Shown: positions 1 through 64,000 of the stretch, piece by piece | How the letters are laid out: each line of letters begins with the position of its first letter | How positions within the stretch are numbered: the first letter of the stretch is position 1 | Assembly (NCBI GenBank): GCA_965218295.1 | Contig: CBDCKN010000015.1 | Span: forward strand, 128,001 to 192,000 | Length of the DNA: 64,000 nt | DNA from: Longimicrobiales bacterium | GTDB taxonomy: Bacteria; Gemmatimonadota; Gemmatimonadetes; Longimicrobiales; Gaopeijiaceae | Direction: 5' to 3' | Position numbers and translations under genes: made by a program | The notes under the pieces: model-generated | Told to the model about the DNA's origin: nothing | Database searches by the model: none | What the model saw: only the letters and a program-made list of their open reading frames with translations

Positions 1-230
1 TCCTCCACCCCTGGGCCCAAAGCGTCCACCACCCCGGCCACGTCCGATCCGCCGATGTGGGGCATGGGGATCTCGAACGGGAGACCCCGCCGCGCCCAGA
101 GATCCAAATGGTTAAGGGAGGCCGCTCGCACCGCGATCCGGACCTGGCGCGAACCCGGTTCCGGCGTCTCGATCTCGGACACGTGAACCACCTCCGGTCC
201 ACCGTGCTCCGAGAAGATGGCCGCTCTCAT
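1..230 (-). CDS. MDR-family zinc-binding dehydrogenase / quinone oxidoreductase, 5' part (runs off window)
   Basis: Not in ORF track. Manual translation from ATG at 230: MRAAIFSEHGGPEVVHVSEIETPEPGSRQVRIAVRAASLNHLDLWARRGLPFEIPMPHIGGSDVAGVVDALGPGVE, a typical ADH_N/GroES-like start. Confidence 0.85.
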   Translation of the reverse strand, partial: MRAAIFSEHGGPEVVHVSEIETPEPGSRQVRIAVRAASLNHLDLWARRGLPFEIPMPHIGGSDVAGVVDALGPGVE

Positions 231-254
231 GCGGGTCACAGGCAGGGCGAAGCC

Positions 255-1568
255 CTAGCCGATCTCCTCCAGGACCTCCCTGAGCGTTTCGAGGACCTCG
301 CCACACTGCTCCTCCGAGAAGACCAGAGACGGTCGGAGACGAATCGAGCGCGGACCGCACGAGAGTACGGCGAGTCCCCGGTCCCAGCAGCCCTGCCAAA
401 GCTGTCCCCGAAGGTCTGCATTGGGCAGGTCCATGGCCACGAGGAGCCCCTTGCCGCGCACGTTGGTGACAATCTCGAAGTCCGCCGCCAAGCCCTCGAG
501 TCCCTCCTTGAGAAGGGCACCCACACAGGCGGCGTTCGCCACCAGCCCGTCTTCGTGGATGATCTCCAGGTACCGTACGCAGCGTACCATGTCAACCAGG
601 TTCCCGCCCCAGGTTGAGTTGATGCGGCTGGAGACATGGAAGACGTTCGTCTCCACCTCGTCGATGCGCCGCGTGCTCATGATCCCGCAGACCTGCGCCT
701 TCTTCCCGAAACAGATGATGTCGGGGGTCACCCCACACTGCTCGTAGGCCCACATCGTGCCTGTGGATCCCAAGCCCGTCTGGACCTCGTCGAAGATCAG
801 GAGCGCCTCACATCGGTCCGCGTACTCCCTGAGCTTGTGGAAGAACTCGGGACGGAAGTGGTGGTCGCCACCCTCCGCCTGGAGCGGCTCGAAGAGAATG
901 GCGGCGATCCCGTCAGGGTCGCTCTTGAAGGCCGCCTCGATCTCGGCACACGCCTCCTCCTCCTTGGCCGCGACCGCCTCCTCGTCCATTGGAAAGTCGA
1001 TGTAGGGGCTGGAGACGCGAGGCCAGTCGAACTGGGGAAAGTCCTTCGTCTTGGTGGGATCGGTGTTGGTGACCGAGAGGGTATAACCGCTTCGGCCATG
1101 GAACGCGTCCCTGAAGTGGAGGATCTTGTCCGCCCCTCCGTCGACGCCCCGGGCACGGTTTTTCTGGGCCTTCCAGTCGAAAGCGGCCTTCATGGCGTTC
1201 TCCACAGCCAGGGCTCCCCCGGCGATGAAGAACAGGTACCGGAAGTCGTCGGGGACGGCCAGCTCCCGGAAGGTCTTCACAAAAGCGGCAAATTCCTGGG
1301 AGTAGATGTCGCTGTTGGCCGGGTTGGCCAAGGCCGCCGTCATGAGGGACGTCCGGAATCCCTCGTCCTCCATCTTGGGGTGATTGTGGCCCACAGGGAG
1401 AGTGGCGAAGTACCCGTAACAGTCCAGGTACTCCTTCCCCTCCAAAGCGTCGACGATGACCGTATCGTGGGACTTCTCCAGGTCGATGACGACGTGGAAG
1501 CCATCGACGAGGATATTCTCTTCCAGGATCGGGAATACCTGGTCCGCAGGGATTCTGACTTCAGGCAT
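255..1568 (-). CDS. lat: L-lysine 6-transaminase (class III PLP aminotransferase)
   Basis: GALAVENAMKAAFDWK, FHGRSGYTLS, FDEVQTG, PLP Lys in FGKK, SRINSTWGG. Start placed at MPEVRIP (1568). Confidence 0.88.
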   Translation of the reverse strand: MPEVRIPADQVFPILEENILVDGFHVVIDLEKSHDTVIVDALEGKEYLDCYGYFATLPVGHNHPKMEDEGFRTSLMTAALANPANSDIYSQEFAAFVKTFRELAVPDDFRYLFFIAGGALAVENAMKAAFDWKAQKNRARGVDGGADKILHFRDAFHGRSGYTLSVTNTDPTKTKDFPQFDWPRVSSPYIDFPMDEEAVAAKEEEACAEIEAAFKSDPDGIAAILFEPLQAEGGDHHFRPEFFHKLREYADRCEALLIFDEVQTGLGSTGTMWAYEQCGVTPDIICFGKKAQVCGIMSTRRIDEVETNVFHVSSRINSTWGGNLVDMVRCVRYLEIIHEDGLVANAACVGALLKEGLEGLAADFEIVTNVRGKGLLVAMDLPNADLRGQLWQGCWDRGLAVLSCGPRSIRLRPSLVFSEEQCGEVLETLREVLEEIG

Positions 1569-1748
1569 TGTGCTCTCCAGGGGAATCGGGTTCGAAGCGC
1601 GACGAGATCGAGAACCCATGGAGCCGATCGAAACCTCCCACCAACCTCGAAGGAGGTCGGCTCCCGGGCTCAGTCCCCCGGGAGGTCGGGAGGGGCGAAG
1701 ATACCTGGGCGTGCGTCGAGAGGGCGTAGCGTCATCATGACGGTAATC

Positions 1749-1933
1749 TAGTGTTCCGTTGCCGAAGTTCGCGAGCCATCAAGAGGATCGGGGCGCCGTG
1801 GGATCAAGGCGGGACGACGCGGCGTAGCGCAAGCGGGCACCGCGCGAAGCGTGGTCGCAAGGAGTCCCAACGACCGAGCCCACGGATGCACCGTGCCCTC
1901 GACTGGCCGAGACACTTTGGCAACGGGACACTA
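1749..1933. mobile_element. MITE-like non-autonomous element, family A copy 1
   Basis: Terminal IR TAGTGTTCCGTTGCCGAAGT / TAGTGTCCCGTTGCCAAAGT (rc), TA at both ends, non-coding, near-identical copy at 27921-28086. Confidence 0.85.
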
Positions 1934-2014
1934 AGCCCACGGAGTGGGCACGTCTAACACCGTTCTCTTACCTTTCAGGACTTTCATGGCGACACGACCC
2001 GAGCAGCCAGGAGC

Positions 2015-2422
2015 ATGGAGGAATCACCGAGCCCACCGCCGGCGGGCGACGCCCCCGACGCCAACGCTGAGACCAGCACCGAGGAGACCGATGGCCTTGA
2101 GACCGACGTCCCCGACGCCACTCTGGGCGGCTACCTGAAGGTGCATGACCGGCCGCCCGCGTTCGAGGGCTCGGACGGCCAACCCTACACGGTATCCATA
2201 GAAGTCGAATCGGTGAGCAGTCTTCTTGCGCCCTACGTCGTCTACCTCGTGTTCCCCCGCTGGGCCGAGACCGGCCTGGGCATCGTGGGACACGTAGAGA
2301 CACCGGTGTTGTGGGAGGGCAAGGGGCGTGACGAGGTGCGGAGCCAAGCGGAGGAGCTTCCTCTCGGAGAGGTGAAGCGGCTGCTCGACGAGGCCATTCT
2401 CCGCAAGAACGGACAAGACTGA
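2015..2422 (+). CDS. Hypothetical protein
   Basis: 135-aa ORF with GGAG RBS, natural composition (TLGGYLKVHDRPPAFEGSDGQPYTVSIEVE). Confidence 0.7.
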   Translation: MEESPSPPPAGDAPDANAETSTEETDGLETDVPDATLGGYLKVHDRPPAFEGSDGQPYTVSIEVESVSSLLAPYVVYLVFPRWAETGLGIVGHVETPVLWEGKGRDEVRSQAEELPLGEVKRLLDEAILRKNGQD

Positions 2423-2433
2423 GCCGAGCATAG

Positions 2434-2905
2434 ATGCTGCGTAAGGGATTTATCTTCCTCTCGGAATCACGGGCCGCTTAAAAAGCTCGTCACCGGAACG
2501 CCGCTCAGGGCCATGAGCCGCCGCTTCGTACCCGGGGACACCGTGGACGAGCTGGTCTCGGCCATCCGTGGAGCGAACGTCCAGAGGCTGTCGGTGACGG
2601 CCAACTACCTCGGGGAGGCCGAGAAGAGCGAGACCACCGCACGGGAAGCCACTGATCACTACATTGCCATCCTCGACCGGATCGGAGGGGATCGACTGGA
2701 CGCCAACGTCTCCGTAAAGTTCACGCAGTTGGGCCAAGCCATCGGCGAGGAGTTCCTGGCCGAAAACCTGGGCCGCGTCCTGGACTCTGCGAAGGAGCAC
2801 GACGTCTTCATTCCCTTCGACATGGAGTCGTCGGCGTACACGGAGCGGACATTGGAAGCGTTCGAGAAGATCTGGGCGCACAAGAGCAGGAGGAACGACG
2901 CATGA
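2434..2905 (+). pseudogene. Monofunctional proline dehydrogenase fragment (frameshifted and 3'-truncated)
   Basis: MLRKGFIFLSESRAA* (TAA 2479) continues in +1 frame as KKLVTGTPLRAMSRRFVPGDT...YLGE...VSVKFTQLG...FDMESS. Stops at about half of a normal ProDH, before the QAYL and RLVKGAY motifs. Confidence 0.8.
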
Positions 2906-3579
2906 GCGAAACCGGTGCGCCCTTCCTCCGGGTGACGGAGATCTTCCATTCCATCCAGGGTGAGTCCACCTGGTCGGGCTTCCCGTGCACCTTCGTGCGC
3001 CTCACGGGGTGCCCGCTGCGGTGTGTGTGGTGCGATACGGAGTACGCCTTCCATGGAGGCGAGCGCGTGGCCCTCGATACGATCGTAGCCAAGGTGCGCT
3101 CCATCGGCACACGCTTGGTCGAGATCACTGGAGGCGAGCCTTTGGTGCATCCCAACGCCTTCCGCCTCGCCGAAATGCTCCTGAACAACGGGTTCACGGT
3201 TCTCGTGGAGACTTCGGGCTCGGTCGACGTAGCCCCGCTGGACCCGCGAGCGCACAAGATCATGGACCTCAAGTGCCCCGGCTCCGGCGAGGTCGACAAG
3301 AACCTCTGGGACAACCTCGACCAGCTGACGGTGCGCGACGAGGTGAAGTTCGTCCTAGCCGACCGCACGGACTACGAGTGGACGAGGGACGTCATCCGCG
3401 AGCGGGAGCTCGACCGTCGACTGGAGGATGGTAGGCTGGCCGCCCTCCTGGTCTCACCCGTGTGGGACGGGCTCGACCTCGCTGATCTGGCCCGCTGGGT
3501 TCTCGAGGACCGGCTCCCCGTCCGCCTCCAGACGCAGCTCCACAAGCACATCTGGGAGCCCGACGCCAGGGGCGTCTGA
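2902..3579 (+). CDS. queE: 7-carboxy-7-deazaguanine synthase (radical SAM)
   Basis: EIFHSIQGES, FVRLTGCPLRCVWCDT (CxxxCxxC), TGGEPL, ETSG, QLHKHIW. Confidence 0.9.
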   Translation: MSETGAPFLRVTEIFHSIQGESTWSGFPCTFVRLTGCPLRCVWCDTEYAFHGGERVALDTIVAKVRSIGTRLVEITGGEPLVHPNAFRLAEMLLNNGFTVLVETSGSVDVAPLDPRAHKIMDLKCPGSGEVDKNLWDNLDQLTVRDEVKFVLADRTDYEWTRDVIRERELDRRLEDGRLAALLVSPVWDGLDLADLARWVLEDRLPVRLQTQLHKHIWEPDARGV

Positions 3580-3649
3580 GTCCCCTCGGACTCGGTCGCC
3601 GCCCGGGCAGCCTGAACCTCGCCGCCTGCCCCGGGGGTATGCGGGAGCC

Positions 3650-4261
3650 GTGACCCATTCCCACTCACCTCCGGACGCCCGTCTTCAGAGGCTGATGGAC
3701 CTCCTCGCCAGCGACGGCGGGGCCGCGAGCGATCCCCAGCCATTGGAAGGGCACGCCCAGGCCGCGGTGTCCCTGGTCCTGCGGACCGCCGCCGACCTGG
3801 AGGTTCTCCTGATCAAGCGTGCGGAGTCGGAGCGGGATCCCTGGTCGGGACACATGGCGCTGCCCGGTGGCCGGAGAGAGCCGGGCGACCCCGACCTCGT
3901 CGGTACGGCCATCCGGGAGACTGCCGAGGAGACGGGCGTCGAGCTGGGGGCCCGGGGATGGCGCCTGGGCCGTCTGGCGGAGGTGTCGCCGACCGGCAAG
4001 CGTCTTCCCCGCCTCACCATCGTGCCATACGTCTTCGGGGTCCCTCCTGACGTCACGGCTTCGGTGAACTCATCAGAGGTCGAGTCGGTGATGTGGATTG
4101 ATCTCTCCACGCTCCGCGATCCCGAAATCCGCCAAACGACCACGATCCACCTTCCCGAGGGCCCCAGGGCCTTCCCATGCCTCCAGGTGGGTGAGCACGC
4201 GGTGTGGGGGCTGACGTACGGGATCCTCACGGGGTTCCTCGAGCTCTTCGACGGAGCCTAG
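3650..4261 (+). CDS. Nudix hydrolase, CoA pyrophosphatase (NudL-like)
   Basis: WSGHMALPGG followed by Nudix box TAIRETAEETGV; VWGLT motif. GTG start at 3650 after GGAG. Confidence 0.85.
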   Translation: MTHSHSPPDARLQRLMDLLASDGGAASDPQPLEGHAQAAVSLVLRTAADLEVLLIKRAESERDPWSGHMALPGGRREPGDPDLVGTAIRETAEETGVELGARGWRLGRLAEVSPTGKRLPRLTIVPYVFGVPPDVTASVNSSEVESVMWIDLSTLRDPEIRQTTTIHLPEGPRAFPCLQVGEHAVWGLTYGILTGFLELFDGA

Positions 4262-4263
4262 CG

Positions 4264-5355
4264 TCAGGGGCTCTCCACCCACTCGGCGATGAAGATGTTG
4301 GTCTCGCCCTCCTCGGCCTGGTCCCGGTTCGAGCCCCAGACCAGGTAGCGGCCTTCCGGGCTGAAGACGGGGAAGCCGTCGAACCCGTCCGAGTACGTGA
4401 TCCGCTCCAGACCAGAGCCGTCCTCGTTGACCATGTAGAGCTCGAAATCACGGCCGGTCGGATCATCCATGTTCGACGCGAAGATGATCTTGGTCCCCGA
4501 AGGGTGCCAATACGGACCGAAGTTCGCCGCTCCGTTGTGCGTGATCTCCGTCTGATCCGATCCATCGGCATTCATGACGAAGACCTCGAGAACGCTCGGC
4601 CTTATCAGACCGTCGGCGAGAAGTGAAGTGTAGTCCTCGACCTCCCGGGGATCCGTTGGACGATGGGCCCGATACACGATCTTCGACCCGTCCGGTGAGT
4701 AGAAAGGACCTCCGTCGTACCCCATGGTGTCCGTGAGCCGCTCGACATCTGAGCCGTCCGGCGCCATGGAGTAGATGTCCAGATCGCCATCGCGCATGGA
4801 CGTGAATACCACGCGATCCCCTACCGGCGAGAATGTCGCCTCGGCGTCGTATCCGAAGGTGCTCGTCAACTGCGTGAGGTTCGACCCGTCCGCGTCAGCC
4901 ATGAAGATGTCGTAGCTGGGATAGACCGCCCAGACGTAGCCCCGGGAGAAATCCGGGACGGCCGGGCAGGCGCTGGCGTAGTGGTGGGTCGAGGAGTAGA
5001 GAATCTTGTCGCCGGCCGGGTAGTAATACGAGCACGTCGTCCTACCCTGGCCGGTGCTGAGCATATGCACGTCGCTTCCGTCCAGCGACATCGTGTAGAT
5101 TTGATCGCACCCCCCGCTGCGCGGTGTGGACTGGAAGATCAGCCGGGTGCCGTCGAACGAGAAGTAGGCCTCCGCGCTCTCGCCCTCGAAGGTGAGCTGA
5201 CGGACGTTTCGCAGGTGGACCTCCTGCGACTGCGGGGGCGAATAGCCCCACGGATCCGGTGTGTGGTCGGAAGCGTGTGGGGTCGGACCGGCTGCGGAGA
5301 GCATGAAGGCCGCGACCATGCCGGCAGCAGTCGCCGGCTCTACCAGGGAAAACAT
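4264..5355 (-). CDS. Exported TolB-like / PD40 beta-propeller protein
   Basis: Signal-peptide-like N-terminus; repeated AYFSFDG, ATFSPVG, PFYSPDG, PVFSPEG blades. Confidence 0.85.
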   Translation of the reverse strand: MFSLVEPATAAGMVAAFMLSAAGPTPHASDHTPDPWGYSPPQSQEVHLRNVRQLTFEGESAEAYFSFDGTRLIFQSTPRSGGCDQIYTMSLDGSDVHMLSTGQGRTTCSYYYPAGDKILYSSTHHYASACPAVPDFSRGYVWAVYPSYDIFMADADGSNLTQLTSTFGYDAEATFSPVGDRVVFTSMRDGDLDIYSMAPDGSDVERLTDTMGYDGGPFYSPDGSKIVYRAHRPTDPREVEDYTSLLADGLIRPSVLEVFVMNADGSDQTEITHNGAANFGPYWHPSGTKIIFASNMDDPTGRDFELYMVNEDGSGLERITYSDGFDGFPVFSPEGRYLVWGSNRDQAEEGETNIFIAEWVESP

Positions 5356-5380
5356 TCAATGTCCTCCAAGAGGATGATCG

Positions 5381-7159
5381 ATGTCTAGATTATTCACCTT
5401 CCTCGCAGCACTCGTGGGTGGATTCGCGCTGGCGAGCCCCACCGGCCTCGTAGCGGGCCAGATGACCCAGAACTGCCCCGAGGCGGCGAGTCCCACACGG
5501 GCGTCCGCCGGTGCCCTGGCACATGTTCGTTATCTGGCGGACGACGCCCTAGAGGGCCGCGAGGTCGGCTCCCGGGGAGCTCGTTGTGCCGCAGATTACA
5601 TCGCCAGCCGTTTCGAGGCCCTCGGACTCGAGGGTGCCGGACTGGGCGGCAGCTACTTCCAGAGCTTCGACATTCGTGCGGGCTCGGCCCTCGTAGCCGG
5701 CAACGAGCTCCTGGTCGACGAGGCCAGCTACCCCGTCGAATTCGACTGGATCCCGTTTGGATACTCGGCAACCGATGCCGTCACAGTACCCCTGATCTAC
5801 GGGGGGGACGGCATCAACCGGCCGGGCGACCGGGACAACACTTATCCGATGCTCGCACTGGAGCACCGCATCGTCGTCGTCGAAGATGGGGACCTCGAAG
5901 CCCGCTCCAGCCGGGCCTTGCAGGCCGACCCCCACTTCAAGGCCTCGGTGGCGGCGGGCCGCGGAGCCTTCGGCCTCCTGGTGCTCATGCGCGAGGGGCA
6001 GAAGCTTCCCAGCTTGTTCGAGGAGACGCGAGCGGCCCTTCGCATTCCGGTCGCCGCCGTCCGCGGTGAAGCTGCCGACCGGATTCGACGGGCGGCCCAG
6101 GCCGGCGCGACCACCACGCTCCGAACCTCCGTGCAGCCGCGCGTGGCAGAGGCCAGGAACGTGGTCGCCTTGCTCCCCGGCTCCGACCGGGCCCTGGCCG
6201 ACGAGATCCTGATCGTCGGAGCACATTACGATCACCTTGGTCTCGGAGGCGACGGCTCCCTGGATCCCGACGCAACGGGCGCGGTCCACAACGGAGCCGA
6301 CGACAACGCCAGCGGATCGGCAGCGCTGATCGAGGTCGCTCAGAGGTTGGCGCAGGGCTCCCGACGCCCCGCCCGGACGGTCCTCTTCCTCGCCTTCACG
6401 GGTGAGGAGAAGGGTCTCTGGGGCTCAGCGCACTATGTGAGGAATCCCCTCGTCCCCCTCGAGCGATCGGTCGCAATGCTGAACATGGACATGGTGGGTC
6501 GCTTGGAGGGCCGCACACTCACCGTCATGGGCGTGGGCACCGCGGAGGAGTGGGAAGAGATCCTCGACGACGCCAACCGAGCGCTGGAGCGCCCCTTGCG
6601 TATCGCTACTTCTCATGACGGGTTCGGCCCCTCGGATCACTCCTCTTTCTACGGAGAGGGGATCCCGGTCCTGCACTTCTTCTCCAACACCCACGAGGAC
6701 TACCACCGGCCCTCGGACGACGTCGACAAGATCGATGGAGAGGGCCTCGAGCACATCGTCGAGCTCGTGACGGAGGTGGCCCTCGGGGTCGCCGGTGAGG
6801 AGGGATCGGACGAGCGCGTCGCCCTCACCCCCATCGAGGCGGTTGTGACACGGGTGCACGGCCAGTCGTCTTCGAGCACGAGTCGCGGGTACGGCCCCTA
6901 CCTCGGAACGATCCCGGACATGGTCCCCACCGACTTCGGTCTGCGTCTCTCGGGGGTCCGTGAGGGGAGCCCGGCTCACAAGGCCGGTCTCCAAAAGGGT
7001 GACGTGGTCGTCGAATTCGGAGGGAAAGAGGTCGGTGACATCTACGCCTACACGTATGCCCTGAGGGATCACGCTCCGGGCGACAAGGTAGACATCGTGG
7101 TGCTGCGGAACGGCGAGCGGGTGACCGTTACGGCGACCCTGGGGGATCGGCGGGAGTAG
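5381..7159 (+). CDS. Exported M28 family aminopeptidase with PA-like insert and C-terminal PDZ domain
   Basis: [42 protein letters not shown] (YLGTIPD...[13 protein letters not shown]). Confidence 0.9.
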
Positions 7160-9668
7160 CGACCGCCGCCCCCCCTGCCCCGAGCAGATCCAGTTGCCCG
7201 GGAGGCTCCTCTCCCTCGGGCCCCCTACGGGCCCCGGCGGCTCCGTAAGCCCGTGTTACCTCCACGACTCGGTCGCCACCCTCCAGCTCCACCAGCCGGC
7301 GCCCCTGTGTCCTTCTGCCCTGCGCGGGGACCTCGTCGGCAATCAGTCGCGTGACCCTCCCCCCGGCCGTCACGACCATGACCTCGTCGCTCTCCAACAC
7401 CTCAAGAGCCGATACGAGGGTGCTCTCATCCCCGGATGGCACGGCCATGGTGCCCAACCCTCCTCGCTTCTGTAGGGGGAAATCGCCCACCGCGGTCTTC
7501 TTGCCGAGTCCCCCATCCGTAACGCTCATCACCCAGGCGTCCCGGCGGATGAGGAGCAGTCCCACCACCGAGTCACCGTCCTTCAGGTCGATGCCCTTCA
7601 CGCCCTGAGCCGTACGTCCCAGCACGGAGAGGTCGGACTCGGGAAAGCGGATGGCCCTCCCCGCTCTCGTGATGAGCATGACCTCTCCGGTCCCGTCCGA
7701 GAGTCGGACGTCCAGAATTCGGTCCCCCTCCTTCACGCCGGACGCGATCATCCCCCCTGCGCGCGTATTCGCGAACTCGGCGAGCCTGGAGCGCTTCATC
7801 ACGCCTTTTTCGGAGATGAACACGACAAACCGATCGGCGCTCAGGTCGTCTGCCGCCAGCATGGTTACGATGGCATCGCCGCGATCCCCCCTGGTCAGGG
7901 CGTAGATGGGCTGTCCTCTGGACGCCCTGCCTCCCTCGGGCACGTCGAGGACCGGTAAGAAGTGCACATGGCCCCTCTCGGTGAAGGCCAGCAGCCAGCC
8001 CTGCGTGCGCGCGACGAAGATCCGCTCCAGATAGTCGTCCTCGAAGCGCTCCATGCCGGCGAGAGCCTTCCCCGACGACACGCGGCGCCGGTAGAGATGC
8101 ATGGGAATTCGCTTCACGAAGCCCTCGTGGCTCACCGTGATGACCACGTCCTCGTCCGCCACCGTGTCCTCCACGGCGACCTCCTCGGACTCGTCCTCCT
8201 CGAGGATCACGGTGCGCCGGTCGTCCCCGTACTTCTCCACGAGCTCGTCGAGCTCCTCGATCATGATCTCGAGCTTCCGGGCCTCGCTCTTGAGCACTCC
8301 CTTCAGATCCTTGATGGTCGCCTTGAGCTCCTTCAGCCGCTTCTTGAGCTGGTCCCGCTCCAGGGCCGTGAGCCTGGCAAGCCGCATGTTGAGGATCGCA
8401 TCGGCCTGGATCTCCGAGAGGCCCAGGAGATCCTGCAACCGCTCGGCGGCCTCCGACCGGTCCTTGGACCTGCGGATGATGGCGATGACTTTCTCGATAG
8501 CGCCCAGAGCCGCCAACAGGCCCTCAACCGTGTGCTTCTCCGCCTCGGCCTGCTCGAGATCGTGCCGGGAGCGACGCTGGATGACCTCGATGCGGTGATC
8601 GCGGAAGCGCTCCAGAAGCTCGAGGAGCGTGAACTCCTTCGGCTCGCCGTGATCCAGGGCGATGAGGATGGCCCCGAACGTGGATTGGAGGCTGGTCTTC
8701 TTGTGGAGGAGCTGGATGACCTTGGCGGCCTTGGCTCCCCTCTTGAGCTCGATCACGAGTCGCAGGCCGTCCCGATCCGACTCGTCACGGATGTCGGCGA
8801 GGTCGTCGATCCTCCCCTTCCGGGCGAGGCCCGCGATCTGCTGGATGATCCTGGATTTGGAGACCGCGTACGGCAGCTCGGTGACGACGAGCTGTTCCTT
8901 CCCGCCCCTCAGGGCCTCCTTGACGATGCGGGCCCGCATGACCACACGACCGCGCCCATTCTCGTACATGTCGCGGATCCCGTCGCGACCCACGATGAAT
9001 CCCCCTGTCGGGAAATCGGGGCCGGGCAGGTGGCGCATCACAACGTCGAGGGACGGCTCGGGCTCTTCGATCAGAGCCTTCAGAGCGGCCGCTACCTCCC
9101 GGAGGTTGTGAGGCGGGACGTTGGTACTGAGGCCAACCGCGATCCCGGATGATCCGTTGACCAGCAGGTTCGGGACCCGCGAGGGCAAGACAGTGGGCTC
9201 GGTGCGCTGCCCGTCGAAGTTGTCCGCGACATCGACCGTCTCCTTCTCGATGTCGGCCAGGATCTCCTCGGCGATCAGGGCGAGCTTGGCCTCGGTGTAC
9301 CGGTACGCTGCCGCAGAGTCCCCATCGATAGAGCCGAAGTTGCCCTGCCCGTCTACGAGGGGATACCGGAGCGAGAAGTCCTGCACCATCCGGACCAAGG
9401 CGTCATAGACGGCCGAGTCTCCGTGTGGGTGGTACTTGCCTAGCACGTCCCCGACGACCGTAGCGCTCTTCTTGTACGGTCTGTCCGGCCTCAACCCAAG
9501 CTCATGCATCGCGAAGAGAATGCGCCGGTGGACGGGCTTGAGTCCGTCCCGCACGTCCGGCAGAGCCCTCTGCACGATCACGCTCATTGAGTAGTCCAGG
9601 AATGATTCGCGCATCTCTTCCTCGATGAGCCTGGGAAGGATGCGCTCGCGGGTCTGGGCCGTCATCAC
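7128..9668 (-). CDS. Type IIA topoisomerase subunit A (GyrA/ParC family; probably topo IV-like)
   Basis: [29 protein letters not shown], catalytic AAAYRYTEA, beta-pinwheel CTD. The GyrA-box position reads RRVSSGKA. Confidence 0.9.
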
Positions 9669-9835
9669 AACTCCTGCTGAGCCGAAGGCAAACCGAAAAT
9701 AGACGTCGGGCGACGCGACGATGGGCGTACGATCTCAGGATCGTCGAGGCAAATCAAGGCGGGGCCAAAAGCGAGAGCCGCGAGTTGAATTCGACTCGCG
9801 GCTCCGTGGTCCTGACGGGGCTGACCGGCGGGGGA

Positions 9836-10156
9836 TTACCCTCCTTGGGCGCCCTCCGCGGCCAGGGCTTGGAGGACGCGACCCTTCAGCTCCTCCGAGG
9901 CATACCCGTCTCTCTGGGAACGGCCGAGGGCCTCGAGGAAGTGCCTCTCGAACTGGGCCCTGGGGTAGCACGCCTTGCAGACCTCGAGGTGAAGGCGTAC
10001 CTCCTCCTGGGACATGTCGTCCAGCTCGCCGTCCAGGTACTCGAACAGCCTGGCCACGGCCTCGTCGCAGGAGATCATCCCTCCGGAGGAGTCGCTGCCG
10101 GCGCCGGCGCCCCCGGAAAGCCCGAACAGTCTCTTCAACCTATCGAAAGCAGTCAC
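9836..10156 (-). CDS. Zinc-binding (zf-HC2/ZAS) anti-sigma factor
   Basis: ISCDEAVARLFEYLDGEL...HLEVCKAC (HxxxCxxC); abuts the ECF sigma gene. Confidence 0.85.
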   Translation of the reverse strand: MTAFDRLKRLFGLSGGAGAGSDSSGGMISCDEAVARLFEYLDGELDDMSQEEVRLHLEVCKACYPRAQFERHFLEALGRSQRDGYASEELKGRVLQALAAEGAQGG

Positions 10157-10768
10157 CTAGCCATCCCCCACCGCTTCGGAGATGTATCCCATCTCGACGG
10201 CATATGCGTGGAGTCGCTCCTGGAGCTGCCGTCTGCCTCTGAACAGTCGACTCTTCACTGTCCCGACCGGAATCTCCATGATTTCGGCAATCTCGTTGTA
10301 GGAAAGGTCCTCGAGGTCCGACAGGACCACGGCCATTCTGTATTCACCCGGCAGGTCATCGATGGCGCGAAGGACCTCCTCGTCTACGATCGAGCGGAAG
10401 AACTCACCCTCCGGATCGGCGTCCTTGGACGCCGCGAACACGGCAGCCTCGCGCGAGAGCGCCCTGGGATCCTCGTACGCCGTCTCCGCCACAATCTCGT
10501 CGTGGCGTTGCCCCCGCTCCCGCTGCCTGAGGAACACGTTCCTGCAGATAGTGAAGAGCCAGCTCTTGCATCGTGTTCCCGGCGTGTACTGCTCCCAGGC
10601 TCTGAAGGCCCGGAAGTACGTGTCCTGTACGAGATCCTCGGCCCCGTCCTGGGTCCCGGCCAAGCGCAGAGCGAACCGATACACGGCGTCCATATGCGGG
10701 ATCGCTTCATCGACGAAGCTCGCCCCCTGCTGGTTCACGTGATTCGGAAGTCTCTCGCTGCTCGTCAC
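10157..10768 (-). CDS. ECF sigma-70 factor (SigH/SigR-like)
   Basis: AEDLVQDTYFRAF, KSWLFTICRN, LSYNEIAEIMEIPVGTVKSRLFRGR. Confidence 0.9.
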   Translation of the reverse strand: MTSSERLPNHVNQQGASFVDEAIPHMDAVYRFALRLAGTQDGAEDLVQDTYFRAFRAWEQYTPGTRCKSWLFTICRNVFLRQRERGQRHDEIVAETAYEDPRALSREAAVFAASKDADPEGEFFRSIVDEEVLRAIDDLPGEYRMAVVLSDLEDLSYNEIAEIMEIPVGTVKSRLFRGRRQLQERLHAYAVEMGYISEAVGDG

Positions 10769-10818
10769 GGATCTTGGCGCCCAGTGGTGGCATTGAAGCC
10801 GTAGTGCGGCTCAGGAGA

Positions 10819-11241
10819 TCAGTCTGGAAAGACGAACTCTGTGGCCAGCTCGTCGGTGACTGAGCCCCCGGTCACCAGCTCGATGAGGGCCACCATCTCC
10901 TGCCCGATCTCCTCGAGACGCGACAGGACGGAGAAAGCGTGGGCGAAATCGAAATAGGCCGATACGGCTCCTTCGTGAGCCGGATGCGTGGTCGTCACCG
11001 TCGTCTCCATCTCGACCCGCAAGGTGTCGACGATGGCTGCCACCGCACTGCGGAGTGCTCTCTGCTCGGCTAGTGTCTCGATGGACCAGTCCCCGCTCAG
11101 GCGGGGAAGCAGGGCGGCCACCTGCTCCCGCTCCTCCGGTGGAGCGGCCACGACGCCTCGCTCCAGGGCATGGTCGTCGAGCATCTGCCGCGCGCCGGCC
11201 TTCAGCGCCGTCAGTTCCTCGAAATTGCAGTGCACAATCAC
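10819..11241 (-). CDS. Hypothetical protein
   Basis: 140-aa helical ORF co-oriented with neighbours, GAGG/GGAG upstream. Confidence 0.7.
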   Translation of the reverse strand: MIVHCNFEELTALKAGARQMLDDHALERGVVAAPPEEREQVAALLPRLSGDWSIETLAEQRALRSAVAAIVDTLRVEMETTVTTTHPAHEGAVSAYFDFAHAFSVLSRLEEIGQEMVALIELVTGGSVTDELATEFVFPD

Positions 11242-11320
11242 GGCTCGCTCCCTCTGTTACCGAACTCCCCCCTCCCTATCTACTTATTCCATCGGCAGAT
11301 TGTTTCTGCAAGTCAAGCGT

Positions 11321-11737
11321 TCAGGCGAGGGCACCCTGCACCAGGGGTGGTCCGTCCACGACGAGTGAGATGGACACGTGGTGCTCGCCGTCGACCTTGA
11401 CGTCGAAGCTGTAGCGACCAGGTCCGGGAAACACCAGTCCGTCCAGATTGAGTACATGGGGCACCCGGATGCCGGCGCCCGCGCCGGGGCCACCCACCAG
11501 CTGCATCTCCCCGTTCAACGACAGCACCTCGGCCCCGTTCGGATCCGACAGCCGGATCTCCATCTCGTGCGTCCCCACCTCCGAGGTTCCGGCCGTGAGG
11601 CGCAGGACAAGCGAGATGCGTCCGTGCTGAGCGGGGAACTGACTGACGCTGATACGGTCGAAGATCCCGAGGATGTTGATCTTCCCGGTGGCGTCGATCG
11701 TGGCGGCGTCGGCCAGTAGGGCCAGATCTATCTCCAT
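11321..11737 (-). CDS. Hypothetical all-beta protein (DUF6941-like)
   Basis: LALLADAATIDATGKINILGIFDRI...FPGPGRYSFDVKVDG. Confidence 0.7.
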   Translation of the reverse strand: MEIDLALLADAATIDATGKINILGIFDRISVSQFPAQHGRISLVLRLTAGTSEVGTHEMEIRLSDPNGAEVLSLNGEMQLVGGPGAGAGIRVPHVLNLDGLVFPGPGRYSFDVKVDGEHHVSISLVVDGPPLVQGALA

Positions 11738-11773
11738 GTCACTTCCTCACTCGAAGGCGCTGAAGAAATGAGA

Positions 11774-12502
11774 CTAAGACAGTAACCGCTCGCTCAGCAC
11801 GAGACCGGCCACAAGGTCTATGAGCGTGTGGGCAACGATCGGCGGCCAGAGGCTTCCCGTGTGGAGGAAGACAGCACCCATGATCAGCCCGACGACTCCG
11901 GTCCTGACCACACCAATCGGGCCCTGGTACGCGTGGAGCACTCCAAAGGTCGCGGAGGTCACGATCAGTGCCAAGGTGGCCGACCCAGTGGCCAGGACGA
12001 GAGCCGTGAGAGCGTACCCGCGGTACGCCATCTCCTCGCCGAAACCGGCACAGAGAGACAGGCCGGCGAAGAGCCGCCTCTCCTTGCCCGTCACCGGCAT
12101 GAGCTGGTGCACCAACCGGGTTTCCTCGGTCCCCAGGGCCCTCCGCACCGCCCGGAACACCAGGAGGGTGCCGATGCCGATCAGAAACAACGCTCCGGTC
12201 CACAGGACGTTCGCAACCGACAAGGGAGCCTCGAGTCCCAGAGCCGGCGGTCCCACCAAACGCCGTCCCATGAAAAGGCTCAGAATCCCGAGCAGCAGAA
12301 CCGTGGAGCCGGAGGTCATGTACGCCGGCGCCCTCTCGATGACCACGTCGCGCGCCAACACCATCTGGCCCAGCGCCAGGGTCGGAAGAAGCTCGAGAAG
12401 CCCCGCCAGGAAGAGCGCATCGAGAAGCCCGAGCGCTGTCGCCTTCACCAGAAGTAGCACGATGACGGGGTAGGCGAGGGCCCCGGCCAGCACGATCCTC
12501 AC
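11774..12502 (-). CDS. CPBP (Abi/CAAX type II) intramembrane glutamic endopeptidase
   Basis: GFGEEMAYRG, FGVLHAYQG, SLWPPIVAHTLID. GTG start overlaps the upstream TGA (12499-12502). Confidence 0.85.
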   Translation of the reverse strand: MRIVLAGALAYPVIVLLLVKATALGLLDALFLAGLLELLPTLALGQMVLARDVVIERAPAYMTSGSTVLLLGILSLFMGRRLVGPPALGLEAPLSVANVLWTGALFLIGIGTLLVFRAVRRALGTEETRLVHQLMPVTGKERRLFAGLSLCAGFGEEMAYRGYALTALVLATGSATLALIVTSATFGVLHAYQGPIGVVRTGVVGLIMGAVFLHTGSLWPPIVAHTLIDLVAGLVLSERLLS

Positions 12503-13952
12503 GCCAGGAGCTCCCGTCCGATCTCCTCCACCATACGGAGTGTGCCCACCACGTCCTCCCGAGTCGACGTGTAGTTCATCACGCACAAGCGGAGCGAGTA
12601 CGCCCCCCTCAAGCGCGTGGACGAGACCATGGCGTAGCCGCTCGATACGATCCGCTCCTGGATCTCGACATTCAGCTCCTCGAGGCCCTCGGGATCGATC
12701 TCGTGGCTCGCCGGACTGTAGCGATAGCACACGACGCCCAGCCTCGCCGGACTGAGCAGCTCGAGCTCGGAAGAGCCCGACACGTACCGTTCCGCCTCCC
12801 GCGCCAGATCCATCGACCGCTGGATCGCCACGCGGAACGCACCCACCCCAAAGGTCTTGATGGACATCCAGACCTTCAGCGCCCGGAAGGACCGGGAGAG
12901 CTGAAGGCCGCGGTCACCGAGTTCACGTGATCGCGACCCATCTGAGCATCCTGGAGGTATTCGGGGCTCGTGCTGAAGGCCGATTCGAGCTCCGAGGCAT
13001 CCCGAACCAGCAGACATCCGGTCTCGTACGACTGGAACAGCCACTTGTGGGGATCGAGCGTTACGCTGTCGGCGAGATCGACTCCGTCCAGGGCTGCCCG
13101 GCCTTCTTCCGTGAGCACGGCAAAGCTCCCGTACGCGCCGTCGACGTGAAGCCAGAGGCCCTCCTCTCTGCAGAGCCCACCGAGCTCACGGAGCGGATCC
13201 ACCACCCCCGTGTTCGTCGCCCCACCGTTCGCAGCCACCAAGAGGGGGTTGAGTCCTGCATCGCGATCGCGCTGGATCGCCTGCCGCAAGGCGTCCAGGT
13301 CCATTCGATACTCGTCATCCGTGGGAATCGAGCGCACGGCATCTAGCCCGAATCCCGCGATGCGGGCTGCCCGGCCAAGGGAGAAGTGGGCCTGGTCCGA
13401 GTTGTACAGGATGGGATCGGCAGGATGACCGCGGCTGGCCCAGGCCGTCACCAGCGCGTCGAGGTTCGCAGCCGAACCGCCGCTCGTAAATACGCCCCCG
13501 GCCGTGGCCGGGAGTCCGAGCCATTCACGGAACCAGTCAAGGACGACGAGCTCGATCTGACTCGGACCGGCGGACTCGAGCCAGGTCCCCTGGAACACGT
13601 TGAATCCGGACGCCAGCATGTCCGCCAACAGCGTTGGCCAGGTCGGGGATGAAGGGACGAAGGCGAAGAAGCGGGGATGATCGATTCGTCCTGCGTAGCG
13701 CATGACCTCGTTGGCCGCACGCTCCATCACTTCGAGGGGCGGTGAGCCCTCTTCGGGAGCCACCTCCCGGAAGAGCGCCTCCATCTCCTCACGGGTGGCT
13801 CCGACCCAGGCCGCGCTCTCGCGCAGCATTGTCCAGCGTTTCACGATGAGATCGACGGCCTCGTAGCCGAGGCGACGCATCTCGTCCTCGTCCAGGACGA
13901 GTCCGTTGTCGTGTGGCCGCCGCCCCCGTCCATCGATTGTTCCTTCCACCAT
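12499..13952 (-). pseudogene. Group II PLP-dependent (aromatic) amino acid decarboxylase with a single-base frameshift
   Basis: HPRFFAFVP, WLHVDGAYG, DPHKWLF. Reads AAC TCG GT at 12920 where AAC TTC GGT would give NFGDRGLQLSRSFRALKVW, which is present in the other frame. May be a sequencing error. Confidence 0.8.
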
Positions 13953-14106
13953 GCCTCCTCGCCCACAGAGCCACCCGTAATCCCCGGGTCCGTTTTCATC
14001 CTGACGGCTCCGGCAGACCGGAGCACGCCACGGCTCTAGGAATTCCGGAGACCCCACGCTAGCCTATGACATCCGGCTGGAGCCTCGTTCCCACACCGAA
14101 AGGCAT

Positions 14107-14433
14107 ATGGCCACCGTCACCCCAGAGCACAAGGCGGTTTTCCGCGTTCTGGATGCCATGGACGCCCCCCACGGCGGCCGGCTGCTGAAGCTCCGTTTCC
14201 AGTCCGGGGAAGCTCCCACGACCCGCGAGCTCAAGGGCGCGACGTTACGGGCTGCCTCACCGGACGGCCAGAGGTCGTGCAGGATTCGGGTGGACCGGTT
14301 CGCCCTGTTCGGTGGGCGACCTTCAGACGATCGCATGCACCGCACCGGGCGGGTGGACGTTCATGTATCGGCCGTGGAGGGCGACGCCGGCGCCATCGGC
14401 CTCAAGTGGGAGGTCTCAGGCCCGCTGCCGTAG
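14107..14433 (+). CDS. Hypothetical protein
   Basis: 108-aa ORF filling the gap between genes; natural composition. Confidence 0.6.
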   Translation: MATVTPEHKAVFRVLDAMDAPHGGRLLKLRFQSGEAPTTRELKGATLRAASPDGQRSCRIRVDRFALFGGRPSDDRMHRTGRVDVHVSAVEGDAGAIGLKWEVSGPLP

Positions 14434-14434
14434 C

Positions 14435-14484
14435 GGCGCAGCCCCGAGCTCTGGCGCAGCCCCAAGCCTTGGCGTAGGGGCTAC
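14435..14484. repeat. Two 18-bp imperfect tandem repeats with hairpin between convergent genes (REP-like / possible terminator)
   Basis: GGCGCAGCCCCGAGCTCT, GGCGCAGCCCCAAGCCTT, then GGCGTAGGGGCTAC; AGCCCC...GGGGCT stem. Confidence 0.45.
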
Positions 14485-15185
14485 CTCAGGCCGGGAGGCT
14501 CCCGCTCGAACGTTTCCAGGAACCACCGGCGGTACTCCTCCTGCTGTCCAGGATTCGCGTCCAGCCAGGCACTCCTCTCCTCCGTGAATTCGTCGGGGCG
14601 GGACGTGAGGATGAGCGCCTCCAGAAAGCCGTGCTCCCGCGCATACATGATCTCGTCAAGCGGCCCATAGGGAGTCATGTCGAACAGGGCCCTTCCGTAC
14701 AGCCAGGCGTCCGCCACTCGGGTGAGGATGGCTTTCTCGAGCTCATATCCCTCAGCCTCCGCGGCCTCGGGAAGGAACTCGTCCAGCCGCTCCATCGTCT
14801 TCATGAGATGGTAGTGCCCGTAGAAGGCCATGATCGAGCCCGACTCCGGCGCGACCGCCGGCACCAACACGAACGCCGTGTCGGAGCTGATCGTGAGCCC
14901 GTCCCAAGGATACGTCTCGCCAGGTGTGGCATTCTCGATGATCCAGAACGACGGATCCATCGTGATGTTTTCCTGCTGGGCACGCACCCAGATGTCGATC
15001 TCGGACAGTCGAGCCCGGTCGGCCTGAAGCCTGGCTCCGGAACGGACGATGAGAGAGCGGGGGGCAGGAAGCGAAGCCGCGGTCGTGCAGGCGCCCAGGA
15101 TCAGGACGGCCATCGCGAGCAGACGACGCGAGGTAAGCCTCTGAAACTGCCGAAGGGAGTAGCGACTCGGGTGTTCAAAGCTCAT
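14481..15185 (-). CDS. Hypothetical lipoprotein
   Basis: RRLLAMAVLILGAC lipobox-like signal; natural composition. Start uncertain. Confidence 0.7.
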   Translation of the reverse strand: MSFEHPSRYSLRQFQRLTSRRLLAMAVLILGACTTAASLPAPRSLIVRSGARLQADRARLSEIDIWVRAQQENITMDPSFWIIENATPGETYPWDGLTISSDTAFVLVPAVAPESGSIMAFYGHYHLMKTMERLDEFLPEAAEAEGYELEKAILTRVADAWLYGRALFDMTPYGPLDEIMYAREHGFLEALILTSRPDEFTEERSAWLDANPGQQEEYRRWFLETFEREPPGLR

Positions 15186-15299
15186 GACTGATCTAGCTCC
15201 GAGTGCCGGAGGTCCGAAAAATGCTTGACACTCCAACATCACGGAGCGGAATTGGAGGTCATCTTCATCTGGATGCGATATACGGCACGATAGCTAAAA

Positions 15300-15851
15300 A
15301 TGACCGAGGCCACGCGGGAGTTCCATGCTCCCCAGACGATAACACCTGAGAACCTCGGTGACGACCTCGCCCGTCTCGTTTGGGAAAGCTTCACCGATTT
15401 CATCTCAGAAGGCGACCGCGAGACCGTCCTTAGCGGCTTGGGCTTGGTGGACCTGAAGGGTGAGCCCGATCAGCACGCCGTAGAGGAGGCCCTCATCTTC
15501 CTCATGTGGGCCCACACCCGGGGTGCGCAGCAAGCGTTCGTAGGTCGCGCCCCCGCCGACCTGCTCAAACGGACCCTCGATGCCCTCCACGCAGCGGTCT
15601 TCGAGGACATGGTGGAGAACGGAACCCCCGAGGCCCAGCTTCCCTTCTTCGAGCAGCGAGTGGGCGCCCGTTACGCGGAGTACCACGCAGCTTCCGCCAG
15701 CTCCGATTCGAGCCTGGGCGAGGCCGTTGTGCAGCACCTTACGGGCAATACCAAGCCGCCGAAGCCCCTGACGCTGGCCGTCACGGAACGGGCGGTCGAG
15801 GTGGCACGTCCATTGCGGGATTACCTGGAGGACGTAGAGCTCGTCCCCTGA
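15300..15851 (+). CDS. Hypothetical protein
   Basis: 183-aa ORF divergent from the lipoprotein, protein-like composition. Confidence 0.7.
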   Translation: MTEATREFHAPQTITPENLGDDLARLVWESFTDFISEGDRETVLSGLGLVDLKGEPDQHAVEEALIFLMWAHTRGAQQAFVGRAPADLLKRTLDALHAAVFEDMVENGTPEAQLPFFEQRVGARYAEYHAASASSDSSLGEAVVQHLTGNTKPPKPLTLAVTERAVEVARPLRDYLEDVELVP

Positions 15852-16030
15852 GTCCCCCGCCACTTCATGATCTCGAAGGGACTCCGGCAGTCGCGGCACC
15901 AGTAGCTGGAGACCGAGAGCTGGGAGCCGAACGGATTCATCAGCTCCGTCTCCACTCCCTCACAAAAAGGACATGAGGGGGACTCGGGAAGCCCGCCTGG
16001 AGAGGGGGTCGCTTCTCGAACTTCCCTCAT
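15821..16030 (-). CDS. Stand-alone PaaD-type zinc-ribbon protein
   Basis: CPFCEGVETELMNPFGSQLSVSSYWCRDCRSPFE resembles the PaaD C-terminal CxxC...FGS...CxxCxxPF; ATGA overlap with paaC-like stop. Confidence 0.8.
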   Translation of the reverse strand: MREVREATPSPGGLPESPSCPFCEGVETELMNPFGSQLSVSSYWCRDCRSPFEIMKWRGTQGTSSTSSR

Positions 16031-16827
16031 TCTACGAACAGCATCCGGTTGAGGTCACCCCGCGCGCGTGCCACGGACTCGTCGTCGGGATGACCGGGTC
16101 CCCTGCCCCGCTCGGAATCCCACGCCTCGCGATCCGGCTCCACGGCCGAGAGGTCGATGTCCACCAGGGAGAGTAGCTCCCCGTAGCGTTCGGCGAACCG
16201 GGAGCGGAGCACCTCCCCCTCCGGAACCAGCCCCGACCCGGCCTGGGCCTCACCCACCTCGTCGGCGGGCGTGAGCCACGCCAACGTCCGCGCCAGCATG
16301 GACAGGGCCGCCTCACGCAGCCGCGTGCGTCCCTCCTCGGAGCCGCCCGCCAGCTTTCGGAACCACGCGACTCCCAGGTCGTGATGGAACGTCTCCTCGG
16401 CGAGCATCTTGGGGATGCGTGAGCGAGTCGGCTCGTAGACACCCTCGGAGAAGCCCTCGAGCGCCACGGACAGGGCCCCGTCCACGACGACGCACGCAGC
16501 CACCACGGCGGCCCAATCAGCAAGAGGCTCGTCCAGAGGGTCGGGATTCGCGTACTCCTCGGCCGCCCGCTCGTGCTCCACCGCCGCCGGATCCATGCCG
16601 AAATCCTTGAGCATGGCATACAGCAGGCGGGCGTGTCCCCATTCGTCCTGGGCCATGGAGGAGGCCGCGATGCCCGTCTCGATGGACGGCGCTCCAAGAA
16701 GCCAGTCGGAATAGCGGATTCCCATCAGGCGTTTGCCGTCGGCCAGGGAGAGGAGAGCCCGGCGAAGCCCTTCCCGGGCGGCAGGTTCCATGTCCTGAAC
16801 GCTCTTGAACGTGGTCTCGGCGCTCAC
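16027..16827 (-). CDS. paaC: PaaC-like structural subunit of aryl-CoA epoxidase (ferritin-like)
   Basis: GAPSIETGIAASSMAQDEWGHARLLY, EETFH. GTGA-coupled to paaB-like gene. Confidence 0.75.
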   Translation of the reverse strand: MSAETTFKSVQDMEPAAREGLRRALLSLADGKRLMGIRYSDWLLGAPSIETGIAASSMAQDEWGHARLLYAMLKDFGMDPAAVEHERAAEEYANPDPLDEPLADWAAVVAACVVVDGALSVALEGFSEGVYEPTRSRIPKMLAEETFHHDLGVAWFRKLAGGSEEGRTRLREAALSMLARTLAWLTPADEVGEAQAGSGLVPEGEVLRSRFAERYGELLSLVDIDLSAVEPDREAWDSERGRGPGHPDDESVARARGDLNRMLFVE

Positions 16828-17045
16828 TGCGAACTCCCCCCCGAAGCGAACGGTCCGTCCGTTCGATTCACGGGGATGATAGCTGAGCGAGGGATCACAC
16901 ACATCTCGAACCAGCGCTCCTCGTCGTAGGTCTTCCACGCATAGACCCGTGCCATCTCATCGTCGAGGGCATTCAGATATCCGACATGCTGGAGAGGCTC
17001 ACCTCGCTCTTTCCGGGCGAATACGTCGTAGAGGGGCTCTTCCAT
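16824..17045 (-). CDS. paaB: PaaB-like small subunit
   Basis: MEEPLYDVFARKERGEPLQHVGYLNALDDEMARVYAWKTY...MCVIPRSAI matches the PaaB pattern (YEVF...HVGS.HA.D.EMA). Confidence 0.75.
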   Translation of the reverse strand: MEEPLYDVFARKERGEPLQHVGYLNALDDEMARVYAWKTYDEERWFEMCVIPRSAIIPVNRTDGPFASGGSSQ

Positions 17046-17065
17046 ATGATCGGTCCTCTTCGGCT

Positions 17066-17494
17066 CTATCCCACTCCCACGCCGAGGCGGCGAAGCTTCT
17101 CGCGGCCCTCCGCCGTGATGCGGTCGTTGGTCCAGGGTGGAGACCACACCTCGTGGATCTCCACCTCGTCGATCCAGCTCTCCTGCAACAGCCTGTCGCG
17201 AAGGTCGTCGCGGATGAAGTCCATGCAGGGACATGCGGTAGCGGTGAACGTGAGCTCGATCCGGGCGACGCCCTCCGACCAGTCGACTCCGTAGATAAGC
17301 CCGAGCTCGACGAGGCTCACCGGGATCTCCGGGTCCAGGACCTCGCCGAGAGCCCACCACGTCGCCTCCGTCGGGTCCGACGGGCGGACCGTTAGAGGCT
17401 CGGACCAGAGGTCCCGGCCCCCGCTGGCGTGCAACACCGTGGCCGCTGGAGCGGCATCGGGGAGTCGGCCGGGGCTCAGCACCGGGATCTTCAT
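17066..17494 (-). CDS. paaD: PaaD-like DUF59/MIP18 metal-sulfur cluster protein (no Zn ribbon)
   Basis: VLDPEIPVSLVELGLI, TFTATACP, WSPPWTNDRITAEGREKLR. ATGA overlap with paaA-like stop. Confidence 0.8.
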   Translation of the reverse strand: MKIPVLSPGRLPDAAPAATVLHASGGRDLWSEPLTVRPSDPTEATWWALGEVLDPEIPVSLVELGLIYGVDWSEGVARIELTFTATACPCMDFIRDDLRDRLLQESWIDEVEIHEVWSPPWTNDRITAEGREKLRRLGVGVG

Positions 17495-18435
17495 GCCGCG
17501 TCCAGCCATGCTCCCACCTGGCTTCGGGACCGCCTGAAGGACTCCACGTAGATCTCGTTCATGGGTCCTCGGGCCTTCCAGCGCTCGAACACCGCGTCCC
17601 ATGTGAGCTCTCCGTCCTCGAAGAACCAGCGCTTCTCCGCCGCGTCATAGTGACACGGGAAGGGGTAGTCCTTGACGTACGTCTCGCTCCGTTCGTCGTA
17701 GTGCGCCGGAATGTGCAGGCCGAGGGATTCGCAGAGAGGGACGGTGGAGGCCATCCAGACCTGCCTGAGCTGATCGTTGGTGAGCCCCTTTAGCTTGTAG
17801 TCGAGCTGGCCGCTGTGGCGTTTGAGGTCGTCGGGAAGCCCGAACCATTCCAGCGTCATGGGGAACATCCAGTCCACGGCCCTCTGGACCATGTCCCGCG
17901 CCTCGCCGCCGGCCTCCGCCAGGCGCTTCATCCACACCTCACCGTGCCTCAGATGGAACGTCTCCTCCATGCTGACCTTTATCAGGGCCCGCTTGAGAGG
18001 CCCGTACGACGTGTTCTCGTGGACGTCTGCCAGCAGCGAGATCCCGGCACGGTCGAAGAACCCGTTGGCCACGACCAGCTCGGCCCAGTTGTCCAGGGGC
18101 TGGTCGAAGCCGTACGGATGCTTGAAGTCGTGTGGCTCACGCTCGTAGACCAGGTACTCCTTGGACTCACCCAGATCCTCGAGGAGTCGGTACGCGATAT
18201 TCGCGTGGGCCAGCTCATCCTGAATGATGGCGTGGGCGCTGACCTGGGTGTTGGCCGAGGGCGCGTGACGGGCGGCCATCCAGTACGCCGGGCCACTCAT
18301 GAGCTCGGTGTCGGCCTGGACAGTGAGCTGGACGACCAGGGACATTCGATACCCCTCCGTCATCTCCTCGACGGACTCCACGATGTACCCGGCCTGGACC
18401 TTGGCTTTCAGCTCCTCCTCGGTGAAGCGTGCCAT
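17491..18435 (-). CDS. paaA: PaaA-like di-iron catalytic subunit of aryl-CoA epoxidase
   Basis: Ferritin-like ligands QADTE, QDELAH, FFDRAG, EETFH; TSYGPLKRAL, KLKGLTNDQLRQ. Start MARFTEE at 18435. Confidence 0.8.
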   Translation of the reverse strand: MARFTEEELKAKVQAGYIVESVEEMTEGYRMSLVVQLTVQADTELMSGPAYWMAARHAPSANTQVSAHAIIQDELAHANIAYRLLEDLGESKEYLVYEREPHDFKHPYGFDQPLDNWAELVVANGFFDRAGISLLADVHENTSYGPLKRALIKVSMEETFHLRHGEVWMKRLAEAGGEARDMVQRAVDWMFPMTLEWFGLPDDLKRHSGQLDYKLKGLTNDQLRQVWMASTVPLCESLGLHIPAHYDERSETYVKDYPFPCHYDAAEKRWFFEDGELTWDAVFERWKARGPMNEIYVESFRRSRSQVGAWLDAA

Positions 18436-18489
18436 GCTCAATGCTCGTCCTCTCTGAGGTTCGTGCCCCGATCGGCTGTCTCGATTGCG

Positions 18490-18520
18490 GTTCGAACGAT
18501 CGTTCGAACGAAATAGTCTA
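18490..18520 (-). promoter_or_regulatory. Perfect 20-bp palindromic operator with adjacent -10-like hexamer upstream of the paaA-like gene
   Basis: GTTCGAACGATCGTTCGAAC (18490-18509) is its own reverse complement; TAGACT on the minus strand at 18520-18515. Confidence 0.7.
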
Positions 18521-18567
18521 TACGACGACGCTCCTCGCATCCAGTGCTCGGAGCGGCGGAATCGTTA

Positions 18568-18867
18568 CTAAAGTCCCAGCGATGCCCGAATCAGTGGCGC
18601 GATGCGCTCGGGCGTCCATGGCGGGTCGAAGGTGAGGTCGACCTCGCAGCTCTCCACACCCTCCACCCCCTCCACGGCAGCCTGCGCGTCCAAGACGAGC
18701 TGGTCGGCGACAGGACACATTGGCGAGGTCAGCGACATGACCACATGCACGTCCCCACTATCGACCTCGATGTCGTAGACGAGCCCCAGGACGACGAGGT
18801 CGAGATCCAGCTCGGGGTCCTTGACCGTCTTCAGCGCGTTTCGGATGTCTTTCTCGGTGACAACCAT
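18568..18867 (-). CDS. DUF59/MIP18 (SufT-like) Fe-S assembly protein
   Basis: VKDPELDLDLVVLGLVY, MSLTSPMCP, LTFDPPWTPE. Confidence 0.85.
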   Translation of the reverse strand: MVVTEKDIRNALKTVKDPELDLDLVVLGLVYDIEVDSGDVHVVMSLTSPMCPVADQLVLDAQAAVEGVEGVESCEVDLTFDPPWTPERIAPLIRASLGL

Positions 18868-18869
18868 GC

Positions 18870-20048
18870 TTAGTGCCTCCTCATGAATAGGACCGTAGTC
18901 TCCTTGACGTCCTCGCCCTGGAGCTTCCGGATGGCTTTGTGCACGGTCGCCACGACCTCTCCGGCGGGCTTCTGCTGCAGGGTGGAGACCAGGTCGGCCG
19001 CCCCCCTGAACAGGCCGGTTGAGCCTGTCGAGAGGACAATCACCATGTCGCCCGTACCGATCTCGTACTCCTGGGTACCGTACTGGAAGCCGTCCAGCAT
19101 GCCCAGGGGGGGGCCGTGGGACGGGAACTCGTCCAGAGTTCCGTCCCTGCGGATCACCGCGCCTCGGACATCACCCGCTCCGGACCAGAGCACCGACCCG
19201 TCGCCTGGCACCAACATCCCGGCCGTGACCGTCTGATCGACGCCGGGCGTCTCGTTGTGAGACAGACCGTCGTTGACGCTTGCGAAGAGCGACTCCGCCG
19301 ATTGACCCGTCCGAGCGAACTCGTTGAGGAAGGCCCGAGCGAGGGCCAACTGGTGGGCGGGTGGAAGCCTATCTCCGTGGACGGTCATGGCCACCAAGCC
19401 CGCCCTCCCGTCGGCAAAGCGGACGGTCTCCCAGGCGGTCCGGCCGGCGCCCGAGTCCTCCAGCATCGTGCCGGCGGCGAGGTCGAACCCGTCGGCCGTC
19501 GGGGCGCTCCGTGGCATGATCGCACGCTGTAGAGCCCGGTTGGGGTCGTCGGCTCCGCCCCCCGTCACTACCGGAGTCGGGACGCCCCGCTCGAGGCTCG
19601 CAAACCGAACGCCGAGGGCACGGAGAGCCTTCGAGAGAACCTGCAACATGCGCATTGCGAGGCTGTCGCCGCCGATGAGCTGCTCGAAGTCCTCACGCGA
19701 CAAGGTCAGCAGCTCGGTCTCCTCCAACGCCTTGGCCGTAGCTGAGCGGGGGGCGTCGTTCAAAAGGGCCATCTCCCCGAAGGCTTCACCGGCCCTGCGG
19801 ACCGCGAGCCTATCTGTTCCGCTCCCCGGAATGCCCTTCGATATCTCCACGGCGCCCTTTGACACAACATAGAAGCAGTCGCCGGGCTCCCCCTCCTCGA
19901 AGAGTACCTCACCATCCTGTGCAGTCACGCCCTTGACGACCTCGCTTACGCCACTGAGCTCGTCGTCCGGCAGTCCCTGGAAGAGGTCGACGTGCCGAAG
20001 CATTTCGATCACCTCGTCCAAGGACAGATCACGGGGTTCAGCGGCCAC
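18870..20048 (-). CDS. Cyclic-nucleotide-binding domain fused to a degenerate SpoIIE/PP2C-like domain
   Basis: cNMP: LFEEGEPGDCFYVVSKG, FGEMALLNDAPRSAT. C-terminal SpoIIE-like fold (LQRAIMP, GPPLGML, GDMVIVL) lacking the usual Asp residues. Confidence 0.8.
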   Translation of the reverse strand: MAAEPRDLSLDEVIEMLRHVDLFQGLPDDELSGVSEVVKGVTAQDGEVLFEEGEPGDCFYVVSKGAVEISKGIPGSGTDRLAVRRAGEAFGEMALLNDAPRSATAKALEETELLTLSREDFEQLIGGDSLAMRMLQVLSKALRALGVRFASLERGVPTPVVTGGGADDPNRALQRAIMPRSAPTADGFDLAAGTMLEDSGAGRTAWETVRFADGRAGLVAMTVHGDRLPPAHQLALARAFLNEFARTGQSAESLFASVNDGLSHNETPGVDQTVTAGMLVPGDGSVLWSGAGDVRGAVIRRDGTLDEFPSHGPPLGMLDGFQYGTQEYEIGTGDMVIVLSTGSTGLFRGAADLVSTLQQKPAGEVVATVHKAIRKLQGEDVKETTVLFMRRH

Positions 20049-20853
20049 TCAAGGCACTCCTACTCGGTGGAAGTGAGGGACTAAAACATACTCTCGGTCG
20101 GAAGGACCGGAAAAGGGCCTGACTGTCTCGTGGGATTTTCGCTTGCAAGACGTGGGGGGTGCTTGAAGATTGGATGGAGGGACGAATGAAGTCCCTTTCT
20201 GTTTCTGAAGGATTGGAAGGCCCCCCTGTGAAGGCATACCGGCAAAGCTCGCTCCCGGGACTCGTAGCTCTTCTCTCCGCTCTGTTCCTCGGCTCTTGCG
20301 TGGACGGCCCCGTGGCCGGTCCGGCCACCGACGAACGGCCGCACGTGCTCCACCTGGTGCCTCAGCTCAGCTATGCGGTGGCACCGGGCGCCCCGGCTCT
20401 GAGCGCCGCCCAGGAGGACGCGCTGAGCCAGGCGTTCGACCGGGTGAACCACTTCCGGCTGATCGTCAAGGATGTGAGCTGCACCGAAGTGCTGCTGGAC
20501 GTGACCTTCGAGGTGACGCCCGGCGAGGACGTGTACGACCTGTCGGTGGAGGTTCCGGGGATCACGCCCGGTGAGCCGGTGTGCGTCACCATCATCGCCA
20601 TGGACGGCGAGACCGTGCTCTTCGAGTCGCCGCCCCTCACGGTGGCGACGACCGACACGCAGACCGCCACGCCTCCTCAGCCGTTCTCCGCACCACTCAC
20701 GTACACGGGTCCGGGCGCCGATGCGGTGGGGGTCGAGATCCTGTCGACGGGCGCGGTGCTGCCTCCGGGCGGGAGTCGGACGTTCGAGGCGGAGGTGTTG
20801 GGGAGCGACGGCAGCGTCTTGACCAACGTGCCGTTGGGCTGGACGGTGGCTTC

Positions 20854-22310
20854 GAAGCTGTCCCAACCGTAGTTGAAGGTTCCTGATAGGGGAGAAAGAA
20901 AAGTGGTGGCTCCGGGGGTCCCGGGCCGATAGGCTCGGGTAGGCAAAAACCCCAACACGGAGCCACCACGATGAAGAGAACGTACGAGGTAAGGGATCGG
21001 GCGGACAAGCGCGCGATCAGGGAGTTCCTGAAGCGGGAGGGGCAGTTTCTGCTTCCGATGCTTGAGCTCGTGGAGCAGACGGAGGTCGCGATCGACGAAG
21101 TCATCCAGGTGATGGGACGAGCGACGATCGAAGCGGTGCTGGAGATGAGCGCCGAGGGTGTGGCAGGCGTGAAGCAGGCAGGTCGGTCACGAGCGGAAGA
21201 CGACACGGTGTGGTATGGCCGGCAGGGTGGTGTGGTTTACCTGTCGGACCGGAAGGTGCGTGTGGAGCGGCCACGGCTCAGGCGCCGGGGCGCCGGGGAG
21301 GGTGGCGAGGTCGAGGTGCCGGCGTACGCAGCGATGCGGAGACCGGGCGCCGTGGCGGATCGGATGCTCGAGGTCCTGATGGCGGGGGTGAGCACGCGGA
21401 AGTACGGCCGTGTGATCGGTGAGATGGCCGACACGGTCGGGGTGAGCAAGTCGGCGGTGAGCCGTGAGACGGTCGAGGCCTCGGAGCGCGTGCTGAAGGA
21501 GCTGATGGAGCGCCGGCTGGATGCGTGGGACCTCCTGGTGATCTACCTGGACGGGATCCAGATGGGCTCGCACCACGTGCTTGCTGCGGTAGGCGTGGAC
21601 TCAGACGGAAAGAAGCACGTGCTGGGCGTGAGGGAAGGAGCGAGTGAGAACGCCGAGGTGACCGGGGCGCTCCTAGAGGATCTGGTCGAGCGCGGCCTGG
21701 ACCCGGGCAGGCGGCGGCTGTTCGTGATCGATGGCTCGAAAGCGCTCAGGAAGGCGATCGAGAAGGTGTTCGGCCAACGTCACCCCATCCAGCGCTGCCG
21801 CAACCACAAGCTCCGCAACGTGCTGGGTCATCTGCCGAAGGATCAGCATCCTCAGGTGAAGGCGGCGTTCCGGGCGGCGATGAAGCTGGACGCGAAGCAG
21901 GGCGAGCAGAAGCTCGAGCAGCTCGCCCGATGGCTCGAGCGCGACCACCCCTCGGCCTCGGCCAGCCTACGCGAAGGCCTCAGCGAGATGTTCACGATCA
22001 ACCGGCTCGGCCTCCCGCCGCGGCTGAGGAAGTGCCTGGGCTCGACCAACCTGATCGACAGCACCCACTCGGGCGTAAGACAGAAGACCCGCAGGGTGAC
22101 CAACTGGAAGAACGGAGCGATGGCCTTGCGCTGGGCTGCGGCCTCGTTCGTGGAGACCGAGAAGAGCTACCGGAGGATCATCGGCTACGACCAGCTCTGG
22201 ATGCTCAGGGCCCACCTCGACGACCATGAACCGGTTGCCGAAATGAGAAAGGCAGGCTAACAAGGAGACTCTCCGGAGCCACCACCTTCAACTGTCAGCG
22301 GGACACCATC
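20854..22310 (+). mobile_element. IS256-family insertion sequence, 1457 bp
   Basis: Imperfect 27-bp IRs GAAGCTGTCCCAACCGTAGTTGAAGGT / GATGGTGTCCCGCTGACAGTTGAAGGT (rc); 8-bp TSD GTGGCTTC at 20846-20853 and 22311-22318. Confidence 0.92.
20971..22260 (+). CDS. IS256 (Mutator-like) DDE transposase
   Basis: GVSTRK, VSKSAVSR, IYLDG, VIDGSKAL, QRCRNHKLRN, STNLIDS. Confidence 0.92.
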   Translation: MKRTYEVRDRADKRAIREFLKREGQFLLPMLELVEQTEVAIDEVIQVMGRATIEAVLEMSAEGVAGVKQAGRSRAEDDTVWYGRQGGVVYLSDRKVRVERPRLRRRGAGEGGEVEVPAYAAMRRPGAVADRMLEVLMAGVSTRKYGRVIGEMADTVGVSKSAVSRETVEASERVLKELMERRLDAWDLLVIYLDGIQMGSHHVLAAVGVDSDGKKHVLGVREGASENAEVTGALLEDLVERGLDPGRRRLFVIDGSKALRKAIEKVFGQRHPIQRCRNHKLRNVLGHLPKDQHPQVKAAFRAAMKLDAKQGEQKLEQLARWLERDHPSASASLREGLSEMFTINRLGLPPRLRKCLGSTNLIDSTHSGVRQKTRRVTNWKNGAMALRWAAASFVETEKSYRRIIGYDQLWMLRAHLDDHEPVAEMRKAG

Positions 22311-25110
22311 GTGGCTTCGCCCGCAGTAGCGTCGGTGACGGATGCCGGCACGGTAACGGGCGGCGGCGGCGGCCGGACGCTGGTGACGGTGACGACGCCC
22401 ACGGGTCTGAGCGCGAGCGTGTGGGTCTACGTGTTCGGCGGGGAGATGACGTTCATCCAGGGCGGCATGGTGATGACGGCCCCGGTGGTGGGCGGCACGG
22501 CGCAGGTGATCGCGGGGACGGGCGGAGCACACGGACCGGTGCCCACGGGCAACGGGGTGATGTACGGCGAGGGGGGGATGGTCTTTATCTCGGGCGTTGC
22601 GATCATGTCGGGCTCGTGGCCTGCGCCGTCGCCGGACGGGACGAAGATCGCGGCGGACGGGGGCGGGGTGGTGCTGCTGGCCAACGCCGACGGCTCGGGA
22701 GAGTCGGAGGGTCCTGCGGGTTCGCTGCCTGCGTGGGCCGGTGCGACGAGTCTCTACGTGAGCGGCGGCTCCATCGAGCTGGTGGACGTGGTGAGCGGCA
22801 GCCGGAGCCTGGTGATCCCGGGCGCTGCGACCTTCCCGACCGTGACGGCGGAGGGACGCCTGGCCTATCTGGACGGAGGGGGCCAGGTGTTCATCCAGGG
22901 CTCGGGTCCGGTGCCGGACGTTGTGACGGGCTCACGGCCTGCGATCCAGGGCGGCTGGGCGCTGTACGCAGGCGGGGGAGGGCTGATGGTGGCGCCCGTG
23001 GACGGCGCCAGTCCTCCCATGCCGCTGGGCATCAGTGGCACGGATCCGGCGTGGGGCAGCGCGAGCGGTGGCTTCACGCCTCCCTCTCCTCCACCCCCGG
23101 TGGAGATCACGGGACTCGATCCCGAGGTACCGATCCCCGGCCAGGAAGCTCTGATCCTGGGCAGCGGCTTCGATCCGATCATCGCGTCGAACACGCGGGT
23201 GTTCTTCCCGACGTCTGAGGGTGAGGTGGAGGTCGAGGTGCTGGAGATCACGGCCACGAGCATCCGGGTTGTGGTGCCCCGGGGTGTGGCGGCCGACGAG
23301 ATCCGGGTGGCGACGCTCACGAGTGAGGCGACGTTCCCCTATACGCCCATCTTCGGGAGCGTGGCGGTCACGGCAGTGACGCCGTGGGGTGCGCCGGTGG
23401 CGGGTCTGGGCGTCGTGCTCACGCAGGGCGGCACGGAGGCGGCGTCGGGTGTGACCGACGCGTCGGGCTCGCTCTTCCTGGACGGGATCCTGGCGGGCGA
23501 CTACACGGCGGCGTATGCGGCACCTGCCGGGTTCGCGATCACGAGCGCACAGCCGACGGCACTGACCGTCACGACCGATGTACTGAGCGTGGAGGTGGAG
23601 GCGACGCCCGAGGTTCGGAGAATCACGATCGATCCCGCAGCGCCCGAGGTCGAGGTGGGCTCAAGCGTCGAGGTGATGCTCCAGCCGCTGGACATCAACG
23701 GGAACGTGATCCCGCAGATCGACCAGGTCACGTGGGCGAGCTCGTCGCCTGTGTTGACCGCGAGCGGCAGCACGCTCACCGGAGTGGCGCCCTCGACCAC
23801 ACCGGGCGACGCACTGTTCCGTGTGTTCGTGAACGGCACCGGAGCAGACTTCTTCGCCACGGTCACTTCGTTCATCGAGGGCACGTTCACACTGGGGGCC
23901 GCAGTAACGGCACCGGGCGAGGCCGAGGGTGGCCCCGCGGCGGCTCCCGAGCCCCTCCGGCCCATCGAAGTCGAGCTGAAACAGGGCTCCACGGTTCTGA
24001 AGCGGACCGAGAGCGACGCCGACGGTCGCTACAGGTTCCCCGGCCTGTTCGCCGGCAGCTACACGGTCCACCCACTCCCCAGGGGCGACTACAAGGGGTT
24101 CTCGCCCTCGTCCGCCAGCGTGACCCTCGGTCCGGGGCAGGCCACGGGACACGCCAACTTCGAGGTGCTCCAGCAGGCGGTCGAGGCCCTCCTCTGGGAC
24201 CTGACCGGGTTCTGGCACGAGTCTGACCTGTCCGGCATCCAGAATGACGCCTTCGTAGATGGCCTGGTCGTGCTGGCGCCGGGCGACGGCTCCGACGGGT
24301 TCCTGCCGGCTCCGTTCGACGGCGACTTTTCCCACTGGTTCGGGGAGGACGACATGGGCAACTTCATGGGCGAGCGGGCCGACTCGAACCCGGGCAGCGG
24401 CGGCTCCTCCACCGCGGCCCGCTCGGGCCGGATGACCTCACAGGTCTTCAGTATGCCTCCGAGTGGTGTGCCGGCGTCCCTCGAGTTCGAGTACTGGTTC
24501 GAGATCGAGTCCGTGGATCCGGATGGGTTCGACCTTATGGAGATCCTGATCGAGGACATCGGTGCAGCCACGACGACTTCTTTGGGCGTGCTCAACCCGA
24601 GCACCGGCCCGGGCGGATCGCCCTCCCAGCCGTTCACCTCCGGGGGCTTCAACGTTCCGCCGGTCTGGGTGCACCAGACTTTGAACATTGACTCTTTCAG
24701 TGGGAAGGACGTGCGCATCATCTTCGACTTCGATACCGGCGACAGCGCCTACAACGGGTTCCGGGGCTGGATCGTGGACAGCGTCCATATCACCCCTGGC
24801 GGCTCACCCCTGTTGGCACCGGGTATGGCTGCCGCAACAGCCGGCGGGCTCAACCCGAAGCCGAAGCCACACTCCCGCGCTGGCGACCCACACTGACGGC
24901 GTGATGGCCCAACGGACCGACGCCCAAAAAGCGGGGGCCGCGTGCTCGAACGCGCTGCCCCCTTCTTGGGCGCCATCAGCCCATCCCCTGCCTCGGTGGC
25001 ACCGCGGCTCAGCCTGGCCGCAACGAACGAAAAACCTCGCCGAAACCGGCTTCTCCCGAGTAGATTCAATGAGTATCTCGAGGCGCTGACGACTCATCGG
25101 GAGAGTTCGG

Positions 25111-26025
25111 GTGGAGCAAGCGATGGACGCCGCCTCACCGGCCACGACGATGGAGACCGAGGAGGTACACCCCGTGATCGAGGCAGTTTGCTGGGGAACC
25201 CGAGGGTCTATCGCCAGTCCGGGTCCGGCGACCGCCAAGTACGGTGGGAACACGCCCTGCATGGAGGTGTGCCTCGACGACGGGCGGCGCTTCATCTTCG
25301 ACGCTGGCACGGGGATCCGTCCCCTGGGCTCGCACATGACGAGCGAGGAGGGCGCCACCGACGCCATCATCTTCCTCACACACTTCCATTGGGACCACAT
25401 CCAGGGGTTCCCATTCTTCGTCCCTTTGTACAACCCGAACGCGTCGCTCCAAATCATCGGTCCCAAGCAGTTCGACGTGGACATTCAAACGCTTTTCGCC
25501 GGGCAGATGGGGCCGATCTACTTCCCCATCCCCTTCGACGCCCTCGCTGCGCACAAGGAGTTCTCCCATCTGAACGAGGGCGTTTGGGAGGACGACGGGT
25601 TCAGCGTATCGGCTATGCGAATGAGACATCCGTCCTTCACGGTCGGGTATCGCATCGAGTACGGAGGTGCGTCCCTCGCTTACATCCCGGACAACGAGAT
25701 CGTGGGAGAGGATTACGACGTGGGCGAGGACTGGCATCGCCAGTTCATCGACTTCGTGGGCGATGTGGACGTCTTGATCCACGACGCCATGTTCACCGAG
25801 GAGGAGTACCAGTCCAAGCTGGGCTGGGGGCATTCTACCTTCCGCCAGGCACTCCATCTCGCTGACGAGGCGGGCGTAAAGAGGCTCCTCTTCTTTCACC
25901 ATGATCCCGAGCGTCACGACGAGAATCTCTCCGAGCTAGTGTCGTCACACCGGGACGAGGCCCTCTCCCTCGGATATAGCTTTCAGGTCGACGCCGCAGC
26001 CGAACGCGCCGACATCCTGCTCTAG
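25111..26025 (+). CDS. MBL-fold metallo-hydrolase (RNase Z / cyclic-nucleotide phosphodiesterase-like)
   Basis: WGTRGSIASPG, YGGNTPC, FDAGTG, THFHWDHIQG (HxHxDH), GWGHST, FHHDP. Start could be 25122. Confidence 0.85.
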   Translation: MEQAMDAASPATTMETEEVHPVIEAVCWGTRGSIASPGPATAKYGGNTPCMEVCLDDGRRFIFDAGTGIRPLGSHMTSEEGATDAIIFLTHFHWDHIQGFPFFVPLYNPNASLQIIGPKQFDVDIQTLFAGQMGPIYFPIPFDALAAHKEFSHLNEGVWEDDGFSVSAMRMRHPSFTVGYRIEYGGASLAYIPDNEIVGEDYDVGEDWHRQFIDFVGDVDVLIHDAMFTEEEYQSKLGWGHSTFRQALHLADEAGVKRLLFFHHDPERHDENLSELVSSHRDEALSLGYSFQVDAAAERADILL

Positions 26026-26036
26026 GAGACCACGCC

Positions 26037-27923
26037 GTGAGACGTTTCGCCCCTGTGGTGGCGGCAATGGCAACAGCCGTACCGCTGCTCGCCTTCGGGC
26101 CCGCCGAACGCATCGCTCCCACGCACTGGGCGGTGATCATCGGAATCAGTGACTACGTCCACTATGACGACGTAACAGGTGGCGACCTCCCCGGTGCGGA
26201 GCACGATGCCCGGGGCATGCGGGACGTTCTCCTCAGCCGGTACAGTTTCCCGCCCGACAACATCCGGATGCTCCTGAATCAGGAAGCCACCCGCGCCAAC
26301 ATCGAGGTCGCCCTCACGGAGTGCCTGCCCGAGCGGGCGCGTCCCGGCGACAATGTCACCGTCTTCTATGCCGGACACGGCTCACAGATGTGGGACGAGA
26401 GCGGCGACGAGGACGATGGTCTCGACGAAACGCTGGCCCCCGCCGACGTCAGCCCCACGTCGACCGAGTTCGACATCAGTGACGACGAATTCGGAGCCTG
26501 GCTCCGGGCCCTCCCGACGGACAACGTCGTGGTGTTCCTGGACAACTGCAGCTCCGGATCGGGAACGCGCGACGTCACTCCTTTCTCCCGCACACGCCAG
26601 CTCGGACGGGACGTATCAGAGATCGACAGGCCGGCGACCATTTCCCGGCGCGCACTCCCGAACGAGAGAGACCGGACGGGCTTCGACCCCCAGGGCGCGA
26701 ACGTCCTGGAGCTCGCCGCCGCCCAGCCCGACCAGCCGGCCGTGGACGCCTTCTTCCCGGGGGAGAACGGCGCGGACCCCTTCCACGGTGGGGCGTTCAC
26801 GACCTTCCTCATCCGGGAGCTCTGGAGGGCCCCGGCGGACATGTCGTACGAGGACGCATACCGCCGGGTGTCAGACGACCTCAAGAGAAATCGCTTCGAG
26901 CAGGACCCCTACCTCTCCGAGGACGTGGCGTCCAAGTCGCTTCCACTCTTCTTCGTGGAGGGTGGGTCCCGGGGCACGTCTTCGGCGTCCCTGCCGGTGC
27001 TTTCCATCAATGGCTCCACGGCTGAGCTACAGGGCGGCCAGGCGCTTGGAATCACCTTGGGATCGACGTTCAGCACGGCCGAAGGCGCCCGCATGGTGGT
27101 GGAGTCGGTGAGCTCCGACCGCTCCGACGCCAGAGTCCTGACGGGATTCGTGAGCGAGGGCGATCGTGCGACCTTGGAGGGCTATCGCTTCCCGTCCAGC
27201 CCTCTGCGAGTCAACGTCGCCGGGGCGGACACCGGCACCGCCGACGCTCTGGCGAGCGCCATCGAGGGCTCCGAGGCGATCGTGCTTATCCATGATGCGG
27301 AGTCCTACTCCGATCTGCTTCTGCGGCGCCGGGGCACGGACATCCGGGTGGTTGGAATGGACGGGGCGGCACGGCACGTCTTCCCGGCAGGCGCCGAGGG
27401 CGCCGCCGACCTGGCCGATGCCCTCATGCGTGAGGCCTCCGCGAAGAGGCTCGGCGACATGGAGAACCCGGCACAGCCGTTCGGCCTCGAGGTCTGGCTT
27501 GCCGGCGGAGTGTCCAGCTTCGGCATCGGCGAGAACGTGCGCTTCCTGGCCGAGGCCGAGCGCAGCGGATACCTGACCCTGGTTGACCTCGGTACCGACG
27601 GGACGGTCACCGTGCTCTTCCCGAACCCGTACGACCGGGAAAACGTGGTGACTGCGGGACAGCGAATCGAGTTCCCGACCGAGAGCATGGAGTCCGAGAT
27701 CCAGGCCATGCCGCCGGCTGGCCGGGGAATGGTCCGCGCCTTCCTGACGCCGGAACCGTTGGACATCGCCGTCGGTGACGATTTCACCGCGGGCAAGCTC
27801 GAGCTCGCCGATCTCATTGCTGACGCCGTTCGCAGGGCCGCCGGCCCGGCGGAGGGCTCCGATGGAGCTGTACGTCTCGACTCGTGGGCGAGTGCGTCGG
27901 TGATGTACGAGATCCACAACTAG
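26037..27923 (+). CDS. Exported caspase-family (peptidase C14) protein with C-terminal DUF4384-like domain
   Basis: Signal peptide; WAVIIGISDY, FYAGHGS (His), FLDNCSSG (Cys), HGGAFTTFL; C-terminal GYLTLVDLGTDGTVTVLFPN. Confidence 0.85.
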   Translation: MRRFAPVVAAMATAVPLLAFGPAERIAPTHWAVIIGISDYVHYDDVTGGDLPGAEHDARGMRDVLLSRYSFPPDNIRMLLNQEATRANIEVALTECLPERARPGDNVTVFYAGHGSQMWDESGDEDDGLDETLAPADVSPTSTEFDISDDEFGAWLRALPTDNVVVFLDNCSSGSGTRDVTPFSRTRQLGRDVSEIDRPATISRRALPNERDRTGFDPQGANVLELAAAQPDQPAVDAFFPGENGADPFHGGAFTTFLIRELWRAPADMSYEDAYRRVSDDLKRNRFEQDPYLSEDVASKSLPLFFVEGGSRGTSSASLPVLSINGSTAELQGGQALGITLGSTFSTAEGARMVVESVSSDRSDARVLTGFVSEGDRATLEGYRFPSSPLRVNVAGADTGTADALASAIEGSEAIVLIHDAESYSDLLLRRRGTDIRVVGMDGAARHVFPAGAEGAADLADALMREASAKRLGDMENPAQPFGLEVWLAGGVSSFGIGENVRFLAEAERSGYLTLVDLGTDGTVTVLFPNPYDRENVVTAGQRIEFPTESMESEIQAMPPAGRGMVRAFLTPEPLDIAVGDDFTAGKLELADLIADAVRRAAGPAEGSDGAVRLDSWASASVMYEIHN

Positions 27924-28086
27924 TGTTCCGTTTCCGAAGTTCGCGAGTCACCAAGAGGGCCGGGGCGCCGTGGGATCAAGGCGGGACGACGCGGCGTAGC
28001 GCAAGCTACGGCAAGGAGTTCCAACGCCGAGCCCACGGATGCACTGTGCACTCGACTGGCCGAGACACTTTGGTAACGGGACACTA
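27921..28086. mobile_element. MITE-like element, family A copy 2
   Basis: Same termini and body as 1749-1933; CTAG at both ends; begins at the TAG stop of the caspase gene. Confidence 0.85.
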
Positions 28087-28153
28087 GCGTCGAGCGCCGC
28101 GACCGTGCCTGACCGGGTGGGCTGGAGCCCCGAGACGCCTCGGCCGTGATGCT

Positions 28154-29049
28154 ATGAAGTGGAAGCGCGTTGGGATTCTGGCCTTGATCACGTTGGGCTC
28201 CGGAAGCGTCGCGCAGCTGGCCGACCGATACGGTACGCTCACGGGAGTCGAAGACCTCGAGCTTCTTACGCTCGATCTCCGGCAACGGGCCGCCTCGGAG
28301 CAGCTCCGCCGGACCCGGGGCGGGACCGAGGTGGTGCTCGTCTTCTTCGATCAAGCGGCCTCGGAGAGCTGGAACTGGCTGTCCCCCTTCCCCCGCGCCC
28401 ACCTGGCGGACCTCATCGATGCCGTCTCCTTCGCGGGGGCCAAGACCATCGGTCTGGACGTCTATCTCGATCGTCGCTACGACCTGCTCAATTCGGTGGA
28501 CGGCGGAGACGATCGACTGCGTCAGTCCATGGCCAACGCTGGCAACGTCTTCCTCGTCTCTCTGGTTGTGGACTCCGAGGACGGCGAGACCAAGGTCCTT
28601 GCCCAGCCCGATCCGTACTTCGCCAACGTCGCCGCCGGGGTAGCCTCCGCCGACCTGCCGACACCGTTCGAGACCATCCGGGATGGCACGCTGGTGGTTC
28701 GGTCCGGGGACGGGCTCGCTCCCGGCTTCGCCCTGGCTCTCTATCTGCACTCACGGGGGCTCTCAACCTCGATGACGTGATGTCCGAGGCCAAGGCCAAC
28801 GCGCGCTTGGCGCTTCCGGGTCTACCCCGCGGGACGGGGGACATACCCGAGGATTGGTGGCAGCCGGATGTCACTCCAGAGAGCTATGCCGTGACGTTCC
28901 CGCTGCACTTCATGGGGCCCCCCTCACACACGGTCCAGGGAGAGGTCGATGTCGGCACTTTCCAGGCCGTGGCATCCCTGAGCGCGGTGGGACTCGCGTA
29001 TCTAAGTCCGGAGTTCTTCAAGGGCAAGATCGTCCTGCTTGGGACGGGC
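28154..29049 (+). pseudogene. CHASE2 sensor-domain protein, frameshifted and 3'-truncated (TM helices and output domain missing)
   Basis: LELLTLDLR, SPFPRAHLADLIDAV, GAKTIGLDVYLD, D..LRQSM; frame change near 28755-28764; ends at FFKGKIVLLGTG. Confidence 0.8.
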
Positions 29050-30023
29050 ATCAGGGCCTCTTCGAGGACGACGGAGTGGTGGCCCTGACGCGTGAGTCCG
29101 TCCGCGGCATCACGCACCTGGGGGGCACCATCCTGGGCACCACCAGCCGTGGAAATCCCCTGGAGTGGCCCGTGGAGCGACCCGACGGATCGGTGGAGCT
29201 CGTAGACCGGTCCGACGAGATCATCGGAGAGTTCCGCCGTCGAGGGATTGACGCTCTGATCGCCATCGGAGGGGACGGCTCGCTCCGAATCGCGTCGGTG
29301 CTGGCCGACAAGGGGCTCTCGGTCGTGGGAGTCCCCAAGACCATCGACAACGATCTGGCTTCGACCCAGGTGACCTTTGGCTTCCACACCGCCGTAGCCA
29401 CGGCCACCGACGCTATCGGCCGGCTCCACTCCACCGCAGAGGCTCACGGCCGTGTCATGGTAGTGGAGCTAATGGGTCGGAACGCCGGCTGGATCGCATT
29501 GTTCGCCGGTGTAGCGGCCACGGCCGACGTGATCCTCATACCCGAGATTCCGTACAGCCTCGATACATTGTGCGCCAGGATCGAGGACCGCTACGAGGCG
29601 GGGCACGGGTTCGCCATCGTGGTCGCCGCCGAGGGCGCAGCCGAGGCGGGTGGATCACAGACATTCAAGGAGCAGATCCAGGGCGGGGCCTCTCCCCGCC
29701 TCGGCGGCATCGGTGAGAGGCTCGCCGCCCAGATCGAGGAGCGAACCGGTCGCGAGACTCGATCTCTCGCCCTCGGTCACCTCCAGCGGGGAGGGGAGCC
29801 CAGCGCCTACGACCGCCTTCTGGCTCTTCGCTTCGGATCGGCCGCCGTGGAGCTGATAAGGGACCGGCGCTTCGGCTGTATGGTGGCTCTCGACCCGCCC
29901 GACGTTCTGGCCGTCCCCCTGAGCGAGGCCATCGCGAAGGTGAAGCTCGTGCCCGTGGATGGCGACGTGGTGCGGACGGCCAGGAGCGTGGGGATCTCGT
30001 TCGGAGACGAGCAGCTAGCCTGA
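29041..30023 (+). pseudogene. pfkA: 6-phosphofructokinase lacking its N-terminus
   Basis: GGTILGT, IGGDGS, PKTIDND, ELMGR, LGHLQRGG present; the N-terminal TGGGDAPGLNA motif and a start codon for it are absent. Confidence 0.8.
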
Positions 30024-31700
30024 GTGCGGGCGGGACGCGACGAAGCTCCTCAGCGTCCCGATGGCCAGAACCGTGAGAGCCCCCACCACGTTGTAGTAGA
30101 GCCACGAGATGTCCGTCGTGATGGACACCACGAAGACGGCCAGCATGCCGCCCAACAGTCCCCAAAAGGCGCCGTTTCCGTCGGCATCCTTTACCATGAA
30201 GGCCAGGAGGAAGACACCCAGGAGCGATCCGTAGAAGAACGAGCCCACCTGATTCACGGCTTCGAGAAGCGATCCGAGCCTGCCGGCATAGAGCGCCACT
30301 CCACACGCGAACAGTCCCCAGAACAACGTCGTGATGCGGGATACGGTCAGGTAGTGCGCCTCCGACGCCCCCACCCGAAAATGTCGTCTGTAAAAGTCGA
30401 TGACCGTAGCGCTGGATAGTGCCGTGAGCTCCGAGTCGAGGGACGACATGGCCGCGGCGAAGATTACGGCAATCATGAGCCCGAGGAGGCCAGCCGGCAC
30501 GTACCTGATGAGGTAGGACGGGAAGACATAGTTCACGTCGTTGGACGAGGCCCCCCGGACCTCGGAGACGACGGCCCTCGCCTCCCTGCGGAGCCCCTGC
30601 AGCTGTCCGTCGTACTCGCCGATGCGCTGTTGCAGATCGGCCAGATCTTGGCCCTCACGCCGGGCTTCAAGGAGGCCGAGCGTCGCCTGCCTCCGCAGCG
30701 AGTGCACGTCTCCGTGCTCCCGCTCGAGCCTCCTGAACTCGTCCCCGCTCCGGCTCTCCCGCACCATGGTCACCTCTGCCGAGTTGAAGAGCAGCGGTGG
30801 GCGCTCGAAGTGGTAGAAGACAAAGAGCAGGACGCCGATGGACAAGATGGCGAACTGCATCGGCACCTTGAGAAACGCGTTGAAGATGAGCGACAGCCTG
30901 GCGGATCTTAGAGAGTCGGCCGTCAGGTACCGCTGAACCTGGCTCTGGTCGCACCCGAAATACGCCAGGGCCAGAAAGAACCCCCCGATCATCCCGGACC
31001 AGATCGTATAGGTGTTCGTCGGATCCCACGACCAGTCAATGCTCGACCACATCTCCTGGATCCCACCGATGTAGACGACGTCGGCCACGCCCACCTCGCC
31101 CGGGAGAGTGCCGAACAGGATGACCAAAGCCGCCGCGATTCCTACGAACATCATCAGCATCTGGATGACGTCGGTCCAGATGACGGCGGTGATCCCGCCG
31201 GCCATCGTATAGGCGATCGTGACCACCGCCATGATGAGAATCGTGATCTTCTCGTCCCATCCCATGATCACCGAGAGAACGATGGCCGGTGCGTAGAGGA
31301 CGATGCCGGCCGCCAGCCCACGAGAGATGAGAAACAGGAAGCTCGTCAGCGAGCGCGTCTTGGCGTCGAATCGATTCTCCAGGTACTCGTAGGCCGTAAA
31401 GACCTTGGAGCGGTAGAAGAAGGGGACGAAGAGAACGCACAGGATAACCATGACGAAGGGCTGCGGGAGGTACACCTGGATGAATTCCATCCCGTCGTCG
31501 AAGGCCTGCCCGGTGGTCCCGATGAAGGTGATGGCGCTGGCCTGGGTCGCCATGACCGACAGGCCGATCGCCGCCCACGGAAGGCGTCGATTGCCCAGAA
31601 AGAACCCCTCGACCCCGACGTTCTTTCGGCTCTGATACAGGGCGAACCCGATGACGCCGCCGAAGTAGACGGCGAAGACCGTCCAGTCGAGGGCCGTCAC
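30015..31700 (-). CDS. Sodium:solute symporter (SSS)
   Basis: Many TM segments; MATQASAITF, GGITAVIWTD, DQSQVQRYL, IFAAAMSS. Confidence 0.9.
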   Translation of the reverse strand: MTALDWTVFAVYFGGVIGFALYQSRKNVGVEGFFLGNRRLPWAAIGLSVMATQASAITFIGTTGQAFDDGMEFIQVYLPQPFVMVILCVLFVPFFYRSKVFTAYEYLENRFDAKTRSLTSFLFLISRGLAAGIVLYAPAIVLSVIMGWDEKITILIMAVVTIAYTMAGGITAVIWTDVIQMLMMFVGIAAALVILFGTLPGEVGVADVVYIGGIQEMWSSIDWSWDPTNTYTIWSGMIGGFFLALAYFGCDQSQVQRYLTADSLRSARLSLIFNAFLKVPMQFAILSIGVLLFVFYHFERPPLLFNSAEVTMVRESRSGDEFRRLEREHGDVHSLRRQATLGLLEARREGQDLADLQQRIGEYDGQLQGLRREARAVVSEVRGASSNDVNYVFPSYLIRYVPAGLLGLMIAVIFAAAMSSLDSELTALSSATVIDFYRRHFRVGASEAHYLTVSRITTLFWGLFACGVALYAGRLGSLLEAVNQVGSFFYGSLLGVFLLAFMVKDADGNGAFWGLLGGMLAVFVVSITTDISWLYYNVVGALTVLAIGTLRSFVASRPHSG

Positions 31701-31864
31701 GGCGCCCCGAAGTCGAGGGTGACGGTGAAGACGTGCAGGAGTATGATCAGGGCCGTGGAGTAGACCAGGACGGCACCGTATAGCCAGCCCCAGCTCGGGA
31801 AGATTCCAATCCTCCCGCCCTCGTCCTCGTCAGCGGCGTTGGATGGCTCGTCCACGTCTGTCAT
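31697..31864 (-). CDS. 55-aa single-TM protein coupled to the SSS gene
   Basis: Below ORF-track cutoff: MTDVDEPSNAADEDEGGRIGIFPSWGWLYGAVLVYSTALIILLHVFTVTLDFGAP. TGA overlaps the SSS GTG; ATG is 3 nt after the PIG-L stop. Confidence 0.75.
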   Translation of the reverse strand: MTDVDEPSNAADEDEGGRIGIFPSWGWLYGAVLVYSTALIILLHVFTVTLDFGAP

Positions 31865-31867
31865 CGG

Positions 31868-34582
31868 TCACCGCGATCCCTGATGCGCATTCCACTCGGC
31901 CGCGGTCAGCGACACGAGGTTGGCGAAGAGCCGGTAGGCCCCCGGGACACCGGCGGGGAACTGCCGGAAGAAGGAGAGGGCCACGTAAGCATAGATCCCC
32001 TCTCCCACGGACGCGACCAGGAGGGATCCGTGGGTCGGCTCCTCACCCGGGTCGGTGAGCTCGAGAAGCGGCGTGAAGCGTTCGTCCCACTCGCTTAGGA
32101 AGTAGAGGCCCCGCTCCTGCACCCACCCCTCGAAGTCCGTCTCCGTGATTCGATTGGGCGTGTTGAATACGGGGGATCCTGGATCCAGCAACGCGAACGG
32201 CGAGCTCTCGTCCGTCACTCGCGGGGCCGACCGATTTCCCATGCTCACCGGGTAGGGAGCGAAGCCACCCCGGGGATACTCGAACTTGTTGTACTGCACG
32301 ATCACCGTCCCGCCGGCCCGGGCGAACTCCAGGATCCGGTCGTTCGCCGCCGTCACGTCGGGGCGAGTCTCGTATACCCGGATCCCCAGTACCAGGACGT
32401 CGTACAGGGAGAAGTCCCCGTCACGGACGCGTTCGGCCGTTACCTCCTCCACGTCGGCACCCATCTGGCGGAGGGCCTCCAGCCCGTCATCGCCCGACCC
32501 CATCACGTAGCCCACTTTAATCCCCGCGGCCACCGTGACGGGTAGAACCGAGGCCCGCATCTCGGCGGGCTCCATGTAGAGGGTGCGCTCAACGTGCGGA
32601 TAGTCGATGATGTCGACCCGCTCGTCGAAGCGGGTGCCGTCGTCCCGGATGGCCAGCGCCCGGAAGAAGTGGGCACCGGCATCCACGTCTCCGCCCGGCT
32701 CTACCGTGAACGTGAAGCCCCTGCTGGAGCCCTCCACGTCCATGGTGAAGGGGACGCTGGCTGGCGTGACCTCCCAACCCTCGGGAGCTTGGAGAGCCAC
32801 GCTGCCGGCCGCTCCGGAGTTCGAGTCGTTACGGAGGAGAACCGTCATTTGCCGTGCTTCGCGGGAGCCCTGGGGCCACACCATGCCCCTCGGCTCGATG
32901 GCTACGGACAGGGCCGGGGTCGTCAGCACCGGAGCGCGGAATTCACCGCTGGTGTCCACCCCTACGTATTGGGCCCGACTCCCCCACACCAGGTGCACCG
33001 GCCCGTTGATCCCCGGAATGTGGAGATCGAACTCCCCCGCCGCGCTGAGGAGTGCCCTCCAATTCCGAGGGAGGCTCTCCGAGCCGTCGGTACCTGCCCA
33101 CCGATACATGTCTCCATCCCGTGGGGACTCGAGGTAGTAGAGACGGGACACTGGGAGCGCGTCATCGAGGCGCACCCGGTAGCTCCAGCGTGCCATCTCC
33201 CCGGAATCCAGCTTTCGAGGATCGAGGGTCTGCCCGTCGGCACCGATGAACTCCGCCGACCCGCCGGCCCATTCTCCCGGCCCTGCGGTCCGGACGAGCG
33301 CTCCGTCTATGCGGAACGGCCCACCGTTCCAGACCCGCACGTCCAGATCCACCTCCTGGCCGGCGGTCACGAGATCGTCGCTGGCCCTGACATCGACCAC
33401 GATGGACGCTGTCTTGAGAAGAGCCCACCGGACCTGAGCGGCCCGCACCGCCAGGAGCTCGGTCAGGATCGATCCGGCGTCCGCCAGGTCTCGGGCGAGC
33501 CCGAAGGTGGCCTGGAGGTGACGATAGGCCAGAGCCAGCGGTGCGGCCGCCCGCTCGGGGCGGAGGGCGTCCAAGGACTGGGCGGCATCGTGAACGGCGG
33601 TCCGATACGCCCTGAGGTGCTCCCGGATCGGCGCGGCCGTCTCCCCCGGCAACCCCGCCGTGAGCCCGGCGAGCGTCGTGTCGACCCCGGCGAAGATCCC
33701 GTCGTCGCCGGCCGACTCCCGCACGTGGCTCTTGGCGAGCCGAAGGCCCGAGGCCTGCTGGCCGAGAGGCTGAGGGGCTCCCATATCCTGGGACCTGTGT
33801 TGGCTCCGGCTCTCCATGGCCAGCTGCAAGTAGGATCGGCCGAGAAGGGGGTCGAACGTCCCGGTGGGCACCGTGACGGGCGGCGGCCCAGGGCTGCGGC
33901 GAACGGAGTGGTAGAGCTTGTCCGCCCTCCAGGGTCGGGCCGCGCCTCCTGGCAGATCCGCGAATCTCGCCGGGTCAGCCGCCACATCGAAGGCCGCGCT
34001 GGCCAGTATGCCGCTGGCCTGGTGCTGTCCGTGGCCGTCGCGGGCCGTGCCGGACCAGACCGAGACGATGACCTGTGGACGAAAGGTGCGGATCACCCAC
34101 ACGACATCCCTCAGGATCTCGTCCCTGGGCCAGTGGGTGAAGGCCTCGTCGGCGCTCTTGGAGAAGCCATAGTCGTAGGCCCGCGTGAAGAACTGTCGCC
34201 CGCCGTCCAACCTGCGCGCCGCCTCGAGCTCCCCCGTGCGGATGATTCCGAGACGCTCGCCGAGCTCGGGACCGATGAGGTTCTGGCCGCCGTCCCCCCG
34301 GGTGAGGGAGAGATACGCCGTCTCGACCCCCCTACCCCGGGCCAGGGCCGTAAGCAGACCGGTATCCTCGTCGTCTGGGTGAGCCCCGATCATGAGCACT
34401 CGCTTGACGCCATCGAGCCGCCGGAGCGTGAGTCCGGCCTCCACGACGCCACTCCCCTCCGGACCGATCTGCGCCGAGAGCGGTCCGGCGCCGAGCATCG
34501 ACGCCACCAGGGCCGCGATCAGAACCGTTATCGGCCGGGGCGCACTCCAGCCCCGCGGGCGTCTCCTGCATTTTGTCGTCAT
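31868..34582 (-). CDS. Exported PIG-L/LmbE-family deacetylase with NEW3-like Ig and C-terminal GATase-like domains
   Basis: GAHPDDED, TRGDGGQN, RTGEL, HGQHQ, SQHRSQ; signal peptide; GWVQERGLYF. Confidence 0.85.
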   Translation of the reverse strand: MTTKCRRRPRGWSAPRPITVLIAALVASMLGAGPLSAQIGPEGSGVVEAGLTLRRLDGVKRVLMIGAHPDDEDTGLLTALARGRGVETAYLSLTRGDGGQNLIGPELGERLGIIRTGELEAARRLDGGRQFFTRAYDYGFSKSADEAFTHWPRDEILRDVVWVIRTFRPQVIVSVWSGTARDGHGQHQASGILASAAFDVAADPARFADLPGGAARPWRADKLYHSVRRSPGPPPVTVPTGTFDPLLGRSYLQLAMESRSQHRSQDMGAPQPLGQQASGLRLAKSHVRESAGDDGIFAGVDTTLAGLTAGLPGETAAPIREHLRAYRTAVHDAAQSLDALRPERAAAPLALAYRHLQATFGLARDLADAGSILTELLAVRAAQVRWALLKTASIVVDVRASDDLVTAGQEVDLDVRVWNGGPFRIDGALVRTAGPGEWAGGSAEFIGADGQTLDPRKLDSGEMARWSYRVRLDDALPVSRLYYLESPRDGDMYRWAGTDGSESLPRNWRALLSAAGEFDLHIPGINGPVHLVWGSRAQYVGVDTSGEFRAPVLTTPALSVAIEPRGMVWPQGSREARQMTVLLRNDSNSGAAGSVALQAPEGWEVTPASVPFTMDVEGSSRGFTFTVEPGGDVDAGAHFFRALAIRDDGTRFDERVDIIDYPHVERTLYMEPAEMRASVLPVTVAAGIKVGYVMGSGDDGLEALRQMGADVEEVTAERVRDGDFSLYDVLVLGIRVYETRPDVTAANDRILEFARAGGTVIVQYNKFEYPRGGFAPYPVSMGNRSAPRVTDESSPFALLDPGSPVFNTPNRITETDFEGWVQERGLYFLSEWDERFTPLLELTDPGEEPTHGSLLVASVGEGIYAYVALSFFRQFPAGVPGAYRLFANLVSLTAAEWNAHQGSR

Positions 34583-34785
34583 GTCACGAACGTATCTCCC
34601 GCCCTGGATGCGCGAAAATCCGGATCGGTCACTACCGACTCTCACCGGGCCACGGAAGTGCCAGCGGAACCTTAGGCGGGGGGCCCCGGGATTCTGCATG
34701 CGAAATCCCTTGCTTGTCCGAAGTTCGAAGGCACGGATATGTTGGGCCGAACTTCAAACGGCCTATTTGCCCCGGAGGGTAATCG

Positions 34786-36174
34786 ATGAATCAGCCCCGC
34801 GACCATTGGAGCTCCAACCTGGGCTTCATCCTGGCGGCCACCGGCAGCGCCATCGGTCTGGGCAACCTCTGGAAATTCCCATTCATCACGTGGGAGAACG
34901 GGGGCGGGGCCTTCGTACTCATCTACCTCGTCTGCATCGCCGGCGTGGGCCTACCCATCATGATGGCCGAGCTACTCATCGGCCGGAAGACGCAGAAGAG
35001 CCCCGTGGGCGCCCTGAAAGAGGCCGTCGGTCCGCTCTGGGGCTGGGTGGGCGCGTGGGGGGTGATGGCGGGATTCATCATCCTGAGCTACTACGCCGTC
35101 GTCGCGGGATGGTCTCTGATCTACTTCGTGAAGACGGTGGGATGGAGCCTCTCGGGGTTCCCCGTCGGGCTGGAAGCAGGAACCGTGTTCACCGATCTGA
35201 TCGGCAACGGCGGAACGCAGTTCATTCTTTCTGGCCTGTTCATGGCGGCGACGGTGGGGGTCGTATACTTCGGGGTCCACAGCGGAATCGAGCGGGTGAC
35301 CCGCATTTTCCTACCCGTCCTGTTCGGGATCCTCGTCATGCTCCTCGTGAGCGCCCTGACCATGGAGGGCTCCGGAGAAGCGCTGGCCTTCATCTTCCGG
35401 CCCAACTTCAGCGAGCTGCAGCCACGTGGGATTCTGGAGGCGCTGGGGCACTCGTTCTTCACCCTGTCCCTGGGCATGGGCGCCATGATCACCTACGGGT
35501 CGTACGTGCAGCGGGGCAGGTCGCTGGTGAATGCCGCCGGGATCATCGTCACCCTAGACACCATGATCGCTCTGTTCGCAACGACCATCATGTTCTCGGT
35601 CATCTTTACCGTGCCGGGAATGGCCGATGAGGTGGGCAAGTCGGCGGCCGGGATGCTGTTCATCTCCCTGCCCCAGCTCTTTTACGAGGTCGTCCCCTTC
35701 GGTCGAGTACTGGGGCCCCTCTTCTACGTGCTGGTCGCACTGGCAGCGCTCACGTCCACGATCTCGCTGCTCGAGGTGGTGGTGAGCTACTTCATCGACG
35801 AGCGTAAGATGAGCCGTCCCAGCGCGACGCTGCTGAGCGGGGGCGCCATCTTCGTGTTCACCATTCTGTCGGCGCTGTCCTTCGGCGCCCTGCCCGCGCT
35901 GTCCAGCTTCGAGATCTTCGCCGGGAAGCCCGGCGTCTTCGCGACGCTCGACCACTTCGCCTCCAACTGGGCTCTCCCCATCGGCGGGCTGCTGATCACC
36001 CTGGCCGCCGGCTGGTTCATGTCCCGCGAGGACACGGAGTCAGAGCTCGTCGACGAGACCACGCCGGGCTGGTTCAACTATAGGGCGTGGCGGTTCTTCA
36101 TCCGCTTCGTCGCTCCCGCTGCCGTGGCGGCCATCCTGATCGCCGTCATCTTCTTCGGCGCCGACTTCTCGTAA
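34786..36174 (+). CDS. NSS (SNF) family sodium-dependent transporter
   Basis: GSAIGLGNLWKFP, ENGGGAF, FFTLSLGMGAMITYGSY. Confidence 0.92.
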   Translation: MNQPRDHWSSNLGFILAATGSAIGLGNLWKFPFITWENGGGAFVLIYLVCIAGVGLPIMMAELLIGRKTQKSPVGALKEAVGPLWGWVGAWGVMAGFIILSYYAVVAGWSLIYFVKTVGWSLSGFPVGLEAGTVFTDLIGNGGTQFILSGLFMAATVGVVYFGVHSGIERVTRIFLPVLFGILVMLLVSALTMEGSGEALAFIFRPNFSELQPRGILEALGHSFFTLSLGMGAMITYGSYVQRGRSLVNAAGIIVTLDTMIALFATTIMFSVIFTVPGMADEVGKSAAGMLFISLPQLFYEVVPFGRVLGPLFYVLVALAALTSTISLLEVVVSYFIDERKMSRPSATLLSGGAIFVFTILSALSFGALPALSSFEIFAGKPGVFATLDHFASNWALPIGGLLITLAAGWFMSREDTESELVDETTPGWFNYRAWRFFIRFVAPAAVAAILIAVIFFGADFS

Positions 36175-36316
36175 TCGGGTGGGAGGGGGGCTCACGCCCC
36201 CCCGTGCGCCCCCCGGGTTGCCTTTCCCTCTCGCGAAACCTTGGCGATCTTTTCATGTTTCTCATGGTACCAGCCCAACCAGGCCCGGCATCGCACGCGA
36301 ACCAAGTGCCACCCGC

Positions 36317-38413
36317 ATGATCTCAGACCTCCTCAGCCGGCCGACCCCTAGGCGCTCCGCGACGCTCCGCTTCGACGGGCGCATCCTATACCTGGTGGAC
36401 GACTCGGCGCTCATGGAGGCCCAGTTGGCCGGTGGCCAGGACCTGGAGCTCACCGAGGAGCTCAAGGTCAGGCTTCGCGATCAGATCAGCACCGACGAGA
36501 TCACCCCCGCGTACATCTGCCTCTTCTACGACGAGACCCTGGGAGACTTCCCGTACCTCGGGCTGTCGACGGTCAATCCGGAGACCGGCGCCATCGAGTC
36601 CCCGGTCGGGCGGAACGCTGTGAGGAACGGGGGCTTCGTCTGCTCCGTAGCCGGGAAGCGCCGGGGCAAGGGCAGCAGCCGCGAGGCGAGCCCGTACGCC
36701 GAGCTCAAGGCCGGCCTCCAGGTCGTGGTGGCCGAGAGCCTGGAGCGGATCTACAACGAGAACTGCCAGAACCTGGGTATACTCACCACTACCGACTTCG
36801 ACATCATCCGCCGCATCGAAGAGGGAGACCAGATCCCCCTCTCGATCTTCACGGCCGGACAGGACGAGATCACCCGCCAGATCATCGAGTACGGGGGGCT
36901 TTTCGAGTTCAACGTGGCCCGCCTCCAGGGCAAGGCGACGGTCCCGGAACCGAAGCGCGCCGATGACGACTCCGCGCCCTCGGCTCCCATGACATTGGCG
37001 GATAAGATCTTCGCGAAGCACTGGGTCGTCGACGCGGCTAAAGGCGAGATCGGGGTGCCCTGGGTGGAGCCGGGCGAGGCGGGGTTCTTCCACACCGACA
37101 TCCGCTTCTCCCACGAGTACGTGACCCCCATGGCGGCCATCTTCTTCGAGGAGAAGGTCGGCGAGACAGGAGAGGTCGTCGACCCGTCCAGCGTTCTCTT
37201 CTTCCGGGACCATCTCACATTCCTGTCCAAGGTGATGAGCCAGGAGCGCATCGAGCAGGGCCTCCTGGACGTGGCGAACGAGCTCGAGGTCAAGCAGAGG
37301 AAGTTCGCCGAGAAGCAGGGGATCCGGCTCTACGGTGAGCAGATGGGCCATGAGCTCGGCTCCGAGGCCATCTGCCACTCGAAGATCCTGGAGGAGTATG
37401 CCGAGCCGGGAATGCTCATCATCGGATCGGACTCGCACACTCCACACGCCGGAGCCATCGGCTGCGTGGCGTTCGGCGTTGGGACCACCGCGATCTTCAA
37501 CTCGTGGATCACCAAGGACGTCCGGGCCCGGGTGCCCGAGTCGTTCAAGGTCGTGATCTCGGGCGAGCCCAAGGCCAACGTGACCGCCAAGGACTACATG
37601 CTCGAGATCCTGAGAACCCCGTACATCCGGGACGGACACGCCATCGGTCAGGTCATCGAGTACGCGGGCCCCGCCGTGGAAGCCCTCTCCGTTGACGAGC
37701 GTGCGACCATGACGAACATGGCCGCCGAGGTGGGCGCGTTCACCGGCATCGTCGGCGCGGACGCGAAGACCGTTGAGTTCCTCGTGAACGACCGGGGCAT
37801 GGACTGTTCCGCGGCAGAGGCGCTGATCCAGGGGATGCAGAGCGACCCGAACGCCTCGTACGTGAGGGTCATCGAGATCGACGCGTCCACCATCCAGCCC
37901 ATGGCGGCCCTCCCCGGCGATCCCGGGAACGGGGTGCTCATCTCGGAGCTGGAGGCCGAGCCGATCCGAATCGACATCGCCTACGCAGGCTCGTGCACGG
38001 CGGGCAAGAAGGAAGACATGGACATGTACGCCCGGGTCTTCCGCGAGGCGCACGCGTCGGGAGGGCTGAAGGTGCACCCCGACGTCGAATGCTTCATCCA
38101 GTGCGGCTCCGTGGAGGTACGCGAGTACTGCCGGGAGAGGGGCTACTTGGAGCTGTTCGAGAGTGTCGGGGCCTCGTTCATCGAGCCCGGCTGCGGCGCG
38201 TGCATCAACGCGGGCCCCGGCGTGACCCGCTCGCAGGACGAGGTATCGGTGTCCTCGCAGAACCGGAACTTCCCCGGCCGGTCCGGCCTGGGGCAGCTGT
38301 ACCTGGTGTCCCCCTACTCGGTGGTGGCCAGTGCCATCGCCGGCTTCGTGACCCAGTGGGAGCCCGGCAAGACCATCGAGCCCATCACGCCTCGTAAGCT
38401 GGCCATGGTCTGA
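36317..38413 (+). CDS. Aconitase-family hydratase, LeuD-like swivel domain fused N-terminally to a LeuC-like domain
   Basis: N: DQISTDEITP, GKGSSREASP. C: MTLADKIFAKH, GSDSHT, AGSCT, PGCGAC, NRNFPGR. Confidence 0.85.
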   Translation: MISDLLSRPTPRRSATLRFDGRILYLVDDSALMEAQLAGGQDLELTEELKVRLRDQISTDEITPAYICLFYDETLGDFPYLGLSTVNPETGAIESPVGRNAVRNGGFVCSVAGKRRGKGSSREASPYAELKAGLQVVVAESLERIYNENCQNLGILTTTDFDIIRRIEEGDQIPLSIFTAGQDEITRQIIEYGGLFEFNVARLQGKATVPEPKRADDDSAPSAPMTLADKIFAKHWVVDAAKGEIGVPWVEPGEAGFFHTDIRFSHEYVTPMAAIFFEEKVGETGEVVDPSSVLFFRDHLTFLSKVMSQERIEQGLLDVANELEVKQRKFAEKQGIRLYGEQMGHELGSEAICHSKILEEYAEPGMLIIGSDSHTPHAGAIGCVAFGVGTTAIFNSWITKDVRARVPESFKVVISGEPKANVTAKDYMLEILRTPYIRDGHAIGQVIEYAGPAVEALSVDERATMTNMAAEVGAFTGIVGADAKTVEFLVNDRGMDCSAAEALIQGMQSDPNASYVRVIEIDASTIQPMAALPGDPGNGVLISELEAEPIRIDIAYAGSCTAGKKEDMDMYARVFREAHASGGLKVHPDVECFIQCGSVEVREYCRERGYLELFESVGASFIEPGCGACINAGPGVTRSQDEVSVSSQNRNFPGRSGLGQLYLVSPYSVVASAIAGFVTQWEPGKTIEPITPRKLAMV

Positions 38414-38539
38414 GGCAGAGGATGTCCACGCTCGAACCCTTCGTCCCGGATCGAGCGCTCTATCCGTTCGACTCCCGCTGGTTCCAGAGCAGCGTCGGGC
38501 AGGTCCACTAAAGATCCGGCAATCGCTTGCCGGATCCGA

Positions 38540-38612
38540 TGGTCGCTACTGGACTCGAACCAGTGACCCCTACGATGTGAGCGTAGTGCTCTACCAACTG
38601 AGCTAAGCGACC
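38540..38612 (-). tRNA. tRNA-Val (CAC)
   Basis: GGTCGCTTAGCTCAGTTGGTAGAGCACTACGCTCACATCGTAGGGGTCACTGGTTCGAGTCCAGTAGCGACCA; full cloverleaf; CCA not encoded. Confidence 0.95.
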
Positions 38613-38662
38613 CCGGCTGAGAACGCGGCGCCCCTGCCGCGATCCAGTCGTTCGAGAATCAG

Positions 38663-38735
38663 TACCCCCACGGGGAATCGAACCCCGGTTTCCTGGCTGA
38701 GAACCAGGTGTCCTAGGCCACTAGACGATGGGGGC
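38663..38735 (-). tRNA. tRNA-Glu (CTC)
   Basis: GCCCCCATCGTCTAGTGGCCTAGGACACCTGGTTCTCAGCCAGGAAACCGGGGTTCGATTCCCCGTGGGGGTA; cloverleaf; CCA not encoded. Confidence 0.95.
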
Positions 38736-38880
38736 AAATGCTGTGCCCTCTCGCTGGGAGGGCCGAAAGCATAAATAGGATGCGCTCCCGATTCAACCCC
38801 ACGGAACGGTGGGGTGCCTATGGGTTAAGTCATCAAGTCCCAACGGATTGGGCAGGCAATCAAGGGAACCTGAAAGATAC

Positions 38881-39171
38881 ATGGTCGAGAAGCTGAACGA
38901 CGAGTCCATCCGTGGGTGGTTGGACGGGCGAGAGGGGTGGAAACGGAAGGGCAAGAAGCTGACCAAAGGGTTCAGTTTCGCGTCCTTTCGTGACGCCATC
39001 GTGTTCGTCAACCGAGTGGCCAGCCTGGCCGACGATATGGACCACCATCCGGACATCGACATCCGCTACACGACGGTGAGCCTGACGTTGACGACGCACG
39101 AAGCGAAGGGTCTCACCCAGAAAGACCTCGACTTGGCGGGGCGGGTCGACTTCGCCACCTCGGCGCGCTAG
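38881..39171 (+). CDS. phhB: Pterin-4-alpha-carbinolamine dehydratase
   Basis: FVNRVASLADDMDHHPDIDIRY, LTTHEAKGLTQKDLDLA. Confidence 0.88.
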   Translation: MVEKLNDESIRGWLDGREGWKRKGKKLTKGFSFASFRDAIVFVNRVASLADDMDHHPDIDIRYTTVSLTLTTHEAKGLTQKDLDLAGRVDFATSAR

Positions 39172-39176
39172 GCCAC

Positions 39177-39833
39177 CTACGGCCCCAGATCCAGCAGCTC
39201 CCGGGGGCTCTCCAAGTAGAAATGTGGCTCGACCTCCTCGAGCCGTGCCCGCGTGAAAGGCCCCCACAGCGCCGCGGCCGTGTACACCCCGGCCGCCTTA
39301 CCCGCTATCGCGTCATAGGGAGAATCCCCTAGAAAGACCACGCCCCCCGGCCGCTCGAGGCCCAGGCGCTCCATGGCCAGGTTCACAGGCTCGGGATCGG
39401 GCTTGCCCTTTCCCACATCGTCGACTGTGACGAGCACCTCGAAGGCGTCCTCCATCCCGCAGCACGCCAGAGTGCGCAGAGTCATCTGCCGTGCCTTGCT
39501 CGTTACCACCGCCATGCGCGTGCCCGACTCCTTCAGGCGCGCCACCGTCTCCACCACCCCGGGAAACGCGCGCACCATCTCGTCGTGGACCGTGCGCTGG
39601 AACGCGACGTACGTCTCCACCATGGCCTCGGCCTCCTCCGCCGAGCGGGCGAAGTCCTTCATCTGCACGCGCAGGGGCATGCCCATGGTGGCGAGCCAGT
39701 CGTCGTCGTCACTCTCCCGGCCGAGATGCGTGAGGGTGGCGTGTCGAAACGACCGCAGAATGAGCCCGGTGGTATCCGCCAGGGTCCCATCGAGATCGAA
39801 CAGGACGGCGTCCCAGGAGTGGGCACGGGTCAT
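39177..39833 (-). CDS. HAD-IA phosphatase (PpaX-like)
   Basis: FDLDGTLADT, VVTSK, KPDPEP, LGDSPYD. Confidence 0.88.
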   Translation of the reverse strand: MTRAHSWDAVLFDLDGTLADTTGLILRSFRHATLTHLGRESDDDDWLATMGMPLRVQMKDFARSAEEAEAMVETYVAFQRTVHDEMVRAFPGVVETVARLKESGTRMAVVTSKARQMTLRTLACCGMEDAFEVLVTVDDVGKGKPDPEPVNLAMERLGLERPGGVVFLGDSPYDAIAGKAAGVYTAAALWGPFTRARLEEVEPHFYLESPRELLDLGP

Positions 39834-39864
39834 GAAGTAGCCTATGGAGCGGAGCGGGATCGGG

Positions 39865-41205
39865 TCATGAAGCGAGCCCTTCCCGTATAACTTCCACCAG
39901 ACACTCGATGCCGAAGTCCACCTGCGCCTCGGAGATCACCGCCGGCGGCGCGATCTCCACGACCTCTCCTCCAGCGCCGGCCGGCAGGACCAGGAGCCCC
40001 CTGGAAAGGGCGGCCTCGGCGATCGAGGCTCCGGCACCGCCCGGACCATCACCCTCCAGCGCGCTCAGCTCGATGCCGATGAGCAAGCCTCGGCCGCGGA
40101 CGTCCTGCACGCCGGGGGTCACTCCGACCAGAGCCTGGCCAAGGCCCTCGAGCAAGCGGCCGCCCAGGGTGGCGGCCCGACCTGCCAGATCCTCCTCTTC
40201 CAGGACGTCCAGGAAGGCGAGCGCCGTGGCGCACGACAGGGGGTGACCCAGGAACGTGCTCGTGTGCAGCGCCTCGCCCGTGGAGTCGGGCCACGCATCC
40301 ATGACCTCCCGAGGTCCCAGACAGGCGCTCACGGGAAGACCGCCGCCCAGCGCCTTGCCTACGCAGAGGATGTCCGGAGTCACTCCCTCGTGCTCGAACG
40401 CGAAAAGCGTACCCGTGCGGCCGAAGCCGGTGAAGATCTCGTCGAAAACGAGAAGAGCCCCGGCCGATCTCGTCAGCTCCGCCAGGCCGCTCAGGAATCC
40501 GGACGGCGGCACGCGTACTCCCGCCCTCCCCTGAATGGGCTCCACGACCACCGCCCCGATGGGATCCTCGAACGGGCCGTCTCCCGCCAGGATACGCTCG
40601 ACCTCCACGAGAGCGGCCTCGGCATCCTCGCCCTGGGGAAAGGGCGCAAAGGCCACACGGTCGTGAAGTCGTCCCCGGAACGGCGCCCGGAAGTAGGTGC
40701 GTTCCGTCACCGCCAGGCTCCCGAGGGTGAGTCCGTGGTAGCCGCCCTCGAACGCCAGGACTCCGGACCGGCCGGTAGACAGCTCGGCGGTCTTGAGAGC
40801 GATCTCGACAGCCTCCGATCCGGAGGAGGCGAGAACTCCCCGGGTCTCCTCCCACGGCGCCAGGTGAGCGAGCCGCTCCAGAAGCTCGAGCTTGAGCTCG
40901 GGCGGGTGCACGTCCCCCATCCCGTGAACGAGGCGGCCGGAATGCTCCTCGAGTGCAGCCCGGATGCGTGCATGGGCATGACCCGCCATGGCGACACCGA
41001 AAGCACCGGTGAAGTCGACGTAGACGTTCCCGTCCACGTCTCGCACGTTGGCACCGGCAGCGGCTTCCCAGAACACCGGAAATCGCTCGGATAGGAACGT
41101 GACGTTCCTGGACTCGACTCGTCGCAACCGCGCCGCTAGAGCCTTCGAGCGCGGTCCGGGCGGGGGGGTCAGGACCGAGGGCAGGAGCGAGCCGAGGTCA
41201 GACAT
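39865..41205 (-). CDS. Class III PLP aminotransferase
   Basis: SGSEAVEIALK, GYHGLT, EPIQG, FDEIFTGFGRTG, VGKALGGG, HTSTF. Start MSDLGS at 41205; the ORF-track extension lies inside a MITE. Confidence 0.88.
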   Translation of the reverse strand: MSDLGSLLPSVLTPPPGPRSKALAARLRRVESRNVTFLSERFPVFWEAAAGANVRDVDGNVYVDFTGAFGVAMAGHAHARIRAALEEHSGRLVHGMGDVHPPELKLELLERLAHLAPWEETRGVLASSGSEAVEIALKTAELSTGRSGVLAFEGGYHGLTLGSLAVTERTYFRAPFRGRLHDRVAFAPFPQGEDAEAALVEVERILAGDGPFEDPIGAVVVEPIQGRAGVRVPPSGFLSGLAELTRSAGALLVFDEIFTGFGRTGTLFAFEHEGVTPDILCVGKALGGGLPVSACLGPREVMDAWPDSTGEALHTSTFLGHPLSCATALAFLDVLEEEDLAGRAATLGGRLLEGLGQALVGVTPGVQDVRGRGLLIGIELSALEGDGPGGAGASIAEAALSRGLLVLPAGAGGEVVEIAPPAVISEAQVDFGIECLVEVIREGLAS

Positions 41206-41210
41206 GGTGC

Positions 41211-41447
41211 TAGAAGGCTGTTGAAGGAGTACAGCGGGTCGCGTTGCGGATGCCACGGCCCCAGATCCTAGGCGGAGCGACGACGCCATAGCCGTCGCTA
41301 CGGTTAGGAGCTCCAACAACGGGGGCACCGCGCGAAGCGTGGTCGGGGCCGTGCCACCGCAACCCACGAACATGTATGTTCATACCGACTCTTGTGTTGG
41401 GCACAGGGTGGTTGCGCGGCCCACTGTACTCCTTCAACAGCCTTCTA
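41211..41447. mobile_element. MITE-like element, family B (237 bp)
   Basis: Perfect 24-bp terminal IR TAGAAGGCTGTTGAAGGAGTACAG (41211-41234 / 41424-41447), extending imperfectly inward; TA at both ends; non-coding. Confidence 0.85.
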
Positions 41448-42344
41448 CTCTTCGCCGAGCGGATCCTCGGCGGCCATGCCCATGGCGTGAAAGCCCATGT
41501 CCACGTGCAGGGTCTCGCCCGTGATGCCGGCCCCGAGGGGAGAGCACAGGAACGCCGCGGTGTTCCCCACGTCGTCGGCGGTGTTGACCGCGGGAAGGGC
41601 AGCGTTTTGCCGATAGTAGTCCACCATGCGATCGATGGACCCGATGGCCCGGGCCGCTCGGCTGGCCAGAGGGCCCGCGGAGATCGTGTTTACCCGGATG
41701 CCCCAGCGCCGGCCCGCCTCGAACGCCAGGGTTCGGGTGTCGCTCTCGAGGGCGGCCTTGGCCGAGCTCATGCCTCCTCCGTAGCCCGGGATCACCCTCT
41801 CGCCCGCCAGATAGGTCAGGGACACCACGGATCCGCCCTCCCTCATGAGGGGACCGAAGCGCTGCACCATCCCCACCATCGAGTACGCACTGGCGCTGAC
41901 GGCTGCCAGGTACCCGGCCCGGCTGGTGTCCACCAGGAGCTTCTGCACCTCGGGCGCGTTGGCCAGCGAGTGCACCAGAACATCCAGGCAGGGGTCGCCG
42001 AAGTCGCTCCTGAGACCGTCGGCAACCTCCTGAAGCGTGTAGCTCGACAGGTCACGGTAGCGCTTGTCCTCACGTATGTCGTCCGGCACGTCGTCGGGCG
42101 TATCGAAGACCGCATCCATGGGATAGATCCTCTCGAACTCGATCTTACCGCCTCCGGGCAGGCTCAGGTCCAGCTTTCCCCGTTTCAGGCTCTGGGTGAA
42201 GATCCTCAGCACGGGCGGCCAGGTTCCGACGCAGATGGACGCACCGGCCCGGGCGAGGGCCCTCACAATGGCCCAGCCGTAGCCCTTGTCGTCCGCAACT
42301 CCTGCCACGAACGCTCTCTTGCCGGTCAGGTCTATGGGCAGCAT
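41445..42344 (-). CDS. fabI: Enoyl-ACP reductase, chlamydial/plastid type
   Basis: [66 protein letters not shown]. Confidence 0.9.
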
Positions 42345-42479
42345 GGACTCGATGCTCCTTGGCGTGTCTCGAGGGGGATCACTCCCAGACGTCGAAGGCA
42401 GGAACGTTAGGGAAAAGGGGCGGCGCCGTCGACCGTTACCGGATCGTCTCTCGTCGGCGGCCGGATCCGCGTGAAGAGC

Positions 42480-43436
42480 TCAGAGCAGGATCCACGCGCC
42501 CAGGGCCAGGTAGCTCCCCAACAGGACGATCCCTTCGGCTCGCCGGATGGTGAGGTTGGCCCGCACGATGGGGATGAGCAGAACCGACATGATGACCACC
42601 GCCGGGAACTCGAGTCTCAGAACCTGAGGATTCACGGGTAGCGGCGTGATCGTCGCGGTGATGCCGAGGATGGCGGCGATGTTGAAGACGTTCGAGCCGA
42701 TGACGTTGCCGACAGCGATGTCCGCCTCGTCCCTAAACGCCGCGACGATGGACGTGGCGAGCTCGGGAAGAGACGTCCCGATGGAGACCAGCGTGAGGCC
42801 GATCACCAGCTCCGAGATGCCCATGGCCTCGGCGAGGGCGAGGGCCGACTCGCGGATGGCGAAGGCGCCCATGACGAGCCCCATGATCCCCAGGGTGATG
42901 AGGGCGAGATCCCGCACCGCCGCCCACGGCGTCAGTCCCACGGCCTCCTTGGCGAACTGCTCGTACTCACCCAGTACCGCCTCGTCTTCCGCCTTCGCCG
43001 TCCTGAATATGAACCACAGGTAGCCGCCGAGAACCCCCAGAAGGGCGATCTCCTCAAGGCGTCCGATGCGAAGATCCCAGATCACCGGCAGGAGGAGCGC
43101 CGTGATGATCAGCATCACGGGCACCTCGCGGGTTACGATGCGTCCCGAGACGTTCAGCGGCCTCATGATGGCGCTGATACCGAGGACGAGGCCGATGTTG
43201 GCGAGATTCGACCCCATGACGTTGCCGATGGCCAGATCGCCGTGGCCGCCCACCGCCGCCACGACGGAGACCACGAGCTCCGGAGCGGAGGTCCCCATGG
43301 AAACCACGGTGAGCCCGAGGACGATGGGGCTCACTCCCAGCGATGTGGCGAGGCGGGCACTGCCCCGCACGAGCCACTCGGCGCCAAAGTAGAGGACGCC
43401 CACACCGCCGATGAAGAGCAGGATCTCCCGGCTCAT
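42480..43436 (-). CDS. Ca2+/Na+ antiporter (CaCA, YrbG-like)
   Basis: Two alpha repeats GTSAPE...GNVMGSN and GTSLPE...GNVIGSN. Confidence 0.9.
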   Translation of the reverse strand: MSREILLFIGGVGVLYFGAEWLVRGSARLATSLGVSPIVLGLTVVSMGTSAPELVVSVVAAVGGHGDLAIGNVMGSNLANIGLVLGISAIMRPLNVSGRIVTREVPVMLIITALLLPVIWDLRIGRLEEIALLGVLGGYLWFIFRTAKAEDEAVLGEYEQFAKEAVGLTPWAAVRDLALITLGIMGLVMGAFAIRESALALAEAMGISELVIGLTLVSIGTSLPELATSIVAAFRDEADIAVGNVIGSNVFNIAAILGITATITPLPVNPQVLRLEFPAVVIMSVLLIPIVRANLTIRRAEGIVLLGSYLALGAWILL

Positions 43437-45205
43437 GCCCGCCGCATCTCGCGTCGCCCCATCCAGTCTCGGAGCTGATCCACAGTCATCGTGTTTAGAA
43501 CGTCCTCTCTATCCAGCCACCCACGTCGGGCCTGATCTACGCCATAGGAGATGTGATCCAGCCGCTGGACCGAGTGCGCATCAGTGCTGATCACGACCTT
43601 GACCCCCAGCTCCTTGGCACGCCGTGCATGGACGTCGTTCAGGTCGAGTCGGTTCGGGTTCGCGTTGATCTCCACTGCGACGTCGAGCTCCGACGCCGCC
43701 TGCAAGACAGCCTCCACGTCGAGCTCGAACGGCTCCCTGCGGCCGAGCAGTCGCCCGGTGGGATGGCCGACGATGTCCACCGACGGATGTTGCATGGCAC
43801 GGATCACCCGATCCGTCATCGTCGCTCGATCCATGTCCATCAAGGAGTGCACGGAGATGATCACCGCATCCAGTGCCTCGAGGACCTCGTCGGTCATATC
43901 GAGGCTCCCATCCCGCAGAATGTCTACTTCCAAGCTCTTGAAAATCGTGATCCCGTCCAGTCCCTCCTGGACTCGGTCGATCTCCGCCCACTGCTCAGGG
44001 GCCTTGTCGGGGGTCAAGCCCTGGACCATCGCCAAGGCGGGGCTGTGGTCGCTAACCGCCAGGTATTCGTACCCTCTGGCCTGGCACGCCCGCGCCATCT
44101 CCTCGATGGAGGCCCTCCCGTCGCTCCAGGTGGAGTGCATGTGGAGATCGCCCCTGATGTCCTCCAGGGTGACGAGCTCGGGAAGGGAGCCGTCCCGGGC
44201 GGCCTCAATCTCTCCTCGGTTCTCGCGAACCACGGGTGGAATCCACGGGAGACCGACGGCCTCGAACACGGACTCCTCGGTGTCGCCGGCAATGCGCTCG
44301 CCATCCTCCTTGCCCACCTCTTCCGGATCCACACCCTCCGGAAGGCGAAAGACCCCCCACTCGTTCACGCGTAGGCCCTGTCTCAGTGCGAGCTGACGGA
44401 CCGCCACGTTGTGCTCCATGGAGCCCGTGAAGTAGTGGAGGGCCGCGCCGAAGGAGCGCGGGGGGATGACGCGGAGATCCACCTCCAACCCGGACCGGAG
44501 GACCACGGCCCCCCGCGTGTCCCCTGCCAGGTCCACCCGCTCCACGGACCCGAAGGTGGTGAAGCGCTCCATGACATCGGGAGCGGGGAGATCGGCCTGT
44601 ACGAGCAGATCCACGTCACCGATGGTCTCTTTGCGGCGCCGATAGCTCCCCGCCACCTCGATACGCTGGACGCCCTTCGCCTCCCTGATGTGCTCGACGA
44701 GAGGTCCGATGAGGTCATCCACTTGGGAGAGGAGGAAGCGTCCGGAGTAGCGACGAAAGTCCTCGATGGCGCGAAGGATCTTCTGCACGCTCGTCGTTCC
44801 GAAGCCCTCCAGAGCCTGCACCTTCTCGGCGTTCAGAGCCTCCTCGAGCTCGTCGACGGTCTTCACGTCCAGCGACTCCCAGAGCTTCTTCGCCTTCTTG
44901 GGTCCGACCCCATCGAGCTTCACGAGGTCGACCAGAGACCGGGGAATCTCTTCGGCGAGCTCCTCCAGCCGGGAAAGGCTCCCGGTCGCGATGAGTTCGA
45001 CGATGTGGGCGGACATGTCCTTCCCGATGGCCGAAAGCTCGGTGAGGTCCTCCTCCGCCTCGACCATGGACTTCAGGGAGCGGGTGAGTCCCCGGACCGT
45101 GCGGACGGCGTTCCGGTAGGCCCTGATGCGGAACGGATCGGAGCCCCGGATCTCGAGCAGGTCCGCGAGCTCGTCCAGGACGGCGGCTATCTCGATGTTC
45201 TCCAC
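43433..45205 (-). CDS. polX: DNA polymerase X with PHP domain
   Basis: FRIRAYRNA, GSYRRRKETIGDVDLL, VDLRV, YFTGS; PHP DLHMHSTWSDG, SDHS, GHPTG, STDAH. Confidence 0.93.
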   Translation of the reverse strand: MENIEIAAVLDELADLLEIRGSDPFRIRAYRNAVRTVRGLTRSLKSMVEAEEDLTELSAIGKDMSAHIVELIATGSLSRLEELAEEIPRSLVDLVKLDGVGPKKAKKLWESLDVKTVDELEEALNAEKVQALEGFGTTSVQKILRAIEDFRRYSGRFLLSQVDDLIGPLVEHIREAKGVQRIEVAGSYRRRKETIGDVDLLVQADLPAPDVMERFTTFGSVERVDLAGDTRGAVVLRSGLEVDLRVIPPRSFGAALHYFTGSMEHNVAVRQLALRQGLRVNEWGVFRLPEGVDPEEVGKEDGERIAGDTEESVFEAVGLPWIPPVVRENRGEIEAARDGSLPELVTLEDIRGDLHMHSTWSDGRASIEEMARACQARGYEYLAVSDHSPALAMVQGLTPDKAPEQWAEIDRVQEGLDGITIFKSLEVDILRDGSLDMTDEVLEALDAVIISVHSLMDMDRATMTDRVIRAMQHPSVDIVGHPTGRLLGRREPFELDVEAVLQAASELDVAVEINANPNRLDLNDVHARRAKELGVKVVISTDAHSVQRLDHISYGVDQARRGWLDREDVLNTMTVDQLRDWMGRREMRRA

Positions 45206-45208
45206 CGG

Positions 45209-47263
45209 TTACAGAATCCCCTCCGCTTCGAGCAGCGCGACGAACTCCGGCTCGGTGAGGACAGTCACGCCCAGGTCCCTCGCCTTCTGAAGCTTCGATC
45301 CCGGATCGGCTCCCACGACCATGTAGGTCGTCTCTCCGCTCACGGAGCCCACCACGCGGCCCCCGGCCCCCTCGATGAGTCGCTTGGCCTCGGAGCGGGC
45401 GAACCCCTCGAGCCCACCCGTGAACACGAACCTCTGCCCCGCCAGCGCGTGACCCCCGGTGTCCTCCGGCGGGATGAGATCCATGCCCCGGTCGAGAACC
45501 GCCTGGATCCGGGCCCTATTCCGCTCGTCGTCCAAGAAGCTCAGGATCTGCTCCGACATGATCGGGCCGATCCCCTCCACGGCCTCCAGCTCCTCGAGGG
45601 TGGCGGCCTGGACCCCTTCGAAGCTGCGGAAGTGGCGAGCCAGATCCCGGGCGACAGTGGCTCCCACCTCGGGAATGCCCAGGCCGTAGAGGAAGCGATG
45701 AAGCTCTACCGACTTCTTGGTCTGAATGGCGTCGGCCAGGTTCGCCGCCGACCTCTCGGCGAACCCGTCCAGTTGTTCGAGGTCTTCGGCCGTGAGGTCG
45801 AAGAGGTTCGCCAGCTCCTTCACCAAGCCACGGTCCACCAGGAGGTTGGCCGCCTCCTCTCCCAGTCCCTCGATGTCGAGGCCCGTCCGTGAACCGAAGT
45901 GCATGATCCCCCTCTTGAGCTGTGCCGGGCAGCCGAAGCGGTTGGGGCAGTACGTGAATGGACCGCTCTCCTTCACCGGGGTATCGCAGGCCGGGCACCG
46001 GTCCGGCATCTCGAAGACCGCGCCACGCTCCCGCCCGTCTTCGTCCACTCGCTCGACGACCTGGGGGATGACGTCTCCGGCTCTCTGGATCCTCACCAGA
46101 TCGCCCTCGCGCACGTCCTTGCGGGCCACCTCCTCACGGTTGTGGAGCGACGCGCGCGCGACCGTCACGCCGCCCACCTCGACCGGCCGTAGCAACGCCA
46201 CGGGCGTGAGCTTCCCCGTCCGGCCCACCGAGACGGCGATCCTCTCGATGCGGGTGATCTCCTTGCGCGGCTCGAACTTGAAGGCCAGAGCCCACCGGGG
46301 GTGGTGGGACGTGGCGCCCAGATCCTCCCGCGCGTCCAGATCGTTCAGCTTGATGACCACTCCGTCGATCTCGTAGTCGAGGTCGTCTCGGTTCTCTTCG
46401 AAGCTCCGGTGATACTCGATGATCTCTTCGACCGTGGTCACCCGCTTCACGCGCTCTGGTGTCTTGAAGCCCCAGTCCCGTAGCGCCTGCACCCCCTCGT
46501 GGTCCGACGCGATCTGGGCCCCCCGCAGCATGAGGATGTCGTAAGCCAGGACGTCCAGGGGTCTTCCGGCAGTCACCCGTGGGTCCAGCTGGCGGAGAGA
46601 TCCGGATGCGGAGTTCCGGGGATTCACGTAGGGCTCTGAGCCCTGCTCCACCATGCGCTCGTTGAGGGCTTCGAAGGCCGAGAGGTACATGATCACCTCG
46701 CCCCGGATAGCCAGCAGCTCGGGAGCCGCTCGGGCGTGCTCCAGCAGGCGCAGCGGCACGCTGGAGATGGTCTTCACGTTCTCGGTGACGACCTCTCCCG
46801 TGTGACCGTTCCCTCTAGTGACGGCGCGCACGAACAGGCCGTTCTCGTAGACGAGCTCGATGGAGGCCCCGTCCAGCTTCGGCTCCAGGAGGTACTCGGG
46901 CTCGCTCTCCAGACCCCTGCGCACACGCTCGTCAAAGCGACGCACCTCGTCGCTGTCCTGGGTGGAGTCCAGGGAGAGCATCGGGGCCGTGTGCTCCGCC
47001 GCGGAAAGCTCGCTCTTGGGCTCGCCAGCGACTCGCTGGGAAGGGGAGTCGGGCGTGACCAGGTGCGGGTGAGCGGCCTCCAGAGTGAGGAGCTCGGCAT
47101 ACAGGCGATCGAACTCCGCGTCGTCGATTTCCGGTCGAGACTCGACGTAATAGAGATGGGAGTGCCGTCGAAGCTCCTCTCGGAGAGCCTCGAGCCGGCG
47201 CTCCACGTCTTCGCCCTGGTCCGGGGAAGGTCCCGTGGGGTTGTTCGGCGTGCCTCGGGTCAA
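45209..47263 (-). CDS. ligA: NAD-dependent DNA ligase
   Basis: PMLSL, EPKLDG, RGEV, NPRN, IDGVVIK, RAGDVIP, Zn finger CPAC...C....C, BRCT FVFTG. TTG start at 47263 is tentative. Confidence 0.93.
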   Translation of the reverse strand: MTRGTPNNPTGPSPDQGEDVERRLEALREELRRHSHLYYVESRPEIDDAEFDRLYAELLTLEAAHPHLVTPDSPSQRVAGEPKSELSAAEHTAPMLSLDSTQDSDEVRRFDERVRRGLESEPEYLLEPKLDGASIELVYENGLFVRAVTRGNGHTGEVVTENVKTISSVPLRLLEHARAAPELLAIRGEVIMYLSAFEALNERMVEQGSEPYVNPRNSASGSLRQLDPRVTAGRPLDVLAYDILMLRGAQIASDHEGVQALRDWGFKTPERVKRVTTVEEIIEYHRSFEENRDDLDYEIDGVVIKLNDLDAREDLGATSHHPRWALAFKFEPRKEITRIERIAVSVGRTGKLTPVALLRPVEVGGVTVARASLHNREEVARKDVREGDLVRIQRAGDVIPQVVERVDEDGRERGAVFEMPDRCPACDTPVKESGPFTYCPNRFGCPAQLKRGIMHFGSRTGLDIEGLGEEAANLLVDRGLVKELANLFDLTAEDLEQLDGFAERSAANLADAIQTKKSVELHRFLYGLGIPEVGATVARDLARHFRSFEGVQAATLEELEAVEGIGPIMSEQILSFLDDERNRARIQAVLDRGMDLIPPEDTGGHALAGQRFVFTGGLEGFARSEAKRLIEGAGGRVVGSVSGETTYMVVGADPGSKLQKARDLGVTVLTEPEFVALLEAEGIL

Positions 47264-47469
47264 TGAAACTCCAACTCCCAGTGGGAAACGCGGCGTCAAT
47301 AACGTGGCGAATCCCGAGGGGTGCGGACAGTCCTCACGATACGAGCGGCCCGGCCTCTCCCGGCGTTGCGTGGCTCCGGTGGAGCGGGGTATATCACAGA
47401 ACCTGCCCGGCACCCCGGGGCACCCGAACCGATCATGCCGCCGAGTGATCTCAGACGGCTGGAGGAACG

Positions 47470-49098
47470 ATGCGAATCACCCGCACGCTGCTGCGCACGG
47501 GACTGCCTGTCGTGGCCATCCTAGCCCTGGCGACTCAGGCCTCGGCCCAGCGACCCACGACGACGCTCCGGGGTCCCGATGAGGGCGATGGGCCTTACAA
47601 CCGGCTCATCCTGAGGGGTGCCACGATCATCGACGGGACCGGCGCCCCTCCGCGGGGACCGGTGGACATCGTCATCGAGAACGATCGCATCGCCGAGGTC
47701 CGGTCGGTGGGTTTCCCCGGCGTACCCATCAGCGAGCGACGTCCCCCCGAAGATCCCGAGCGCGAAATCGACCTCACGGGGCACTACGTCATGCCGGGCT
47801 TCGTGGACATGCACGCTCACACCGGTGGCGAGCCCAAGGCGCCCCAACCCGAGTACGTCTACAAGCTCTGGATGGCCCATGGAGTCACGACGTCGCGGGG
47901 CGTCGGGCACGGGCCCATGATGTGGGCGCTTGCGGAGAAGGCCAAGGCCGCCCGGAACGAGATCGTGGCGCCTCGCATGTACACCTACGCCCGTCCGGGA
48001 GAGGCGTGGGACAAGGGCAGCATCGACTCGCCCGAGAAGGCCCGGGAGTGGGTGCGCTGGGCCGTGACGCAGGAGGTGGACGGCCAGAGGATCGACGGGC
48101 TCAAGCTGGGGTCCTTGGATCCGCCCATCATGGAGGCGGTCATCGACGAGGCCCACAGACACGGCCTGGGCACCGTAGCCCACCTGGGGCAGATGGGCCT
48201 CGCCAGGATGACGGCGCTGGACGCCGCCGAGGCCGGCCTCGACATGATCACCCACTACTACGGGCTCTTCGAGTCGCTTCTGAAGGACTACAGCATTCAG
48301 GACTGGCCCCTGGACTATAACTACAACGACGAGCAGCACCGCTTCGGCAACGTGGCCCGGCTCTGGGACCAGATCTACGAGCCCGGCTCCGACGAGTGGT
48401 ACGCCCTCATGGACCGCTTCCTGGAGCTGGACTTCGGGATCGATCCCACCATGACCATCTACGAGGCTAGCCGGGACGTCATGCGGGCCCGCAACGCGGA
48501 CTGGCACAAGGAATACACGCTGCCGAGCCAGGAGGAGTTCTACCAGCCGAGCCGCCAGGCCCACGGGTCTTACTGGTTCTACTGGACCACGGAGGACGAG
48601 GTGGCCTGGAAGAACTTCTACATCCGCTGGATGCGGTTCCTGAACGAGTACAAGAACCGGGGCGGGATCGTGACCACTGGCTCCGATTCCGGCTTCATCT
48701 ACAAGCTCTACGGCTTCGCCTACATCCGTGAGCTGGAGCTTCTGCGCGAGGCGGGCTTCCACCCCATCGAGGTGATCCGATCGGCCACCATGTACGGCGC
48801 CATGCAGCTCAACAAGCCCAAGGGGCTCGCGCCCGACTTCGGACTGATCCGGAAAGGCCTCAAGGCCGATCTGGTGGTCGTCGACGAGAATCCGCTGCAG
48901 AATCTCAAGGTCCTCTACGGGACTGGCGCGGTAAAGCTCCACGACGAGACCGGCGAGGTGGAGCGCGTGGGCGGCATCAAGTACACGATCAAGGACGGCA
49001 TCGTGTACGACGCCAAGAAGCTCCTGGAGGACGTCCGGGAGATGGTGCGCAAGGCGAAGGAGGAAGAGCGCGTCACCACCGACGGCGCAGGAAACTGA
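47470..49098 (+). CDS. Exported amidohydrolase-superfamily protein
   Basis: Signal peptide; MPGFVDMHAH, TGSDSG, KADLVVVDENPL. Confidence 0.85.
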   Translation: MRITRTLLRTGLPVVAILALATQASAQRPTTTLRGPDEGDGPYNRLILRGATIIDGTGAPPRGPVDIVIENDRIAEVRSVGFPGVPISERRPPEDPEREIDLTGHYVMPGFVDMHAHTGGEPKAPQPEYVYKLWMAHGVTTSRGVGHGPMMWALAEKAKAARNEIVAPRMYTYARPGEAWDKGSIDSPEKAREWVRWAVTQEVDGQRIDGLKLGSLDPPIMEAVIDEAHRHGLGTVAHLGQMGLARMTALDAAEAGLDMITHYYGLFESLLKDYSIQDWPLDYNYNDEQHRFGNVARLWDQIYEPGSDEWYALMDRFLELDFGIDPTMTIYEASRDVMRARNADWHKEYTLPSQEEFYQPSRQAHGSYWFYWTTEDEVAWKNFYIRWMRFLNEYKNRGGIVTTGSDSGFIYKLYGFAYIRELELLREAGFHPIEVIRSATMYGAMQLNKPKGLAPDFGLIRKGLKADLVVVDENPLQNLKVLYGTGAVKLHDETGEVERVGGIKYTIKDGIVYDAKKLLEDVREMVRKAKEEERVTTDGAGN

Positions 49099-49145
49099 CC
49101 GTGAACGAGGCCGGCTCCGAGGCTGGCTCAGCAGGCTGATCGAGC

Positions 49146-50333
49146 ATGACCCCTCTGGATGTCGAGAAGCTGAGGGCCGAGACCCCGGGTACCCGGCACA
49201 AAATCCATCTCAACAACGCCGGCGCTGCCCTCATGCCCGCCCCGATCCTCCGTGCCGTGACGGAACACCTGGAGCTCGAGGCCCGGATCGGCGGCTATGA
49301 GGCATCCGACGAGAAGAAGGCCGAGATCGCGGCCGCCTACGAGGTGCTGGGCTCGCTCATCGGGGCGGACCCCGAGAACATAGCCGTCACCGAGAACGCC
49401 ACCGCCTCGTTCATCCAGGCCCTGTCCTCGGTCCCCTTCGCCCCCGGAGACGTGATCGTCACCACCCGGAACGATTACATCTCCAACCAGATCATGTACT
49501 TGTCGCTCCAGAGCCGAATCGGCATCGAGCTGGTGAGGGCGCCCGAGGACCCGTCGGGCGGAGTCGACGTGATGGCCATGGAGGAGGTGATCCACCGGCG
49601 CCGGCCGAAGCTCGTGGCGGTGACCCACATCCCTACCAACTCCGGGCTGGTACAGAAGGTCGCCGACGTGGGAGACATGTGCCGGCAGCGCGACATCCTG
49701 TACCTCGTCGACGCCTGCCAGTCGGTGGGGCAGATGCCCGTGGACGTGGAGGAGATCGGGTGTGACTTCCTCTCCGCCACGGCCCGGAAGTTCCTGCGCG
49801 GTCCCCGGGGGGTGGGGTTCCTGTACGTGTCCGAACGGGCGCTGGACATGGGGCTCGAGCCGCTTTTTCCGGACATGCGTGGCGCCGACTGGATCGAGGC
49901 AGATCTGTACCAGCCGGCTCCCGGAGCTCAGCGCTTCGAGAACTGGGAGTTCCCCTACGCCCTCGTCCTGGGCATGGGCCGAGCCGCCGAGTACGCCCTC
50001 GACCTGGGACTCGAGGCCATTCGGGATCGTGCCTGGGCTCTGGCAGCCATGGCCCGCGATCGCCTGGCCGAGATCGACACCCTGCAGGTCCTCGACCGTG
50101 GATTGGAGCGGTGCGCCATCGTCACAGTGTCGGCGGAGGGCCGCCACGCGGCCGAGCTGGTCTCGTCGCTCGCCGAGGCGGGGATCAGCACCAACGTGGC
50201 CATAAGGGACTACGCCGTACTGGACTTCGACGACAAGGGGGTGGAGTCCGCGGTTCGCGTGTCCCCGCACTACTACAACACCGAGGAAGAGATCGAAGAG
50301 CTCGTGAGCACCCTCTCCGGGCTGGTGAGCTGA
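49146..50333 (+). CDS. Class V PLP enzyme (C-S lyase / EgtE-like)
   Basis: HLNNAGAAL, VDACQSVG, SATARKFLRGPRG, RVSPHYYN; lacks the SufS RAGHHC cysteine. Confidence 0.8.
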   Translation: MTPLDVEKLRAETPGTRHKIHLNNAGAALMPAPILRAVTEHLELEARIGGYEASDEKKAEIAAAYEVLGSLIGADPENIAVTENATASFIQALSSVPFAPGDVIVTTRNDYISNQIMYLSLQSRIGIELVRAPEDPSGGVDVMAMEEVIHRRRPKLVAVTHIPTNSGLVQKVADVGDMCRQRDILYLVDACQSVGQMPVDVEEIGCDFLSATARKFLRGPRGVGFLYVSERALDMGLEPLFPDMRGADWIEADLYQPAPGAQRFENWEFPYALVLGMGRAAEYALDLGLEAIRDRAWALAAMARDRLAEIDTLQVLDRGLERCAIVTVSAEGRHAAELVSSLAEAGISTNVAIRDYAVLDFDDKGVESAVRVSPHYYNTEEEIEELVSTLSGLVS

Positions 50334-50438
50334 AAGTTGGAGGCGATGTGCTTGCCCCTCCTGCTTGCCCCCTCCCCACCACAGTGAAGAGATTCCGACC
50401 CGCCACCGTATTCAAGGGTCAAGGAGCGAGGAGACGCG

Positions 50439-51005
50439 TTGCAAGCGGAGGTAGAGCGAGAGTTGGTCCGAACGTGCAAAGCAGGCGGTGTCCGCTTCTA
50501 CGAGCCTCTCGTGCGGGCGTATGAGGGGCCCGGTTTTCGTCTTGCCGTCGGGATGCTCGGCAGCGCAGATGATGCCCGCGACGCGCTCCAGGATGCCTTC
50601 ATCAAGGCGTGGGAGTCGCTCCACCGATTCGACACCAATCGCCCCTTCGGCCCGTGGTTCTTCCAGATCCTGAGGAATCAGTGCCGAGACGTGATCCGCA
50701 GCCGGCAATCCCGTGGACGCCTCGAGACGAGGGACGAGCGGCTCGAGCTTCGGCCAGCCAGCTCTGCGACGAATCCCGAGCGTGTGCGACAGCGACGTGA
50801 AGCCCAGGAGACCCTTTGGAACGCGCTGCATGAAATCGGAGAGGAGCACCGGGAGATTCTCGTTCTGAAGGAGCTCGAGGGCTTTCGTTATGCCGAGATC
50901 GCAAGCATTCTGGATATCCCTGAAGGCACTGTGGCCAGTCGGCTATATCACGCCCGCAACGCCCTGCGTACTGCGCTGCTGGAGATGAACGCTGAGTATC
51001 CGTAG
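50439..51005 (+). CDS. ECF sigma-70 factor
   Basis: ARDALQDAFIKAW, FGPWFFQILRN, FRYAEIASILDIPEGTVASRLYHAR. Confidence 0.88.
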   Translation: MQAEVERELVRTCKAGGVRFYEPLVRAYEGPGFRLAVGMLGSADDARDALQDAFIKAWESLHRFDTNRPFGPWFFQILRNQCRDVIRSRQSRGRLETRDERLELRPASSATNPERVRQRREAQETLWNALHEIGEEHREILVLKELEGFRYAEIASILDIPEGTVASRLYHARNALRTALLEMNAEYP

Positions 51006-51029
51006 ACCCGGTCCCAGGAGGATCACGTC

Positions 51030-51449
51030 GTGACAGGCGTCAGTCACGAGACGCTCATGCGCTACCTCGACGGCGAGGTGGCGCCTGAGGAGCGTGCAAG
51101 AGTCGAGTCTGCAGTCGCCGCGTCCACCGAGCTGCAGCGGGACGTGGCGGTGTTCGGTGCCATGAAGGAGGACCTTCAGGCCATGACGTTCATACTCAGC
51201 CGGGACGATTCGGTCTGGGGCGTGGTGCACAGGCGACTGACGCGACCCATCGGTTGGCTCCTCGTCCTGGTCGGATTCACGGTCTGGGCCACCTACGGGT
51301 CTTACCTGTACCTGGTGTCCGCCATCGATCCCTGGGAGAAGCTGGCCACCTCGGCTATCGGCGTGGGCATCCTGTTCCTCTTCGTCGGCGTCATCTACGA
51401 GCGCTACAAGGAGTGGCTCACCGATCCCTACCGGGACGTCTACAGATGA
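51030..51449 (+). CDS. Putative membrane anti-sigma factor
   Basis: LMRYLDGE N-terminus (ZAS-like without Cys/His), two TM helices, DPYRDV tail; follows the sigma gene. Confidence 0.7.
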   Translation: MTGVSHETLMRYLDGEVAPEERARVESAVAASTELQRDVAVFGAMKEDLQAMTFILSRDDSVWGVVHRRLTRPIGWLLVLVGFTVWATYGSYLYLVSAIDPWEKLATSAIGVGILFLFVGVIYERYKEWLTDPYRDVYR

Positions 51450-51769
51450 TCGTCGTCACCACACCCGACATCAGCGGGATGAGGGTCGTGCGCATGCTGG
51501 GGCTCGTTCGGGGAAACACCATTCGAGCACGTCACGTCGGCAAGGATGTGATAGCGGTCCTGCGGAACCTGGCCGGCGGCGAGATCCACGAGTACGCGAA
51601 GATGCTGGCCGAGGCGCGGGAGCAGGCCATCGACCGGCTGGTGGAAGAGGCCGAGGCCCTCGGAGGCAACGCGGTGCTGAGCCTCCGCTTCCAGACCTCC
51701 ATGATCCAAAAGGGCGCGGCCGAGATGCTCTGTTACGGGACTGCCGTGGTCGTCGAGCCCGAGGACTGA
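51446..51769 (+). CDS. YbjQ/UPF0145 family protein
   Basis: MIVVTTPDISG...LGLVRG...GGEIHEY...AREQA...YGTAV; ATGA overlap. Confidence 0.88.
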   Translation: MIVVTTPDISGMRVVRMLGLVRGNTIRARHVGKDVIAVLRNLAGGEIHEYAKMLAEAREQAIDRLVEEAEALGGNAVLSLRFQTSMIQKGAAEMLCYGTAVVVEPED

Positions 51770-51780
51770 CCGGCAACAAC

Positions 51781-52617
51781 GTGTTGACATTAGCGGTCCT
51801 CCAGCCCGATCCTCGCGCGACGGCTCGGTTGGCCGACGCGCTGGGATCCAAGTACGAGCTCCGGTCCTACCGGACCTGGGCGAGGCTGTGGAGCGCCGCC
51901 CCCAAGGCTCCCTGGTCGGGCTGCATCATCGACATCTACCCTCCCACCGGCGCCGTTCCCCCTTCGAAGCTCGGACGACTGAGGCGGAGGCGTCCCGACC
52001 TGGCCATCGTTGTCTACTCGGACTTCACCGATCGGGAGCTGGACCTCTTCGAGGTGGGGCGGCAACAGATCGATGCCGTGATCCTGGCCGGCCTCGAAGA
52101 TTCGGCGCCGGCCATTCGGGCCACCGTCAGCCGCTCGCTCGCCTCGGCTGCCGCGGGGGCCGTGGAGACCGCTCTGGAGGGGCGCCTGGCAGCTTTGGGC
52201 GTAGCTGTCGTCCGCTGGTCCATGGAGCACTCCTTCGAGCGCCCCGGCGTGGACGAGTTGGCGCAGAGCATGGGGCTGTCCCGAAGCAAGCTCGCGAGGG
52301 AGCTGAGTCGCCACGGTCTTCCGTCGCCACGAGCCCTCCTCCTCTGGGGACGACTGTTCCAGGCGGCTCGCCTGCTTCAGGGGGACACCGCCACGGTGGA
52401 GGGTGTGGCCCACGCCCTCGGATACTCGACGAGCTCGGCTCTCCGTCGAGCGTTTCAGCAGTACGTGGGATGTCCTCCCGGAGCCATATCCACCCTGGGC
52501 GGGGTAGCGCGTGTGCTTCAGTCGTTCTTCGAGTCCCAGGAGATGCAGAGCTCGGCCGCCCCCCTTGTAGCTCAGGCGCCCCCTCGCAGGAAGGCCCGCA
52601 GATCCCCGATGTCGTAG
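51781..52617 (+). CDS. AraC-family regulator with N-terminal receiver-like domain
   Basis: VDELAQSMGLSRSKLAREL, TVEGVAHALGYSTSSALRRAFQQYVG. Confidence 0.8.
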   Translation: MLTLAVLQPDPRATARLADALGSKYELRSYRTWARLWSAAPKAPWSGCIIDIYPPTGAVPPSKLGRLRRRRPDLAIVVYSDFTDRELDLFEVGRQQIDAVILAGLEDSAPAIRATVSRSLASAAAGAVETALEGRLAALGVAVVRWSMEHSFERPGVDELAQSMGLSRSKLARELSRHGLPSPRALLLWGRLFQAARLLQGDTATVEGVAHALGYSTSSALRRAFQQYVGCPPGAISTLGGVARVLQSFFESQEMQSSAAPLVAQAPPRRKARRSPMS

Positions 52618-54464
52618 AAGCCGTTGTCGTTCCCACGTGAGTCGAGAATCAACCGCTCGCCGGCATTGAGGGGCACGGCCTGGGAATCGAGAAACGGGGT
52701 CAGAGCGCGCTCCAGGGTCATCACGAACTCCCCCACGGTCAGAGGCACGACCACGATGCGCACGTTGCCCTGGGAGTCCTCGATGCCGACGCTGAGATCG
52801 AAGTCGCCCATGAGCTCTGGCGCCCCGCCCACGACGAGCTCCATTCTGTCCGTGGCCACGGTCATGCCACGAGACGGCAGGGCGTCGTCTATGAACGCCG
52901 TGTAGGGCATCAGCCCCCCGGCGATGGTCAGCCGGCCCGTGTAGGGGTTGAATTGGCTCCCGTCCGGCAAGGCGCCCACGTCCACTATGCCGGGCACTCG
53001 GCTGGTGGTGAGATGAACGCGGGCCTCGCCCCCGGCCACGGCGATGGAGTGGACCGTCACGCGACTCGGAGCGGATCCGGCGTGACGACGCGTCCCGGGG
53101 CTGGTCTCGTTGTTCAGGAGCACCAGAGACACGTCGAGCCCCCAAGCGTCCGAGGCCTCGCCTCGATTGCCTCCGTTCAGGGCCGTGAGGCGGAGGTCCG
53201 TGCGACCGTCCGCCTCCACCACGGCGAAGAGGTACTCCACGCCCGTTCCCCGATCTGGACGTCGTACGCCCTCCGTATCCCAGTGGTACATGAGGACACC
53301 GGAGGACGGTAGGTTGGCGTCGAAGCCCGTCTGCGGACGGTACTCGAGAACCAGAAACTCGACGCCGTCGTCGTCCAGCGGGACCCAGAGCGCCTGGCGG
53401 CTCTGCTGAGCCGGACCCAGGACGAACTCCTCGTCGAACACGTCTCCCACCTCGATCCACTGGACCCAGCCGAGCTGCTCCTTGGACCAGGGGCTGAAGT
53501 GCGTGGGCCCGAAGCTGTCCCCCCGCGTGGATCCGTCTCCGCACCCCCAGGAGCCCGCGGCCATGAGGCCCCAGCATCCGAGCACCCACCGGCGGTTCTG
53601 GGGCTCGATTCCGTCGATGGGATGATACAGGTCCGGAAGACCCAGGACGTGCCCGAACTCGTGAGAGACGACGCCCGCAGTCTGAAGGGTCTCGCCCGTG
53701 CAGTCGGTGGCGCTCGTGATCGTGTATCCCAACAAGAGTATGGGGGTGCCGTCGAACCCCACGTCCTCGGTCGCCAGTGCGTCGCCCAGCCAGAAGAACA
53801 TGGCGCTCCGGTGAGGCCAGATGGCCGGCCCACCGCACGACGCCGAGACCTCCTGGAACTCGAAGTTCACCACGTCCACGATCCCGTCGTCGTCACCGCT
53901 GTTCGGGACGCCGTCCGGGCCGTCGTTGTCGAACTGCGTGAAGTCGATGACCTCGTCGGCCAGGGTCACGGCCTCCACCAGGAAATCCCCGGTCCCGGTG
54001 TTGTCGCCCAGCCCGAAGCTCTCGCCCACTACCTCGGCAACCGTGAGGCTGGTCCGTACCCACGGGGCTACGACCCCCTCGACCTTCAGGAGCCCACCCG
54101 ACGCCTCGAGGTAGAAGTCCGTGAGCGTGCCGGCCTCCGAAGGTCCGTCGAAGATGACTCTTCGGATGTCCTCCACGGGGAACAGGGGCTCTTCCGAGTC
54201 CGCAAAGAGCGCGGGAATGACCAGGAGTTGGAACCGCCCGGCCACCGGCATCACCTGACCGTGCACCGCCTGGGGCCTCTGGCCTCTCCACGCTTGTGGA
54301 AGCTCGAAGACATCGGGGTTCCGCAGAACGCGATCGTAGTACTCCTGCGGTAACGTGATGCCCCGGATCTCTGCGAGGGCCTCGATGTCCTGGGCGTGCG
54401 CCTCTCCCAAGGCCCCGCACGACGCCATCCCGGCGAATACCCAGAGGACGATCCACCGGCTCAC
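52572..54464 (-). CDS. Secreted M6-family (immune inhibitor A-like) zinc metalloprotease with Ig-like domain
   Basis: Signal peptide; FDNDGPDGVPNSGDDDGIVD, IWPHRS, HEFGHVLGLPDLY, WGLMAAGSW. Confidence 0.88.
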   Translation of the reverse strand: MSRWIVLWVFAGMASCGALGEAHAQDIEALAEIRGITLPQEYYDRVLRNPDVFELPQAWRGQRPQAVHGQVMPVAGRFQLLVIPALFADSEEPLFPVEDIRRVIFDGPSEAGTLTDFYLEASGGLLKVEGVVAPWVRTSLTVAEVVGESFGLGDNTGTGDFLVEAVTLADEVIDFTQFDNDGPDGVPNSGDDDGIVDVVNFEFQEVSASCGGPAIWPHRSAMFFWLGDALATEDVGFDGTPILLLGYTITSATDCTGETLQTAGVVSHEFGHVLGLPDLYHPIDGIEPQNRRWVLGCWGLMAAGSWGCGDGSTRGDSFGPTHFSPWSKEQLGWVQWIEVGDVFDEEFVLGPAQQSRQALWVPLDDDGVEFLVLEYRPQTGFDANLPSSGVLMYHWDTEGVRRPDRGTGVEYLFAVVEADGRTDLRLTALNGGNRGEASDAWGLDVSLVLLNNETSPGTRRHAGSAPSRVTVHSIAVAGGEARVHLTTSRVPGIVDVGALPDGSQFNPYTGRLTIAGGLMPYTAFIDDALPSRGMTVATDRMELVVGGAPELMGDFDLSVGIEDSQGNVRIVVVPLTVGEFVMTLERALTPFLDSQAVPLNAGERLILDSRGNDNGFYDIGDLRAFLRGGA

Positions 54465-54859
54465 GGTGTGAACCTCACGCTGTATTCGAGCAAGCCGGCC
54501 CTGAGCTCGTTCTGACCGTCGGCGACCTGGAGCAGCGTCGCTACCGGTGTTAGCGTCGTGTCGGCGACGTTCAAGCGGAAAGCGATGTCCCCCGGGTTGT
54601 CCAGGACCACGAGGACCTTCGTGGTATCGCCCACGACGCTGGTGTGGAGATCGCCGGTGAGTGGCTCCACGAACGCGACACCCTCGCCGACGAGACGGAT
54701 CAGCGCTGCACCCTCCGCTCCGTTGGGCGACTCGACGGTGGCGGTCAGGGTTCCGGGTGCGCTCACCGGCGCCACGTCTCCGCAGCCCGAGGCGCCCAGC
54801 AGTACCGCCAGGAACAGGAGGGCCCTGGAGAATACTGGCCGTCGTGAAGAGTCAGACAT
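54461..54859 (-). CDS. Hypothetical beta-rich lipoprotein
   Basis: LLFLAVLLGASGC lipobox; coupled to patatin (upstream) and M6 (downstream). Confidence 0.75.
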   Translation of the reverse strand: MSDSSRRPVFSRALLFLAVLLGASGCGDVAPVSAPGTLTATVESPNGAEGAALIRLVGEGVAFVEPLTGDLHTSVVGDTTKVLVVLDNPGDIAFRLNVADTTLTPVATLLQVADGQNELRAGLLEYSVRFTP

Positions 54860-55784
54860 CGACCTTGACGGAAAGAGCCTCTCGGGTGGCTCGATACCCC
54901 TCTTCCAGGAAGTACTCGATCCGGTCGAAGTCGAAGCCTCCCTGGTCCTCCAGATCGGGCCGCACCAGGGTCAACGGGACGCCTGTCCAATCGCGTACCG
55001 TGTCCCTCCGCTTCTGACCGGACATGATGGCGAAGACCCTCTGATGGACCGCCACCAGCCCCTCCTTGGCAACCAGGCGGGCGTCCGCGTCCGGGCCGGC
55101 GCCAGCATCGACGGCGATGATACGGGTGGCCCCCATGTCCGAGGCCCGCCGCAGAGGTAGCATCTCCTGGACGCCACCGTCCATGAGGAATCGACCATCC
55201 ACCTCCGCCAACGGAAACAGAACGGGAAGCGCACACGACGCATATACCGCATCGACCAGAGGAATGTCGGTGTCGCCCCGATGGCCGAGCCAGACCGTCT
55301 CGCCCGACGCCAGGTCGACCACGTTCACGGCCATCGGAATTTGAAGCTCATGCCAACGCTCCGTTGGAAGGAGCCCAAGGATGTAGTCCCTGAGAGGGCC
55401 TCCCTGGAACACGCTTGCGGCACGGATGCCGTTGATCCACACGGCCCGGCGATTCAAGCGGATGAGGTCGCGTCGCCTCAAGCTACATGCAAAGGCCTCC
55501 ATCTCCTCGACGCTGCGGCCTCCCGCAAAGGCGGCCCCGACCATGGCTCCGATGCTCGTCCCGATGATTCCGGCTACCGGAACGCCCGCCTCCTGGACGG
55601 CCTTCCAAGCGCCGATGTGGGCCAGTCCCTTGAGGGCCCCGCCCCCCATGATCAGCCAGGTCACGTCGCCGGACACACCGCCGGACACGTCGCCGGACAC
55701 ACCGCCAGACATGCCGCCGGACACGTCGCCAGACATGCGGCCGGACACGCCGCTCGTACCACCGTCCTCGAAGGAGGTCGTCAC
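54852..55784 (-). CDS. Patatin-like phospholipase
   Basis: GGGALKGLAHIG, GTSIG, MDGG. Confidence 0.9.
   Translation of the reverse strand: MTTSFEDGGTSGVSGRMSGDVSGGMSGGVSGDVSGGVSGDVTWLIMGGGALKGLAHIGAWKAVQEAGVPVAGIIGTSIGAMVGAAFAGGRSVEEMEAFACSLRRRDLIRLNRRAVWINGIRAASVFQGGPLRDYILGLLPTERWHELQIPMAVNVVDLASGETVWLGHRGDTDIPLVDAVYASCALPVLFPLAEVDGRFLMDGGVQEMLPLRRASDMGATRIIAVDAGAGPDADARLVAKEGLVAVHQRVFAIMSGQKRRDTVRDWTGVPLTLVRPDLEDQGGFDFDRIEYFLEEGYRATREALSVKVDV
55662..55745 (-). repeat. 12-bp coding tandem repeat x7 (S-G-x-V/M)
   Basis: Encodes SGRM SGDV SGGM SGGV SGDV SGGV SGDV at the patatin N-terminus. Confidence 0.85.
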
Positions 55785-55816
55785 GGTCGAGCCACCTCAC
55801 GGAACAGTGGCTCAGC

Positions 55817-55868
55817 TTGACGGTACATTTATGCCTCTCTAGCTTTGATGAAAAGAAGAATCATTCTC
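55817..55868 (+). promoter_or_regulatory. Sigma70 promoter of the suf operon plus Fur-like box
   Basis: TTGACG (55817)-N17-TAGCTT (55840); GAAAAGAAGAATCATTCTC (55850-55868) matches GATAATGATAATCATTATC at 14/19. Confidence 0.7.
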
Positions 55869-55901
55869 AATAAGACCTATTCGCCAGAGTTTTCCGCCCC
55901 C

Positions 55902-56681
55902 ATGAGTGACACTCCAATTCTTAAGGTTACCGGCCTTCATGCCAAGGTCCTCGACGAGGATCTCCCGATTCTGAACGGGGTGGATCTCGAGCTCCAGCGG
56001 GGCGAGATCCACGCCATCATGGGGCCGAACGGCTCCGGCAAGAGCACCCTCGCCAAGGTCCTGGCCGGCCACCCCGGATACGAGGTCACGGCCGGCGACG
56101 TTACATACCGTGAGGAGTCCATCCTCGGGATGGAGCCGGACGAGCGTGCCCTTGCGGGGATATTCCTCGCATTCCAGTACCCCGCCGAGATCCCCGGGGT
56201 CTCCATCGCCAACTTCCTGAGGACCGCCCTCCAGGCTCGACTGGGAGGCGACGAGGATCTCGACCTCTTCGATTTCCAGGACGAGCTCATCGACCGCATG
56301 GAGCTCCTGGACATGGAGCCCGCCTTCGCCGAGCGCTCCGTGAACGACGGCTTCAGCGGAGGCGAGAAGAAGCGAAACGAGATCCTCCAGATGGCCGTTC
56401 TACGGCCTGCGCTGGCGGTAATGGACGAGACCGACTCGGGCCTGGACATCGACGCCGTCAAGATCGTGGCCAACGGGGTGAACAAGCTGCGCGAGGAGGA
56501 CCCCGAGATGACCGTCCTGGTCATCACCCACTATCAGCGTCTCCTCAACTACATCACGCCCGATGTGGTTCACGTGATGGTGGACGGCCGGATCGTGCGG
56601 ACCGGTGGGTCGGAGGTGGCGGTGGAGCTAGAGGAGCAGGGGTACTCAGACTGGAAGGAAAGGGAAGAGGTCCGGGTATAA
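55902..56681 (+). CDS. sufC: Fe-S assembly ATPase SufC
   Basis: [40 protein letters not shown]. Confidence 0.95.
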
Positions 56682-56757
56682 CCCCCGAACACCCAAGATA
56701 CGTAAGACACTAGATTTGTAGCGGGATCACCCGCGGACTTTCAGCAGGACAACGGTC

Positions 56758-58173
56758 ATGCCACAGAACGAGCTGGTCCAAGATCTCGACCTCGACGAGT
56801 ACAAGTACGGATTCGTCGACGAAGAGGCCCACATCTTCCGCACGAAGCCCGGCCTCGACGAGGAAATCGTGCGTCAGATCTCGAGCCACAAGGAAGAGCC
56901 GCAGTGGATGCTGGACTTCCGCCTCAAGGCACTCCGCATCTACGAGAAGAAGCCCATGCCCACCTGGGGTGGGGACCTCTCCCACCTCGAGGAGACGCTG
57001 GACGAGATCTACTTCTACGTGAAGCCCCAGGATCAGATGGAGCGCTCCTGGGACGACGTGCCGGACAACATCAAGACCACGTTCGAGAAACTCGGCATCC
57101 CCGAGGCGGAGCAGAAGGCCCTGGCCGGTGTGGGAGCCCAGTACGAATCGGAGATGGTGTACCACTCCCTCAAGGAGGAGTGGGAGTCCCAGGGCGTGAT
57201 CTTCGACTCCATCGAAGACGGGCTCAAGAACCACCCGGAGCTCTTCAGGGAGCACTTCGCCACGGTGATTCCCGCCGCGGACAACAAGTTCGCGGCGCTC
57301 AACTCGGCCGTGTGGTCTGGAGGGTCCTTCGTCTACATCCCGAAGGGTGTCCACCTCGCGACGCCGCTTCAGGCTTACTTCCGGGTCAACCAGGAGCGCA
57401 TGGGGCAGTTCGAGCGTACGCTCATCATCATCGAGGAAGGAGCGCAGGCCCACTACATCGAAGGGTGTACTGCGCCGGTCTACTCCACCGACTCGTTCCA
57501 CTCCGGTGTCATCGAGATCGTGCTCAAGCGGGACTCACGCTTCCGCTACACGACCATCCAGAACTGGTCGAACAACATGTACAACCTCGTGACCCAGCGC
57601 GCTTTCGTTAACGAGAACGCGACCATGGAATGGCTCGACGGGAATCTCGGCTCGAAGCTCACCATGAAGTACCCGTCCTGCTACCTCATGGGTGAAGGAG
57701 CGCACGGCTCCATCATGTCCATCGCCTACGCAAGCGACGGCCAACATCAGGACACGGGCGGCAAGGTCATCCACGCGGCGCCCAACACGACGTCCTCCAT
57801 CATCTCCAAGTCCATCTCCAAGGGGACCGGGAGGTCGACGTACCGGGGGCTCTGCAAGGTGTACGAGGGTGCCGTCAACGCTCGATCGAACGTCGAGTGC
57901 GACGCTCTCTTGATCAACGACACCTCCCGAACGGACACGTACCCCTACATCGAGATCGAGGAAAAGCGGGCCACCGTCGGCCACGAAGCCACCGTCTCGA
58001 AGGTGGGCGACGAGCAGCTCTTCTATCTGAAGAGTCGCGGAATGACCGAAGAGGAGGCCATGGCCCTGATCGTGCGGGGGTTCATCGAGCCCATCGCCAA
58101 GGAGCTGCCGCTTGAGTACGCGGTGGAGCTCAACCGGCTGATCGATCTCGAGATGGAGGGATCGGTCGGTTGA
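56758..58173 (+). CDS. sufB: Fe-S assembly protein SufB
   Basis: [50 protein letters not shown]. Confidence 0.95.
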
Positions 58174-59531
58174 TGACGAACACGACCGGGGCCATGTCGA
58201 CCCTGGAGCGGGAGGACGCCACGGCGTCCCTCGACGGCGCCGCGGTCGAGCGCCTGGGCCGCGACGCCCCGGACTGGCTTCGCCGGCGCCGCGAGCACGC
58301 GTGGTCCGTCTACGAGGACACTCCCCTTCCGACAACGCGCTCGGAGGAGTGGCGGTACACCAACCTCTCAAAGATCGTCGATCTCGAGTCGCTGAGGCTC
58401 CTCGTGCCCGAGGATACCGACCCGGACGCGCCACGACCCAAGCTCCTGGAAGACGCCATGGACGAGGACCGGGCCGCGTCGGGACATTCGGTGCTGGTGG
58501 ACGGTCTGGCGGTGCACGTCGACCTGGACGCGGATCTGGCGGCCCAGGGAGTCATCCTCACGTCCCTGCGGTCCGCTGTCGAGGATCACGCCGACCTGGT
58601 GGAGGAGCATCTCGCCGTCGACGCTCTCCCGCCCGAGCAGGGCAAGTTCGAAGCCCTGAACGCGGCGCTCTGGACCGACGGAGTCCTCCTCTACGTTCCC
58701 CGCGGCGTGCACCTCGAGCTTCCGGTGCGGGCCACTCGCTGGCTCTCGCACGCCGGCTCGGCCGTGTGCACGCGGACCCTCGTCATCGCGGAGGCCGGCA
58801 GCCAGGTGTCGTACGTCGAGGAGCTCCTGTCGGAGAACGTCGACGAGCGCACGCTGTCGTCCTCCGCCGTCGAGATCATCGCAAAAGACGGGGCTCGGGT
58901 TCAGTACGTGTCCATCCAGCGGTCAGGCCGCGGCGTGTTCTGTCAGTCGGCCCAGCGGACGCTTGCGCACCGTGACTCGAAGCTCGACACGCTCAACGTG
59001 AGCCTGGGTGGGTCGGTGAGTCGAGTCGACTTGAATGCGCGGCTGCTGGGTCCCGGAGCCAACAGCGACATGCTGGGCCTCTACTTCGGCGACGAGGACC
59101 AGCACTTCGATCACAACACGAGCCAGGATCACGTGGCTCCCAACGCCAGGAGCGACCTGCTGTACAAGGGTGCCCTGGACGGTGCCTCGCGCGCCGCGTT
59201 CCGAGGGATCATCCGGGTCCATCTCGGAGCCCAGGGAACGGACGCGTATCAGACGAACCGCAACCTGCTCCTCTCGGACGAGGCACGGGCAGACTCGCTA
59301 CCCAACCTCGAGATCGAGGCCGACGACGTGAAGTGCTCCCACGGGGCCACGGTGGGCCAGCTCGACGGGGAGACGCTCTTCTACCTGCTGAGCCGGGGAC
59401 TCAGCCGCCAGCAGGCGGAGCGATTGGTGGTCCTCGGGTTCCTGGGCGACGTCATTTCCCGACTGCCCTTGGGCGGCGTCGTGGCGAAGGTCACGCGGGC
59501 CATCGAGCAGAAGCTGCAGGCGCATGTCTAA
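58173..59531 (+). CDS. sufD: Fe-S assembly protein SufD
   Basis: EEWRYT, PNLEIEADDVKCSHGATVG, LFYLLSRG. Confidence 0.93.
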   Translation: MTNTTGAMSTLEREDATASLDGAAVERLGRDAPDWLRRRREHAWSVYEDTPLPTTRSEEWRYTNLSKIVDLESLRLLVPEDTDPDAPRPKLLEDAMDEDRAASGHSVLVDGLAVHVDLDADLAAQGVILTSLRSAVEDHADLVEEHLAVDALPPEQGKFEALNAALWTDGVLLYVPRGVHLELPVRATRWLSHAGSAVCTRTLVIAEAGSQVSYVEELLSENVDERTLSSSAVEIIAKDGARVQYVSIQRSGRGVFCQSAQRTLAHRDSKLDTLNVSLGGSVSRVDLNARLLGPGANSDMLGLYFGDEDQHFDHNTSQDHVAPNARSDLLYKGALDGASRAAFRGIIRVHLGAQGTDAYQTNRNLLLSDEARADSLPNLEIEADDVKCSHGATVGQLDGETLFYLLSRGLSRQQAERLVVLGFLGDVISRLPLGGVVAKVTRAIEQKLQAHV

Positions 59532-59850
59532 TGAAGCCGATGTGGCGGAGTGGGTGAAGGTCGCCGAGCTCGATCGCTGCCCACCGGGGAACCTCCTGGA
59601 CGTGGAGGTCGGGGACGTGCGGATCGTTCTCGCCAACGTCGACGGAGACATCTACGCCCTCGAGGATGAGTGCTCACACCAGGAATTCCCGCTCTCCGAC
59701 GGAGAGCTCGAGGGCAACGTGTTGGAATGCATGTATCATGGTGCCAAGTTTGACGTATGCACCGGACGGGCCACGCAGCTGCCCGCGATCCGGCCCGTGA
59801 AATCCTTCGACGTCGAGGTCAGGGACCAGGAGATCTTCGTACAGATCTAG
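59524..59850 (+). CDS. Rieske-type [2Fe-2S] ferredoxin
   Basis: CSH...CMYH ligands, GAKFDVCTG. Confidence 0.9.
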   Translation: MSNEADVAEWVKVAELDRCPPGNLLDVEVGDVRIVLANVDGDIYALEDECSHQEFPLSDGELEGNVLECMYHGAKFDVCTGRATQLPAIRPVKSFDVEVRDQEIFVQI

Positions 59851-59872
59851 CATGTCCTGAAGGCTTATCTCC

Positions 59873-61120
59873 ATGCCTGTCACAACCCCTCGGCTCGACT
59901 GGGCCGCCGTGCGAGACCGCTTCCCGATCCTGCATGAAGAGGTCGGAGGAAAGCCCCTCGTCTACCTCGACAACGCCGCCACCTCCCAGAAGCCGCAGAG
60001 CGTCATCGACGCCCTGAACGAGTACTACGAGCACACCAACGCCAATGTCCATCGGGGCATCCACGAGCTGAGCCGCAGGTCCACCGTGGCCTACGAGGAG
60101 GCCCGGGCCAGGGTGGCCCGCTTCATCGGCGCCGCCGAGGCCCAGGAGCTGGTGTGGACGCGTGGCACGACCGAGGCCATCAACCTGGTCGCCGGCAGTT
60201 GGGGACTCGAGAACCTCCGTGAGGGGGACGAGATCCTCCTCAGCACCATGGAGCACCACTCCAACATCGTCCCCTGGCAGCTGGTGGCGCGCCGCACCGG
60301 CGCGAGTCTCAAGTACATCGAGATGGATGATGAGGGCCGGCTCATCCTCGACGACCTTCCGGAGCTGCTCACCGAGCGCACCCGGCTGGTCGCCATCTCC
60401 CATGTGTCGAACGCCCTGGGGACCGTCAACCCGGTCCGTGACATCGCCGAGCAGGCCAAAGCCGCCGGCGCTCTCGTGCTGGTGGACGGAGCACAGGCCG
60501 TTCCCCACCGCCGGGTCGATGTCCAGGAGCTCGGCTGCGACTTCTACGCCTTCTCGGGCCACAAGATGTGCGGACCCACCGGCATCGGCGGACTCTGGGC
60601 TCGTAGGGAGCTACTGGAGTCCATGCCGCCGTATCACGGCGGGGGCGAGATGATCCGGATCGTGGGTCGGGAGGAGAGCACCTGGGCCGAGGTGCCCCAC
60701 AAGTTCGAGGCCGGTACGCCAAACATCGCGGGGGCCATCGGCATCGCGGTGGCGGCAGACTTCCTGGAGGAACTGGGCTTCGACGCCATCGCCGAGCACG
60801 GGCGGGACGTGATGTCCTACGCCATCGAGCGGCTGGGCGACGTCGATGACGTCCGGATCTTCGGCCCCACCGACCTGAACGAGCGGTCGGGAGTCGTGTC
60901 GTTCCTCATGGGTGACGCCCACCCCCACGACATTTCCACGATCCTCGATTCCGAGGGGATCGCCATCCGCGCGGGCCACCACTGCGCTCAGCTCGTCATG
61001 CAGCACTTCGGCGTCTCGGCAACGGCGCGAGCGTCCTTCTACCTCTACAATTCTCGGGAGGACGTGGACCAGCTGGCCGAAGGCCTGGGCCTTGTCCAGG
61101 GGATTTTCGGCACTGCCTGA
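59873..61120 (+). CDS. sufS: Cysteine desulfurase SufS
   Basis: YLDNAATSQKP, MEHHSN, FSGHKM, EAGTP, RAGHHCA. Confidence 0.95.
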   Translation: MPVTTPRLDWAAVRDRFPILHEEVGGKPLVYLDNAATSQKPQSVIDALNEYYEHTNANVHRGIHELSRRSTVAYEEARARVARFIGAAEAQELVWTRGTTEAINLVAGSWGLENLREGDEILLSTMEHHSNIVPWQLVARRTGASLKYIEMDDEGRLILDDLPELLTERTRLVAISHVSNALGTVNPVRDIAEQAKAAGALVLVDGAQAVPHRRVDVQELGCDFYAFSGHKMCGPTGIGGLWARRELLESMPPYHGGGEMIRIVGREESTWAEVPHKFEAGTPNIAGAIGIAVAADFLEELGFDAIAEHGRDVMSYAIERLGDVDDVRIFGPTDLNERSGVVSFLMGDAHPHDISTILDSEGIAIRAGHHCAQLVMQHFGVSATARASFYLYNSREDVDQLAEGLGLVQGIFGTA

Positions 61121-61207
61121 CGACCCGCCTCGGAAGCTCGAAATTCGAAATCTCGGGGCCGAGGCTGTATTATGGTTGATTCAGTCCCCCTATTTCGCCA
61201 CGAGCAG

Positions 61208-61714
61208 ATGACGGAATCTTCGCTGACCTCTCTCTACCAGCACCTCATTCTCGAGCACTACCGTAATCCGCGGAACAAGTCGGAGTTGGCGGATCACACG
61301 GTGGAGGCTCGCGTAAGCAACCCGGTGTGCGGAGACGAGATCAGGGTCCAGCTCCGCCTCGACGGGGACGAGATCGAGGACATCCGCTTCGAGGGCCAAG
61401 GCTGCTCCATATCCCAGGCGTCCGTGTCGATGATGACGGCCCTCGTGAAGGGGGGGAGCCGGAACCACGCCATCAAGCTTGCCGACCGCTTTACCGAGAT
61501 GATGCACGGCAGCGATGAGGCGGCGAACGACCGTTCGATGGGAGACCTGAGAGCCCTTCAGGGCGTCAGCAAGTTCCCCGTTCGCATCAAGTGCGCGCTC
61601 CTGGCCTTCGACGCCCTGCGAGAGGCCCTGTCTGGCGACCGAAGGGCCGGACCGAGCGAGAGCCGGGGAGGCACCGGCGGCAGCGTCCCTGGCGAGCGGG
61701 AGGCGGCGCACTGA
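61208..61714 (+). CDS. sufU: SufU (NifU-family sulfur-transfer protein)
   Basis: LYQHLILEHYRNPRN, NPVCGD, GCSISQAS, PVRIKCALL. Confidence 0.92.
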   Translation: MTESSLTSLYQHLILEHYRNPRNKSELADHTVEARVSNPVCGDEIRVQLRLDGDEIEDIRFEGQGCSISQASVSMMTALVKGGSRNHAIKLADRFTEMMHGSDEAANDRSMGDLRALQGVSKFPVRIKCALLAFDALREALSGDRRAGPSESRGGTGGSVPGEREAAH

Positions 61715-62271
61715 TGCCTGGGCGTGACGGTGCCTCTGCGGTCTTCTCCGGCGTTCTCGAAAACACACCCCTCGGGCCCCTGGCGGTCTGGGTCACGCGC
61801 AACGGCGTTCGTCGGGTAGGCTACGTTCAACAGGACATGATCGAAGAGAGCCACTCGGACCCGGCCAGCGACACCACCTTGGCCCTCGCGCTCCGGCAGC
61901 TCCGCGAGTACCTCGAGGGCCACCGCAAGGGCTTCGACCTGCCTCTCGACTTCTCGGGCGCCACGACCTTTCAGAGGCGCATCTTCGAGCGGCTCATCCT
62001 CATTCGGTACGGCCGCATAGTCTCGTACGGAGATATCGCCGACGAGCTGGGAGATCCGGGCGCGGCCCGGGCCGTCGGCCAGGCCGTGGGAGCCAATCCG
62101 CTCCCCATCGTCGTGCCGTGCCACCGGGTGGTCCGGAGCGACGGAAAGCTGGGCGGATACTCGGGGGGACAGCACCGCAAGGTCACCCTCCTTGGGATCG
62201 AGGGTGTGGACGTTGACGGACCCCAGCCGGGGAGTCGCGTTCATCCGGAGGTTCTGCGGCTGCCGCTCTAG
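61714..62271 (+). CDS. ogt: Methylated-DNA--protein-cysteine methyltransferase
   Basis: ARAVGQAVGANPLPIVVPCHRV; TGATG-coupled to sufU. Confidence 0.9.
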   Translation: MPGRDGASAVFSGVLENTPLGPLAVWVTRNGVRRVGYVQQDMIEESHSDPASDTTLALALRQLREYLEGHRKGFDLPLDFSGATTFQRRIFERLILIRYGRIVSYGDIADELGDPGAARAVGQAVGANPLPIVVPCHRVVRSDGKLGGYSGGQHRKVTLLGIEGVDVDGPQPGSRVHPEVLRLPL

Positions 62272-63556
62272 GGCGATGATCAGCCGCGGGGGTCGGCGGA
62301 CTGCTCGCGCCGGGCCGAAGGATCACCTTCACCGCGCCGCTACGGCGGTGATTCGCAGCCGCCTTCAGCGCATCACGGTACTGATGGAGCGGGAAAGCGT
62401 GGGTCACCATCTCCTCGACCGGCGTCCCCGTTTCGAGGAGCAGATCGTGGGTGATCTCGAAGGTGTGGCGGCGCTCACCCCTCCACGTCTCCTGTCCGTA
62501 GCCCACCGACCCCTGAAGCCGGAGCTCACGAGCCCACAGGAAGGTCAGGTCCAGCTTCTTGAGCTCCCCCACACATCCGATGACGACGACACGCCCCCGG
62601 GGTGACGCGAATCGGAGGGACTGGCTCAGGCTCGAGTCGTTGCCCACGCAGTCGTAGATGAGGGGGAGGCCGCCCCCGGCGAAGACCTCGGGGCCAACGA
62701 TGGGCATGTAGGCGAGGGATCCGGTGTCCACCAACGCCTGCCGGGCCTCGGGCCCCGGCGTCACCACGTCGCTGGCTCCCATCTTCAGAGCCAACTCCTG
62801 TTCGTGGTCCCGCTTCGCCTGTGCCAGGAGGAAGCCCTCGTATCCCACGGCACGGACCGCCCAAATGGTGGCCAGCGCAATGGTGCCGCTTCCGATGACC
62901 AGAACAGGCTCGTGCTCCTTGGGCGGCGTCCGGAGCACCGCGTGCATGGCGATGGAGAGAGGCTCGATCAGCACCGCCGCGTTGTCAGACAGCGCATCGT
63001 CGACGGGGAAGACCTGGGATTCGTGGGCGATGACCGTCTCGCCCCACCCTCCCCGGAGATCCCGGTGGTAGCCCACCGTGGTGCCGGCGGAGAGGCGGCG
63101 GCCGGCCACCATGGTCCGCGCCTCTTCGCCCGCCCGTTCGCAGGTGAAGTGGTACCCCCACGAGCACGACGGGCAGCGATCGCTCCTCGAGTAGCCTCGG
63201 GTGGTGCAGGAGATCGCGGGGTTCATGGTCACCCGTTGGCCGACTTCGACCCTCGTCACCTCGTCCCCCACGGATTTCACACGGCCGAAAATCTCGTGTC
63301 CCAGGACGGCGGGGAACGAGCCGAAGGGCTCCATGGCCGGGCTGGACTCGTAGGTGAGGTTCCCGATGTCACTCCCACAGACCCCGCCGGCGATGACCTC
63401 GATCTCGACCCAGCCTGGCCCCGGGAGCTCGAGGTCGGGAAGATCCCGTATCCTGAGCCCGCTGAGGGCGCCGAAGAAGGCAGAGTCGGTCACCCTCCCG
63501 GCGGTCTTCGCCAGGATGAAGCGCGGGATGGATACGTCGAAGGTGACTCCCTTCAT
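62183..63556 (-). CDS. Zinc-dependent MDR dehydrogenase
   Basis: GVCGSD, LGHE, structural Cys cluster, IEPLS, IGSGTI. Start MKGVTFD at 63556. Confidence 0.85.
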   Translation of the reverse strand: MKGVTFDVSIPRFILAKTAGRVTDSAFFGALSGLRIRDLPDLELPGPGWVEIEVIAGGVCGSDIGNLTYESSPAMEPFGSFPAVLGHEIFGRVKSVGDEVTRVEVGQRVTMNPAISCTTRGYSRSDRCPSCSWGYHFTCERAGEEARTMVAGRRLSAGTTVGYHRDLRGGWGETVIAHESQVFPVDDALSDNAAVLIEPLSIAMHAVLRTPPKEHEPVLVIGSGTIALATIWAVRAVGYEGFLLAQAKRDHEQELALKMGASDVVTPGPEARQALVDTGSLAYMPIVGPEVFAGGGLPLIYDCVGNDSSLSQSLRFASPRGRVVVIGCVGELKKLDLTFLWARELRLQGSVGYGQETWRGERRHTFEITHDLLLETGTPVEEMVTHAFPLHQYRDALKAAANHRRSGAVKVILRPGASSPPTPAADHRPRAAAAEPPDERDSPAGVRQRPHPRSQGG

Positions 63557-63852
63557 TGCCTCCAGCCGGTCGACATGGTCGGTCGCACCCGGAACGGACA
63601 CACCGAGGCAACTTTGGTCCGCGTTGTCAGCCAAGCAACCGGCCTCGACGCATCCACACTCCGACTTCCAGCCTCGGGTGGCGCCGAAGCGGGCATTCCA
63701 GTGGCACCCAGTCTAGCGGGGCGGGATGCGCGTAGCCACCGGAGGGGGCGGCCGATCACGACCGGGGACTCCTCTGTCTCGGCCCGGAACCGGACGTGAC
63801 GGGGGGGTAGCATCCGTTCCAGTCCGCCGTCCACGCCAGCCGGACCATCCAC

Positions 63853-64000
63853 ATGTCGAGTCGCGCCGCTGTCATAGCCGGATGTCGCACCCCGTTCGCC
63901 CGATCCGGATCCGAGTTGAAGGACATGACCGCCATCGAGCTGGGGACTCTGGCCGTCCGGGAGCTCATGGACCGGAGCGGGATCCCCGGGGAGGAGGTGG
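63853..64000 (+). CDS. Thiolase (acetyl-CoA C-acyltransferase, FadI-like), 5' part
   Basis: Not in ORF track: MSSRAAVIAGCRTPFARSGSELKDMTAIELGTLAVRELMDRSGIPGEEV. Confidence 0.8.
   Translation, partial: MSSRAAVIAGCRTPFARSGSELKDMTAIELGTLAVRELMDRSGIPGEEV

Follow-up and report, generated by a model that had tools for sequence, protein, structure and literature searches.

A hairpin of 22 nt, present twice in a 64,000-nt stretch of a Longimicrobiales genome (hereafter the window), was found to belong to a family of short cassettes that very probably move by replacing a few bases of their targets. The cassette is a real, widespread and ultra-small mobile hairpin with an unusual replacement signature that has apparently gone undescribed. 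Because it occurs at dozens of unrelated sites in several phyla, where it nearly always takes the place of 4-5 bases, without any duplication, it is likely to be one of the smallest mobile elements known.

The window holds two matches to the 22-mer (GGGCACCGCGCGAAGCGTGGTC), both exact and both on the + strand, against 0 expected (Table 1), and two matches were reached in 0 of 100 shuffles of the window sequence; no further match was present in the window at up to three mismatches. The identity of the two copies reported in the first-pass annotation is thus confirmed, and the fold proposed there was reproduced with DNA parameters at -5.5 kcal/mol. In the window's own genome (G000, 3.57 Mb), the 22-mer occurs eight times exactly and 11 times at up to two mismatches, namely in nine family-A and two B-like elements. 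Family-A cores carry TACG (empty) in 22 cases genome-wide and the 22-mer in nine; a second tally of 22 empty and eight filled copies misses the window copy, which has a 1-nt insertion. The empty core had been read as CAAGC-TACG-GCAAGG, which was confirmed at the empty copy in the window, and TACG stands in all 22 empty cores. As had also been claimed, the insert destroys the family-A hairpin. For family B, an empty allele with ATCT had been predicted, of which the count of 4 nt stands but the letters do not: ATCT was not seen, and related empty alleles read AACGG-AGAT-GGCC (G000 C15:6929), AGGT and CCG-CGAT-GGG. The exact empty allele of the window's own B subfamily was not found among related elements. 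The description of the hosts as two different MITE families needs to be qualified in that A and B share an internal core, but their insertion sites are indeed non-homologous because the hairpin that is broken in A stays intact in B.

Table 1. Positions of the cassettes, their host MITEs and the comparison allele in the window.
Feature	Position	Strand	Related alleles or sites
Cassette, 22 nt: tag GGGC, stem ACCGCGC/GCGTGGT with a G.T pair, loop GAA, final C	1835..1856	+	TACG in empty copies at the same place
Identical 22-nt cassette within family-B MITE	41323..41344	+	4 nt here (AGAT, AGGT or CGAT) in related empty alleles
Family-A host MITE, filled, 185 nt (184 elsewhere), ends TAGTGTTCCGTT...AACGGGACACTA	1749..1933	+	Orthologous site: absent in G001, truncated in G002
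Family-A MITE, empty form, 166 nt (comparison allele)	27921..28086	+	
TACG (4 target bases), lost to the cassette in filled copies; forms the 3' arm of hairpin CGTAGC-GCAA-GCTACG	28007..28010	+	
Family-B host MITE, 237 nt, 33-nt terminal inverted repeats	41211..41447	+	Orthologous site in G001 and G002 empty, reads CTA

Three MITE families of G000, A, B and C (for example, the filled family-A copy of Table 1, C9:456653 and C13:354076), have different ends and a common internal hairpin core, and family A falls into nested size classes of about 40-67, 91-96, 166 and 184 nt; together, the shared core and the nested classes suggest modular assembly. The family-B MITE in the window also contains an A+T-richer insert of ~34 nt (41365-41398) where other copies have the hairpin tip CGAA (4 nt). 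Diverged versions of this insert, which is not a GGGY cassette, are found in related elements, and it may be a different or older kind of replacement insert.

The mobile unit is not a single 22-mer, as the first-pass annotation had it, but a family with variable stems. Relaxed scans gave the common frame GGG(G)Y-ACC-stem-C(GNA)G-stem-GGT-C with varying interiors and a length of mostly 22-28 nt (range about 20-31). At the foot of the hairpin, 4 unpaired nt precede a stem of 7 bp that includes a G.T pair; GGGC or GGGT forms the tag, to which one more G is sometimes added, and the ends of the cassette are nearly invariant over more than 100 junctions. Among the loci collected, 51 distinct 22-mers have cassette ends and 34 of them the C-GNA-G loop, in which all four bases occur at N. 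The three free stem positions are paired in 31, 32 and 31 of these 34 variants, by G.T, A-T, C-G, T-A and G-C pairs, as counted without a pairing filter in loci that had in part been fetched using the exact 22-mer. The same degenerate pattern applied to viral contigs, a control with many chance matches, gave 60 matches, of which 17 were fully paired. Longer members have loops of GTTA, GCTA, GACA or GATA, or longer stems. Only the top strand tolerates G.T pairs; on the reverse strand these turn into A.C, which makes its fold worse. According to the available text of PMC13037366, GCGNAGC mini-hairpins are very stable in DNA, the RNA counterparts tested being much less so; the DNA mini-hairpins also resist exonucleases and mark primase sites on single-stranded DNA. 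G000 contains 38 members of the family with lengths of 22-31 nt, as against one in the reversed-genome control; 35 have a MITE end within 260 nt, one belongs to a B-like element whose end has decayed and another to an IS91-like remnant, and the last is probably a chance match.

A search for the 22-mer genome-wide and in relatives, which had been suggested as a check, found it at up to one mismatch in 10 of 61 relatives (control 0), with 57 copies in G001 and 33 in G002, the two other genomes of the window's genus. A GTDB scan with the 22-mer gave at least 89 loci, and the labels among the 80 matches listed are Gemmatimonadota, Planctomycetota (Pirellulales, Thermoguttaceae), Eisenbacteria and Myxococcota; the exact 22-mer had no match in viral contigs. 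A degenerate 22-nt pattern matched 13 of 301 genomes of the window's phylum, several singleton matches being due to chance since the control pattern matched eight genomes once each. Among relatives of the Planctomycete G228, the degenerate pattern was found in 46 of 151 genomes with up to 252 copies (control, two matches), and the incomplete assembly of a second Planctomycete, G240, holds 92 cassette copies. From the per-genome counts, which run from 0 to 252 among relatives, it follows that the family is patchy and comes in bursts.

Filled and empty alleles were compared at 33 curated sites. There were 246 distinct flank-plus-cassette contexts, 107 of which had an empty allele among the sequences collected and gave 39 sites; of these, three that were self or chance matches (9, 12 and 12 nt) and three that duplicated another site in the count were then dropped. 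The replaced length was 5 nt at 17 sites, 4 nt at 13 and 3, 6 or 7 nt at one site each, although single values may be off by one, above all beside G runs, because the empty alleles are those of paralogues or relatives. Neither plain insertion (0 nt lost) nor target duplication was seen at any of the 33 sites. The replacement of 4 nt proposed in the first-pass annotation thus holds as replacement without duplication, with a loss of either 4 or 5 nt (30 of 33 sites). Two partly overlapping sets gave 4 nt in 11 and 5 nt in five of 16 REP-like hosts, and, for 16 tRNA-array loci, 5 nt in seven, 4 nt in two, 3 nt in two and doubtful values in five (9, 9, 9, 1 and 2 nt). In metagenomes, empty alleles were available for 21 of 97 contexts, with losses of 4 nt (13), 5 nt (three, of which two are self matches in tandem copies), 6 nt (two), 9 nt (two) and 2 nt (one). 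That the net gain might always be divisible by three was rejected, given how often 22-5=17 occurs, and so, on the empty-allele comparisons, was equality of the replaced length with the tag length.

The target preference is loose and can be written as C|N4-5|G. At the curated sites, which are not fully independent, position -1 is C at 21 of 33 (p about 2e-4) and position +1 is G at 20 of 33 (p about 5e-4); metagenome flanks from redundant hosts have C at -1 in 95 of 112 and G at +1 in 87 of 112. Only 8 of the 33 curated sites have T as their first replaced base. In predicted folds, the replaced bases tend to fall in a loop or on the 3' side of a hairpin, an effect that is modest and the same on both strands, and no fixed cut position relative to hairpins was found at the curated sites or in the REP-like and tRNA-array hosts.

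The range of targets is wide. One 22-mer (at up to one mismatch) has 82 distinct 8+8 flank pairs in 119 loci, and 126 metagenome matches to a second variant gave 112 distinct flanks; the hosts comprise several MITE families, IS91-like genes, group II introns, tRNA genes, REP-/TIR-type repeats and the cassette itself, the last giving nested arrays. IS91-like transposase genes (Pfam Y2_Tnp, Zn_Tnp_IS91) are hit at ~15 distinct positions, six of them antisense, and group II introns and their reverse transcriptase (RT) genes at four sites on both strands. Cassettes also lie on both strands of tRNA genes in tRNA arrays, and one REP-/TIR-type repeat has the cassette at three neighbouring positions. 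At several T-arm sites in tRNA genes, the replaced bases are on the 3' side of the hairpin on whichever strand bears the cassette, a pattern in keeping with DNA as the target. Conservation of the empty allele in tRNA and protein genes fixes the polarity as insertion. The proposal of the first-pass annotation, an independent micro-element that replaces target bases instead of duplicating them and inserts at non-homologous positions in structured DNA, is borne out by the 82 flank pairs and 33 curated sites. Confinement of the 22-mer to these MITEs as an ancestral segment, against which that proposal had been set, was examined and failed because the 22-mer interrupts genes (tRNA genes and transposase frames) whose empty state must be ancestral.

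Many cassette-interrupted tRNA genes are found in Planctomycete and proviral tRNA arrays (L174-L178, L237, L309 and L340), and some of them are still predicted as tRNAs of 92-95 nt. The region around the cassette in L010 resembles what we take to be a structured RNA with a tmRNA-like 3' end and an intron-like part; it had no match in ARAGORN and Rfam.

The two copies in the window most likely came with their host MITEs, since at the orthologous sites, whose flanks are 96% identical, the whole B element is missing from both congeneric genomes and the A element is missing or truncated (Table 1). On these allele comparisons, both cassettes are most likely MITE passengers, and the cassette insertions themselves would be older events in the MITE lineages. 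In contigs of four public runs compared with the locus, the depth of the MITE is far above that of the flanks and joints skip the MITE; because paralogues are inseparable in contigs, this pattern is uninformative about whether cassettes are still moving. At four of seven variable positions, one of them 2 nt from the junction, both alleles occur among filled as well as empty family-A copies, which suggests either that copies have converted one another or that one site received the insertion repeatedly. Cassettes are moreover the exact endpoints of an A/C hybrid MITE (G000 C17:1855) and of IS91 deletions in L075, L085 and L051, the deletion in L075 taking out the middle of an IS91-like transposase gene, so that cassettes also serve as recombination points.

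These hybrids and deletions, the alleles shared between filled and empty copies, the filling of one and the same site by different cassette variants in some hosts and the location of 35 of the 38 G000 copies near MITE ends would all be expected of an old, immobile segment of repeats that is shuffled by recombination or gene conversion. Such a segment is nevertheless very improbable as the whole explanation and, given the unrelated target sites, is largely refuted: most sites have no flank homology, tRNA genes and transposase and RT frames are interrupted where the empty alleles are in the conserved state, and the same 22-mer is found in at least four labelled groups (Gemmatimonadota, Planctomycetota, Eisenbacteria, Myxococcota) among the matches listed. 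Conversion accounts for secondary spread only.

Based on the anatomy of the cassette, a possible mechanism is proposed in which a non-autonomous single-stranded DNA element is moved in trans by an HUH-type nick-and-join enzyme. Action at the DNA rather than the RNA level is probable, and the mechanism as a whole is put forward tentatively. Nicking and joining of DNA in trans is favoured because the anatomy is Y1-HUH-like, the loop is stable in DNA and both strands of RNA genes are hit. Excerpts of PMC3333891 and PMC6006769 describe recognition by Y1 HUH enzymes of a tetranucleotide placed at the base of an imperfect hairpin, and cleavage by TnpA-REP after C. The enzyme may likewise read the top strand folded as DNA, with the GGGY tag at the foot of an imperfect hairpin and the C(GNA)G loop. 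Hairpin-rich DNA exposed as a single strand or as a cruciform could serve as the target, which would be opened after C and rejoined before G 4-5 nt further on, with loss of the bases between. Copies would then persist mainly in dispensable DNA and multiply as passengers of MITEs and other elements. Several points count against the HUH step. To our knowledge, no target bases are lost in HUH peel-and-paste insertion, and the loss of 4-5 nt therefore needs a second cut or the trimming of a staggered break. The G bias at +1 looks like a symmetric cut of two strands rather than the cut of a single strand. The C|T rule of TnpA-REP does not hold either, because the junctions have C at -1 in 21 of 33 cases and T as the first replaced base in only eight. 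In addition, no enzyme gene was found linked to the cassette in searches of neighbouring ORFs and with profiles.

A link to a RAYT/TnpA(Y1)-like gene flanked by the motif had been suggested in the first-pass annotation and was not borne out. Y1_Tnp gave no match in the three genomes of the window's genus (G000, G001, G002) and none in 10 of the 12 further carriers from the window's phylum (13 of 15 in all); it was found in the other two and in all eight Planctomycete carriers. A cassette lies near (within ~1.5 kb of) only one of 30 Y1 loci, about 1.4 kb away inside a GTAG-type repeat. Y2_Tnp had no match in G000, was seen as remnants in G001, was found in two of five other carriers and was not found in the richest genome, G228, with a profile that is insensitive to the subfamily and had no matches in the control. 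Among 12 cassette-rich genomes, the Zn_Tnp_IS91 domain was found in six and the MOB relaxase profile in three. When 1193 neighbouring ORFs were clustered, nothing beyond host elements and orthologous genes emerged, no mobility family recurred in a Pfam scan of 70 such ORFs and two reference proteins, and none of the candidate profiles (Y1, Y2, IS91, Relaxase, Prim-Pol, Ku, RVT_1) was found in all carriers tested. An enzyme missing from a genome today may nevertheless have visited it in the past, because copies persist as passengers.

The lack of a dedicated gene in the neighbourhood and profile searches would suit host repair, in which hairpin-rich DNA is opened by a staggered break or a structure-specific nuclease and trimmed by 4-5 nt, after which a hairpin oligonucleotide that resists nucleases, either excised or made by primase or template switching, is end-joined with no dedicated transposase. 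The low sequence specificity of the targets, which lie in or just 3' of hairpins, the variation of the loss between 4 and 5 nt, and the exonuclease resistance and primase-site marking described for mini-hairpins in the available text of PMC13037366 are in line with such repair. Ku exceeded the cut-off in three of five genomes, G000, G001 and G002, but was below it or not found in the two cassette-rich Planctomycetes tested, G228 and G240, and Prim-Pol was found in only three of 12 genomes. Unlike the products of ordinary end-joining, the cassette has two ends that are nearly invariant over more than 100 junctions, and the bursts seen among relatives, with copy numbers from 0 to 252, suggest that the responsible factor is gained and lost. 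Host repair is considered an unlikely origin.

Alternatively, the hairpin might be transcribed within its hosts and retro-inserted by an RT acting in trans, such as that of a group II intron; in a target-primed reaction with the second nick upstream of the first, 4-5 nt would be deleted. Target-primed insertion can delete target bases, as in R2-type elements, and an RNA intermediate has reportedly been proposed for the cyanobacterial SDR elements. Cassettes do lie within group II introns and their RT genes, and the conserved G.T pair could be a G.U pair. RT genes (RVT_1) were found in nine of ten carriers tested, which says little because RT genes are common, and none was found in the incomplete assembly of G240, which has 92 copies. 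The loop is a DNA-stable C(GNA)G triloop with GTTA-type tetraloop variants and not GNRA, and there is no evident source of precisely ended 22-nt RNAs. Passage through RNA is judged quite unlikely, and the movement of single-stranded DNA in trans is retained as the preferred reading.

Of the known systems, the cyanobacterial SDR elements (SDR1-8), which Elhai et al. are said to have described in 2008, are reportedly 21-27 nt long, show compensatory changes, lie in minitransposons, are nested in themselves and have no known enzyme. Compared with the SDR elements by description only, the cassette likewise has the size of a very short dispersed repeat (~20-30 nt) and a structure with compensatory changes, the free pairs being kept as counted above, and is embedded in MITEs and nested in copies of itself. 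Going by these descriptions, the cassette would work like the SDR elements. In the available text of the sources, SDR5 inserts precisely into HIP1, between its bases 3 and 4 (PMC4390886), and has been reported from Nostocaceae (PMC5861425); SDR elements are cited also in PMC2884548 and PMC3116915. In contrast, the cassette has no HIP1 (GCGATCGC) target, its 33 curated targets have no common word and lose bases, and it occurs outside Nostocaceae, in records of Gemmatimonadota, Planctomycetota, Eisenbacteria and Myxococcota among the matches listed. With REP/REPIN-RAYT systems, as far as these are covered in excerpts of PMC3333891, PMC6006769, PMC3733652 and PMC3116915, the cassette shares the tetranucleotide at the 5' foot of a short imperfect hairpin, copy numbers of up to hundreds and the C before the junction, and it is often found inside REP-/TIR-type repeats. 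It differs in its tag (GGGC/GGGT as opposed to the GTAG/GTGG, CGTC or CnGA given there for REPs), in that it moves as a singlet and replaces target bases, and in that no cognate Y1 gene is flanked by it and carriers without detectable Y1 exist.

The GC clusters of yeast mitochondria (GC42) are also short, GC-rich palindromic mobile units with a stem constraint that merge and shuffle, but they are organellar and have AG or ACT target duplications (available text of PMC4478555), whereas the cassette is bacterial and deletes bases, with 0 of 33 duplications. The two hosts in the window are ordinary bacterial MITEs with terminal inverted repeats and a TA/CTA target, as described in the accessible part of PMC3184786. 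The cassette, in contrast, has neither matching terminal repeats nor a target duplication and is about a tenth of their size. IS91-type rolling-circle elements have oriIS and terIS ends and insert next to a fixed tetranucleotide (CTTG/GTTC). A miniature element of this type is distinguished from the cassette in that the cassette flanks have no CTTG/GTTC word, and IS91-like genes are targets here. No published description of the GGGY cassette family was found in the open full-text literature, including by DNA words, and there is a fair chance that the cassette is a new class. A bolder reading, possible but rather doubtful, is that of a new mobile DNA class: a 22-base copy-and-replace element with a dedicated enzyme that would read a GGGY-tagged mini-hairpin, open C|N4-5|G, remove the bases in between and put in a hairpin, with almost any stem accepted as the interior. 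Spread across phyla, such an element would build the mosaic interiors of MITEs and REP-like repeats and disable transposases, introns and spare tRNAs.

How repeats of 20-30 bases spread has been an open question since SDR and REP elements were described, and replacement insertion without duplication fits no standard transposition chemistry known to us. The cassette family provides a sharp and testable signature, with fixed ends, a free stem, a target loss of 4-5 nt and more than 100 natural junctions, and its copy number, which varies among relatives from 0 to 252, makes comparison of gene content a suitable way to look for the enzyme. Both basic research and biotechnology would have an interest in an enzyme able to write a short, internally variable hairpin into DNA. 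Part of the mosaic interior of MITEs is also explained by the cassette, as are broken IS91, group II intron and tRNA-array genes.

Further sequence features were noted. A GGGGACCCGCGAAGCGTGGCCCC hairpin occurs in about 13 copies in G000 (for example, C3:266560, C9:156676 and C13:171711) inside a longer conserved palindrome, in some cases near relaxase genes, and this palindrome may be the transfer origin of integrated mobilisable elements that use the same mini-hairpin. IS91-like elements (L028:1940-1978, G000 C9 and C14) have a conserved stretch GGGTRCC...GGGTC, presumably just inside their ori end, that is like the cassette frame without the full stem; judged by sequence, the likeness may be due either to chance or to ancestry. 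The window itself contains a tandem 12-nt repeat of about eight units (55659-55754) and an ORF (~2434-2905) that resembles what we take to be the start of a proline dehydrogenase, apparently cut short just before a QueE-like gene.
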